A DNA stretch of 63,982 nucleotides, filler included, from Bigelowiella natans CCMP2755 (taxonomy: Eukaryota; Protista; Cercozoa), in assembly GCA_000320545.1 (NCBI GenBank). It is 4 parts of 4 records of this genome, joined end to end, with 100 filler letters (N's around TTAATTAATTAA, not from the genome) between each part and the next. Parts side by side here need not be neighbours in the genome. Positions count along the whole stretch, not along the records: positions 30,944 to 61,544 come from ADNK01002209.1; 3 more parts are not named here. The stretch is one strand, 5' to 3'. Positions 1 to 63,982 of this stretch are shown here, piece by piece (the first letter of the stretch is position 1; each line of letters opens with the position of its first letter). The notes beneath the pieces were generated by a model. It saw only the letters and a program-made list of their open reading frames with translations, did not search any database and had not been told where the DNA came from. Both the position numbers and the translations under genes were made by a program.

Positions 1-3000
1 CTTTCCTTCCTTTAGTTTACGTTCATATCGGAGCGATGACGAAGGCCGCTTCTTTGCGTTTCTTCTCTCCCTTTCAGCTGCAAGCTCATCTTTCGTATAA
101 TCTTGGAGATCAATGATCCAATCTCTTAACTCCTTTGACTCGGCACACTCTATCGGACTTTTCATAGCACTATAAACGTAGATGATTTTGGAAAACGATC
201 AATATTAGACGAGAAAATGGAGGAGATAGGAACCCGTATCAGGCAGTAGCACCAGCAGCAGTATTAACCAAAGCCTACGACTTAATTTAAGTATTCGCTT
301 CTCTCTCTCTCTCCCCCTCTCTTATTCGTACCTATTCCCAAGGCAGCGGTTGGCAGCTCCCTTTGTTACTAGAAACTCCACGATCTTCTTACTCTCTGGA
401 AGCTTCTCGCATGCAAGATGTAGTGCAGAGTTGCCCTTGATATTCTGCGCATTGGCGCTTGCACCACTTTGGACGAGAGCACTGACAACATCGAGCTTCA
501 TGTACCATACTGCTGAATGTAGAAGCGTAGAATTACTGCTGCTACTATTTTGCGCCAGAGTGTCCAAATGCAAATCCTCGTTGTTCCCAGTAAAAAGGCT
601 TTTGTTTTTCTTTAGCAAATCTAGGATCTCATGTGCGTCTCGGCATTTCTTCGAGATTATGTGTTGGCTAAGCTCCTCAAAGATTTTCCTAGCAAGCTTC
701 ATTTTTGGATCCAGCCCAGGCGTCCTCTGTGAAGCACGTCGTCCACTCCTCATGTCATCGCTCAATTTTCCTACTTTTGCATCCTTCTCTGACTGAGTAA
801 GCGGCCGAAGTCCCAGCAGCCAGTCCTTAAGCTCGCTGGGGACGATACTAGCAGCGCATTTGCCAGCGAGACTCTTCCTGAATCTATTACCATTGCTGGA
901 GACCATAAGCTCAACGATTCGCTTACTTTCGGGAAGTTTCTCACAAGCAAGGTGCAAAGCCGTATTCATCTTAACATTTGCTACGTTTGGGTCGGCCTTG
1001 AGAGTAAGGAGCTGTGATACCACTGAGGTGTTCAGGAACCTACATCATCATAAAAGAGATGGAAGTAAGAAGGATGGTGAGCACCGACGCCGCTTCACCA
1101 ATTAACAGTCTAATCATAACATGATTACGCTACACAACCGTAGTACTTCAGCCACATTGTTATCCTTCTCTATACTCACTCATAACTCACCAGGCTGCTG
1201 AGTGCAGTAAAGTGGAATTGCTGGCTCCGATAGGTGTGTTAATGTCTTTGACAGTGGAACTATCCCCAAATAGATCCGCATTATCCACCATGAGTTTCAC
1301 GATTTTGTCCTCCTCGCGGCAGCGCTTCTTCAGCACCAATTTTGTAAGCGTATCGAATACTTCATCAGCTCTCTTGAGTTTCATATCAGTGCGCGCAGAC
1401 CGTGGACGAGAGTTACTTCTACTTCGTTCATTCTTACTCTTGGCAATTTTCTCGTCACGATCGAGCGGACGCAAGTTGATGAACCACTTACGCATGTTTG
1501 CCGGGACACATTTTAATGGCGTCTTGCCATCTGAAGAGGCAAGATGTCGGTTTCCTTTCGTCATGAAATTTTCATTGAGCACTAATGTCTCTACGATATC
1601 TTTGCCCTCTGGCAGCTTCTCACAAGCCAAAAGGAGTGGGGAATTCCCCTTGACGTTCTGTGCGTTTGGACTTGCAAGGCACAAGAGAAGCTTCTTCACA
1701 ACATCGATCTTTTGGTACCTGATGATAGCACATGATAATCATGACAACTATGGTAGGTATTGTTGTTGCCGTATATAACACAACTAATGCTGCTTTGAGC
1801 TGTATTTATCGTCTAAACGCTACGAAATCACTGAAAACCATTCTCTTCGCTAATGGATAACCCAGGTTTCCAATTGACCATTCCGTATTTAATGCATTTT
1901 TGGACATGCTATGAGGGAAAGAACGAGAAGAAGAGAAACATAAATGCAGAGGGTTAATACTGACCAGACGGCGGAGTGCAGAAAAGTGGAGTTGCTGCTA
2001 CTTGTCGTGATGCCGTAGCTCGCAGGAGAGTCGATACTAACATAGCGGACGGATCCACAAAATAGTTCCTTATACTTGTCTAGCATACTTACTATCTCCT
2101 TTTCATCCCTGCACTTTTTCTTAACAATCAAGGTGCTGAGCTGCTCATAAATATCCTTTGCCAGTTTCTGTTTGGCGGGATCAAGCAGATTCGCTTGATC
2201 TGCATTGACAGCCTTTCGGGATGCGGCGTGGGCCTTTGCTTCTTCTTCGGCCAGGGAGAGAGGCTTAAGATCAAGCATCCATTTTTTTAGGCTGCTTGGT
2301 GCCAAGCCCATAGCAGTTTTGCCAGCCACGGTGGAGTTATAACGATTCCCACCTTTGGCAACAAGACGCGAGACAACGTCTTTGGTTTCAGGCAATTTCT
2401 CGCACGCGAGATGCAGAGGGGAATTGCCCTTAATGTTCTGGGCATTTGGATCAGCCTTAATTGCAAGCAGCTTGTCGATCACCGGCAAGTTCTTGAACCA
2501 TACTGCCGAATGGAGAAGCGTCGATTTTCCGCGGCCAATAGGGGTGTTGATGCTGGTGCTGTCATCTGAGAATAATTTTCCTTTCTCCTCAAGTAATGCA
2601 AGGATTTTTGCCTCTTCACGACATTTGCCTTTCGCAATTAGAGCTTGAACAGCTTGAAATGCCTTCTCGGCCTCTGCCTTCATCCTTACAGGAGAGCGGC
2701 TGCGACCTCTCCGTTTACCCGGTTTAGATTTCTCTTCCTCTGCGTTCAAAGCGCGTAAATCTTTGAACCACCCTTGTAGGTCACTAGGAACCTTCTTCTC
2801 TGGTGTAGAGCCGTCTGCAGCCTCGAGGTAGCGGTTGCCACCAGCTTGGACTAACATCTCAACGACAGCTTTACTTTCTGGCAGTTTTTGGCAAGCAAGA
2901 TGGAGAGGTGAGTTGCCCTTGATGTTGGTCGCGTCCGGATCGGCCTTGACTTCCAGTAGCGCCTTTACCACTTTATCGCTTATGAACCAGGATGCAGAGT

Positions 3001-3160
3001 GAAGCAAGGTGGATTTACCAGCCCCGAGTCCACTGTTTATATCCCTCTGCTTCGACAGAAACACATCCTTATGATCCTGGAGCAAACCGGCGATCTTATC
3101 CGCCTCGCGGCACCTTTTACGCACAAGCGCCTGTATCTCACTGAACACTTGGTCTGCCAT
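1..3160 (-). CDS. Multi-exon ankyrin-repeat protein with at least 5 tandem ~150-aa modules; runs off the left window edge, 5' end uncertain
   Basis: ORFs 1889-3160, 1187-1699 and 322-1023 repeat the module 'K.K.CR..EI..LL...IN....STLLHSA.W...ADPNAQN(I/V)KGNSPLHLACEKLPE...LV..GGNR', which contains ankyrin TPLH-type motifs. GT-AG introns link the exons. A further exon, 169 down to 1 (SAMKSPIECAESKELRDWIIDLQD...), stays open to the edge. Confidence 0.85.
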
Positions 3161-4270
3161 AACCTTTCCAAATTCTTAGAACACCGGAATACCGAATATA
3201 CTCGCTTGTCGAATGAGGGGAGAGGCGGATTGATAAAACAGAGATATGGTAACGTGTGTACGAAACTACCATTTTAATCTCTACGACATGGCATAAGATC
3301 TATTTTTGTCAGAATTCAAGGTGATTTCATTCGTAGTTTCGGCTGGAGAAAGGAGAAGGTGGCAATTCCAAAATTTACTGTTTTTCGTCAACTAGATCTA
3401 GTCACAGATGGTAGATGTAGGCTCCCATATCGACATTCCAAAAGGGACCCATTTCTGACTACGACAACAGAATAAATTGAGATTTATTTATTCTAAGCCC
3501 CTGAAGTCAGATTTGTCGTTTGGCAAAAATCGTCTGGTTTCTGCTCTTTGGCGTTCGTTGTCGTACTTAACAATTCGTAACCGTTAAATTCGTCCCATTC
3601 GTAGTAGCTCTTGCTCTCGTCCCCCCGACTAACCTCCCTCTCCTGACCGGGACGATTGCGATAGGATTGTTTGTGCAAACTCTCAATACAATCCTTTCGG
3701 ATTGATCTAGTACATCGAACTTCGCTGGATTCTCACTCTGAGCTGAAGAGGGGGAGGAGGAGGCAGGGTAAGAAAAATCAAAAGCTCTCTTCCAAGGAGT
3801 ATCTCTTTAATTAACTCTTGCTCTCCTCTTCCTCCCCCTCCTCCTCTTCTTCTTTTTATCCTTCTTCTTCATCATCATCTTCTACTTCTTCTTCCTCCTC
3901 CTCCTCCTCTTCTTCTTTTTATCCTTCTTCTTCTTCTTCATCATCATCTTCTTCCTCCTCCTCCTCCTCCTACTCCTCTTTATCCCTCTCCATCCATCTG
4001 GTATGTTAACTCTTTTTCCTTCACCTAAATAAAGGATGGCTTGGCTTGCTGGGTCAAATCTGCAAAAATCACTCAATCGCAAGCTTAACGGGGGTAGTAG
4101 TGACAGGGATGGGAGAGCTCGCTCAAGCTATCGTAAAAGCCGCTTTCTCTCGGAGGTTGTCCTTCAAAATGGATTTTATTTCCTAAATTCATTCTATGCA
4201 CGAAATATTGGTAGATTGCGTTGCCATTCGAGCTGCTATCTGCTGAGTAAATAATGATCTCTTACTTAAA

Positions 4271-7200
4271 ATGGAACATCTCACAACTTTAAGCACAATG
4301 TTTGCCATTCAGCGCGAAAGGCCGAGAACATTCGATGGTGATGATAATCTGAAAGATATAGAGGACGAAATTGGTGGGGAAGAGGAAAATTATAGTGATT
4401 ATGCTCTAGATTCATCATCAGCTCATCATAATCGCCAGGGTCGATATGTGAGTAGTGATAAGGATAGAAACATCGAAGATATGGAACACATTGTTACCTC
4501 AGATGTTGCTGAAGAAGAGGATATCGAAATTGACAATGATGATAGTGAAATAATGATAGATATTGAAGATACGCCTCGTGATATTTCATCGCCTCCGTCA
4601 TCTTCCCAACAAAGAAGAATATCATCCGAACGACGGCATTCAAAACACGATCAAAACTACCACCAAAAGTCCCATCATCAAGATATAATGGTTGATGACG
4701 ATGAGTTCCTTGGAGAGATAGAATCAGATATTAAGGCAGAAAACACGTATGCTACCACCCGAAATATGAGCGATAAGATAGGTTTTAAAAACCACCATGG
4801 TGACGACAAAGAAATAGTTGGCTATGACGATGATGAGGTTGAAATAGAAATCAGTGATGAGGACGACAACGAAAACGATGGAATGATGAGTCATAATATT
4901 GTGGACGATCAGAGCATAGAAATGGATGAATATGATGATGGTGAGGATGATAACCCATCGGTCTCACTCGGCCTCGAGGAGAAAGGAGAGAAAGTGAGCA
5001 AAGACAGAGGCCGTGAACAGTACGAAGAAGAGGAGGATGAAATTATAATTAGCGACGAGGAGGAAAGCAACAATAAGGCACTATCAAATAATAATGGATT
5101 TGATCCAGGAACCAACAGTAGCAAATACGGCGACCGAATGAAGGAGGCCCAGAATAACGAATATGAAGTAGACGACTATGAGAATTATATGAACGATGAA
5201 AGTTATGCACAAGGTGCGTTCGAATCAGGGGGAGATGATCACCATCTCGAGGAAGAAATAGCGGATGATGGGGCAGCAGAAGAAGAAAATACTCACAATG
5301 ACAAGGTGCTGCTGCTGCTGCTGCTGCTGGTGGTGGTGGTGGTTTATACCAACAAAAGACAGTAGGAAAGAGAAATAAACATTTAAGAAATAAGCCCCTG
5401 AATATCGAATCATACACCCAATTTTCCCGGTATTGTCACAAGACGTGTTCATATTAAATGCTTTGGTAAATTTTATGTTAAAGTTATAGTCATTATTATC
5501 CATCATCATTACTTTGAATAACTTTCATCAAGGCCGCCGTCAGTGATAAAAAAGGAGATGGAAGAGGAGAATACCAGAATACGGACATAGGGGACGACAG
5601 CTACAGCATCATGGATGCTTCGGTGCATCAGCAGCATATTGATGATGATGATGATGATGATGGCGGTGATACTGCCGCTGGTTCAAAAAAACAGGAAAGC
5701 AACAAGAGGGAGGATGAGAATCCTAGTAGGGTGACTGTTATCTCACCAGGTGTTAATCGTAGGAGTTCCGTCCAAACCGAAGGTTGTAGTAGAAGTAATA
5801 GTACATATTGTATTGATTTGTTTATTTCCAATTCATTATGCATTTAAGTATTAGGTTATAGTAAATCATGGTGATTGATTGAGAAAAAATCGGTTAAATA
5901 AACCTTGACACGGTTGGTTGCTAATTAGTGAATAATTTCAACAGCATCAATGATGACAAGCTACCAGGATGATGACTTTGAAGAAGCTCCTCCTGATTTG
6001 GAAGATGGTGATCGTTCACCCCCTTCTCCTCCTCGTTCGAAGAAACATGGTAGTACCACCACCACCACCACCACAAGCACATATGGAGGGCAGAATCAGA
6101 AGAGGAGGAGCAACTTAGAGGGGGATAAAAATAAGGATGGAGGCCCTTCTCCACTCAACATTGCTCCTACTAATACTACACTGGACATAGAGAAGAAAAC
6201 TTCAGGGTTGGAATTGTTGTCTCACACAAGTAATAAGTCTCAACGTCGAATAGAAGACCACAGTATTATCAACTCGTCCCAGAACAATACGGAAGGCAAA
6301 CACAGTACGACGACAGCAGCTCGCATAAGTAGCAAGAATGGACCTATTATCGCAGATGAATCACGAAAGCACCAGAGATCATTAAGTATTCAATTTAACG
6401 ATGTGGAAAAACGGCTTCATTCGCTCAGAAATGGTGAGGATGATGGAGACAACACGGCTAAGAGTTCTAATAACTTTTATACTTCTTCTTCTGCTTCTTC
6501 TCATCATCATCATCATCATCAACAACAACAAGTTGATACTCATCCTGCCCCACCTCCTCCTGTACAAGCATGGGGAGATGCAGCAGCCGCAGCAGTTGCA
6601 GCAGCAGTGGCGTCCTCATCAGCAAGGGCTGCGGCAGAGATGTACCCACCGAAGGAGGTCTATGGCCATTCTGCAAAAATAGCGGTGGGTGGGTGGGTGG
6701 GTGGGTACTCATTGACTCATTGAGGGATTAGTAGTAGTTCATAGTAGTAGCGGAAGTGTATGGAAGGAATGGAGAGTTCATCTACTACTACTACTACTAC
6801 TACTACTACTATTACTACTTCTCTTACTACATGTTCATATATGGATGGTTTTAATATTATAGTTTCAGCTATTAATTTGCCGTAACACTTCATTATTTAG
6901 ATTCTAGAGGCAAAACTAAGGGAACAAGAAGCTAAACACTGTTTGGAGAGGGTAGCAATGCCCAAAAAATTAAAAGATACTTTCTGTGTGTTGTCAAGAA
7001 AAATTGGATTAAAAGTAGTGGTATCTGCATTTGTTTTGTAAAAATCAGGAACGCATTGAAAAAAGGCATTCAGAGCAACTATCCTCTTTACAACGACAAA
7101 TGGATTTGCTACAGAAACGCTTGGAGAGCCACGTTATTGCTTCCCCAAGGCCAGCCCCTGAAGATGCTAGTGGAAGAAGTAAAGGGCGAATGGGTATCCA

Positions 7201-7965
7201 TCATCAAGACCATGTAAAACAGCAGAACGATGGGGGCGAAAATCAAGATCGAAAGAGGGTTAATAATAATGGTATGTTTTCTGGGGGGAGGCACCATGAA
7301 CAATACCCTCACCAAGTACCAAATCACCAGAATAATAATAGTGCTGCTCCAAACTTCGGTGCTCCTCCCTATACAAGGGCTTATAATTATGCTCCTAGCA
7401 ACACAGCCCATACCAGCGGAATTCATCATCCACTTATGTTCCACCCCCCTCCACCCTACAACGTACCTCCCCCTCCACCACATCAATATCTTCCACCATA
7501 CATGATCGCACCTCCCTTGTCATATACATCTCCACAACCAGCCATGGCAGCAGAATCAGAGATTTTTGGAGAACAGATGCTCTCTATCCTGCGCTCTATT
7601 CAGGTGATACTAACAACATTTGTTCACGGGTATAATCTCAATGATTGAAATTTGAAGGTGCATCTAAATTTTGCTTGTGTTATTTATTTATCATTCAGGC
7701 TTGTAAGTCTCTCATGAGTTACGAAGCACGGGAAGACGAAGCTTTTGGATCCCTTTTTGATCTCCATCAGGTCCTTGGAGAAGATACAGCAAGATCATCG
7801 AAGAACCCTCAGGGGCCAAGTCTCTCTTCTAGAAGAGTGAATGTGAGGCAAAATAATTTTTTCCCAGATGTCGGGCCTGAAATAGTGCCGGGAAATTTCC
7901 AGGCTGCAAGGGGTCCAACGCCGCTTACAATGGAACAGGCATTAAAGATTGTCGATGCTCAGTAA
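4271..7965 (+). CDS. Multi-exon hypothetical protein: acidic D/E-rich disordered N-terminus, short coiled coil, Pro/Tyr-rich segment
   Basis: Same-strand ORFs 4271-5365, 5611-5847, 5950-6723, 7031-7648 and 7645-7965 with plausible GT/AG boundaries. Coiled-coil-like ERIEKRHSEQLSSLQRQMDLLQKRLE. No family recognised; true start may be upstream (e.g. ATG at 4036). Confidence 0.6.
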
Positions 7966-8568
7966 TCGTATCATGAGGCTGCACACAATCGATCTACTGT
8001 ACTGGCTGTTCATTGCAACGGCAAAAAGACACAATTTTGTGATGTATACACATCTGTGCATCCATAGCAAAAAAGAACCATGCAAGTAAGACACTAGTGT
8101 CACTTTAGACCGTACAGTTTGAACAGTGCATTAAGGTGGAGTCTAAAGACAGTTAAAGACATTTATTGCGTATGAATTCCGCGTGCTGTGGAAACACAAC
8201 GTACTCTAGTACTGTGGGATAGCTAGATGGTTGCCACTGATCTAATGATGCGCTGTGACCAACATCTGCTGCAAGAGTGTGGCATCGTCACAATGCGTTG
8301 TGCATGCATGCGCATGGCGATCGATTGCTTCGCTTCATCAGCATCAACACATCTTACCATCGATCTCATCTACGTACTGGCGCGCCGTCATCATCATACA
8401 CAAACAGAATTACACCACTATGAGCAACTTGCGCATGCTCAATGTGCATCATGCCGCGTCTAGCTAACGGCTGCACATTACAATTTAGACATGGCAGTCC
8501 GATAATTGATTAATATTAAATCAACAGAATAAAAAATTTTACACGCGAGTAGGAGTAGTAAGCGCGGT

Positions 8569-10135
8569 TTAATTAAAACCACCACCAATTTTTCCTAGGT
8601 TACCTAAGTTAAGTGTGAATGTTGATTCAAATGGTGCTCTATGTTACGATACGAACTCAAAAATGAGTTTCCTCTTCAGGTTAAATTGTTACCTTGGAAC
8701 CAGTCTCCGAGGTTATCAATAGGGGTTTTAGGGATATCCTATCAGTTTAAACAACATTTTTTATGGAAAATTATCAGCTGAACAAATTTAGAGTTACGAG
8801 TATGCCTCTACAATACCTCTGCGGCAGGAATTTTGGTGATTCCTTCTGCTTTATACCATTCATCTGGATTATCGCGATCACGAATCTTGTAGCCGTATTC
8901 AAATACCTGTTTTCGAAGCAGCCGCTATACTGAATATTTTGTAACTTACAATTTATTATCGTTCGATCTCTTCCTACAAACCCTTTTAGTTTTGCTTTTC
9001 AATTGTAGGAATTTGTTGTCAAGTTTTTGCTCAGTTTATTCGAATCCTGGTAGATTGCAGCTAAACCAGCAGTTTAAGAAGTACAATAAAAGCATGATCT
9101 CAGTCAAAAGTCGCATACAACAGCTGTTAATTTTTTTAGTCCACGAACTTGCAATGTTTCGGGTTAAGGTATCGTCTAGAGTCTTTCCGAACAAGTTTTT
9201 CCCAAATTCGTTTCGCTGCTGCGAAATGATTGCATTTGCCTGCCAGCCGCCCTTCACCCTGAAGAGCGTATTTTTGAGATGATGAAGTTAGTAGCAATTG
9301 AGGAGGTGCTGCTACTTCCCACCCTGAGATACGGAAGATACTATTTATATGAGAAATTTGGATTACATGCTCATAGGAAGCCACGTGCGCTGCATTCGTG
9401 AACGAACGAAGATAACAAATTCTTCATTCTGAGGATCCACAGGAGGGGTAGGAGGACTAAAAGGATTTTTAGAACAATCAAAACAGAAAACATACTTAAT
9501 GCATATATGTTACACCTGATAGACAGATATTCAAAAAATCCTACATAACTATATTACATGTTTCGCATAACGCGGCCAGGTTCTTGACCACGGCGCATCG
9601 TTTGTTTGCCCTTAGCAGCTGTCGAACATGAACACGAATAGGTTAACATGTGAAACAGAAGAAAGTCTCCCTATATACTTTAAGAGAAATTCACCCATGC
9701 TAACATCCCGACGAATAGATCGGCCACGGCCTGTCATGGTAAATGGATTTGAAAATATGAATTCACTATCCACTCAATCCTACAATGAACTACTTGCATA
9801 CCGAGCGTGCTGCCTAAAGGCATCGATTTCATTGACGATCTCAATGGAGCGCAAAGTCCTACCTAATGAAGAAAACATGCAATTATTTTCTTTAATTGAT
9901 GAAATTAAATAGGCCGACAGCTTCGACATTTTCCCAGCTGCAACACCTTAGCATTTGCCACGGAAGCCATCAATTGATCATTGGTACCCGAAAAGGCATA
10001 TGAGGCAAGGAACACGGTAGCAACCACTCCAATGACTGCAGTGAGAAGGCTATAATTTCTTCTTATCGTATTTCTTCTGGGAACGTGTGCGGTGTACATG
10101 GTCTGTGGACAGGGGTATGGCAGACCGGGAGCCAT
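8569..10135 (-). CDS. HHL1: HHL1-like (HYPERSENSITIVE TO HIGH LIGHT 1) photosystem II repair protein with bipartite plastid-targeting leader, ~9 small exons
   Basis: Hand-spliced exons read PPTPPVDPQNEEFVIFVRSRMQRTWLPMS / VKGGWQANAIISQQRNEFGKNLFGKTLDDTLTRNIA / TAIYQD / VFEYGYKIRDRDNPDEWYKAEGITKIPAAE. These match the recalled HHL1 pattern FVIF.R...W.P.S...GG..A...RNIA..IY.D...F.YGYK. Exon 1 has a hydrophobic signal-like stretch (LLTAVIGVVATVFLASYAFS). I could not resolve one continuous frame across ~8970-9060. Confidence 0.75.
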
Positions 10136-10689
10136 TCAAGTTGTATGCAAGATTTCACATCATAATGGAGAAAATGCAGGAGCAAATATAGCTACGACAT
10201 CATATCATACTTGACGTTGAAGCTCGTCTTACTGCAAACTTCTTTTCTGAAACCCACCGCTCTAAGTTTAAGTCCCTGATCTCCCAAAGCACCGGTAAGT
10301 TTTTATGTATTTTCACAATACGACTGAAAAAATGACGTGACGTCCGAACCGTATGGTCTCCGAATATGAAATCTGGAGCACTGATCGGCGATTTGTTTAC
10401 TGAGAAAGAACCACGTCTCACTCATTTTGCCTAATAGGGCCGAGAAAGAAGGGGCGTTCATGCTATCTGCGACAACAAATAGAATTATATCTAGACATTT
10501 GTGTCTAGAAGTCTCAATTATATTTGTCGTACCTAGATGATTGCCTTGTACGAAAAGTATTCACATTAATGGAATACAAACCTTGTCGCTATGTAAAAAT
10601 CTCATGCCAAAAAAAAAGGAAGGAGTTGGTTCTGCACCCTTGGTATTATTTTAAGGAGCATCTCGCCCCTCCCTCTCTCTTGACGTGTG

Positions 10690-11938
10690 ATGCTCGGCCT
10701 TTTGCTGTTATTGCTACCCAACACTCACGCTTCATGGCGGCCTGGATTGAGATCAAACGCTATGGGAGACGCACCTCGACGGCGTTCCGAATTCGTAAAG
10801 AGCAAGTGGGCAAATCGGGAAATGAGAAAGAAAGACTACGTCATTTCGGTTCCACAATCGTCGAACGCTCTTCCTGAGAGCTACAACCCCTGTGAGTTGG
10901 GGCTATGCACTACAAGCCTTAACCAGCATATTCCACAGGTAGGAATGCCATCAAATTGAAACATAATTTCTTGGAAAGAGTTATTCCTCCTTCCTTTAAG
11001 GCTGCTGACTACCCTTTGACATCATTGTTTGCATGATGATGTTTCATCAGTACTGTGGGAGCTGTTGGGCGCATGCTGCAGTAAGCTCCTTGAGTGACAG
11101 GATACTTAAACTTCGTACTGTCAATAATGATCTCGGCCCAGAAATCGTTCTGAGTGTCCAACACATTCTTAACTGCCCTCTCATTGAGCAAGAAGATGAG
11201 AATTCTCAGGCAGGTTCCTGCTACGGTGGGGATATTGCAAGCCCTTACGAACTAATCAAATACAGATTTTCAATGACTGTCGAAGGAGACAGTTTATCAG
11301 GTAAAGGGTTGGCATATTACACCGAGGCACCATATCTGGCATGCTCTTCTGACTCAGAACAAGGCTTTTGCAGTAACAACAAGGTGCAGGAGCTTCTCAC
11401 TTGTACTCCGAAAAACGTTGCAAGGACATGCAGCACCTTCACCGAGAACGGAGGCTCTTGCGTCGAAATTGAAGAATACCCTAACGCAAAGATTCATCAA
11501 ATTGGGCAAGTATCTGGAGTTGAACAGATCAAGCAGGAGCTTTTCACAAGGGGTCCGATTTCGTGTGGTGTCGATGCCATGCCATTAATAAACTACACTA
11601 CAGGCATTATAACTGATAAAGGCAGTGGAATAGACCACGTTATATCGGTGGTGGGATGGGGTGTAGAAGGTAACATGGAGTACTTTATTGCTAGAAATAG
11701 TTGGGGACAATACTGGGGAGAAGATGGGTTCTTCAGGTTTTCAGTCGATGCTCTGAGTATAAATGAAGAGCCTTGCGCATATGGTACAATCAAGAGCTAT
11801 ACATTAGCTGACACTCAAATACACTATTCGGAGGATGGACTAAAACTGGATGGACCCGAAGTCGCTTCGTCCCTCCATGCCTCAGAGGCAATGACACTCA
11901 AGGAAAGAAAAAGTGATAGATTTCCTGTCAGAGGGTAG
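10690..11938 (+). CDS. CTSZ: Cathepsin Z/X-like papain-family (C1A) cysteine peptidase, 2 exons (10690-10938, 11051-11938)
   Basis: Signal peptide MLGLLLLLLP. The splice junction restores the cathepsin X signature NQHIPQ|YCGSCWAH (catalytic Cys). DHVISVVGWG (His) and RNSWGQYWGEDGFFR (Asn) are present. Confidence 0.92.
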
Positions 11939-12752
11939 GAGTTGTTACACAGTGCGAGAAGGAAATTGCGAGTTGATTGCAAGTTTGCATCAAATAAATG
12001 TGATCCAGAAATTGTCATGTCTCTAAATCTAGAAATATCAACACAAATACAGTGTAGACATATACTAGTCTAGATCGACATGTGCTTAGCTAGCTAGCTA
12101 GCTCTTGAGCTAGATAGCTCTGGCCAAGTTTGTTTGGTAAATAGGGCACAACTCAGACTAGACAAGGCAATTTGGTAAACAATTTACTAGTTTAATGGCT
12201 CATCCCGCGCTAGCGCGGTTTTCACACATGTCTAGCTAGCTAGATCTAGACACATCAATGTGTAGCTAGCTAGCTAGCTAGCTGGCACAATGCGTGCGTA
12301 GTATGTTGCATATTTTGTGTGCATCAATTTAGGCAGCTGTCTAGCTAGCTAGCTGTGCTGCGTCCGATTGAGACATCAAGATGACATTGTGCATGTGCTG
12401 ATCTAGCTAGCTAGCTAGCTAGCTAGAGGATTTCTAGATCTGTCACAGCAACAAGCTAGCAAGCTAGCTAGCATGTCTAGCTAGCTGTCTAGCTGTGCAA
12501 ATTCTTCCGTTTTTGAAACGGCGCAGCTCACTTGCCATCATGGCCTCATCTAGCTCATTCCCACACACATTTATGATGTCTAGATGTGGTGAATGATGGC
12601 AAATTGTGAGCACTGATGCGACATGCACGGCTTTCTTGACGCTTTCCTTAGTTTTACATCTTGAGCAATCTGAATGTTGAAGTTGCGCAACTTGTTAGAC
12701 AGGGTGTCAATCATTGCAACATTGAGCACATGTAGCGCTTCTCATTTTTCAC

Positions 12753-15700
12753 CTACCCATGAGAATTTTCGCCACTTGTTTTCATGCAAGCAGGTCGTTC
12801 CCATTGAACCTTGTCCAAAACATTAAAAATTGGTCATGAATTGACAAATGCAATGTTTCGATCGAACAACTCACTTCATCAGTAATTGTGTTCCAGAAGT
12901 ACATGTCCCCTGTTGGCGACCTAACTTCCTCCCACATTTCGTCTTCATCTTCATCAAAGTCTTCTTCATGCGCGTCTTGACAGTTTTCATCATTATCTTC
13001 CTTTTCTGCTGTGTAGCTCTGCACATTCTCATCATCGAGCACCTTGTTTTTTTCATTGGAAAGATTAAGGTACTTACTAACAAGGTCTTCTTCAACAGTA
13101 GTTTCTTTTTTGTCGCATGTCTTCTGTAATGTGACTTTTTGACTCACATTTCCCAACTCCTGCTTTTGGAACTGCTGAGATGTTGCTTTGTGAATTGGTT
13201 CTATCATTTCATGCTTAGCATTTCTTGTTTTTGCCACCCCCCCCCTTATTACGGCCGCAAGTCTGGCTGCTGCATCATTCTTTTCTGCCGTCTGCTTTTG
13301 ATTTCCAGAATTTGTGTGAATTCTTTCCCCATTCGAATCTGTGTAACGAAGATTTTTTTTAATGTGCTGTCGATGGTGCACATCTAAAGGCTCCACTAGT
13401 CCAGCGGACAAAAGCGCCGAATTCAGAGCCTTTCGTTCTCTCGACGAAACTTTTTTCCTTGCCATGTTGGGCATGCCCGTATCTGCTGTCTTTGTCTGCC
13501 CATCTCTCTTCGCCATGGATTCGTCAACCGTTCTCCCCCTCAACGGTGATGATGGACGTAAGCTACCTCGTTTTTGTAAGAAAGGTGGAGATGAGTTTCT
13601 TCCAGCGATATGTGCTGCGATTTTCCTCTCGTTAGTCCCTTTTCCTTTGTTAGTTTGGGTCTGGATTTTTATCTTGACGCTGCTGCTCTTTGATCTCAAG
13701 AATCCTTTGTCCTCTGATGATGGCAACTTTTCGGATCCATTGAATCCCAGAATCTTTGCAGCCTATTTGAAATGGATATATGATAGTGTATCGTTTCGAT
13801 TAGTCTTATGAGACCTTAGAAGATATTGAAGGTTTTTCGAGAGCATCCTTATTTTTCTGCTGAATCTTTTTATCATATAATTCCCCAAATGATATTTGTA
13901 CTTCGCGCCCTTGTATATGCGCCTGACTGCTTCTGATAGGAGTTGACTTAATATCCTCCTTCGAATTTAACTGATGTGCTGACGACCATCCTTCCTGCTG
14001 TGTAATTTCGTGTTGAATTTCCATCGGAATGCCTTTTCCGATCCATTGGAAGCAACGATTTGTGTCCACAAGCGATTTATGATCAACCCAACCCCTCTCG
14101 GCGATCTGCATGATTGAGGTAAAGAATCATAGAATTCACAACTTCTGTAATTACTGTTTTACCTCACGTAGGAACCCTCGACTATTGAGAAGACCAGATG
14201 GGGACTAAAGCAAAATTAAAGTAGTTGCAAATTAATTTAAAATTATAACTGAGTCCGATAATACTTAACTCCATGCTTTCCAAGTGGCTCCCACAATTCA
14301 ATTCGTCCCATCTTTGCCACATTATTTTCAGTGAGGGTGGTGGTGGCTCGAGCTGACCAGACATACGATGCAACGACATCTCTTGCAGCTTCATCACCTA
14401 AGTAATAATTTAAGTTCATAGGCCCTCAAAGGGGATGGTGTATCGATCACCTGCTTTCATAACCTCTTCTATCAGAGGTTTCAATGCTGATATTAACGCA
14501 GTCAGATGTAGTGACTTTATTCCTACAATTAGTGTGAATAAATAATAGCAATGATTTCTCTTATTTCTGATAGAGACTAATCTTTTTCTTCCTTCTGTTA
14601 CCAAGATGGGTTGGGGACTCCTTGAGGATCATTGATGTAAATCTGAGTACTCCCTCTTTGACCACAGCATGCGGGGACTTAAAATGCAGAGAACTCAGCA
14701 CACAACCCAAAATATGGCTGAAGTAAGGACCTAAAAACATGACTGTTAACATGACAGAAACCAACGCTCAAAATACTACACCGTTAGATCCTCTTGCTTT
14801 CTTCACCATGCGCAGAAGCTATAGCAATTGTCAATAACGTGGAGACCGAAGAACAAAATTCAAAACTCATCTTTTCATCAGAAACCATGTAATGAATATT
14901 GATTATTCCACCTGAACTGCTGCTGTGGACATCAAGCGCAACATGGACGAATAATTTGATCTCAATACAGTGCAAAGGTTCACTAATTCTACATCCTTAG
15001 ACCCTGATACCAATTTATATATATCTTCTTGAGTATTTGTAAACTTATGAATTCTAGTAACCCACCTAACTCTTCGTGTAGAATTTCGATCGAGCTTGCC
15101 TACAGATTACATTATTTTTAAAGACTAAATGAAATACCACTACAGCTTGCATACCAGGGATTCACAAAGTGATTCTGGAGCCACCTCTACTTGAAAGCAT
15201 TCAGATGACAAAAGCTCAGCTGACTGAGTTAGCCTCTGATCTGTGGGACTAAAATGGATTCGAGTATAAAAATGACATCCAAAAACATTTTAAATTTATC
15301 ATAGTGAGGCAAATTACCTTCTCGCATCATATAGACAATAGATCCACGGTAACATCAATCCCATTATGCAAACGATTTTCTCTTTTGTAATTGTTTTTTT
15401 GAGATCCATTTGTATGCCGCCCTTAAAGTCAACGGGATTTAAGGTATTGCTAGTATTTACATCACTTAACAACAAAATTAAAGGAAGCGTCAAGAGAGCA
15501 TTTGGAGCCGAATTGGAACGACACAAGGCCCTTGAAGTCATACGAATGAGCCATGCGACATGAATCGGTGTGGGAGGACGAAAAGACAGATGTTGAGGAT
15601 TTGATATCTTTTGTGAGAAACAAGTGGATCGCAGGGAGATTAAAAGACCAACAGACGCAGTCCTGAAGTGAAACATTGAAAAGAAAAACAATGAAATTGT

Positions 15701-18700
15701 TTGAATTATCATGTAATCAATTAAATTTTGCCTAAAAATTCTGGAGATTCCAGTCTCCATGAGGGAAGCCAGTCCCCAGAATGCTACATGTCTCTCAGAG
15801 ATTTCTTCACATCTGTTGAATCCCTCTATGCCTTCATCAACTTCTCCACCAATGTAATTTCCACCCCCCCTCCATACTCGAGCAACCAAAACTTGTGCTA
15901 ACGAATGCATGAAATTTACTTGGACTGCTGGAAGCCGAGGGATTACCTGATGATTGTTTATTCCTAAAAAAATCGTTTTTTCAAAACATGTAACAATGTC
16001 AACCAGAGTCTTCTCAGAACTCGTTTTCCTGGCGGCGATATGGATGCTAACCTCTCGTGGTTTAGGGATTATTTCAGACAACACCGCAGAGATTCTGAAA
16101 GAACCATGGTGTTATTTACAACTTCATGGGGTTTTTTTTAATTCTTACCTCCTCGACAAGTCTAATTTGCAGGCAAATGACGGTGAGAGAATCTGAAACT
16201 CATACTCTTATAAATTCTTTTACATTCGATGAGGATAGTTGCTTCATTCTCGTGAGATAAAACGAATAGCAATAATCCAAGAATATATAAATAATATTTA
16301 CCGCGAGTAAGTCTCGAAGCTGACGTGCGGATGCAGCGGATGACGGCGAAGCGATTTTCTGAACAAGAGTCAAACGGTTATCAAGTATTATTCTTCAAAT
16401 GAGCTAGATTCGACACCAATTTTGAGTCTGGACCATTAACAATTCTCTCAGTATGCTTCAACGCCTACGAAATAAATATTAATTTAGTAAAAAATGGAAT
16501 CACTACTACTGCACGCCATCTAACATTACCTCTTCCATCCATGCTTTCAACATGACGGTTCTTCTTCGTTTAATAAGTTGATGCACAATCCCTATGAAAC
16601 GAGATTGATAGAGGGGACCAGTATTATATGTATGTTTTGCGCGCGCGCACGTGTGTGTGTGTGTGTGTGTGTTTGTGTTCACTACCGCATAGTAAAGAAT
16701 CGGCTGAAATTACCCCTGAATTTCCTGTGCCACAAATTTAAGTTCTTTCAAGTTTATAAAGAATAAATTCTAGATAATATCGAGGTGATAAATTGAACAA
16801 AATAGAACCACACGTAACAATCATAACTAATTCACAAAACAAGACCTCTCTCCAAGCCGATAAATGCTGGATTTATTAGCTCTGATAATATCTCAGTCCT
16901 ATCGACGCACATGTGAGCTCTGTGTTAGTTGTTAATGCTACATTTGTGAAAGGGAAAACAATCACCCTTTGCTAATGTCATCAGTTGTTGTGCGCCCTGA
17001 AGCAATGTCAAAATTTTCTTGCAAAAGGACTCTTGAGGAAGCCTACATTGATGAGAGGAATACATTTCGAGAATATTTTTTTGGAAAGAATTCTGACACC
17101 TTCAGGTCAAAATAGCTGCTATCATTGTGTCTTGAGTTGACATCGACGCCTATCTCAGCATCTTTTCTAACCTTTTAAATATTTGTCTTCGTTCAAATTG
17201 TGTTGAATTGAAACGATTGCTTCGGTTGAATAAATTAATTACCTCTTCAACCAAAATCAAGCTCATACCACGACGCCATGCGGCATCTGCATCTGTGACA
17301 ATTGTTAGATATCTTAGCCCTATTCACAAGCTGGGCGCGATTGAGACAGATAATTGCTCACCAAGAGGTCGCCCTGCACGAGCTGCAATACCTCGACGAG
17401 GTAGAGGAGCTGGAGAGACGAAATCAGCTAGCCACGACCCTGTAGATATTGAGGCTACTGTTAGACATGCTTAATAAAAAAATAGCATTACCTTTTGGAT
17501 TACGCATTTCTCCGAAAGTGTTGATAATCTTGTTTTCATCTTCGAAAGATTCTGTGTCTAATACAGAAAATATATTAAATGAGCTCAAACAAAGATTTAT
17601 CGCTGATGATAACCTCTCCAATAATATCGTCGCAGATGGAGACCATGGGGTATTATAAAATCTCCCAGTGAATCGGTGTTTTTATGACGCATTTTTGATA
17701 GTCTTTGAAGTAGATATTTCAATAGAGACGGTGACAGACATGGAGAGCCTAGTTGTAAAAATATGAAATAAAATTTGAATACGATATTTTAATGCATAAC
17801 CTTATATTCGTTTTTACCTTCAAGATGATGGAAGCATGAGAAGAAGAGTTTTCCCAAATTCCTTTCATTTTCCTCATGGTTTTTCTCATTTTCTATGACT
17901 TTTTCTACCCTCAACAACTGGGATAACAAGCCAGCAGCAGCACCTAATATTTGATGGAGTATATCAGAAACGGGGATCATTGTTCCTTAAGACACATGAC
18001 CCCAGATATAACGCTCGCCTTCTTGTCTCATATGAAACGTATTTTCAAAATCGTTTTCATTTCCCCCTCTTGTAGCCTTTGACTTCCACCAAACCTCAGC
18101 TAGAAAATTAGATTGACACTGATAGATGATAGTCAATATTGGTACGTACCTTATATTGACAACAAATTTTCTGTTACCAGAGTCCATGTAAGAAAACTCT
18201 TCATAGATACTGTATAGACTCTCCCGCCTCTTGAAGCAGCCATAGCAACCATGCCTGAGTAGAACAAATCAATATTTTTGATTGGTATTTATACTAGTAT
18301 TAAAATTACGGCAAATTGAGAGTGCCGGGGAGGAGTGAATTTGCAAATGCGACGATAAGGACGCCACCCTTATAAAATCAGCCTGAGTGAAAGATGACGT
18401 TTCTAAGTGATGTGAAATCAGAAATGATTTATAGAAAATAAAAGTGTTGCACGTTAGCATACTTGGAAAATTCCGGAATAGGATATTCCTGGGGCTCCTG
18501 ATAACAGCCTCAAACATAATACGATCGCAGGTAAGACAACTGCAATCAAATTGTTTCTTTCCCTCAGCCGCTTCTCAGACATTGCAGTACTATCATGTCT
18601 CTTTCTTTCAGATTTCCTTTTTGTCGCAGTAGCTTCTAGCCCCGTCGTATTCGTCGTTTGAATGTCCATAGGATCAGTCAAATCAGGAAAATTGAACAAT

Positions 18701-21700
18701 GTGGAATACCAGAGCTATATATCAAGATAGGTAGACATTTGTACAATACGACAAATGTGGTATGCTAATGAAATGCGAGAAATCTTTACCTCAGCTAGAG
18801 CATCCTCAACCACCTTAATTAATATGTGGGAAGACATTTCAAATTTAGTTTTAAATGCTGAGTTTTTGGGTTGAAACCAAAATTGAAATAGAAATAAAAC
18901 AAATGTTGAAATACCTGATCAGTCCCATTAACACTATTCCCAAGAACGACACTAAGGCCTACGAATATAGTGAAATATTAAATAATGAACTTCTTTTCTG
19001 AAGAATTACTAAATGATTGTTTCATTCGATAAATGACCTATCAAAGTTGCAAGATAATGATTTGGCTTCTCATTCACCAAGGTTTTAAAGACCTTGTCCA
19101 TTGAATCACGATCACTACTGTCTCCTGTTCTATTTGTGGATGTTGGATATGCCTGCAAAAATGGCCTCGCAACTCGTAGCATCCTGCATGTAGAAAATAT
19201 GTAATTGTGAACAGCACTTGATTTCCTTATTTTGTACTGTACCATGAAAGAGCATCGGATGTTGTAGTCCATTCACCTGCCTAATTTGACATGTAGTACA
19301 CACACGCGAGTATAATTATAGCACTTACAAAATTGTTTTACGCAAGTATGAAATTAAGATTGAATTGTTTTTTTGAGATTTTTATAGTCTATTTGTTTGT
19401 CAGTAAATTGTCTTAAAGTGTCACAAATTGACACGTGGTAGGAAACGAAAGACATTCTGCTAATATGTACTTCTGTTGCAGTGAGCGGGAGTATAAGATG
19501 CGGAAATGGTGCAACAGTTCGGTCTCCTCGGTAAAAAGTGTCAATATTTCCAGCTGGATACTGATGTCTTTCTCTGTTGTGAGTTGTTTCACAAGCTATG
19601 TCTATAACTTTTCGAACTGAGAGGAGTCGTTGAATGAGGCAGCGACGAATTCGTTCTTTGTCAACCTGTAAGATATAGGGTTTTCTAGAAATGTACAAAT
19701 TATGCATCTAAGGACGGGTACGGTACTTCATCTATCGAGCGAAAGATCTTCTCCATCAGCGTGCAAGACCGTCTCCGTCTCTCAGCTGGTCCTGGAGCCA
19801 GAGCATCACTATATACCATTAAATTTGTCAAGGTACAAACTGAGCTTTATTGCTCAACTAGTCAAAATATTGCGTCGCATGTGCATGACTCACTCTTTTA
19901 ATAGGACATATTCTTGCACTCTGAAAGGCCATATAGATCCAGATAGCTGTATGGACTTCCCAAATTTAATAAAAGTTTTATCTTGTAAATAATTCGTACC
20001 TTGCAAAAAGAAGGACCTAAAGCGCATAATATTCGTACTCCCATGTCGGAAATCTAATGCAGACAGAAAATGCTGTTTTTACATCTTCTCATCATTTTAA
20101 TATGACTGTTTATCACCACTCGAACTAAATGGATTATTCTCTATGCTTTGATGAGGACCTTCAATATGGGGTGCCCAGCATAAGTCATGCCTACAATCAG
20201 CAGCTCCACAGCATTTTCTTTACTGATGGCTGCCTCGTTGGAAGTAGTCCCTAATTTCATCTCACTACAAAATTCTATGCTTTGATTGAACACTCCCCTT
20301 TGAGCTGTAAGCGATGTGATTGAGCGTGTATGCTGTGAGGAGTCTCGAGCTCCTATTATGCGAATAACAATTTCTAATTTTATTGATGATTCGTCTTGCG
20401 AAGGGTTTATTTTACCGGCTATTGAAATTTCTTGAAATCTTGACGCAATAGCAGCAAACGCAGTTCCACGCCCAAAAGCTCCTCCACTGCAGAGAGCAAT
20501 AGTTGGTTTTTGTGGACACATACTTCTCAAGATTCATCATCTTAAGCGCACTTACCGGGGGATAGGCGAATATACTTCGTTAAGTATAACGTCAAAAACT
20601 ACCTAAATGATACAATTAAGATTTCTTGGAATTTCAGATATAAAATCAATGATGGTCGTATCAGCCACCGTCCAGTGATGCATAAGTAAAGCACAAAGGG
20701 CCCCGTAAGCCTCTCTTGGATGACACGATATTTTTGGAGTATTGAGAGGCTAAGTACATATTTTAGTGTCAGGGTTAAAATGCTGACAGTTGTAACGTAT
20801 CACCTTATTTTGCATTCGCAATTTTGATTTTCGAAACGAGTATCCGATGCTGCTACCCAGAGCAAACATAGATGGGGACTCTATGCCATTTGAACCAGGC
20901 CTTAAATTTACAAAAAATAGTTGTCAATATATATCTATAAATGAGGACATGTTATAGGGTGATAATACTTTACTTTGTGTTTATCGATACAACTTCTGTC
21001 GCAAGAAAGCTTCTTATCCAGCCCTGAGCACTTTTCCTGGCTTCTATATCAATGTCTTCATCATACCTGCAGAGAATTTATGAATTTATGCTGTTTGATA
21101 ATGCGTATCTATCTCACCGACGCCAAAGCTCAAGATCATCAGGATTTTCATCGTAAATATCTGCTGCTTTTTTCCCTAATTTGGCATGAAACATTATGCT
21201 ATTTGATAAAAGCGTTATCATATTACAAATTACCAACACCAAGTCCACCAACCCAGACAAGGGATCCTGTAGTAGTATTAATGAGGTTGATCAACAGTTT
21301 GAATAACGGTCATTCGCTGGCTTATATTTAATGAACTCTTTGCACAGAAATGACATTCTTCTATTTTATATGATACCAATTGCTTCGAAGCAAGCATTTC
21401 GTAGTTCCATCAAATCAACCACCCAAGCCTTGATCTGTTTTTGTATAAATTTACAAGACTAAATACTAGCAGTAACTTTATCACCTCCTCTTTCTCGTTT
21501 GAATCTGGCCTTGACTTCAACAAAAATGTTCCTTTATGTAGGTCATATACAATTAAATCAAAATATCTATCCCGTTATTGCTTTCTTAACATTAGCTTTC
21601 CACACCTATTACATTTCGTATCTTCTCAGGAGTTTTGTCTGTATTTTCTGGTATCGTAGAAATGACGCTGATTGATTTGCTGTTAGCTGAGTCGTATTGT

Positions 21701-24700
21701 ATTAACTCCAAATCAGTTATAGAACTAATGCAAAGAAGATTCAAAGTATGATCTAACCACGGCTTGATACTGGCAGTTTTCTTAGGGGAGATCCTTTGGG
21801 ATTGATATTTCCAATGTCATATCAACCAGCCCGATAGAGCATTCATTGCGTGTTGTTGAGTGACAGAATTTGTTACTCACCTGGTGTGGATTCTGCCATC
21901 GGTGTTTGAGCTGTGGCGGTAATATCCAATTTCGCTGCGGCATGAATTCCTGTGGTTCCATTTTTGTCATTATTCTGCGATTCCTCACTACCACTTCCCA
22001 TCCTTTTAAAAACTGAGGTATTGCCTAAAAGTAAACAACATAACTATATTTGCAAAACATATGCAAAATAGTTTTTACTTGCTCTAATATTGCTACGGGC
22101 TCGTGCCGGTCTTTTTCTACGACTCCATACCTTCATTTCCTGATAAAATTTGAACTTTCAGTAATCAATGAAAAAAGACGTCGGGAAAAACAGATTATAA
22201 TCAGCACCTTCAGAATCCTGTCGTTATTTACTGTAAGGGCATCACTCGTGGCCTGAGCCCATGCCAATAAAGTAGTCACTTTATCTAGTACCATGGGAAC
22301 AGGTATGACTAGATCAATATTATCGATTCTGGAACTCTTATCATCTGTCAATTAGTACAGGGTAATTACAACTACGATTACCATTTGCGTGTATTAACAT
22401 TTTGGTTCTGTTTCAAAGTGAATGTTCACCATGAAAAACACAACATATCACGGTAAATAGTTCATGAAGTGGGTTTATGTACAGAATACCTGTATGTGAT
22501 CGAGACACTGATAGAGACAAATTTCTTTTGTCAGGAAGAGATATAAAAGTGTTTCCGTTCCGTCTATCTTTTGGGATTTTTTGTAAAAGTAAAGTCGATC
22601 CAATATTTCTAATGCTTCGCGCAGCATTTCTAATAGTCACAGATCCTGGAAATACATATATGTGTAAATTGAATATATTTCTAATCTCTATTTGTCTTGT
22701 AGCACCTAATCCCCATGCTACTACTCTTTCAGTGTTTGCTCTCATTGCCTGAAATACATTAAAATCGTCCTAGAACTCATGAAAACTATTATGATAACTA
22801 CCTCCACGATTAGAGCTTCAGCAAGGCCTGAATTGCTATAGCAGTAGAACAAGATTTAATGGAGTTAAGGAATCTGATAATACGTTTTACAAGTTTATAT
22901 TTACCTAGAGCATGCATGAGCTAAACTTTTGTTGCCACTGAGAGCGTAAAATAGCATGCTGCGGGTTGCATCCGTCCTCGTTCGTAGCAGTTCCCCGTTT
23001 CGTAGTCGAACTTCTGAATCGCTTGAAGTATTTTTGATCGTGGGCAAATTTGAGAATAACACGAAAGACTCCAAAATCTATATTAAGGGACTTTTGTGAC
23101 GCATGATCAATTGAAGTATCTTTAAATTTACCCATGGAATATAGTTTGAATGTGCATTCTCAATTGCAAACAAAAGTGCTTTCATCCCTCCTTTGTGAAG
23201 ATGTCAGATAATAAGAATTACCATAAGTAGTGATATTGCTTTTGTTTATCATTCTATGATTCAAACTATGACCTTCTGGATTTAATTCAGCATTTCGGGC
23301 AATCATAGCAATTGACGCTGCATAGTCCAAAGAATCTACAAATATCTAATTTTTAGTATCTTTATTTTACATGTAATTAGGTTATAACCTTCGGACGCCA
23401 CTTCGACGTTGGGATCCGCAAAATCACATGACTTACAACATGGGATTGATGAGTAAAAATTAAAGGTTTTGAAGCTTTTGTAATTATAAATAATGTTCCA
23501 AAATGCGTACCTGAAGAAAACTCTCCGAGGTTGAAATTAGCTTCATGAGGTCTATTATGCGTGTAAAGTGAAGCTTGGAAGTCATTGGGTGTATTTGAAT
23601 GTTACTTTTTAATTGCTTTGAATTCTTTTCCATTCGAATCTGAACTTCCTTTTGTTCAGTAACCATCTTCAAAATATGTAAGTAGAAATGTACATTACAA
23701 ACTTCAGTATTAAGGATGCAAAAGATATTTCTGAACCAGTCGTTTCCAATGTTTTCTATCCCTTTTTTGTGTATTTTTCCTTCGTGCCCGTTCTTTTGTT
23801 TCTTCTTTATCAGTCCGCGTGGAAAGAGGCGTATAATTTGGGGGAGATGCGACTATTGGAGACAAGGCTAACAGAAGCGGAACGGATGCGAAACACCTTG
23901 CAGAACCTCAATTAGAAGGAGTACTTAGAAAAAATAGTGAGAGATATACCACTCTTTCTCTGAATCTGTTAAGGGTGGCTCAGGATCCTGTTGAAGGAGT
24001 CGTTTGTTCATAGCCAAACCTTTCAACAATGCTCTAACATCAGCTGTGACAAGGCAATATATATAAATATATCGTTCTATGACCTATTTTCAGTGCGAGA
24101 GCACCTACTTGTTGCCGTTTCGATGCAAATGAACATTTTCGCGAAGACTGACTCTCAAATGCATTGGCGAGATTTTTGCCAAATTGGGGCATATATAGAC
24201 TTTGAGCGATGCTGACTAATGAGCTCATCCATGGAACCTACCAAGACAGCAGATATCTTCATACTTATTACGAAGTTTTCGTTGACAATTGCTCACCCGT
24301 GGCATGGAACTGATATTTATTGAAGCTGCAGAATCAGAAGGCAGGTAGAAACGAGAGAAATGACGATGGTATGAGTCGGTAGCAGAAGCGGCCAGAACCT
24401 GAATATTGTGCAAATAGTAGGAGTCATTAGAGGTATTCTTATCGTTTTAGAGTGATTAGATTTTTCTCAAGTTGAGAATAGAATTAACTGATTCTCCGTT
24501 TACACCCTCAATAAGACTGAATGCTAAACCTAAAATAAATCCTTTCTAATGATACAATCTTTTGTTATACATATTTCAGAGACTCGAAGGCACTGATTAA
24601 CTTACTCCTTGACACTACTCGAGCTTCAACTTCTTCATTGGGTGACTGTGTCCATCCGGACCATGAGTTTATCAATTTTGTCTCCACCTTTTCATATATT

Positions 24701-27700
24701 TTAGAAAATCACCCTTAAGGGACAAAGATGCGACGTGCTAAAAATATTAATTAAGAGACTGATACTCCCGTCCATCCCCTGCTATACTTCTTTTACTTCC
24801 CTTTCTTAAGATTTTATTCTCGATAATATCATAGCTCTCTCAGTTTTTGCTACTAATCACCCTCGACCTCTGTCGCTTCTTTGGTCAAAGATAGAGCTGC
24901 TTTCTAAGCATGAGATTCAAATGGTTTGGCAATTATGTGAGTGGAAGATTGGCATCATATTATTCCTATGTCGAATTAGATTCAGGCTTTTGTGACATAT
25001 GTGTACTTCCATTCTGGAGAGATAGATAGATAAAGAGGGACAAGAAGGAAAAGGGGGGGGGGGGGGGGTTGAGAGGTAAACGCGAGTACCCTAGTCATTA
25101 CAGAAGGGTGAGATAGCAAGCAAAGAGATACTGCATGGATGACAGGCAGGACTGAACGACGAGCATGCTTCAGCCACCCTGAATACATTAGTCAATAGAT
25201 CGCAGGAATCAATCTGGCCGATTTCAGCCACATCGAGTGTATACTGACGATAGAGGGGAAAGATTTTGTTGCATAAACAGTCCCAGGAGCTTGAGGTCCA
25301 GATGTTCCTCCTTCTGCACCTGCAGCCTCAACGCAAGCTCCACCCCATTCCACGACGGCAATCCTAATATTATTCAAGAGGATAGCGGTTCCGCCACTGT
25401 CACCTATCAAACACATATATTGGAACTTATAGGATCTTTAATGTACAATAAGCATTACGTCCAGCTGTGGCGATAATTCTCTTCACAATCGAAAATATTA
25501 AGGATGGAAACCCCTATATAAAAAAAGAAGTTACTTAGTATGCGAGATATCATTTTAAACAACAATTGTATAGAAGTTACCTCAGGCTGGTATACACACA
25601 CTCTTCTTACATACCTTGAAACCATACCCTTTGTGGCCTTTTTCATTGATGGGTGCAATAATTTTCCAAGACTCTGAGCAGGAGTTACTGGACGGACAAA
25701 TATTAGCACTGATAGTGCAGCTCCAAGTGAGTCCTCAGCAATCATTGCCGCGTCTATTCTCTTATGATCTTGGCTTTTCTTAATCTCCGCGTCCACATCT
25801 ACAGTTTGCACTCTCTCTGGGAAAGCGGAGCTGAGGGCCTTGAGTTCTGCTTGCATAAAATAATTTTCTACCTTCTGAGAGTCATCCCCAATTCCATTCA
25901 TATTTTTTGTTGATGGGCAGTTGAGAAGAGAAACTCTTGTAGGAAGGAGAATGATCGGTTCTCGTGAATTAATGTCATCCACTCCTCGCTTCCGTACACG
26001 AGATACGAGCCCTGCACGACGCCATCGACGAGGGGATGGTAAGAATTTTGAAGAGCTTGCCGGTTGTATTTCACCATTGTCTTTGTTCTCTTCCCTAATA
26101 GTGGATTCGTATGTACTATCATTCGATTTCTGCAATGGCCTACGCGAGCTGCAAACCGAAATACACGAATCTATAATCCTATTCACATCTCCTTCGAGTT
26201 GGTTCATAAAGTTTTGTAGCCGTCTCCTCCATTGCATCTCAGAGTCTTCGTCTTGAGCCAATCTTGCTCTCTCACTAGCTTCCGTTTGAAAGTTTGGATC
26301 TAGGATTTGTAAAACTATGCGCAACGCCACTCCAGCGCATAGAAGGTCGTCCACTTTCGTACCGCCCCGTAGAAGAGGTCGAATACATTCACCAAATACC
26401 ATCGTAAGGGAATGAACAGCAAGCTGTGCTCCGATAGCTATTAGTGTTGGAAATGTGGCTCGGGGAAGCTTTGTTATCGTTTTCTTTCTAAACATAGTCC
26501 TACATATTGACTGAAGCTGAGTTGTCACCAAAATTGAAGAATGAAGACCTGGGCGACATACTCTACTCCATTGCCCAGTGTTGTCCACACAATTTTCTCC
26601 CTCAGCAGTTTTACTCTCTAATTGATCCCATACCGCTCCCTTGCGATGCCAACTATGAATGAGTGTAAATGTTCCTCCACATCCCCTCCCCCCTCTTCCT
26701 TGAAGAGAGGGACCTCTTAAGACTTTCAGTAATAAAGGAACTAAATTGTACGCTTTTCGTTGGATCCCCATGTTATAGAGAACCCTCTTTTGTACAAAAT
26801 TTGAGAAGTTATTGCGGAAGAAATCAAAGGGGGCACAGGATAAGATGGAGCACATTGTTCGGAGTGCGCCAGCTTTGACTTTCAAATCATTTGCCCTTGA
26901 AATGTTTGTGGCCCAGGCGTATATAGGTTGCACTTTTGACGAGAAAAGACGACGAAGAGCCGAATTTGATGCATCAAAGCGCCCTCCTGCAGCCCCGGCT
27001 GCAGGTCCAACATCCGCAAAATTTACTTGAGAGAGAAAGTACTCTAGTCCCTCAAGAAGTCCTAACAACAACAACAATACAGATTTATTCAAATTTTGAT
27101 GATAACACATTAATCTTGGACTGTACCATATAATCTGGATAATTGCTCTGGATCCTTTGGTAGTTTTGAGGTTGTATATTGCGATACCATATTTAAAAGA
27201 TTTCGCATCTCAGTTAATTTTGCATCCCCAGATATATCTTGAGGTAACACAACGTAGGAGAGAGCAAAAAAGATACTATCCATTCCTGCGGGCCACTGAG
27301 CAGTCATTTTTGTTCTTTTTGATCGGCTATCGACCGGGTATTGTTGAATAGCTTTTGAAACTGTAGTAATGAAACAATTTACATCTACTCGAGATAAAGC
27401 TCCAAGAGCCTGTCCTGCTGCTAGTACAACTCGCTGTGATGATGTAGATTCAGTTCTATGGTACCATGCGTATCGGAGAATAGCAAGGGGCCACTCCGAT
27501 AACCCGTTCCATATTTCTGTTCCTTCTTCGTTTGAAAATTCCTCAATATAGTCTGACTCTCGTTCGACATCTACGAACGCCTCCGCTGTCACCCGTATCA
27601 TGACAACGCTAATATAGAAACACACGTACAAAAGCTCCTTTGAAGAAAGCAAACTTAGTTCCGCTCCCGGAGTTCCAAACATTGAACTGTACACCCTAAC

Positions 27701-28192
27701 TCCTAGCGAAGACGGAGGAACTTCTATGGAAATTTCAGCTGGCCCTCGTTGCATTATCACCCACTCTTTTATAGCTTGTACAATTCTGGGAAGTATTGTG
27801 GTATCGGTGTGGATAACTGTGGCAACCATTTTAGTCGTGTAATTCAGCAACTCATTGGATCCAATGCTGCGAACTGATTCAAATGTAAATTTATTCCAAG
27901 ATTTTTCTCAGGTGGTTGTCAGAGTGTATATTGCGTCATTGAACTATTCAAACTTCAAACACAAGACTCCAAAAGTTAAGACACACAAAATGGAAATGAG
28001 AAAATTATTGCAAACACTTTATTGATCTATGTGAATTCATTGCACAATGTTTTTCACATGCATTCGGATACCTAGTTCTTTTTCTTCCTTAAACCTTTTG
28101 AGAATCAGTGGGAGACGCTCTTGAAGTGTACGAAATATAACGTTGACACCTTCATCGCTATCAATGCTCCGCACGAATGCGTGTTTCTCCAT
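12753..28192 (-). CDS. Very large multi-exon Furry/Tao3/MOR2-PAG1-like HEAT/ARM scaffold with a C-terminal WW domain
   Basis: Exons 27110-27850 and 25455-27110 resemble the Furry N-terminal domain (ALGALSR; ALRTMCSILSCAPFDFFRNNFSNFVQK; QLQSICRTMFRK...AQLAVHSL...VALRIVLQILD). HVAFWGLASLMET and LMLPWIY resemble the C-terminal domain. The last exons give WEEVRSPTGDMYFWNTITDE|VQWERP (WW). Many short minus-strand exons lie between. Putative first exon MEKHAFVRSIDSDEG starts at 28192. Confidence 0.65.
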
Positions 28193-28291
28193 CAGTATGT
28201 TGGTCACTCGATTTTTATTTTACGTTGGGGTGCATGATTGTTAGCTAGCTATTTAGTTAGTGCTGCATGAAAAAATTTAGTAGCAGCAAGC

Positions 28292-28695
28292 AGGGAAACA
28301 TGCAAGTGCGACAACATCGATCCCCACTCATCTGTACCACAAACACCATGGGAACATGCAAGTGCGACAACATCGATCCCCACTCATCTGTATCACAAAC
28401 ACCATGGGAACATGCAAGTGCGACAACATCGATCCCCACTCATCTGTATCACAAACACCATGGGAACATGCAAGTGCGACAACATCGATCCCCACTCATC
28501 TGTATCACAAACACCATGGGAACATGCAAGTGCGACAACATCGATCCCACTCATCTTTGCCACAAACACGATGATCACAAAGTAGACGGGAAACATGCAA
28601 GTACGACAAATCCTACTCGTACAAAAAACACGATGATGTCCAACGTAGGAGGAAAATGTGCAAGTGCGACAACCTCATTTCAAGTCGCACATGTG
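28292..28695. repeat. 56-bp minisatellite, ~5 near-identical units plus 2 degenerate units
   Basis: Unit GGGAACATGCAAGTGCGACAACATCGATCCCCACTCATCTGTATCACAAACACCAT. The ATGCAAGTGCG core recurs at 28300, 28356, 28412, 28468 and 28524, with diverged copies near 28595 and 28660. Confidence 0.95.
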
Positions 28696-29536
28696 CTGCT
28701 GCTGCTGTTTGAGATACACTTACAAGAGAATTTTCCGACGATGGATGGATCCACTTGCCATGCACTAGCTCCTCCTTGTGCACTGCTGTGATGTTGTCTA
28801 CCTCGAACGGCCATGTAGCGGAAGTGAATAGGAAAATCAAACCTGCCATGCAACAAAGATCTAATGGCCAATTCACTTGTGATGCAGCAGTCATGCAGCC
28901 AGTCTGAGCCGCAGTCTAGCAGTGGTCGAGTGTTTTGCAGCTCCCTAGCGCCGCATCGCAACACAAACACTTGTTTTGATCATGCCACTTGCATGACGCA
29001 CGTGCATGTGACTAGATGAGACGGATGTAATCATTTAAATCAAATTTGCTCAATGGTTGTCCTCATGTAGCTGTCACAATGCAGCGGCTATCTATGTGAC
29101 ATGTGTGATGCACATGACGTGTGCTTTGTCCAAACAGTCATCTAGTCATGGGCATGCAGTGCGCCGATCTTCATCTTCTAAACGCCTGTGCTTGCGCGCA
29201 TACTAGATGCTGGGCAGCCTTGACGAATGTATCATCGACGGCAAACGGAGTGTTTATTCGCTGATGAGGCATGGATGTCGCCAATTGAAGTGCTGTTTCT
29301 TGCATGGCATCGCTAGATCGGTTTGCATCGCTGACTTGCGTGCGATCAACAATGATCACAATCAATGCGCATGCACATTCTGAGCACGAGTTGCTATCAC
29401 ATTTATGCTACCCCATGCTAGCATGACAAATCCATGCAAAAATTACATGTCATACATAGACTTAATGTCGTGCGTACGCTACATAGACTTAATGTCTCTA
29501 TAGTCACATCATCATTGTTATATGGTCAATAAAGTT

Positions 29537-29754
29537 TCATGACATCGGTAGCGATTTAACGTCTTGCACAAGCGTTCTATGATCTTCAAAAACTGACCAT
29601 TTCTCCCTTTCGATTTTACTGAAAATGTTTTCCCAATGATTCTCATCCCTGATTTTTACATTTCACGCATACACACGCACGCACGCACACGTAACACACA
29701 CGAACGTTTGTACTGAAAATAAACATGTATTTTCGTATGTTAAGTATCGTGCAC

Positions 29755-29791
<37 letters not shown>

Positions 29792-29802
29792 TAAATGAAG
29801 TA

Positions 29803-29844
<42 letters not shown>

Positions 29845-30154
29845 TTATATAAATGCTAAAATATGTACGTGTGTTCGATGCGTCTTGATAAACTGACAAG
29901 ACAGATGTGAGGAATTTTCGTACCTTAAATCGCCCTCTACCCTCCGTATGTACACTCTATCAACTACGTAAAATATGACAGACAGGAGAAGTTACTAGGT
30001 GGCCTACCGAGGACAATATCTAGATAGACGATAAAACTAGTGCTACTTAATTACTACCATTTAACTGACGCCAGTGAACCATATATGTATGTATGTATGT
30101 ATGTACATGTGTACGTATGTGTGTATTCTCATTGTATGGGAGTATTACTGCTGC

Positions 30155-30193
<39 letters not shown>

Positions 30194-30653
30194 TATCGAT
30201 AGATAGATCGATCCTCACAATAACACTAGTTTCAATGACGTCAGCATTTATAAGTATTGAGGGATCTACACCACCTTCTTCTACTACTTCACTTCTCACT
30301 CATTCCTTCATTACTATTCTTTAAACCTACCAACCCACTACTACTTACCACCTTGATTTGGAAATTTTTGAGCAATATCAGCATATATTAGAGGGTCTTT
30401 TTCCCCTGAATCTCCAACCTGTTGTATATTTGTATTTATATACGTTTATATATGGAACAGTGAGACTAAAATAATGAGGCCAAAACCGTGTGAATCCTGA
30501 CCACCTTATAATCTATTTTGTAATCTCATAATTTGGTATAGTATCAATCACATTGTCATTATTCTGTGCGTGATGTGGTTGAAACAGGCTACATAATAAT
30601 ACCAGAATAAACTTTCTCTCTGGAAACGTTTGGAGGAGACTGTACACTGTATC
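29537..30653 (-). CDS. 3' part of an App1-family phosphatidate phosphatase (DUF2183-type); 5' part lost at the gap
   Basis: Spliced exons DTVYSLLQTFPERKFIL|VGDSGEKDPLIYADIAQKFPNQ|VDRVYIRRVEGDLR|DENHWENIFSKIEREKWSVFEDH...* match the App1 C-terminal motif FP.RKFIL(V/I)GDSGE.DP.IY...A..FP. Confidence 0.75.
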
Positions 30654-30843
30654 CTGTCGAATTTCAGAGTACGTGGTGTTATTATTTATTATTGTGGAGG
30701 TAATTCTTATTCTTATTAGTATCATTCATCGTCGTTATAATTGTTGCTAATATATTGAGGTAGAAGTGGCGGTGGTAGCAACCATTATGAAGGAAAAAAA
30801 GAAGCAGCAGCAGAAACGCGTTTAAAATATGGCAAACACGCCG

Positions 30844-30943
30844 NNNNNNNNNNNNNNNNNNNNNNNNNNNNNNNNNNNNNNNNNNNNTTAATTAATTAAN
30901 NNNNNNNNNNNNNNNNNNNNNNNNNNNNNNNNNNNNNNNNNNN
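30844..30943. other. Assembly gap with artificial TTAATTAATTAA linker
   Basis: 100-nt N block with a central TTAATTAATTAA (stops in all six frames), same construction as the other two gaps. Confidence 0.97.
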
Positions 30944-31345
30944 TAACAACAACAACAACAACAACAACAACACATCATCAACATCCTTCTCATCACCACA
31001 AACAAAGACTGGTAATTTAGGTCAAGAAAAGAAAGGACAGCAATTGCCTACTACGCTACTACTCCGTTTCGTTTTTCCTTCCTCCTCCTCCTCCTCCTCC
31101 TCCTCCTCCTCCTCCTCCTCCTGCTCCCTGTCTCACTTTTGTTGTTACTGGAATTTAGTAGCGTTTCTAGTCATCATCATCATGATGATATCATTCTGAC
31201 ATAATCATTCTGCAAGCTCCTATCCAGTGATCTGCTTTTACCACCCTCACTTTTATTACCACTACTATGCTTACTACTATGGCTTGTCGTTGAAGTAAGA
31301 TTATCATTGGTCGAAGTCACCATTATGATCATTCGCCGTTATTAC

Positions 31346-32467
31346 CTGGCGCAATCCTAGGTAGTCTGAATTATTCAGTAGAGCCTAATAGTAGTAGTGG
31401 TTGGGTTGCAGTAGTAGTGATGATGATGACGATGGTGATGATGTTGCTTCCAGTAATATGGTGTATACATGAATTATACGTCATAATAAAGAAGGGAGAA
31501 TAATAATAACAATAAGAGCTTAGATGAAGGAAAGCCATACTCTTCTTCCTCCTCCTCCTCCTCCTCCCTCCTCTTCCCACTACCTCATTATTGGTCCCGA
31601 CGTCAATCACGCAAGGAAGCACTCGCCCTGAAGATCATGATCATCATTACGATCATGATACCACATGTACTAGTGTGGGAAGAAGGTGCTGCTTCATCAT
31701 CATCACCACCATCATCAGAGAACAATCCATGTGCAGTTTCGAAAGGAAAGGAGAGGACGACGTATACATTAACAGCTGTAATTTTTATTATTATTATTAT
31801 TAGGATTATTATTATTATTTTCTTCTCCTCCTCCTCCTACTACACTCAATACTGGTACTGTTATACCTGGGTGAAATCCCGCTGCTCCGACGTAGAGGTC
31901 AAGCTTTCCAATGCTAATGTTCAGGCCACCTGGTATTACATAGGTAGGGTACTGATTTCCTCCGTAATCCTCCTCTTCCTCCTCCTCCTCCTACTACTAC
32001 TACAACAACCACGATAATACCTATGCCAAGATCTCCAAGTCCTAGTATTCTACTTCTGTATAAGTAGTAGTAGTAGAGAATTGTATTTGAGTCTAGTTAT
32101 TACACAACATCATAATATGCTACTATTTAATATGTTTCACAATGTGAGCTGCTGCTGCTGCTGATTCAGCAGTAGTTAGTAGCACTATTCGAATAGAGTT
32201 TTGAGTATGTGTAATCACTGTATCGACTCCTACTATAATTGATAAGGAGAAAGCAGAAGAAGAGAAATACAGAAAGAGCCAATGTTCTTTACATATAGTC
32301 ACCACCCGTCCGTGACGACGATCGCATCGACGTCATCGCACACCCAATTGTACACCCTGTGTGTAAGTGTGTGAGTGTGTGTAAGTTCGTGGCTGGATTT
32401 AATGTCCAGAGAGCATTGATTGTTACAAGGAAAAAAATCCCAATGTATTGATAGCAGCAGGTCGTAG

Positions 32468-32521
<54 letters not shown>

Positions 32522-33302
32522 TATAAACTACAAATAGTGAAGATACATAAAGAAATAAAGAAGAAGGGCAGAATTACTATCAGTAGGAAAGAAACAGCAG
32601 AATAATAAGTGGCAGTAACAGCTACGATGTGGAGAAGTTCAAAATACAACATCATATATTCATCGATGGAGAGTCTATGGTTTGATTGTGAGAAGAAGGT
32701 GAATTAACTACTAATTACATCGTATCCATTTGGCCCTTATCGTTGGCAGAAAAATACATTCCCCTTGGAAGCAACACGCAACAATACAATACATGCAATC
32801 AATGTAAGAGGTAGATCACGATAAATGATGATGATGATGATGATGATGTGATATAGATGGTGATAATAGTAATGACGATGAAATTGCCAAAACAGTGATA
32901 TACCCTCACTTAAGTGTTTCCATGTTTGTGTGTATAGTTTAAAACAGTGATAATCGATTTGAACCAAGGCTGCTTACACCGATGTTTGTGTTGTGTGCGT
33001 GTTGCGGCGATGTTGGGTAGGTCGAAAAGAGATTTTGTTTTCTTCCAAAAATTTATCATATAAAAACAAACAACAGAGCATACTGATGATATGCTATTGT
33101 CGCTGTGTTGCTGGGGAGAAATTTATGTCAATGTGATTCAGGAGAGAAGTTAGTGCTATAGTAGAAGTAGTACCTCGGCCTTTGATAGTTTGCAGCATAG
33201 TTTGCACAAGCCCACCCAACCTTAGTAGTAGTACACAATGATATGTAGTATGACGATGATGACGATGATAATGAGTGATAATAGTAAAAACTTAAGAAGA
33301 CA

Positions 33303-33333
<31 letters not shown>

Positions 33334-33464
33334 GTAGTGAGTTGAATAAATAGGTATTACAGTGGGAGTGTATATTATTGGTGCCATCTCCATGAAGTTC
33401 TCGACCTAATATGAAATTATTTGCTCAATAATGCTTAAACGTAACGTAGGTAATGACGGCAATA

Positions 33465-33504
<40 letters not shown>

Positions 33505-34266
33505 TTAGACAAGACGAACTTAGATTATTACCAACAAATGATAGTACAGAGCTTCATTTCGATCCTAACGTAACGACGACAACGACGACGTGGGGGCAAA
33601 ATTCATCGGTTTATTGAGATATGAGCAGGAATAAGTACCACCATCAGAAGAGCATGGCAATATTCTACTGCATACCTTGAGGGCCGAGAGGTACTTGTAC
33701 TTGCGAACCTATCATAGCGAAGTTAACAGAAATAGCAATAATAATAATAAGAAGAAGAAATAGGAGATATTCAGGATGAGGTATAAGAGACGCTAGTACT
33801 CAACTTCAATCTGCTGCTGTGTGAATAAAGCATATGAACTAGTGCATACATATGCTGCTGCAAAACGGAGAAGACGAAATGGAGTGAGTGGATGATGACC
33901 TGTTCAGGAGTAACACCCTCCGCCTTTGTTGGCTCTTTTAGGCCTTCATGATATCTACCCATTGTAATCAATTAGGCGACGGCAACGACGTATGGGAAGA
34001 AGAAGAAAAAGAAGCAACCTCTTACAATATCGAATTATAAATAACAACAATGCAACTAAAGACTGTTTTCGTTTGAATTCTGTAGCAACATTATCAATGT
34101 AAAAGAATGTCATTTCTATCTCTATGTCATTGATTATTTGTAGTGCTAGCTGTTACATTTTAAGTGCCCTATCAGTTTGTGTTTTAAGATCCTTCGGTGA
34201 AGAAGAGGGGCATAGATTGGTGGGTTAGATATTAATTAGCACCAAAATCAAGACACTCATAGTCTC

Positions 34267-34305
<39 letters not shown>

Positions 34306-34863
34306 CGCCCCTGCTCCTCTCTCGTTGGTCCACGTATTGAAGGTCACTTTTGATAAAGATAGTGATTACAACAATCAAAGTTTACGCCTTATAAGTTGGT
34401 GACTACAGTATCAATTATAGACCAATATACGATCACCTTTATACAAGGAGGAAGTAGCCCATGTACGCCTGTGCAAAGGGAAATTAAAATAAATAAGGGT
34501 TGGGGGACGTTCAAATTTCTGATATTTCGGAGGGTGTGTTCACCAAGGCGTCGACGCTCTTCAAGAGTAAATCCAGTTCCTTTGTTGAAAACCTATAAAT
34601 GATAACAATTAAAGAAGAGGATAGGGTATAGTAGTAATAATAATCTCTGAGCAGAAAATGTCGTATGCTATCACAATTTGGTGGTGGGGTGAATGAGTAT
34701 TTTTTCGTTTGCAAGCATGTATTCATGTTGTGTGTGTTTGTTTAAATCACTCTTTAATCATCTAGCAAAGTATCTCTTTCTTTATAATAGAATTTGCTAA
34801 AATCTTTTGTCACAACATATCTTTTAGAACTACGATGTTGTGGCACACACATACACACACACA

Positions 34864-34901
<38 letters not shown>

Positions 34902-35312
34902 TATAAACATATGTATACTAATTGGGAGATCTTTATGCTTTACAGGATCGCTGAGCAAGTCCCGATTCCTCTTGTGAGCGATTGAAACTGTCTTTTGAAA
35001 CACTGGCTGGTAAGGTACGTTGTATCCTGGAGATGAGGAGTAGTCTGCTTGCGGAAACCGTGACATCGATTCACCAAATTGATTAATTGTGCTCAAACTC
35101 TTTCGCAAAAGCAACGAGGACGTCAAAGCCCTTCCTTTGCGCCATCCCTAATGTAATAGCAAGCAAACCAATCACTGATACGATTCTTCCTATTATTTCT
35201 CTACTCATATTTTTCCAGAAGGTCTGGATCAGACGGTTATTTGATGAGACTATCACGCTTCTTTAAGGACCTGAAGGGTTCGCGCTGCACGCGTGCTTCT
35301 TTGCGCCATCAT
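31346..35312 (-). CDS. Malic enzyme, N-terminal half, split into many micro-exons; C-terminal half missing at the gap; possible mitochondrial leader
   Basis: Exons read DLLSDP|VFNKGTGFTLEERRRL|GVHGLLPPCIK ... DRNEALYYHLL|VENFMEMAPIIYTPT|VGWACANY...RPR|GMYFS...|DAIVVTDG|SRILGLGDLGI|GGLNISIGKLDLYVGAAGFHP|GRVLPCVIDVGTNNE|ALLNNSDYLGLRQ, all canonical malic enzyme motifs. Start MMAQRSTRAAR at 35312 is tentative. Confidence 0.92.
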
Positions 35313-36074
35313 GGCGAAGGGAATCTGATTCGGATATGTCGGCCCGACCGTTGCAACGGGAGTCGCGAGCACTTCTCTTCCGCAAAAGCTGGAAATGATA
35401 ATAATATCTGGTACTCACACGGAGAAGAAAGTCTTGTCGCAGACATAAAAACATATGCATTTTGAAACATTCATTTTGTGTTTATTTTCAAAAAAGATGA
35501 AGGGAAAACCCGACTTCTCACATTCAGCATGCAGATTTTTGTCGGCTTAAAAAAGGGATGCAGGGGATTTTTCCAGAACATTCTCTCGGCTTTGAGACGT
35601 CGGCCTCAGAAAGGGTTAGCTACGTGTCCTCTATGTCAAATAGGAAAATGTATGGATTTTTTACCTTGCGTCAACTCTTTTTTGTGACCTGTCTGCAGCC
35701 CTACCAAACCCCCCAAAAATTTGGGTAGGGCATTTGTTCACTTTGTCACTGCGTCAACAGTGAATTTAGGAGAAAATCCTTTGATTACATTGCAAAATGT
35801 AGTAGATGTGCATCCTGCGACAACAATGGCAAACTTTGGAGACTTCGCGCACTGTGACCCTGCCTTTTGTTTCGTTGTTCGCATCACACACAATCGAAAA
35901 GTACGACCCCCTTTTCCACCTGTTCACTTGAATTCCAAGGTACTAAATACATCACTGCTTGAATAGTGCTGTACCATATGTCATGATGGAGTATAATGCT
36001 TTCGAAAGCTTTGAGAGAGCTCAATTTAAACCTAACCCACGTATCTAATCAAATTCTGTCGACGTCGTCAACAG

Positions 36075-38149
36075 ATGTCATCCAGCTCTCCCGCCGCTGG
36101 CAAGAAAGTCCTTCTTTTTGGAGTTGGACTTTCAACCCCACCGATGATCCACTACCTTACATCCTTTGGGATTAAGGTAACGGCATGCGCAAGGAATCCG
36201 AAGAAGATTCAAAAGGTTTGACAACTGCTGTTCATGCTCTGGAATGTGCGAGGAGTAGTCGATTTTTGAAATATCTTTCAGAGGATATTGAGGAAACGTA
36301 CCGTCTTTCATCCTGTAGTGGAGATTTATTTATGTGTGGTACTGTGAGGGCGCGTTTGGAGGGGGGGGGGGGGGGGGGGTATTGCACCATACATGTGGCA
36401 TTTTTAAAAGATCCAGTGTCCCTCATTGTCTCATCTCCAGGTTCTCGATGAAGTAAAGGATCAGAAATTGGTGAATTCGGAAGTCTTTGACATCTCATCC
36501 TCTGATTATGAGAAGCGTCTGGATGAACTTTGCCCTTCATGCGATATCATGGTCTCCATGATGCCTCCGCCATGTCACCCAAAGGTGATAGCACTGTTTT
36601 GCCGCGGCGTTTTTTCTTAGAAAGACGATTAGAGTAGGTAAGAAGATTTCGGTATCTTGGAGTAGGCAGAGTTTTGTTGGAAAAACACAGGATTCATATA
36701 CTATTAAATTTCAACAGATTGCTGCTGCCGCATTGAAGCATGGAAAGCACTTTTTCACTTCCTCTTATGTGTCAGAAGCTATGGAGAAGGTAAAGAAATA
36801 TGCAGTTGTAAATTTATCAACGCAATAACGACTGACATATTTCTTGTCTCCGCCTTTGCTTTTTATATTGCTGTTCTGTTTTGCTCTCGCATGAAACCTG
36901 CCCTGCTGCTCCGCTTCCCACAGCTTTCTCCGGAGTTTGAGAAGAAGGGATTACTTTCAATCAATGAGTGTGGAGTTGATCCAGGGCTTGACCACATGTC
37001 TGCAATGAAAGTCATCGATCACGTTCACAAGGAAGGAGGCAAGGTTCTTGGTTTCTTCTCGGTTTGCGGTGGTCTCCCTGGTACTACCTTTCCCCATACA
37101 TGCGCGCAAGCACACACAAACACACACACAAAGGAAAGGGGGGGGGGGGGGAGAGCTCACGCATGCAAGTGCGATTGATGTGGGACATATCATAAGATGA
37201 ACTATGTAATACTATTACAATGGATGAACCCATCACGAAAAAACAGAATTTCGAAAGTAGGGGAGAGCAGCAAAAAATAGGGAAAGAGAGGAGTGAAGCA
37301 GCCGTTTACTACTTGGAGGGCATTGTCTGTATGTCCTTCGAGAATTAAGGTTTGCAAGAGTACATCGCACCCCTTAAGGACAGGGCCGCTTCGGTTCTTA
37401 TTCCGTTTCTAGGCCGTGGGGATTGGTTGCGAACATTTAGGCAACATAAAACAATTTTTGATATTGTTACAAACAGTGTATATTGGTCCTAGTTAGTTTG
37501 TTGATGATGATTGTGATATTGGTGTTTCAACGCACAGCTCCCGAGTGCAACAACCCATTTGGTGGAGGATACAAGGTGCTGCTCTGCTACTGCTGCTGCT
37601 GTTTTTGTCCAACTTCTTCTCTTAAATGGTTCGCACACTCAGGCCATAATAATGTGGTGTATTGCTGTCATCATCATCATCATCATCATCATCATCACCA
37701 CCATCATATTGCTTGCTGCACGAAATTTTCGTAGGTCTCTTGGACTCCATACGGAGTTTTGTCAGCTGGGACTAATAATGCCATCTTCAAGTTTCAGGGA
37801 AAGAAAGTGGCTAAGCCTGGTTATCATCAATCGTTCTTTATCCTTATCGATGTATATGTTGTGAAGATGTATGTATATATGTATATTGTCACAAAGCGGC
37901 TAAGAGAGACTAGCATACTAATATTTGTAGTATTCCTTTCTTCTTCTTCTTCTTCTTCTTCTTCTTCTTCTTCTTCACATTCTTCCTGCAGCCTCCGCAA
38001 ACATTAACAACCACCTCTGGAACTTATTAGGTACTGAAATTTATGATCCTCCTGAGTTGAAGCACGTGATCGAAGTCAAGGGAAAGCCAACAACATTCGA
38101 ATGGTACATTTAATTCCATCTGCACCGAATATCGGATTTATGTGTACGA

Positions 38150-38192
<43 letters not shown>

Positions 38193-40704
38193 AATGTACA
38201 TAAATATTTTCAATCCATGAGAGAGCGAGAAGCTCCCTATCATTGTTTTTTTAAGCATGGTCGTTATGGTATGATGATCATCAGGTACCCAAACCGTGAC
38301 TCGACTCCTTACATCAAGCATTATGGCATGCCAGAGTGCCAATCGATCATCCGTGGGACTTACCGCAACAACGGATGGTGCAACACTCTGAGGGCTATTG
38401 CTCTTCTCGGTCTCAACGATAAGGAAGAGTCAAAGGTGCTATCTATCTATCTATCTATCTATCTTTTTGGATAGGGCAAGGGAGGGGAAGAGAATAAGAA
38501 CAAGTTGTAGTAATTGGATATTATCAGTACCCACCACACCTTCAGTATTAACATGTAACAACTGATACTGGATCCAGGAGGATTTGGGGAAAATGACATA
38601 CCTTGAGGCTGCTACATACATCTTCAACTCTCGCAGCGAAGAAAAGATCCCAAAAGGTTAGTTGCTGCTAAGAATTGTTTGTTTCTTCTCTTCTTCTGCT
38701 GCTGCTGCTTTAAGCAATACTTGTGGGGTGTATACAGCGGTCCCCCCCCCCCCCCCCCCCCTTTTTTTTTCTTCTGTTGACTAAAACTTTCACTATTGGG
38801 TGGGTAGAAATTGTAGTCAGTACTGTAGCAGTACCACTATCACCACCAGCAGCAGCAGCAGCAGCAGTGGTAGTTGTAGGCGGCATAGGAGTGAACTTGC
38901 GGAAGTTCTTTAAAGATCAACAGAAAGAAGACTGATGAATATTTCTTTATATTTAAGGAGCTTCTGCTGATGATGTTAAGAAAGCTTACGCTAAATTCCT
39001 CAAAAAGGACGTGAGTGACAAAGCAATCACAGACCTGGAATGGGTGGGACAGTTCTCCACAGACAAGATTCCAGAAGGTGCTATTTTGTACTTGTGAATC
39101 ACCTTTAGCACCAGCGAAACTTCTGCTCACTTCTCTCTCCCGATCTCTCACCCATCATCCACACTAATGCCACGCGAAGTAGCCAACATCATCATCATCA
39201 TCATCATAATTTTTATTACAGCGCACAAACTTTACTACTCACATCAGGCACTAAGGCTCCAATTGACATGATGTGTCACCTCTGGACAAGCAAGATGCAA
39301 TATGGTGAAGACGAGAAAGACATGATTGTCATGCAGCACCTTTTCGAGGTTGAATACAAAAACGGAGCACGCGAGGAGCTGACCTCAACGCTGATCCACT
39401 TCGGCCTGGGAAAGTACCACTACATTCCTTCAAAATTTACTGCTATGGCACGCACGGTCTCCCTTCCTCTAGCATGCGCTATCCGTATGAAACTGGAAGG
39501 AAGGATAAACAAGACAGGCGTGATCCGCCCTGTTGATGCTGACGTCTACGAACCCATTCTTGAGGAAGTAGCTAAGTTGTCCCCGGCTATCGAATTCAAG
39601 GAGGCAGCGCTTAAGCCTCAGATCTGGCTTAGGCATGAGGTAAAGCCTGGCGAGGAACGTTGCGCTCTCACCCCGGAAACCGCCAAGGAGCTCCTCGATG
39701 CTGGATTCAGGGTTACAGTTGAAAAGTCTCCAACTCGTTGCATCTCCATTGAGGAATATGAGAAAGTTGGATGCAATATTGCAGAGTCTTCATCTTGGCC
39801 CTCCGCTCCATACCCTAGCATAATTCTAGGACTTAAAGAACTGCCTGAGGATGACAGCGACCTTATCCATCGTCATATTCTCTTTGCCCACTGCTACAAG
39901 GAACAGGCTGGATGGAAAGAACTCCTTGCACGCTTTAAGAAAGGTGGTGGCACCCTGTACGACCTTGAGTTCTTGAAGCTCAATGGACGACGTGTGGCTG
40001 CCTTCGGTCGTCCTGCTGGTATGGCTGGAATGGCACTTGGACTCTGGCAATGGGCAATGCAGAAGCTTGGTAAGCCCGCGATCAAGGATCTATCGTCGTG
40101 GAAATCCAAGGAAGCGATGTGCGAAACCGTTCGTTCTGCACTGAAGGAAGTGGAGGAGAAAAAGGGTGGGTTGAAGCCCTCGGCGCTCATCATTGGTGCT
40201 CTAGGAAGGTGCGGGAAGGGTGCCACTTGGGTCGCAGAGCAATGCGGTGTAACACCCATCAAATGGGATATGCAGGAAACCAAAGGAGGGGGACCCTTCA
40301 AGGCACTGTTGGATGTGGATGTTCTTGTGAACTGTATTTACCTAACCTCCAAGATACCGTCATTCCTTACTAAGGAGATGATCACCCCCCCCGGGCGTAA
40401 ACTGTCGGTTTTTGTCGATGTTAGCTGCGATACCTCTAACCCGAACAACCCTTTCCCAATCTACAACCAGGGAACAACTCTGACGGCTCCAATTCTCTCA
40501 GTTGGCGACGAAAAGGCGCCTCTTGATGTCGTTGCGATCGATCATCTTCCATCTCTAATTCCTCTTGAAAGCTCTATTAACTACTCGAAAGATCTCATAC
40601 CTTACATCAAAGAGCTGATTGAGAAGGACGCCTTCTTTACCAAGCCTGTGTGGAAGGATGCTGGAGATCTTTACCTATCCAAGCTCAAGGAGGCTGGCCT
40701 CTAA
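36075..40704 (+). CDS. Bifunctional fusion: N-terminal saccharopine reductase (Lys9-type, glutamate-forming) plus C-terminal saccharopine dehydrogenase (Lys1-type, lysine-forming)
   Basis: Lys9 motifs across ~10 exons: KKVLLFGVG, TSSYVS, NECGVDPGLDHMSAMKVID, SVCGGLP|APE, YK|VSWTPYGVL, YPNRDS, RGTYR, DMIVMQH, AMARTVSLP. In ORF 39268-40704 the same frame continues without a stop into Lys1 motifs: IWLRHEVKPGEERCALTP, GLKELP, FAHCYKEQAGW, LYDLEFL, RRVAAFG, IIGALGRCGKGA, DVSCD, IDHLPSL. Confidence 0.92.
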
Positions 40705-41526
40705 GAAAATGAGGATCATGTTGCTGACATCATTGATTGATACTAAAATATTAGCAATGACTGGCACATCGCTCCATGTTTGTTTACCTTGATCACTATC
40801 GTACAGAAGTACATCGTGCACAGTCTAGCAGTGTAGTAGAGTACTCATAAAAATCGATGTAATGCCCTATTAAATTGATCTATTCTGCAGCACTTTGTCA
40901 TTGTGTGCGGATCGCGTGCGGTCGTGCCGTAGAAGATCGGCAATCGAGAGTGCGCATCGAGCTGAAATGTGCCCATCGTCACACACATCATCATGCTCTA
41001 ATATGCTCTGTGTTGCAACAACAATTGCATTGTAATGATGGCTGTCGATCTTTAGATCCGGGCGCACGCTAGCACGCGCACGCGCGCATGCTGCTAGGCA
41101 CATGCGATGCATACTAGCATGTGTCTAGCTAGTAGCAGTGTGCTTGCGCGATGTCGCGCGCGCTAGCGCGATCGATGCTGCGAGATGTTATGTTTGCTAT
41201 AGGTTGCCGTCTGAAGACTGTACAATACATAGCTCAACACTGTTAGACATGGTAATCACAACTAAACGTACATGCAGTACACGTCCTAGCTCTAGAGCTT
41301 TATGTATATACGATACCTTCGAGCGCGCAGCTGCTTTGCATTGTTGCGAGGCACTACAATGATGGAGCCCACATGGCTTGTTCATGTGCATTTATGTAGC
41401 TACACTAAATTATAGCTTCGCGCAGCGTAAATATAACAATCTCCGTGAGAACGTGATTTGGTCTCCACGCAGAGATGTCCGAACACCATATAGTGCTTCG
41501 AACCTTAAAACGTTATCACTACAACT

Positions 41527-43011
41527 TCAATTTACTGTCCTCTCTTTCAAGAATGGATGTGTGCTTTGTATGTCCAGCCATCTAAGAATTATCGCACATT
41601 CGACTCCCCGCTCCCATGCAAACCCGAACTGATGCACTCCCGATTCACTGTCATCCTCCACCTGTACGAGACTCCCTGCACTCCAAGACGGACGATGGAA
41701 ATTTGGATACGCTAAAGTCCCCCAGCCATGAAAGAAACGCTTAACCTTGAGAACCTTTTTGCTCTCACGGTTTCGAATTGTTTCTCCCACCGCACGTGTG
41801 AACTGCAGGAGGGGATGTACTAATGCTACGAATGTCTCATTCCCCAAAGGTACATGTATGTCGCCGGTCACTTTTTTGCCAACCACGAATATTATTTCCT
41901 TGACAGTCGCGTTTCCCATCCCATCGATAGATTGTTGTATTTCCTTCACTATTGAATTCCCACGCCCTGCAAATATTGTCTTACCTATATCGTCCCACAC
42001 ACGAGTACGCTCGTTTGTATTATGCAACGGAAATCTACGATATTCAATTAGTAGAATTTCGTGACGAAATTGGCCATAATGTTCCCCGTATGTCCCAGAG
42101 TATAATCCAGGCCTTATGATAGGCATATCAGCTGTGTACACTAGCTCAGATGTGCGCGTTGGACCGTCAACCCATTGAAATCGAAGCTCCTTCCCTTGGT
42201 ATTTTGATGCTGAAGAACTGCTCTTGCAGACCAACTCGAGTACCATTTTCCGTATATCTGGGGATTCATTCCAGTTTGGATTCCAGGGAAACCATAGTGA
42301 ATTAGGTAGATCGTCTACATTTTCACGGCCATCATCTCCTGTAAGATTGTCTAGTGAATCTTCCTTATGCTCCTCAGCGGTGCTAATACATGTCAGGGTC
42401 ATTGTCTCAACCGGGAATGCGGGAATACGCCCGAAAACTGTGGGAAAGATGTCGTTTGCAAGGATTGGAGATATAGATGTTCTGCCTATCCTATTTTGGC
42501 GGTTCTCTTTCGATTCAAATGTGACCCGAAATTTAAGGTTTGATCCTTCAAGTGAAGCGACACTCTTATCAACACAGCTCACATTGAATAAACGGTAGCA
42601 ATCCTGTTTTTGTTTTTCTTCGTTATATCTGACTACATCACACACAAAATTTCCGTCAAGAATTCTCATCAAGAACAGAATTCCCCAGGGATATGCATCT
42701 AAAAGGACATAGAAGCCTTCACGTGGCACCCAATGTTGTAATGTTGCGTACAGAGATTTCCAGGAGCTCATTTTGGGCCATTGGGTTAGGTGTTGCTCGG
42801 TAACTTTCCAACTTTGAATACATAACGGTTTCCATACACCACTCGTACAATTGAAGTGCTCCTTGTATATTTTCTTCGAAAGCATTGCTAACCTCAAGAC
42901 TTCACGCAGGTCATTGGTAACAAAGCTTATTATAAATGCTAATAAATCATGCGGAAGTTTATCAAGCTTTCCGCCCTTAGGTGTCAATGTACATGATTCC
43001 TCGATCTCCAT
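41527..43011 (-). CDS. F-box protein, FBXO31-like (DUF3506/cyclin D1-binding domain), intronless
   Basis: 494-aa ORF with an N-terminal F-box (LDKLPHDLLAFIISFV...LRLAMLSK). C-terminal PGLYSGTYG, GKKVTGDIHVPLG, GWGTLAYPNF and FGFAW resemble FBXO31/DUF3506. Confidence 0.75.
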   Translation of the reverse strand: MEIEESCTLTPKGGKLDKLPHDLLAFIISFVTNDLREVLRLAMLSKKIYKEHFNCTSGVWKPLCIQSWKVTEQHLTQWPKMSSWKSLYATLQHWVPREGFYVLLDAYPWGILFLMRILDGNFVCDVVRYNEEKQKQDCYRLFNVSCVDKSVASLEGSNLKFRVTFESKENRQNRIGRTSISPILANDIFPTVFGRIPAFPVETMTLTCISTAEEHKEDSLDNLTGDDGRENVDDLPNSLWFPWNPNWNESPDIRKMVLELVCKSSSSASKYQGKELRFQWVDGPTRTSELVYTADMPIIRPGLYSGTYGEHYGQFRHEILLIEYRRFPLHNTNERTRVWDDIGKTIFAGRGNSIVKEIQQSIDGMGNATVKEIIFVVGKKVTGDIHVPLGNETFVALVHPLLQFTRAVGETIRNRESKKVLKVKRFFHGWGTLAYPNFHRPSWSAGSLVQVEDDSESGVHQFGFAWERGVECAIILRWLDIQSTHPFLKERTVN

Positions 43012-43577
43012 GATGGCCCAAAGCTAGCTCATCCTCCTCCTCCTCCTCCTCCTCCTGTTGTTGTAGTGGAGGATACGTTCCCAGTGTGATGAGTACGAAG
43101 TTCCTAGCCAGGCTATTTAGTATATAAAAGGAACCAAATACATCGTATCCTTAATGATGATCAACTCACTTTCTCTTCACAGAGAAGAGGAATGGATTTT
43201 ACTAGTACCTTAGTTTTCTTAAGATACTCATGTGTGTTTTTCTTTCCTTATACATCCATAGCAACAACAACAACATTAGCAACATCATCAGCAACAAGAA
43301 CAACTACTACAACAACACCACAACTACAACCAATAACAAACCGCCTTACGGCAATAATAACAACCGGCAACAACTGTAACTAATTTAAGTTCCTGAGACT
43401 ATTTGGTAAAAAATGTGTCCCTACTATTTGATCTTAATAATGAACTAGAAACAACAACAACAGCAACAATCATGATGATATTGTTCCTACTCGTCCTCTC
43501 CTGCTCACACATCAATCGTCAACGCCATTGCATACCTCTCCAACGCGTTGGTACGAGTATCGCAACTCTAAAAAAAA

Positions 43578-44153
43578 ATGGACCCTTCAAAATTTGTCAT
43601 ACCGACTGGTGGGGGCGAGGGGGCTTACTATTGCGTCAAGTACATCGCGGAACGAAAAATTAATCACAGTTCCGTGACTCTGCTGTCGATATCTGATGAC
43701 TTGACCAAGTACAACAAAACATCAAGCAGACGAAAAGCTGAAGAGAGAATCCAGAGACAATTGCAATCGCAACTAAAATGTATGGAATATTGTAAAGCAA
43801 ATAAGGTACCTACACGATTCTATGTGGAGAGATGGAGCAGTGACTAACCTAACCATCATTCAGTTATCGTGCAAAGTTGATTCAGTGACGTCGTATATTC
43901 CATCCGACGGCAAGACATCATCGGAACGCGTTGCCTCAGAGGTTTGTGAATATGCAACCAAAAACAACATCGGTAACATAATGTCTGGCTCAAGAAACTT
44001 GACAGGACTAAAGAGGTAAAAGTACCTAAGTTCAAGCGTCAAGGATCAAACATTCATTATTGTATGTTCAGATGGGTTGTCGGCTCCATAGGAATGATCC
44101 TACATCGGGACTGTGATAAATGCACCTTTATTCAAGTACGAAATCCAAAATAG
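43578..44153 (+). CDS. Universal stress protein (USP-A-like), 3 exons
   Basis: MDPSKFVIPTGGGEGAYYCVKY...CKANK|LSCKV...VASEVCEYATKNNIGNIMSGSRNLTGLKR|WVVGSIG...CDKCTFIQVRNPK* carries the USP GSR..GLKR..GS motif. Confidence 0.75.
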
Positions 44154-45222
44154 CTTTCAAGGCAAGATCGTGATGCCTCAGGAAGGTTGTCAGAGACACT
44201 TCTTAGGTGCTCTAGGCTACGTGTTAATTGCATTCAACGCTCGACAAGTAAATCGCTGCACAGGCACATAACCGCTGAACATGCACATAACCGCTGAACA
44301 TGCACACAAGGTACGTGCTTATATCATGGATTTGTTATAGAATGTATGCACACATGTATTGTGCACACATATATACGTGTCTAGATGTGCACATGCTGTC
44401 GTGCACAGTTATTACTTGATTAGTGTGCGACGTTCTGTCGCCATATATTTGTCATCCAGCCTATGACAGTATGATGGCTGCATATAAACACATGCAGCAA
44501 ATGTAGCACACGATTTGTAAGTGATATTCAGCAAAATGATGCTCATGTACATGTGTACTAGTAGTGTACGTTATTGCTGCATACTCTAGCACTGGCGCCG
44601 CGCGGCGGCGCTATATGCTACGTACTCTCTAGCTAGAGGCTAGCAGACATGCATCACGACCGTTTAATATCTGTCTAGAATGTCTCACAAGCACATTGGG
44701 TAGTCCCAGCAATGGGCTACGCTTTTAGTTACTTAATCGAATTTAATTATTTGCGGCGCTCATCGCTAGCTCATATATGGCGGCGCGTGCACGCGCGCGC
44801 GGCACATGCATGGGTGAATGCATTACTGCTAGATTGTACCCGAGGTGTACTAGTTAGCTAGCTTATGCGTACGCATGTGAATGCATCACATTGTCATGTT
44901 GCAAAATGGTGGTATGCAAGCAACATCTATGCCAAATATGATAAGCTTATGCGTTGGCAAGTCATTAAGTCTAGCTCGCTAGGTCAGTCGCATACGCATG
45001 CATTCAGAAGATTCTTGTACAGAAAGTATATTTCAATAGGATAATAATAGGTGCAGCCTCTACTCTGTACTAGTGTAGTCGATGACTGCGATTGGATACG
45101 ATACAACTAAGATGTGCAATTTGAAGCCATTCATGCAGCAGATGACAATGTAATAGCACTGCGATAGCAGGTTGACCAGAGAAGCTCGCCATTTATCATT
45201 TCGATGCTGCAGTTGAGCAAAA

Positions 45223-45529
45223 TCATCCGACAACCTCGTCATCTATGTCCTCTTCGTCCTCACCTTCCTTTGAGGGTTTATAATGTTCTAATCGTACAAG
45301 CGTTTGCCTACTTATCGGCTGTCGGCAAAGTGGACATTCGGCTTTCCGATCACAGCACGATAAAATACACCTGAAAGATGGTATACAACTAAAAGTTAGT
45401 AAGAGGGGATCATGCGCGCGCGCGCATACACACACACACACGCACACACACACACACACACACAAATATTATTGTAAAATCATGCATATATGTATCAGTA
45501 AAATGTTTCACACACACACACACACACAA

Positions 45530-45574
<45 letters not shown>

Positions 45575-46791
45575 CCACATCAAAATATATTCACGTTTCA
45601 TCGTGTATTGTTGAAAAATTGTCAATACTCCTCATAACTACACCGACCCCCAACAGAATAGGTGCCCACACTCGGTAGCTGTCGTATTGCGTCTGCGCCC
45701 AAAGCAGAATACGCATTTAGGCTCATCCTTTTCATCGAAGTCGCTTTCATCGTCTTCATCCTTTGTACCATCAGCTTTTCCAAGTATTGTGGTCGTTTCT
45801 GTCCCCATTTCTGTCCCCGTATTAACTGCAGTATTTGATGATGACGACGATTGCGACGTTCGCAGTAGGGTGCGCAGTCTTTCTGTGGTGAAGAGTAGCA
45901 GTGAGCCTGTCAGTTGAATCCCGAGGAGAAATCCAAGCACCTGTGTTACATTTATGATTATGATTGTGCTATTACTGACCCCGAATAGCAGGAGGAGGAG
46001 GAGGAGACGGATGCAATAGTACTACATACAACCTGATAACCCACTTGACCCCGTTGATTGCGCTGAAGGTATAGATACTGCACACCACAGAGCATCTTGG
46101 ACACTTCCAGGTAGCGCCCGAAGAGGTAGAAGAGGGCTGTGTGGAGGTCGCGAATAGAGTCGAGGTACGGATACACAGTCCGAAGTGAGGAAACGAACCA
46201 AGTGTATAGTACCGTCCGTAGGCCTCGCCGCCGTCTAACAGGACTATCATACTGATGACCCTCGCCGTCTTCTTCCTCATCAGCAGGCAACATACGAATT
46301 TCCGAAGAGATACGGCGAAACATGTAAGGGGTTAAGCATTGGAGGGCGACAAGACACAGCCGACGCATGCTGGAAGGTGGTCTTCTACTTCCATCAATCT
46401 GAACGGGACAATGGCAAAAATAAGAAGGATTCACTTGGGTGGTTGTACTATTGATGATGATGGCCAATTTCCTGCAACCTGCATAATGTCGCAGTATTCT
46501 TCTCCCAATGTTTGCTTCCCAAGGAGTGTGGTAAGTCCAAAGTAACAACAATAGGCAACCATACGTACTTCGTCCTAAAATGGTTCATAAGACATTAAGA
46601 TTTGTCAATTACATGCGGATGCTTGTGCTGGTACGTACCTCAACCCTCGCGGCGTGCCTACCAAGGATATCTGCGCTAAGTTTATCCAATCTTTGATGCA
46701 AATAAGACAAATAATATTGGTCTTTTTGCAAAGAACGGAGGATGTGAGCCTGGGGAGCTTGCTCAAAACCTGTGTAAGAAGGGGTGCTCAT
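45223..46791 (-). CDS. PEX10: Peroxin-10 RING-finger peroxisome biogenesis factor, ~5 exons
   Basis: N-terminal A....ILRSLQKDQYY, TLLGKQTLGEEYCDIMQ, LHTALFYLFGRYLEVSK. C-terminal RING CVFCFGRRRNTTATECGHLFCW|.CILSCCDRKAECPLCRQ. Confidence 0.92.
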
Positions 46792-47177
46792 AACTCAGTT
46801 ACTGAAGGATTCTCAGTTTAGAGTTATACCATTCATCTCACCAGTATTCATTGGGATTTGAGCATGGAGACCAGGTTGGTGATGAGCTGGGGTTTCTTGG
46901 TTCCGCGGAGCGGTAGATTGCGGGTCTTGCTGCATGGAGAGGTTTCCTCGAATTTCCTGAAGCCACCCGTTTGTAATTACTTTAACATTGTTATATCTTC
47001 TTCATTTGTAGGGCTCCTGAGCAAGCTGTGTTTTTTTAATTTGTTGTTTCTCCTCCTTGGTCTTCCCTTCCCTGCTGTGACGTGTCGTGTCGTAGATGCC
47101 TGTTCCTTTGTTTCTCCCCCCTCTTACGTGTCTGCTAGTTGGGACTATGACCCTGTTTCTCCTTCCTCCTCCTCCTC

Positions 47178-47311
<134 letters not shown>

Positions 47312-47460
47312 AGCTGCTGCTGCTGTTGTTGTTACTAAGTCTAGAAATCCATGCAAATTGTTGCTTAAATTTCATGGGATTTCTGAGTTTCGCAATGTCC
47401 ATTGTTATGATGAGACAACAAGATCCAGTGTGAAAATAATAATACTCGTAGTTCGCTTAG

Positions 47461-47818
47461 TAATAATCGGTCAACAAACACAGCAGCAGCTGGGAACTCA
47501 AGTAATCATCATCATCTAATAATCGGTTAATATTATTAATAATAACAATAATATTCGGTCAACAAACACAGCAGCAGCTGGGAACTCAAATAATCATCAT
47601 CATCTAATAATCGGTTAATATTATTAATAATAACAATAATATTCGGTCAACAAACACAGCAGCAGCTGGGAACTCAAATAATCATCATCATCTAATAATC
47701 GGTTAATATTATTAATAATAACAATAATATTCGGTCAACAAACACAGCAGCAGCTGGGAACTCAAATAATCATCATCATCATCATCATCATAATAATAAT
47801 AATCGGTCAACAAACACA
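47461..47818. repeat. 88-bp tandem repeat, 3 full units plus a shortened fourth and a partial fifth
   Basis: CGGTCAACAAACACA starts at 47468, 47556, 47644, 47732 and 47804; the first four continue GCAGCAGCTGGGAACTCAA. Confidence 0.95.
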
Positions 47819-47951
47819 CTCCTCCTCCTCCTCCCTGTACTCCTCAATTCAACAGCACCCTACCACAACATCGCATCGTTGCATCGGTGCACGACCTGTT
47901 TTTTAAAGGACGAAGACACGGTGGCCGTTGCTACATGCTTTGGCCATTCTG

Positions 47952-49223
47952 ATGATAATCATGGCTTCTTCTTCTTCCCGGGTAGCTTCGAGTTGAATCA
48001 TGTCCCATGTGCAACACACACAACCAGATTACATGGAGTATCTATCAACCGATCCATCGTCGTTCCTACCTATCCTACATCTATCTACCTTCTATGATTT
48101 GAATCCGTTTTATGTAATTCAGGCATTCATTGCTCTCGGGTGTACATTATGCATCCTGCTTTTCTCCTTCAACGCCCGACACAACAATTTTTTCTCACAT
48201 AATCTCGCTAGATCCTTGCGTCAGCAGGGTAGGCAACAACAGAGACCCCTCCTTTGCACAAGCAAGTATAAGTATAAATACACTAGCCGAGACACGGAAA
48301 GAGGTTTTCTACGACGGCGCTGCATGCAAGAAGAGCAGAAAATATGGGGCCAATCTGCTGAACTAAGTATGTCCCCGGAAGATATCCGCAAGCACCTATG
48401 GGAATCAACTGATCTTTGGAACACAAGCATACACGCTGTGATGAAGTGCGGTGAGGGACCTGCGCAATTTAGGCTGGTTTATATGCCAATGCGTAATCGA
48501 ATTGAGGTTGCAAGACTCATGCTTGAAGATTCTCACTGTCCATATGAGCTTGAGCTGGTGGGGTTTCGAAAATGGAACGACCTTAAACTGAAAATGCTAT
48601 TGGGTAAGGTCCCTGTGCTTCGGAATTTCGACGGGCGTGGGAATGATCTGTCTAATGAGATCGCGATAACACAGTTTTTAGCAACGAAACTCGGCCTCAC
48701 AGGCAATTCCGACGAAGAAGCCGCTGTAGCTAACATGCTGTATACACAGTTCTTTTGCACCCTGCGGAACAATGGACTCAGTCATGATGGAGACCATTAC
48801 TCAGTCACAAGCCTAGTAGCGGCAAAAATCAACGAAGTTGACCTTTCATTACGACGAAGGTACCAAGAAATGCACCGAGTGAACGACTGGACACGACCAG
48901 AACGAAGTCTTGCCGCTCTGGGCGTGTTTGAGGAGCAACTTGTCAAAACTGGAACTGGATTTCTAGTAGGAAATACAATTACTTACGTGGATCTTGCCCT
49001 GTTCAATATTTTGTTTGAGCTTGCTGAGCCAGAAAATGTGCCAGATTTTTCCACAAGGTGGAATTTTCCAGCTTTAGGCAATTTTCTAAAGAGGTTGGAA
49101 CAACGACCAGGAATTCATTCCTATGTTCGATCTGCTCGAAGGATTCCTAGGTACGAACGTCCAGGATACGTCTACTGTGAAGGTAAGCATTGTTCTCGTC
49201 AACTAGAAGACAGCAGTCGGTGA
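47952..49223 (+). CDS. Glutathione S-transferase (sigma-like fold) with N-terminal signal/transit-like extension
   Basis: ORF 48000-49223 has FRLVYMPMRNRIEVARLMLE, GKVPVL, IAITQFLA.KLGL.G and FLVGNTITYVDLALF. Likely exon 1 MIIMASSSSR (47952-47981) splices to 48123 AFIALGCTLCILLFSF (hydrophobic), followed by an R/Q/S-rich leader. Confidence 0.85.
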
Positions 49224-50250
49224 CTGTGTACAATGTATTAATGGAGACGACTGTGTTAATAACACTAAGATAGCTAATAAGTTCGTACATGAATTTACTA
49301 GTGCGTGATGAGGCCGGCACGAGAGAGAAGACAGAGCATTAGAAAAGATGGTCAGATTCTGCGTAATGAGCACGCAAAATTAAACTCTGAAGGGTTTGCC
49401 TCATCATAGAATCTATCATGCTATGATACATTTGAATGCGGGCGTTCAACTTTGAGAAAAACTCACAATGATACACACGTACAGCATACACGCTACGCAT
49501 ACTAACAATCTAGCAATGATGACTGCGCACAAACCATCTAGCCATATGTCGTTTGTGGACTAATTTGTGCTAGCAGACTACAGATGTACGCATTTCACAT
49601 GCGATGCTAGCATAGCATCTAGCTGGCGTCGACATGTCCAATGATTTGAAGATTTGAAGTGCGTTCTATGGAAATCAACACTGTTCTGTATGCAGAATAA
49701 ACCAGACACAGCATCGACCATCTAGCCATACCAGCCAGCCACATGCGCAATGATTACAATGCGTGGACGTTAGAAGAAGCAAATTTTGATGACTGCGGAG
49801 TGCTGAGCCTTGCCATATTAGCATGCGAACAATTAAAGTGTACGCGACATCTCATGCTAGTTGCCACAGGCGTCGCGCACCGAAGAACAACACGCTGGCC
49901 TTGCGTGCGTGTCCCGCCAGCGACGCATGCATCACTAGAGTACATGCAACAAACAGATTGTTCACGAAGATCTTTGTCGAACAAACTATGGATGATTTTG
50001 GTCAGCTGTGCAAGTTAAGTGTTCTTGTGTTTCCACAGCGTGCTGTAAAATCCACGTGCATGGCGTGCGTGGTAAGAAATGTTGATCATAATAAATATTT
50101 GCGCTTTTGCGAACACACTAGCTAGCTAGACATAATGTGCTATGGTAGTTAGTCTAATTGTGTTGTTACAAGAATTACATGGTTGTAAATGCAATACACT
50201 TAGCATTTGTATGTCTACATAATATCATCATTGCATGTGGATCATTATGA

Positions 50251-51224
50251 TTAAGTGAGATTCTGGATGATAAACTGAAGACTGGAAAGATTTTTCTGCT
50301 GCTCTTGTTCCAATAAAGCTATGAGATTCTCAGCTTCAGAGCGCGATCGCAGCAGCTGAGTTTTCATCCTGATGAACAAAGATAACATTATCAATTAGAA
50401 AAATAGAAAAGAAAAGTTATTCGCTGATGCAACTGCTTCCTACTACTGTACACTAGAGCCTATTTTCTTTTTTGGCATTCTCCTTTCTGTTCTTTCATCG
50501 ATTTAAAATGTTTCTCGAAAATAGGATGCCGACCTTACAGCACGCTCGCGCCATTGGTTTTCACTAAGTGTCGTAATAACGAGATGATTTAATAAGCACG
50601 ATTGTATGAGAACAACAGCTATATGAATATACGTCCTATCGATTTGAACTTTCGGAATTTCGGTGTCTAAATAAATTCTTGTCTAGCCAAATTCTTGCGT
50701 TGAATTTGCCATGATAACGAAGAATTTGTGTTATGGTTAATGTCGATGCTAAGGCCGCATCTTTTACGATAATCGATGAAAATAACATCACCATCTTCCT
50801 ACTATTACTACTACTACTACTACTACAACTACCACAAGTACGATGTTCAAAATGATAGATACAAGCGGAGTTGATAAATATGACCGAAGACCCTGCTTCT
50901 CTCCTCTTTTTACATGCGCACTACTCGCAGTACACAAGAAGCATCATGTGCTTACAGCTCCTACCTGATCTTGGTTTGTCGCAACAGCACTTCGAGTTCC
51001 CGTTTGGATTTAACTAAAGCTTCCCACCTTGCTTTGTGCAAATTTAAATGCACAATTTCGGTACGAACCTAATAGCAAGATTAGATTTGACGATGTGAGG
51101 ATGATGATCACGATGACGATGATAATAATGGTAATAGTGAGGAATTTGACAATGAATGAGATGATTAGGCAAAATTATTACTTTTTCCAAGCATAGACCT
51201 CATCATTGCGCTACACACGCACAC

Positions 51225-51265
<41 letters not shown>

Positions 51266-51389
51266 AAACATATTTTTCGACCTTTTCGGCGCGGCGGAGC
51301 AAAGAAATGAACTCCATCTGGGCGATGAGCTTTGCTCGCTAAAAGTAATCATAACAATTATAATGACACTACTAAATAGGCATGGGTGG

Positions 51390-51430
<41 letters not shown>

Positions 51431-51933
51431 ACAAGTACATAAATATTCTGGGTATGCCTACTTACAGTTATTCATATATTGTATTCGTGGTAATAGTGAT
51501 GAGAAGGAGATTGAGGGTGACGATGATGATCGTAGATTAGTTAGCATAGATTAGCTTAAGATACTTTCTCCAAATCTGCAAAATCGGTTTCCCTGCCCAC
51601 CTCCTGTTGTAACTCATGCATGCGTGCCTATATAGGTTGCCAATGACGGATAAGAAGGATGGGGAGGAGATGAATCAATGTTCATTGTTTTGCACGATGT
51701 ACAGAAGCAGAAGTAGAGGACAACATTATTCAAGTAATACATGGTTTCCGTTTTTTTAAGATTTTTGATCTTATCAACAAGTTAAATGGTGAGGATGGAT
51801 CAGCAACTAACCTCAGTGCCTCCAAGCTTCTGTTTCAGCTCATGAACATCAGCATTAAATCTCTCGATTTCTTCTACGGCTGTCTGGAGCTATTAATATG
51901 ATGTGCGTCGTATGATTAGTGCCAGTATATCGA

Positions 51934-51969
<36 letters not shown>

Positions 51970-52997
51970 ACTACTCATGGGCATGATTCAAGAAATATGA
52001 TTGAATGTAAGTGATATTTGAGTAAACGCGTCGTCACAATCTTGATAAGATACACACTATCATCACCAAACCATCACCCGTTTGACAATGCAAACCATAA
52101 ACAGCTAACATTCAAGATAGCCATATTATCGACCAAGCAATGCACGATTTTGATTCTACCTTTTCGTTAAGATGTTTATTGTCTTCGTTTGATGCAGCAA
52201 GCCGTGCGTCCAAAACCTAAAGAGAGATGATGATACACGACAACAGATAGAATAGATAAGGAAAAAAAACGGAGAACAGAGAATAGATTAGAGAATTGAA
52301 GCACAGACTCAAAAAGATGAAGAATAGAATAAGGGAAACAAAAGTGTGGTTTTCTCTTTAGCAGCAGGCAGCTTACCTCTTTTCTCTGCGTGTAGGTGAT
52401 GATGGTGGCATTCATCTGCTTGAATTTGTGCTCGTATTTGATAATCTTGGTTCGTTGTGCGCTACACTGCTCCTGAAATCACAAATCACGTCGGAGAAGA
52501 TAATAATAATTAGAAACAACTTGATGGATTGACTGATTGACTGAGTGACCGACGACTGAATGAGTGATGATCATCATCAGCACCTCTAGTCTCATTTTTT
52601 TGGCTCTTAACGCACGCCATCGACTACGTTCGAATTCTGTGTCTCCTGAGATCGATCAATATTGTAAAAAACAAATACGAATAACAACAAGGAGGAAGAG
52701 AAGAACAAAAGGGGAATGAGAACCTTGAATCATTACCACCACCATCACATCACTACTCTGCTGCTACTACTACTACTACTACTACTACTACCAAAAAACA
52801 ACAATAACAAAACAACAACTATAATAGTGAGGCCTAGTTACCCACCTATTCTACAATAAGAATTGATAGTAGGGTACTACATGTAAGGGGGTAGGGTGTT
52901 AGAGTGGTAGTAGTGCCATTTGATCATATTATGTGCTTTCGTTTGAGATAGAGATATCACTCATTTACTACTAGTACTACTACTACTATACTCTCTC

Positions 52998-53037
<40 letters not shown>

Positions 53038-53096
53038 TGACATCTCGATCTATGCAATCATCTTTGCAATTAATCTGCTGTTGTATAGGCAAGGTG

Positions 53097-53144
<48 letters not shown>

Positions 53145-54126
53145 ACCACCTTTCTGTTTAAATAGAAGAGTTTCTGTTTCCATTTCTTTGATTCTTAGCT
53201 CTATCTGTTGGACGCTGCGGTGATGCTGCTGTCTAGAGAAAGATTCACCATCAGCTACTGACCCCCCCCCTCCCCCTCCTCTTCCTCCTCCTCGTTGTCG
53301 CATTACTTGTCCTATTTTATATTAATAAGAATAATAACGATGATAAATTCTGCAGAGTTTGGTTTGCAGCACATCATAAGCTACTACTCCTACTACTGCT
53401 GCTATTGGTGCCATTCTCCCCCTCCTCCTCCTCTTACTACAACAACAACTACTACTACTATTACTACTACCTTGAATTTCTTCTCTTCTTAGTGTACCAC
53501 CACCATCAGCACCATTCCTAATATCCATTCCCCCTCCCTCATTTATTCTTCTGAGCTTTTCACGAAGAATACGATTCTCGTTCAGGAGGTGGAGCTGCTG
53601 CTGCTGCTGCTTAATCCTTTTATTTCCAACAATGGAGGAGACAACAGCATCTTCATCATCACCATCATCATTGTCATCATCATCATCATCATCTTCCTGC
53701 ATTTGTAGTAGTAGTTTCCCCTCTCCCTTTTCCTCGTTCTCCTTCGTCGCAAGCTCAATGATAGAGGGAAGTAGTTGACGACGACGATTGCTGGAGAACG
53801 TAGACGTGTGATAATAACGACGATTTCTTGTTGCTGTCCTATCTTCCTCTTCTTCTTTTTCTCCTAACCACGATGATTCCCCGTCTCCCCTCCCCTTCCT
53901 TCTCCTCCTCCTGGCCACAATTGCCAATTCATGGCTTTTCAAGATACTTTCAGTAACCTATGATGATAGTGATAATGCTCATGGATGAAGAAGAAGAAGA
54001 AGAAGCTGGTAACTATACATGCTAATACAATAGTTGTTGTGTTCCTTGTTCGTAAAGCAGTAGCACCACCAGCGTCTATCTGTCGCCGCGGTGATGATAA
54101 CGATGTAAAACCATTTTACTTCTCAA

Positions 54127-54165
<39 letters not shown>

Positions 54166-54478
54166 TACTACTATTAGTAGCACTACCTGGATTTCAAGGA
54201 CAAGTCGATCTAGCACCTGGCGTGCTTGCTCTACTTCCTCTATGATACTCGTCATTGAGAGAAGAGAGGAGGATGAAGGAAAGAAAGAAGAGGTAGTGCC
54301 AGGAGGAGAAGAGGAGGAGAGATTCGGTGTAGTAGTAGTAGTAGTTGTAGTAGTAGTAGTAGTTGTCTTCTTCCTCGAACAACCCCCTAATATGTTGTAG
54401 TAGTAGTAGTAGCAGTAGCAGATGGAGAAGCGTGTGATGATAGCATGCATGCGTGGTGATGACCAAAATCTACTACTA

Positions 54479-54535
<57 letters not shown>

Positions 54536-55012
54536 CCTCTTATGTGTAGAGTGTTCCTTTCTGATGAAGTTCGCTAATGGTGGGGGGGTGGATGCACGTC
54601 TTACGCGAGGAGCTGCTTTTCATGGCTTCTGAAGAAGTTTCTTCGTTTTTCTGTAAGGACGAATTTGATGCTGCAATATCTTCCCCATCTTCATTATCAT
54701 CATCATCCCCAACTTTCTGAATTCCAAGGTCTCCTCCTTTGAACGACGCTGTCAAAATCATGATCAGAATAATAATTATAAGAAGAAGAAACATCGCCTT
54801 GCTTTTCACATTCGCACATATTATTCATCTATTCATTTACGCTATTGTCATCATCATTATCGATTATCGAAGCAGCAGCTAGAGTCTTACAAAATGATAG
54901 CAGCCTCAGCATTTATTTAAAGCTTAAATTTATATTAAATATGCAGCAGTCACTCACAGTCACACAGTGTTCTACAGTACATAAATACACTGCCAATATA
55001 TATATAAATATA

Positions 55013-55053
<41 letters not shown>

Positions 55054-55677
55054 CAATACATTTTCCAGCAGTATATTCTGAGTATGCTAAGAAAGATCTT
55101 GCCTGAATGAGATCGAAGACGAAGTAAAGTGCCTCCTCTTTTTATGATCTTGTTCTTTGACTTTGTGATTCCCCCGGAAGAAGAAGAAGTAGGGGATAAG
55201 AAGAAATTGTGGAGACCACCACCTCCACCTGGAGGAGAACTTGGAGAACTTGATGTTGTTGTTGTTGTTGGAGCACTGCTGATTCATTTATAGGTGGATA
55301 ATGTGCAGCAATTTCACCATGGTCAGTTACCACTCAGCACAACAAACACCACCATCTTTACTTTGTAAGAAAAAGGAGAAATCTTGATGAATCAAGGTCT
55401 TTATAATTTTAGGGGTATTATTATTTATTATAGCCGATGATGCTCTAAAAGTGAGATGCTGCTGCTGCTGCTGCTGCTGCTGCTGATTCTTTAAAATAGG
55501 TAAGTTTCCTACCTTTGTTGATGGTCTCCATTCTCGTCATCGTCATCATCATTATCAACTTCATCTTCTTTCGTGTTTCCACCGCCAATGCCACGTGGAA
55601 TAGGGTATTTCGACCTGATTCTGGAAGAGGAGGATAGTAATAAGAATACTACTCATAATATTGCACACAGGCACGTT

Positions 55678-55712
<35 letters not shown>

Positions 55713-55956
55713 GCAGTACCGATGGCTCCTTCCTTCGCACAGGAGGAACAACGTCACACGGCGCTCATCTGCAGCATATAGGTTTTCATCAAATCTTTAT
55801 ATCAGGAGACTAGGCAAAATATCTTTAATAAATGTGACTATGTTGGCTGTCTTCTTCTTCTTCTTCTTCATCATCTTACGTCCTTTTGGAGCAGACATGT
55901 TCACTGCGAAACCTATTCATACCCACCACACAAACACACACACACACACACACAGA

Positions 55957-55999
<43 letters not shown>

Positions 56000-57310
56000 T
56001 AGGGACATTCGAATCTAAAAACGTCTTGCAACTCCTCTCCCCATTATCAGCATCACTGCTGTTTCTATATAAATTCATTAGAAAACTAACGTTTTGATTG
56101 GGTTAATTATAATGATGAAGGCAACATATAAGTGCTACATACTACTATTATCATTGCTACATCATCATCTCTCTCTCTCTCTCTCTCTGTCTCTCTCATA
56201 CACTCACTACTCACCAAGTGGAGAAATATTTTCGATTAGATGAGCTACAGGTATCTTATACTCCCCAAAGATATAGCCATGGCTGCTGCTTTGTGCCCCC
56301 CTCCATTTTTTGCGTTTTACCAGTGATGATGAGGAGGAGGAAGAGGAGGAAGGTCTGACGAGGAGGAAAAGAAGAAGAAAGTCAAGATGTTGCTGTTCTA
56401 GATCGATAAAATAATTGTACTCTACTACTACTACTACTACTACTACAAATACTTCCTACTAAAAAATACAGCAGCAGCAGCAGCGCATAATCCATACAAA
56501 AACTGCATATATAGGTCTTCTTCAATGGAAATGACCGTCGCTCCTGTATTTGGATTTTGAGTACAGGGTGGTGGTGGTGGTGATCCCCCCGTGACAAGAG
56601 GCTGCTACCAAGAATATGGGATGCTATTCCACCGCTTATTGACGACGATGACACCGACGATGATGGGGGGGATATCAGCTTGTAGTTTTCACCCGAATTG
56701 TACCACACAGCTAACTTATTTTTCTGTGCGCTGCAATGGAATTGACATCTATGATTTTTGAAGGAAATTATTGCGTCGATGCAATTTGCTCCTCCAGAGC
56801 CTCCTCCAAAGTCCTGTGCAATGATGTTAGTATAGCATCACATTATTATTAGGGAAAAAGCGGAGATAATAAAATAAATATGAGTGCACGAACATGTACT
56901 AATTTGTTTATAGCTATGCACATTCATACGCACACAAGCACTATTACCTCTTTGTATCTCCTCTCTCCTATCCCCCCCCCCCCCCCCCTCTCTCTCTCCC
57001 TCTCGCTCTCCCCTCTCTCTTACACACACAAGTAATGAACACAAATAATAAATATGTTGTTGTTCAAGCGACACACAACCCCTTCCGCTGCCAATACTCG
57101 CATGCGTAGCGTATATCCGCTGATGAGAGAAGCAGAAGAAGAAGAAGAAGAAGAAGAAGAAGAAGAAGAAGCAAAAAGACAAAGACGACGACGACAATGG
57201 AGAAAGAAAGAACGAGCATGTTACAGGTTAATCGAGCTGTGTGATCATTCATCATGATAATCGTGGTAATAATCATCACCATCATTATCATCATCATTGC
57301 CATCAGATAA

Positions 57311-57343
<33 letters not shown>

Positions 57344-57544
57344 CGGTTGTTCTTTAGAGCACTCCGCATTTGTTTGACTATTTGTGCATCACGTTGTCGA
57401 AACTCCTTTCTTGTCTGTTCCAGAATACGCCTACGATCCGCTTCATTCCACCGACATATGTAATATGCTCGAGCAATGCGTTTTCTTTCCAATGAGACTA
57501 GTTGCTCAGCAGCCTCACGAAGCTAATGCAATTAATAAGCACCA

Positions 57545-57584
<40 letters not shown>

Positions 57585-57893
57585 CAATAAATGTATTATT
57601 GATCTTGGGAATCATACCAACTGCGCTCTTGAGATAAGTGCAGTAGCATCAGTAATACTGATTACTTATTCTTACAACTTCTATTCATCATCCTTCTCCT
57701 TCTCTCCTCAAAATTAAATTCAATAATAACAATACGTAATAGTAGATAGACGTCGTGGTTAGTATCGCTTTCGTAATTATGAAATCCTCCCCCTCCTCCT
57801 CTATTAGTGCTATTAATTACCGTGAGATTGAGTTTGGTGAGGTGGTTTCGGAGTGCCTGAGTAGGATAATGATACATAGTGTGACGGATGGCA

Positions 57894-57939
<46 letters not shown>

Positions 57940-58830
57940 AAGCACATAATCACAGCATCATCAGTTGCTTCACCTTGGGCGATTTCATCCTGAGAACAGC
58001 CTCCCTTGCCAGTTGAAAGGCACACATGCGCTTGGCACCATCGTCATCATCATCAGCATTATCATCATTATTATCACCGTCGTCATTGCGAGTATGATAA
58101 TTATTATGCGTTTGTTCTTCTCTCCCTTCCTTGCTATCGTAATGCTCCTCCTTGTTGTCACCACGATGTTCATGCTGCTGTTGCTGCTGCCTTGTCACGA
58201 TATCTCTTCGATTATGTCTGCTGCTTCTTCGTGATTTAATGTCTTCTTCTCCTAATCTTCCTCTTCCCACTGCAAATTCTCTGTTGTTGTTGTTGGTGGT
58301 GGTGGTGCTGGTGGGATTGTTGTCGAATAGCATTGTGACATTTTCGAGAATCTCACGAATCATCCGTGAGATCTGACCATCAAGCTTTCCAACTCCGTGG
58401 CCTAACAAGCGCCTTTTTTTCTCTCTTTCTTTGTCCCCGCTGCTTATTCTTCTCCCCTCCTCTTCTTCCTCCTTGTCCTCATTTTCATTACTCATCCTTT
58501 TCATCATCATTCCTTTCATATACACTCCCCTTTCCAAACCAACTCCTCCATTCTGCTCTACAGCTTCTTTTATCATTTCCAAATCTATGCAGATACAGCG
58601 AACTATTGCACGCGCCCCTGCATTGAGTTGATTCTCTATTTTGGAATATACAGAGTCCTCCATGGATGAAAGGTGGGATGTTGTAGTTGTTGATGACAAT
58701 GTTTTGAGTTCTCTTGCTATTATCCTTTAGAACATACAAAGAAGAGGGAAATACCATGATAAGATGAGACAAGAATGATGATGATGATGATGATATTTAC
58801 GATAAATGGTGCTCGCTACCCCTTTTCTAT
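50251..58830 (-). CDS. Multi-exon hypothetical coiled-coil protein; may be the 3' part of the C2/RhoGAP-like gene
   Basis: Minus-strand GT-AG-bounded exons: LREAAEQLVSLERKRIAR..., IELRIKEMETETLLFKQK, LQTAVEEIERFNADVHELKQKL, VRTEIVHLNLHKARWEALVKSKRELE, and terminal MKTQLLRSRSEAENLIALLEQEQQKNLSSLQFIIQNLT* (TAA at 50251). Includes ORFs 53322-53942 and 57950-58699. Confidence 0.5.
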
Positions 58831-59099
58831 CCTCTTTCTTCGTTTTTGGTTCTCATCATGTGTGCGTGCGTGAACGTGTTTCTCTCCTCCTCTTTGTTTT
58901 TTTATATGTCCTTGTTGTTTGCGAGAGAAGAGACTATACGCTTGACACTATATGTTGTTGTTGTTGTTGTTTGCATGAATCTCAACGATGACTACCACCT
59001 TGCAGCCCAACGTCCTATCTCACGCCTCGTATAACGGGTAAAGAATATCTACGACAATGATAAAAACAACGACAATAAAAAGAATATTACCAACGACGA

Positions 59100-59796
59100 T
59101 GGCGACCACATCTTAAATTCAGAAAAATTGATTTCGTCAATTCGAATATAAAATTCTCTTGGTCCACGCAATATTGGGCTGCGTTTTCTTTTAGTGATGT
59201 TAGTATTAGCTAGCCTTCAAAATTAGGGCCATTTCACGCCGCCAATATCGTTTTCATAATCTTTTGCACCATCATCATCATCATCATCATCATTATAACC
59301 CAGACCGTGGATGCAACGAGATAGACAATCGCGTTCTGACGTCTTGGGTGACGGCGCTCTAGTTCGTACAAAAACGAGTATGCCTGGATGGTAATATAGA
59401 ACAACGACGACGAAGATGATGATGATGATGATGATGACGTATTCTTAACAGCTCATTTTATGAGAGAAACTCTTAATACGTCTACGATGATGGAGAAGAA
59501 TGCGACATATGGCAGAACAGAGAAAAGGCCTAGCCCCCCGACCCCCTTATCTTTTCCTCTCCTACCAAGAGGCTACTACTACTACTACTACTACTACTAC
59601 TATATCAATACAGCAAGGGATATAGTTTCGATTTCTTACCGTAAATATGCACCGTAGCATGGTGCGTTCAGAACGTGAGAAGCTTAAGCGGAGATGGTTT
59701 CGCAGCGATCTCAACCGGGAACTATTTACGATGATTAATATCACTATTAAATGATGATGCTTGAAAAGAAGAATATAACACACATTGTCGAGAGGT

Positions 59797-59830
<34 letters not shown>

Positions 59831-60786
59831 CAGCAGCAGCAGCAGTAGCAGCAGCATGAGATGACAAATCTTGCCTATCTCAACTGCTGTTAATAATTCA
59901 TATGTTGTTGTGTTATTATTATCATCAATGTGTCGCTCATCTTACTCCTTTTGCGTGCCCTCATAATCGAAGAAGTCTGACACTATTAGCCTGATATCAT
60001 ATGGACAATCCCTCACTTATTTACTGCCGAATCTCCTGAATTCCATATTATTTTACTAAAATTGAGAAAAGAAAAAATATGGTATTTATATATATGTTTA
60101 TTTATATTGTGTACTATTCTTTAATTCCTTTGGAGAGTAGCCAAACCTGAACTTTTTCAGAGAAATAAGAGGCGGCTTCATATCACCAATATACTCGTTC
60201 AATAGTGTAAGAGCCTCTGCTGGTGCCATATGGAGATTTTCTCGAGACGACTCCAAGCACTTTGTTCCGAAGGAAAAATAAATAAAATAATCATTTGTTT
60301 GCTGTCTGATGCTTTTATTACATGGATATATAGAGGCGGCAGCAGCAGCAGTAACAGCAACCAATCACCACCATATTCGCATAGAAGGGGCAAGAGAGAG
60401 AACGTTTACAGCAATTTCAGGCAGCAGCACATATCGATTTATTCCTGGTTGTTCCGACCGCATCATATAAATGCTTAAGAGCACGTATGTCGGGGTGCTG
60501 TTCTTCAGAATACGGTTCCAAAAGCTGCATTATACTCCCAGGATGAGCGGACTGATAAGAAGAAGAAGAAGAAGGTGTTAAACACAACAATGTCCCATCA
60601 AATCTAACAAATAGATGATTTGAACTTTACTAGTGAGCCATCATAATTCACAGACAGCATCACAACTTACTTGTGCAAGGTTCTCTACGCAATCAAGCAC
60701 GACGCTCGGGAGGCAATCCCTACAATCCAGGAAATTAAGAAGCAGCAGTAGCGGCAGCAGCAGCAGCAGCAGCACTTTCAAAATCC

Positions 60787-60823
<37 letters not shown>

Positions 60824-60868
60824 CACTCACAATTTAATGAAGAAATCTTAAGAATCAAAGACAAGAGC

Positions 60869-60900
<32 letters not shown>

Positions 60901-61083
60901 GCACCTGCTAACTCGAATAGCTTCATCTAGTGAGCGACCAAACACGTAGGTCCCTTCTATCTTCACTTTCACCTACAGCAAGTGTTGCGTATTTGTTACT
61001 ACTAGTGCACAAATTTACTACTACAACAAATAAGACACAAATAATCATAATACACTCACACACACACACACACACACACGCAC

Positions 61084-61130
<47 letters not shown>

Positions 61131-61301
61131 TACATGCATGTGTGTGCGCGAGCGAGCGAGCGACGACGAAGGGGGTGAATGATTCATTATAATGCTACCT
61201 TCAATGTTCCCCCCTTGCCACGTTGATTGCGGTATGTCAAAGGCAGCTGCAAAGTCTTTTCACAGTAGAGACAACGACGTACACACACACACACACACTC
61301 T

Positions 61302-61346
<45 letters not shown>

Positions 61347-61385
61347 GATAAATAGTGACCGCGCGTGTGCGTGATACTGCGGCTC

Positions 61386-61431
<46 letters not shown>

Positions 61432-61656
61432 GGAACGGAGAAAAAGAAGGAAAGAGAGAAAACGAGGGGGAGGAAAGTACTCGAACAGATATGTGTAAGT
61501 TTTATGAGAGAGAGAAATACAGAACCTGTAGTACTTTGGGGCTTNNNNNNNNNNNNNNNNNNNNNNNNNNNNNNNNNNNNNNNNNNNNTTAATTAATTAA
61601 NNNNNNNNNNNNNNNNNNNNNNNNNNNNNNNNNNNNNNNNNNNNAACTGATATATG

Positions 61657-61692
<36 letters not shown>

Positions 61693-61712
61693 ATATAATT
61701 ATATTACTTGGT

Positions 61713-61747
<35 letters not shown>

Positions 61748-62043
61748 CAGGCACACACTGCCATTGCTGCGAAAGCAAATGATGATAACGATTATAACAA
61801 CAACAACAACAACAAAAACAACAACAACAATAACAACAACAACAACGCACAATCATCCCCCCCCTCCCCCCCCCCACAGCAGCAGAACCGATGTGAGTGT
61901 TCTTCGGCCGAGCGATAAGATCCCGGAGGAGCTGCCCCCCTCCTTCAAAAACGGGAGGATTTCCGGCCGCACAACAGAGAAGGTGAGGGCAGGGTCAAGG
62001 TTTGCGTCCACAGCATTCAGGAACTCAATGGCGACTCTCCTGG

Positions 62044-62083
<40 letters not shown>

Positions 62084-62408
62084 ATATAGAATTAATATGT
62101 GTGTGTATGTGTGTATAAACATCATCTTCAAATGTATATTCTGTTGGTACTACACAGAGAGGAAATATGTAGCGACAACGGCGAGAAAGAGGGAAAAAAA
62201 CAGAACAAATCTAAGAAACTTAAAACAGAAAACAGAGAAAAAAGTAGACGAATAAGACATAAAGACGATCTGAGAACATCCATCATCATCATCATTATTA
62301 TTAGCAGCAGCAGCAGCAACAACAACAACAACAACGCTGATGATGACTGACTCCTGTGTGTTGATGATCATCGATGCTGCATTTTCAAAGCGCTCTACAC
62401 AACGCGCA

Positions 62409-62463
<55 letters not shown>

Positions 62464-62700
62464 TCACACACACACACACATATACATATATACACATACG
62501 AGAAAATACTTGCCTCGGCCTATCTTCTTCTCCTTTTTCTTCTTCTTCACGCTCGCGCGAGACAGAGGAGCGACTTACCCCAACCAGGGATTGGGATGGC
62601 AGAGAAGAGGAGCATAGCCTTTGTCATGCTCGCCAGTGTGCTTTGCCCCGTTGATGAGGCGCAATTGCGCCAACGCCGTGCTGGCTACTACCGCCTATAT
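59100..62700 (-). CDS. Multi-exon C2-like plus RhoGAP-like protein fragment
   Basis: Exons LQLPLTYRNQRGKGGTLK|VKVKIEGTYVFGRSLDEAIRVS|DCLPSVVLDCVENLAQ|...DIRALKHLYD|...ALTLLNEYIGDMKPPLIS resemble a C2 C-terminal strand followed by RhoGAP motifs (VFG.SL, P.VV..C, LL..Y...M..PLI). Spans a gap, so continuity is uncertain. Confidence 0.5.
61545..61644. other. Assembly gap with artificial TTAATTAATTAA linker
   Basis: 100-nt N block with central linker. Confidence 0.97.
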
Positions 62701-62732
62701 ACAGGACAAAAGGGGGGGGGGGGGGGGGGGGG

Positions 62733-62832
62733 NNNNNNNNNNNNNNNNNNNNNNNNNNNNNNNNNNNNNNNNNNNNTTAATTAATTAANNNNNNNNNNNN
62801 NNNNNNNNNNNNNNNNNNNNNNNNNNNNNNNN
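62733..62832. other. Assembly gap with artificial TTAATTAATTAA linker
   Basis: 100-nt N block with central linker; separates host-like from virus-like sequence. Confidence 0.97.
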
Positions 62833-63660
62833 ATTGATGAAAATGAGAACAAGAACCTGAAACCTATAGCGATTGTTAAGAGTGAGAAGAAGGACAAAGA
62901 CCCCTTACATAATGCTTTTTTATACTTAGATATGGATGATAAACCGAATTCAAAGAAGAAGACAAAGATTGAGTTGGATTTCCATCAAAAATTTGAGATA
63001 CTACCGAACACAAATTCAGACAAGAGGGATGTTATGTATATCGCTGGTGCCAGTGGTTCAGGTAAAAGTTATATTACCAAACAGATAGTCAATAATTATG
63101 CGAAACTGTATCCTAAACGAAAAATATTTATAGTCTCTCGTTTAGATGAGGATGAGACATTAGATGCTATTAAATCTAAAAACATTATAAAATTAGATAT
63201 ACCATCTTTAGTAGAGACACCATTTGATGTTAACAATCCATTATTTTATAAAAGTTGTTTTATCGTTGATGACTGTGATGCTTTACCAGATAAAAATGAA
63301 GATAAAGCAGTTCAAGATTTAATAGACCAAGTGAGTTCAATGGGCCGACTCCATCACAAAAAAAAAGACGAAGATGGTAATAACACAGGACAGGGTGGGA
63401 TAAGTTTGTTTTTTATCACACACTTCTTATCAAATTACAAAAAAAGTCGATTGATTATGAATGAAGCAACCCATTATGTCCTTTACCCTCAATCAACGGC
63501 AACAAACCAATTATATTATGTGTTAAACAAGTATTTAGGCTTAGAGAGAAAAGAAATATCAAATTTAAAGAAAATGGGCTCTCGATGGGTAGTGACACAT
63601 AAGAACTATCCTCAATACATAATAGGTCAATATTCCGCTGAAATCCTTCATCAAACTTAG
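62833..63660 (+). CDS. A32/FtsK-HerA-type DNA packaging ATPase, virophage-like; frame open upstream into the gap
   Basis: Walker A YIAGASGSGKS, Walker B CFIVDD, arginine finger MGR, then FITH, LIMNEA and YLGL...I..LKKMGSRWVVTHKNYPQY, typical of virophage ATPases. The 33 codons before ATG 62932 are open (IDENENKNLKPIAIVK...). Confidence 0.88.
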   Translation: MDENENKNLKPIAIVKSEKKDKDPLHNAFLYLDMDDKPNSKKKTKIELDFHQKFEILPNTNSDKRDVMYIAGASGSGKSYITKQIVNNYAKLYPKRKIFIVSRLDEDETLDAIKSKNIIKLDIPSLVETPFDVNNPLFYKSCFIVDDCDALPDKNEDKAVQDLIDQVSSMGRLHHKKKDEDGNNTGQGGISLFFITHFLSNYKKSRLIMNEATHYVLYPQSTATNQLYYVLNKYLGLERKEISNLKKMGSRWVVTHKNYPQYIIGQYSAEILHQT

Positions 63661-63698
63661 ATTTTAATAAAATATTTAATCAAATATGTTATTAAAAT
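63661..63698. terminator. AT-rich hairpin between convergent viral genes; candidate giant-virus-type transcript 3'-end/polyadenylation signal
   Basis: ATTTTAATAAAATATTT-AATC-AAATATGTTATTAAAAT: 17-bp stem with 1 mismatch and a 4-nt loop, filling almost all of the 40-nt intergenic space. Confidence 0.65.
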
Positions 63699-63700
63699 AA

Positions 63701-63982
63701 TTAACCAATAAATCTATTACCTTTGCTTCTATTTTCAGTAGCCCACAAGGGTTGAGTATTAGTATAATGCAATCGTTTAATGACTTCTTCTAAATCAGGT
63801 GCTCTACCTTCTGCTTTGTATTTTAGAGGACAAATGTGGTCAATTTGCCATTCTCCGTAATTTTCCCAAGTCATACCTTCTTTAAATTTACTTTCTAAAT
63901 ATTTTTTATATTCTTTAATTGTTGTGCCTAAATATTTAATAGACCTTTTACTTTTGTTTGCTTGTAAAGCTCCTCTAACAGC
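63701..63982 (-). CDS. NCLDV-type HNH endonuclease, 5' partial
   Basis: Absent from the ORF track. Translates AVRGALQANKSKRSIKYLGTTIKEYKKYLESKFKEGMTWENYGEWQIDHICPL...LHYTNTQPLWATENRSKGNRFIG*, with the GM.W.NYG.W.IDH..P...HY.N.QPLW..EN..KG signature. Confidence 0.85.
   Translation of the reverse strand, partial: AVRGALQANKSKRSIKYLGTTIKEYKKYLESKFKEGMTWENYGEWQIDHICPLKYKAEGRAPDLEEVIKRLHYTNTQPLWATENRSKGNRFIG

What the first reader, a model, noticed from the sequence alone, without database searches (positions are those of the whole stretch)
36075..40704. Lys9-Lys1 saccharopine dehydrogenase fusion in reverse order to animal/plant AASS
Seen: one reading frame carries a saccharopine reductase (Lys9-type) followed directly by a Lys1-type enzyme. 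The junction (...SPAIEFKEAALKPQIWLRHEVKP...) lies inside one exon with no stop, so it is not a gene-model merging artefact. The Lys1 catalytic Lys (GLKELP) and His (FAHCYK) are intact. Known: fungi encode Lys9 and Lys1 separately for the last two steps of alpha-aminoadipate lysine synthesis, while the catabolic LKR-SDH (AASS) of animals and plants has the opposite domain order and an LKR domain distinct from the fungal Lys1 type. Inference: an independently evolved bifunctional enzyme arranged in biosynthetic order, possibly channelling saccharopine, hinting at alpha-aminoadipate lysine synthesis (or a convergent catabolic enzyme) in this protist.
Basis: partly seen in the sequence, partly recalled or inferred. 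Interest (0 to 1): 0.8.

Follow-up and report, generated by a model that had tools for sequence, protein, structure and literature searches.

The report
Reverse-order Lys9-Lys1 saccharopine enzyme fusion
A chlorarachniophyte alga carries a real, transcribed gene that joins the last two fungal-type lysine-pathway enzymes (Lys9 then Lys1) into one protein, and the same fusion occurs across rhizarian protists; relatives' fused proteins are already in sequence databases, no paper on it turned up, and its metabolic direction is unknown.

Summary
Window 36075-40704 (+) holds an 11-exon, all GT-AG gene of 838 codons. Exons 1-10 and the start of exon 11 encode a Lys9-type saccharopine reductase. The rest of exon 11 encodes a complete Lys1-type saccharopine dehydrogenase. 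The junction (about nt 39616) lies inside exon 11. A public transcript contig that is 99.8-100% identical is spliced across exons 5-11 and runs through the junction into the 3' UTR.

The Lys1 half is fungal-type (yeast Lys1 E 1e-93; human AASS LKR 1e-12). The catalytic Lys and His are intact.

The fusion is not unique. Proteins of 760-880 aa with the same order occur in other chlorarachniophytes, Mataza, Lapot, Leptophrys, Nonionella, Paulinella and a cercozoan genome, and apparently in Paramoeba and Chloroparvula. The junction length is conserved in all 45 compared.

All fusions keep the fungal cofactor signatures: Arg (NADP type) in the Lys9 half and Asp (NAD type) in the Lys1 half. This is the opposite of AASS. 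In one unidentified eukaryote the fusion gene lies next to a Lys2 orthologue. Both points lean towards the semialdehyde-to-lysine direction, but I found no Lys2 in Rhizaria, so the direction stays open.

Rating: new variant of a known kind, moderate interest.

The parts
36075..36215 (+). Exon 1. Start codon and Rossmann beta1-alphaA-beta2 of the Lys9 half, with the GVGLST glycine loop (36120-36137) and TACAR (36180-36194), whose Arg is the NADP-type residue.
   Evidence: Aligns to residues 2-36 of Magnaporthe saccharopine reductase. The Arg is conserved in all fusions whose N-terminus is complete.
36441..36584 (+). Exon 2 (Sacchrp_dh_NADP part).
   Evidence: PF03435 positions 42-82.
36718..36789 (+). 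Exon 3.
   Evidence: 85% identical to the Chlorarachnion orthologue.
36924..37080 (+). Exon 4 (start of Sacchrp_dh_C, NECGVDPGLDHM motif).
   Evidence: PF16653 positions 1-36, E 3e-11.
37538..37575 (+). Exon 5 (38 nt).
   Evidence: Transcript L001; phases.
37735..37819 (+). Exon 6.
   Evidence: Spliced in L001. PF16653 positions 49-76.
38031..38103 (+). Exon 7.
   Evidence: Spliced in L001.
38285..38435 (+). Exon 8 (YPNRDS motif).
   Evidence: Spliced in L001. PF16653 positions 97-144.
38578..38656 (+). Exon 9.
   Evidence: Found only through the transcript-derived protein P0121 and L001.
38958..39077 (+). Exon 10.
39248..40704 (+). Exon 11. End of the Lys9 half (to about 39600), the junction, the whole Lys1 half and the stop codon.
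39556..39639 (+). Lys9|Lys1 junction (ILEEVAK...PQIWLRHE). Lys1 starts at about nt 39616, residue 477 of 838. There is no flexible linker.
   Evidence: Junction length is conserved within 0-3 residues in 45 fusion proteins. The orthologue's AlphaFold model has block-mean pLDDT of 92, 96 and 85 for residues 461-470, 471-480 and 481-490, with beta strands on both sides of the junction.
39829..39900 (+). Lys1 catalytic motifs GLKELP (Lys, residue 550 of the model) and FAHCYK (His).
   Evidence: Aligned to the same motifs of yeast Lys1. The Lys and His are kept in all 45 fusions.
40195..40269 (+). Lys1 dinucleotide fold: GALGRCGKG loop and the KWD Asp (NAD type).
   Evidence: The role of this Asp, against Ser-Arg in the human LOR domain, is described in PMC9490328.
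40705..40918 (+). 3' UTR, at least to 40918.
   Evidence: The end of transcript contig L001 maps here.

Best explanation
The gene encodes one 838-residue cytosolic polypeptide with two complete oxidoreductases joined head to tail by a short, structured junction. The N-terminal half is a Lys9-type saccharopine reductase that uses NADP(H). It interconverts 2-aminoadipate 6-semialdehyde plus glutamate and saccharopine. The C-terminal half is a fungal Lys1-type saccharopine dehydrogenase that uses NAD(H). It interconverts saccharopine and lysine plus 2-oxoglutarate. Together they move the glutamate amino group onto the semialdehyde to make lysine, or run the reverse. This identity is close to certain (about 0.95). 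The fusion is old and was inherited. It is shared by Rhizaria and some other protists, and it arose independently of animal and plant AASS. My committed but weak reading of the direction (about 0.5) is that it runs as in fungi, from the semialdehyde to lysine. Both halves keep the cofactor preferences that drive the fungal enzymes that way. The source of the semialdehyde in this alga is not known; it could be a Lys2-type reductase or piperideine-6-carboxylate from another route. Shown here: gene structure, single mRNA, domain identity, conserved residues and distribution. Inferred: cofactor use, direction, cytosolic location and any channelling.
For: Gene model and transcript.
Lys1 identity: yeast Lys1 E 1.4e-93 over its full length, with catalytic Lys and His.
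Lys9 identity: the orthologue P0001 residues 1-475 against Magnaporthe saccharopine reductase, E 1.7e-74; exon 1 aligns to its residues 2-36.
Structure: the AlphaFold2 model of the orthologue has pLDDT 91.3 and pTM 0.86, and each half matches the fungal crystal structures at TM 0.90-0.93.
Cofactor signatures: the fusions have Arg after beta2 (xSRT or CARN), like fungal VACRT, where human AASS SDH has VGSDM. Their Lys1 half has WD like yeast. PMC9490328 states that this Asp binds the NADH ribose in yeast, is replaced by Ser266/Arg267 in human LOR, and that the cofactor choice sets the direction.
Synteny: in contigs L002 and L004, and on a third 9.8-kb contig of the same lineage whose DNA was not retrievable, the fusion gene is tail to tail with a gene that matches TIGR03443 (Lys2) at 1023 bits over profile positions 2-1362.
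No N-terminal extension in most orthologues.
Against: The organism is a photosynthetic alga, and a survey places the diaminopimelate pathway in Rhizaria (PMC3287585). An aminoadipate route would therefore be redundant.
No Lys2 from any rhizarian appeared in two protein searches and one metagenome scan. All three were swamped by bacterial NRPS and are uninformative rather than negative.
Lys2 adjacency was not seen near the fusion in a cercozoan genome or three other contigs, nor near Lys2 in two other eukaryotic contigs.
The two fungal steps are reversible and are used for lysine breakdown in some fungi (PMC9854754).
Cofactor preference is read from motifs, not measured.
Confidence: 0.5

Rival explanations
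1. Same bifunctional enzyme, but its physiological role is lysine breakdown: lysine to saccharopine to aminoadipate semialdehyde. On this reading it is the rhizarian counterpart of AASS, assembled independently from the Lys1 and Lys9 types, and lysine synthesis is left to the plastid diaminopimelate pathway or to prey.
For: The fusion occurs in phagotrophic, plastid-free Rhizaria (Leptophrys, Mataza, Lapot, Nonionella) as well as in algae. Breakdown is a need they all share.
The diaminopimelate pathway is reported for Rhizaria. Lysine synthesis is called compromised in Plasmodiophora.
The fungal enzymes run in reverse when lysine is abundant.
No rhizarian Lys2 was found.
Against: Both cofactor signatures are the biosynthetic fungal ones and are conserved in all fusions compared. 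AASS changed both signatures to favour breakdown.
The fusion gene is adjacent to Lys2 in one lineage.
Whether Rhizaria also have a canonical AASS was not tested.
Confidence: 0.35
2. The fusion is not expressed as one protein. On this reading the functional product is a monofunctional Lys1 made from exon 11 alone, as in the 405-aa protein already on record for this locus, and the upstream Lys9 exons belong to a separate gene or transcript.
For: The protein on record for the window (P0003, 405 aa) starts at an internal Met of exon 11.
The only transcript contig from this organism starts inside intron 4 and lacks exons 1-4.
A few genuinely stand-alone Lys1 proteins sit inside the fusion-type clade.
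Against: The transcript is spliced from exon 5 to exon 11 in frame and has no stop before the Lys1 half.
P0003 begins in the middle of the Lys9 C-terminal domain, which fits a truncated gene call.
Complete 836-840-aa transcript ORFs exist in three related genera, and an uninterrupted single-exon 844-aa copy exists in another genome.
The junction is conserved in 45 proteins.
Confidence: 0.03

Closest known systems
Saccharomyces cerevisiae Lys1, saccharopine dehydrogenase (NAD+, L-lysine-forming), EC 1.5.1.7 (PDB 2QRJ, 2Q99, 3UGK)
   Same: Full-length alignment at E 1e-93. The model of the orthologue superposes at TM 0.90-0.93 with 42% identity. The catalytic Lys and His, the IDHLP motif and the NAD-type Asp are kept.
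   Different: Here it is the C-terminal half of an 838-aa protein and has no start of its own. It has no SKL/SRL-type peroxisomal targeting tripeptide; the protein ends in AGL (sequence).
Fungal Lys9 / saccharopine reductase (NADP+, L-glutamate-forming), EC 1.5.1.10 (Magnaporthe 1E5Q/1FF9, yeast 2AXQ)
   Same: Three-domain fold, TM 0.89-0.93. E 1.7e-74 for the orthologue. NADP-type Arg after beta2. NECGVDPGLDHM and YPNRDS motifs.
   Different: Fused at its C-terminus to Lys1. It has a small Gly-Gly insertion in the GYK(F)SW motif, and its glycine loop reads GVGLST.
AASS / LKR-SDH of animals, plants and Dictyostelium (EC 1.5.1.8 + 1.5.1.9)
   Same: One polypeptide carrying a Lys1-homologous and a Lys9-homologous domain that act on saccharopine (PMC9490328).
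   Different: The order is reversed. The AASS LKR domain is only distantly related (50 bits, about 20% identity, TM 0.66) and has large insertions. The cofactor signatures are swapped on both domains: Ser-Arg in LOR and Asp in SDH.
Spermidine synthase-saccharopine reductase fusion of basidiomycetes (PMC10051792)
   Same: Another natural fusion involving Lys9.
   Different: The partner is a polyamine enzyme at the N-terminus, not the next enzyme of the lysine pathway.

Membership tests
Lys1-type saccharopine dehydrogenase (EC 1.5.1.7) | End-to-end homology to characterised Lys1, clearly better than to AASS LKR or alanine dehydrogenase | tested here: met
   yeast Lys1 317 bits, AASS LKR 50 bits, transhydrogenase 23 bits. 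TM 0.90-0.93 against 0.66.
Lys1-type saccharopine dehydrogenase (EC 1.5.1.7) | Catalytic Lys (GLKE) and His (FAHCYK) present | tested here: met
   That these are the acid-base residues rests on the published yeast work, recalled from my own knowledge.
Lys1-type saccharopine dehydrogenase (EC 1.5.1.7) | NAD-type acidic residue at the end of beta2 of the dinucleotide fold | tested here: met
   KWD at 40261-40269 aligns with yeast KWD. Conserved in all 45 fusions. Role described in PMC9490328.
Lys1-type saccharopine dehydrogenase (EC 1.5.1.7) | Measured activity with saccharopine and NAD+ | not testable with these tools
   Needs recombinant enzyme.
Lys9-type saccharopine reductase (EC 1.5.1.10) | Sacchrp_dh_NADP plus Sacchrp_dh_C domains, collinear and complete | tested here: met
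   Exon-by-exon Pfam hits are collinear. The orthologue P0001 aligns 8-461 to 1E5L 4-437.
Lys9-type saccharopine reductase (EC 1.5.1.10) | NADP-type Arg after beta2 (fungal VACR), where AASS SDH has Asp | tested here: met
AASS / LKR-SDH bifunctional enzyme | LKR domain N-terminal, SDH domain C-terminal | tested here: not met
   The order here is SDH-like first and Lys1-like second.
AASS / LKR-SDH bifunctional enzyme | LKR (LOR) type domain with NADPH-binding Ser-Arg and its two insertions | tested here: not met
Alpha-aminoadipate lysine biosynthesis pathway (organism level) | Lys2 (aminoadipate reductase) and homocitrate-branch genes in the same genome | tested here: inconclusive
   No rhizarian Lys2 was seen, but the lists were dominated by bacterial NRPS.
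Alpha-aminoadipate lysine biosynthesis pathway (organism level) | Genomic linkage of the fusion gene to other pathway genes | tested here: not met
   The window neighbours are unrelated: Cyclin_D1_bind-like, Pex2/Pex12 and GST. Linkage to Lys2 exists only in another, unidentified eukaryote.

The most novel reading that the evidence does not exclude
Rhizaria, and some other protists, make or salvage lysine through a rigid two-enzyme Lys9-Lys1 machine that passes saccharopine between its active sites. This would be part of a lower aminoadipate pathway that is far more widespread in eukaryotes than the textbook 'fungi and euglenids'. In other protists the same pathway is built from a second fusion, a Lys1-like domain joined to Lys2. 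The reverse-order fusion would then be both an undescribed biosynthetic module and a rare genomic change useful for deep eukaryote phylogeny.
Probability: 0.3. Interest if true: 0.7.

Novelty: new variant of a known kind. Interest (0 to 1): 0.5.

Why it matters
Both enzyme types are textbook. A conserved Lys9-to-Lys1 polypeptide is not described in any paper I could find, although relatives' sequences are deposited. It shows that the saccharopine steps were fused twice in eukaryotes, in opposite orders and from different Lys1-family lineages, which makes a natural comparison for how domain order and cofactor choice relate to pathway direction. It raises a testable question: do Rhizaria have an aminoadipate-type route to lysine, or did they build their own catabolic enzyme? 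It also corrects the protein on record for this locus, which holds only the Lys1 part. The conserved junction could serve as a phylogenetic marker.

Tried and rejected
A public transcript contig served as evidence instead.

Exons were searched by reference, and the natural proteins P0121 (same organism, exons 5-11) and P0001 (Chlorarachnion, full length) stood in for it.

Lys2 in this organism or in Rhizaria: two protein searches with a Lys2 orthologue and one metagenome scan with a Lys2 alignment were dominated by bacterial NRPS. None of the 80 loci came from the transcriptome sample that matches the window. This is uninformative, not negative.

Conserved synteny: no Lys2 lies near the fusion in a cercozoan genome, a Paramoeba-like contig and two others. 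No fusion gene lies near Lys2 in L007 and L008.

The ESM Atlas look-up returned AASS-type clusters with the same domain content and cannot tell the order apart.

A gene-merging artefact and an assembly chimera are rejected on transcript and orthologue evidence.

The large representative search was not spent, because the claim does not rest on an absence of relatives.
Full report
WHAT IS THERE

The stretch 36075-40704 (+) is one protein-coding gene. The last reading frame, open from 39109 with the stop at 40702-40704, carries the end of the Sacchrp_dh_C domain. AlaDh_PNT_N and AlaDh_PNT_C follow directly. Against solved structures it aligns with yeast Lys1 over nearly its whole length (E 1.4e-93). 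It aligns with the human AASS LKR domain only weakly (E 1e-12). Its first 110 residues align with the C-terminal ends of fungal saccharopine reductases and of the AASS SDH domain.

GENE MODEL

A full-length 836-aa transcript protein from Chlorarachnion reptans (P0001, 88% identical in the last exon) maps collinearly onto the window in ten blocks. A 677-aa protein of the same 90% cluster as the window's own product (P0121) supplied the missing block. Its 2613-nt transcript contig L001 (JGI sample 3300017192) is 99.8-100% identical to the window.

From these I derived 11 exons: 36075-36215, 36441-36584, 36718-36789, 36924-37080, 37538-37575, 37735-37819, 38031-38103, 38285-38435, 38578-38656, 38958-39077 and 39248-40704. 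All introns are GT-AG (133-457 nt). The phases are consistent and no exon contains a stop. The total is 2517 nt, or 838 codons plus the stop. Pfam hits exon by exon are collinear with PF03435, then PF16653, then PF05222 and PF01262.

Exons were searched by reference, and the natural proteins P0121 and P0001 stood in for the whole.

ONE mRNA

L001 starts inside intron 4 (37142). It is then spliced exactly at the borders of exons 5 to 11 and continues through the junction (about nt 39616) and the stop to 40918.

Exons 1-4 are supported only by homology to complete transcript ORFs of Chlorarachnion, Gymnochlora and Lotharella (836-840 aa).

The protein already on record for this locus (P0003, 405 aa) starts at an internal Met in the middle of the Lys9 C-terminal domain. 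That is a truncated call.

WHOSE GENOME

The nearest named relatives are chlorarachniophytes. The introns are short and rich in microsatellites. The organism is most likely Bigelowiella natans; this is an inference and no tool named it.

THE TWO HALVES

For the orthologue P0001, residues 8-461 align with Magnaporthe saccharopine reductase (E 1.7e-74), yeast Lys9 (1.3e-71) and the human AASS SDH domain (6e-62). The window's exon 1 aligns with residues 2-36 of the Magnaporthe enzyme.

An AlphaFold2 model of P0001, built with 30 fusion sequences, has mean pLDDT 91.3 and pTM 0.86. The junction is modelled with confidence: block means are 92, 96 and 85 for residues 461-490, and a beta strand lies on each side. 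Foldseek matches the C-terminal half to yeast Lys1 (TM 0.90-0.93, 42% identity) and the N-terminal half to fungal saccharopine reductases (TM 0.89-0.93). The human LOR domain matches at only 0.66. No solved chain covers both halves.

The catalytic Lys (GLKELP) and His (FAHCYK) and the IDHLP motif are intact here. The Lys and His are kept in all 45 fusion proteins compared. IDHLP is kept in all but four, which read IDNLP or VDYLP.

DISTRIBUTION

A word search with the last exon returned many proteins of 760-880 aa carrying PF03435, PF16653 and PF05222 at 45-88% identity. The named ones are:
- Chlorarachnion, Gymnochlora and Lotharella
- Mataza, Lapot gusevi and Leptophrys vorax
- Nonionella stella and two Paulinella species
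- Cercozoa sp. M6MM

All of these are Rhizaria. Two further named sources are Paramoeba aestuarina (Amoebozoa) and Chloroparvula japonica (a green alga from MMETSP). Contamination was not excluded for those two.

Several copies are uninterrupted ORFs on long, clearly eukaryotic contigs, so the fusion cannot be a gene-model artefact there. The junction differs by only 0-3 residues in length across all 45.

In a tree of the Lys1 half, 50 proteins form a well-supported clade (SH-aLRT 98). They come from fungi, choanoflagellates, Syssomonas, Arcella and others. Forty-nine are stand-alone Lys1. The fiftieth is a coral protein (Stylophora) whose N-terminal extension is not Lys9. The fusions lie outside this clade.

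Some 'stand-alone' rows among the fusions are truncated calls that still carry Lys9 tail residues. A few begin with Met exactly at the Lys1 start and look genuinely separate. One main fusion (or fission) event plus a few secondary changes fits the data. The tree is unrooted, so gain and loss cannot be told apart.

DIRECTION OF THE PATHWAY

Two lines of evidence lean towards the fungal, lysine-forming direction.

The first is the cofactor signatures. After beta2 of the Lys9 Rossmann fold, all fusions have Arg (CARN, xSRT or xTRT), as in fungal VACRT. Human AASS SDH has VGSDM there. In the Lys1 half all fusions have the WD of yeast. The human LOR structure paper states three things: this Asp binds the NADH ribose in yeast; it is replaced by Ser266/Arg267 for NADPH in humans; and the choice of cofactor drives the reaction direction (PMC9490328).

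The second is gene neighbourhood. In an unidentified intron-poor eukaryote (contigs L002 and L004, plus a third contig without retrievable DNA), the fusion gene lies tail to tail with a 1931-1990-aa gene. Residues 634-1964 of the 1990-aa product on L002 match the Lys2 model TIGR03443 at 1023 bits, just under the cut-off of 1030, over profile positions 2-1362.

Four points weigh against this reading.
- The alga is photosynthetic, and a comparative survey assigns the diaminopimelate pathway to Rhizaria (PMC3287585).
- The Lys2 adjacency was not seen in the six other contigs examined: four carrying the fusion gene and two carrying a Lys2-like gene.
- No rhizarian Lys2 appeared, although those lists were swamped by bacterial NRPS.
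- The two fungal steps are reversible and serve lysine breakdown in some fungi (PMC9854754).

I therefore give about 0.5 to the semialdehyde-to-lysine direction and 0.35 to a catabolic role. The enzymatic identity itself is near certain. Most orthologues lack an N-terminal extension, and this protein ends in AGL, so a cytosolic location is likely (inference).

COMPARISON WITH WHAT IS KNOWN

AASS has the opposite order, a distantly related LKR domain and swapped cofactor signatures. This fusion is therefore an independent invention, not a rearranged AASS.

In ten searches of the held full-text library, none of the papers I inspected describes a Lys9-Lys1 fusion or links saccharopine or aminoadipate metabolism to Rhizaria. 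Subscription papers are outside that library. The sequences of relatives are public and annotated simply as saccharopine dehydrogenase.

VERDICT

The 'independent, reverse-order fusion' reading is supported. 'Aminoadipate lysine synthesis in this protist' remains an open and testable hypothesis. The architecture is widespread rather than unique. I rate it a new variant of a known kind, with moderate interest.

Noticed in passing
L002:10442-16414 (-), outside the window; also P0141, P0181, L007:3283-8844, L008:6545-11929: There is a second lysine-pathway fusion in other protists. A Lys1 paralogue (36% identical, E 1e-60 to the window's Lys1 half) with altered key residues (GLKELP to GLRALP, IDHLP to IPTLT, glycine loop changed) is joined N-terminally to a full Lys2 orthologue, giving proteins of 1790-1990 aa. 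It is present in Phalansterium solitarium and several unnamed eukaryotic contigs. Rigifila Lys2 (P0140) also has a partial Lys1-like N-terminus. It may be a pseudo-enzyme or docking domain.
   Followed up: partly
window 39487-40704 (protein P0003): The protein on record for this locus (405 aa, listed as the window's own) starts at an internal Met of exon 11 inside the Lys9 C-terminal domain. The deposited model misses exons 1-10 and hides the fusion in this species.
   Followed up: yes
window 37142-37537 (intron 4) / L001:1-396: The only same-species transcript contig begins inside intron 4 and reads through into exon 5. This is either unspliced pre-mRNA or an internal start. Its called ORF (P0121) starts at a Met in intron sequence and would lack the NADP-binding domain.
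   Followed up: partly
window introns, e.g. 37640-37700, 37930-37990, 38150-38200, 38720-38900: The introns carry long trinucleotide and dinucleotide microsatellites. In translation they read as runs of H, S, I, L or P, and as (CA)n. They create spurious long ORFs on both strands.
   Followed up: no
L006:4705-7239 (GCA_977009605.1): An 844-aa orthologue, 71% identical to the query (the window's exon 11), is encoded as a single uninterrupted exon in another genome assembly. The window gene has 10 introns. It is sister to the named chlorarachniophytes in the Lys1 tree.
   Followed up: partly
P0023, P0025, P0026, P0028, P0038, P0049, P0085 (Logan transcript-sized contigs): These are genuinely stand-alone Lys1 proteins that start with Met right at the Lys1 N-terminus, yet they nest inside the fusion-type clade next to the Mataza group. 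They suggest secondary fission or separate monofunctional genes in some lineages.
   Followed up: partly
window 41527-43011 (-), 45958-46551 (-), 48000-49223 (+): The neighbouring ORFs are a Cyclin_D1_bind-domain protein (494 aa), a Pex2/Pex12 peroxin fragment and a GST C-terminal-domain protein. None is related to lysine metabolism.
   Followed up: partly
P0061, P0083 (784-820 aa): These fusion relatives start within Sacchrp_dh_C and lack the Rossmann domain, yet are as long as complete fusions. In P0083 the 256 Sacchrp_dh_C profile positions span 383 residues, which suggests large insertions in that domain; P0061 was not scanned, and I did not locate where the remaining extra length lies.
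   Followed up: no
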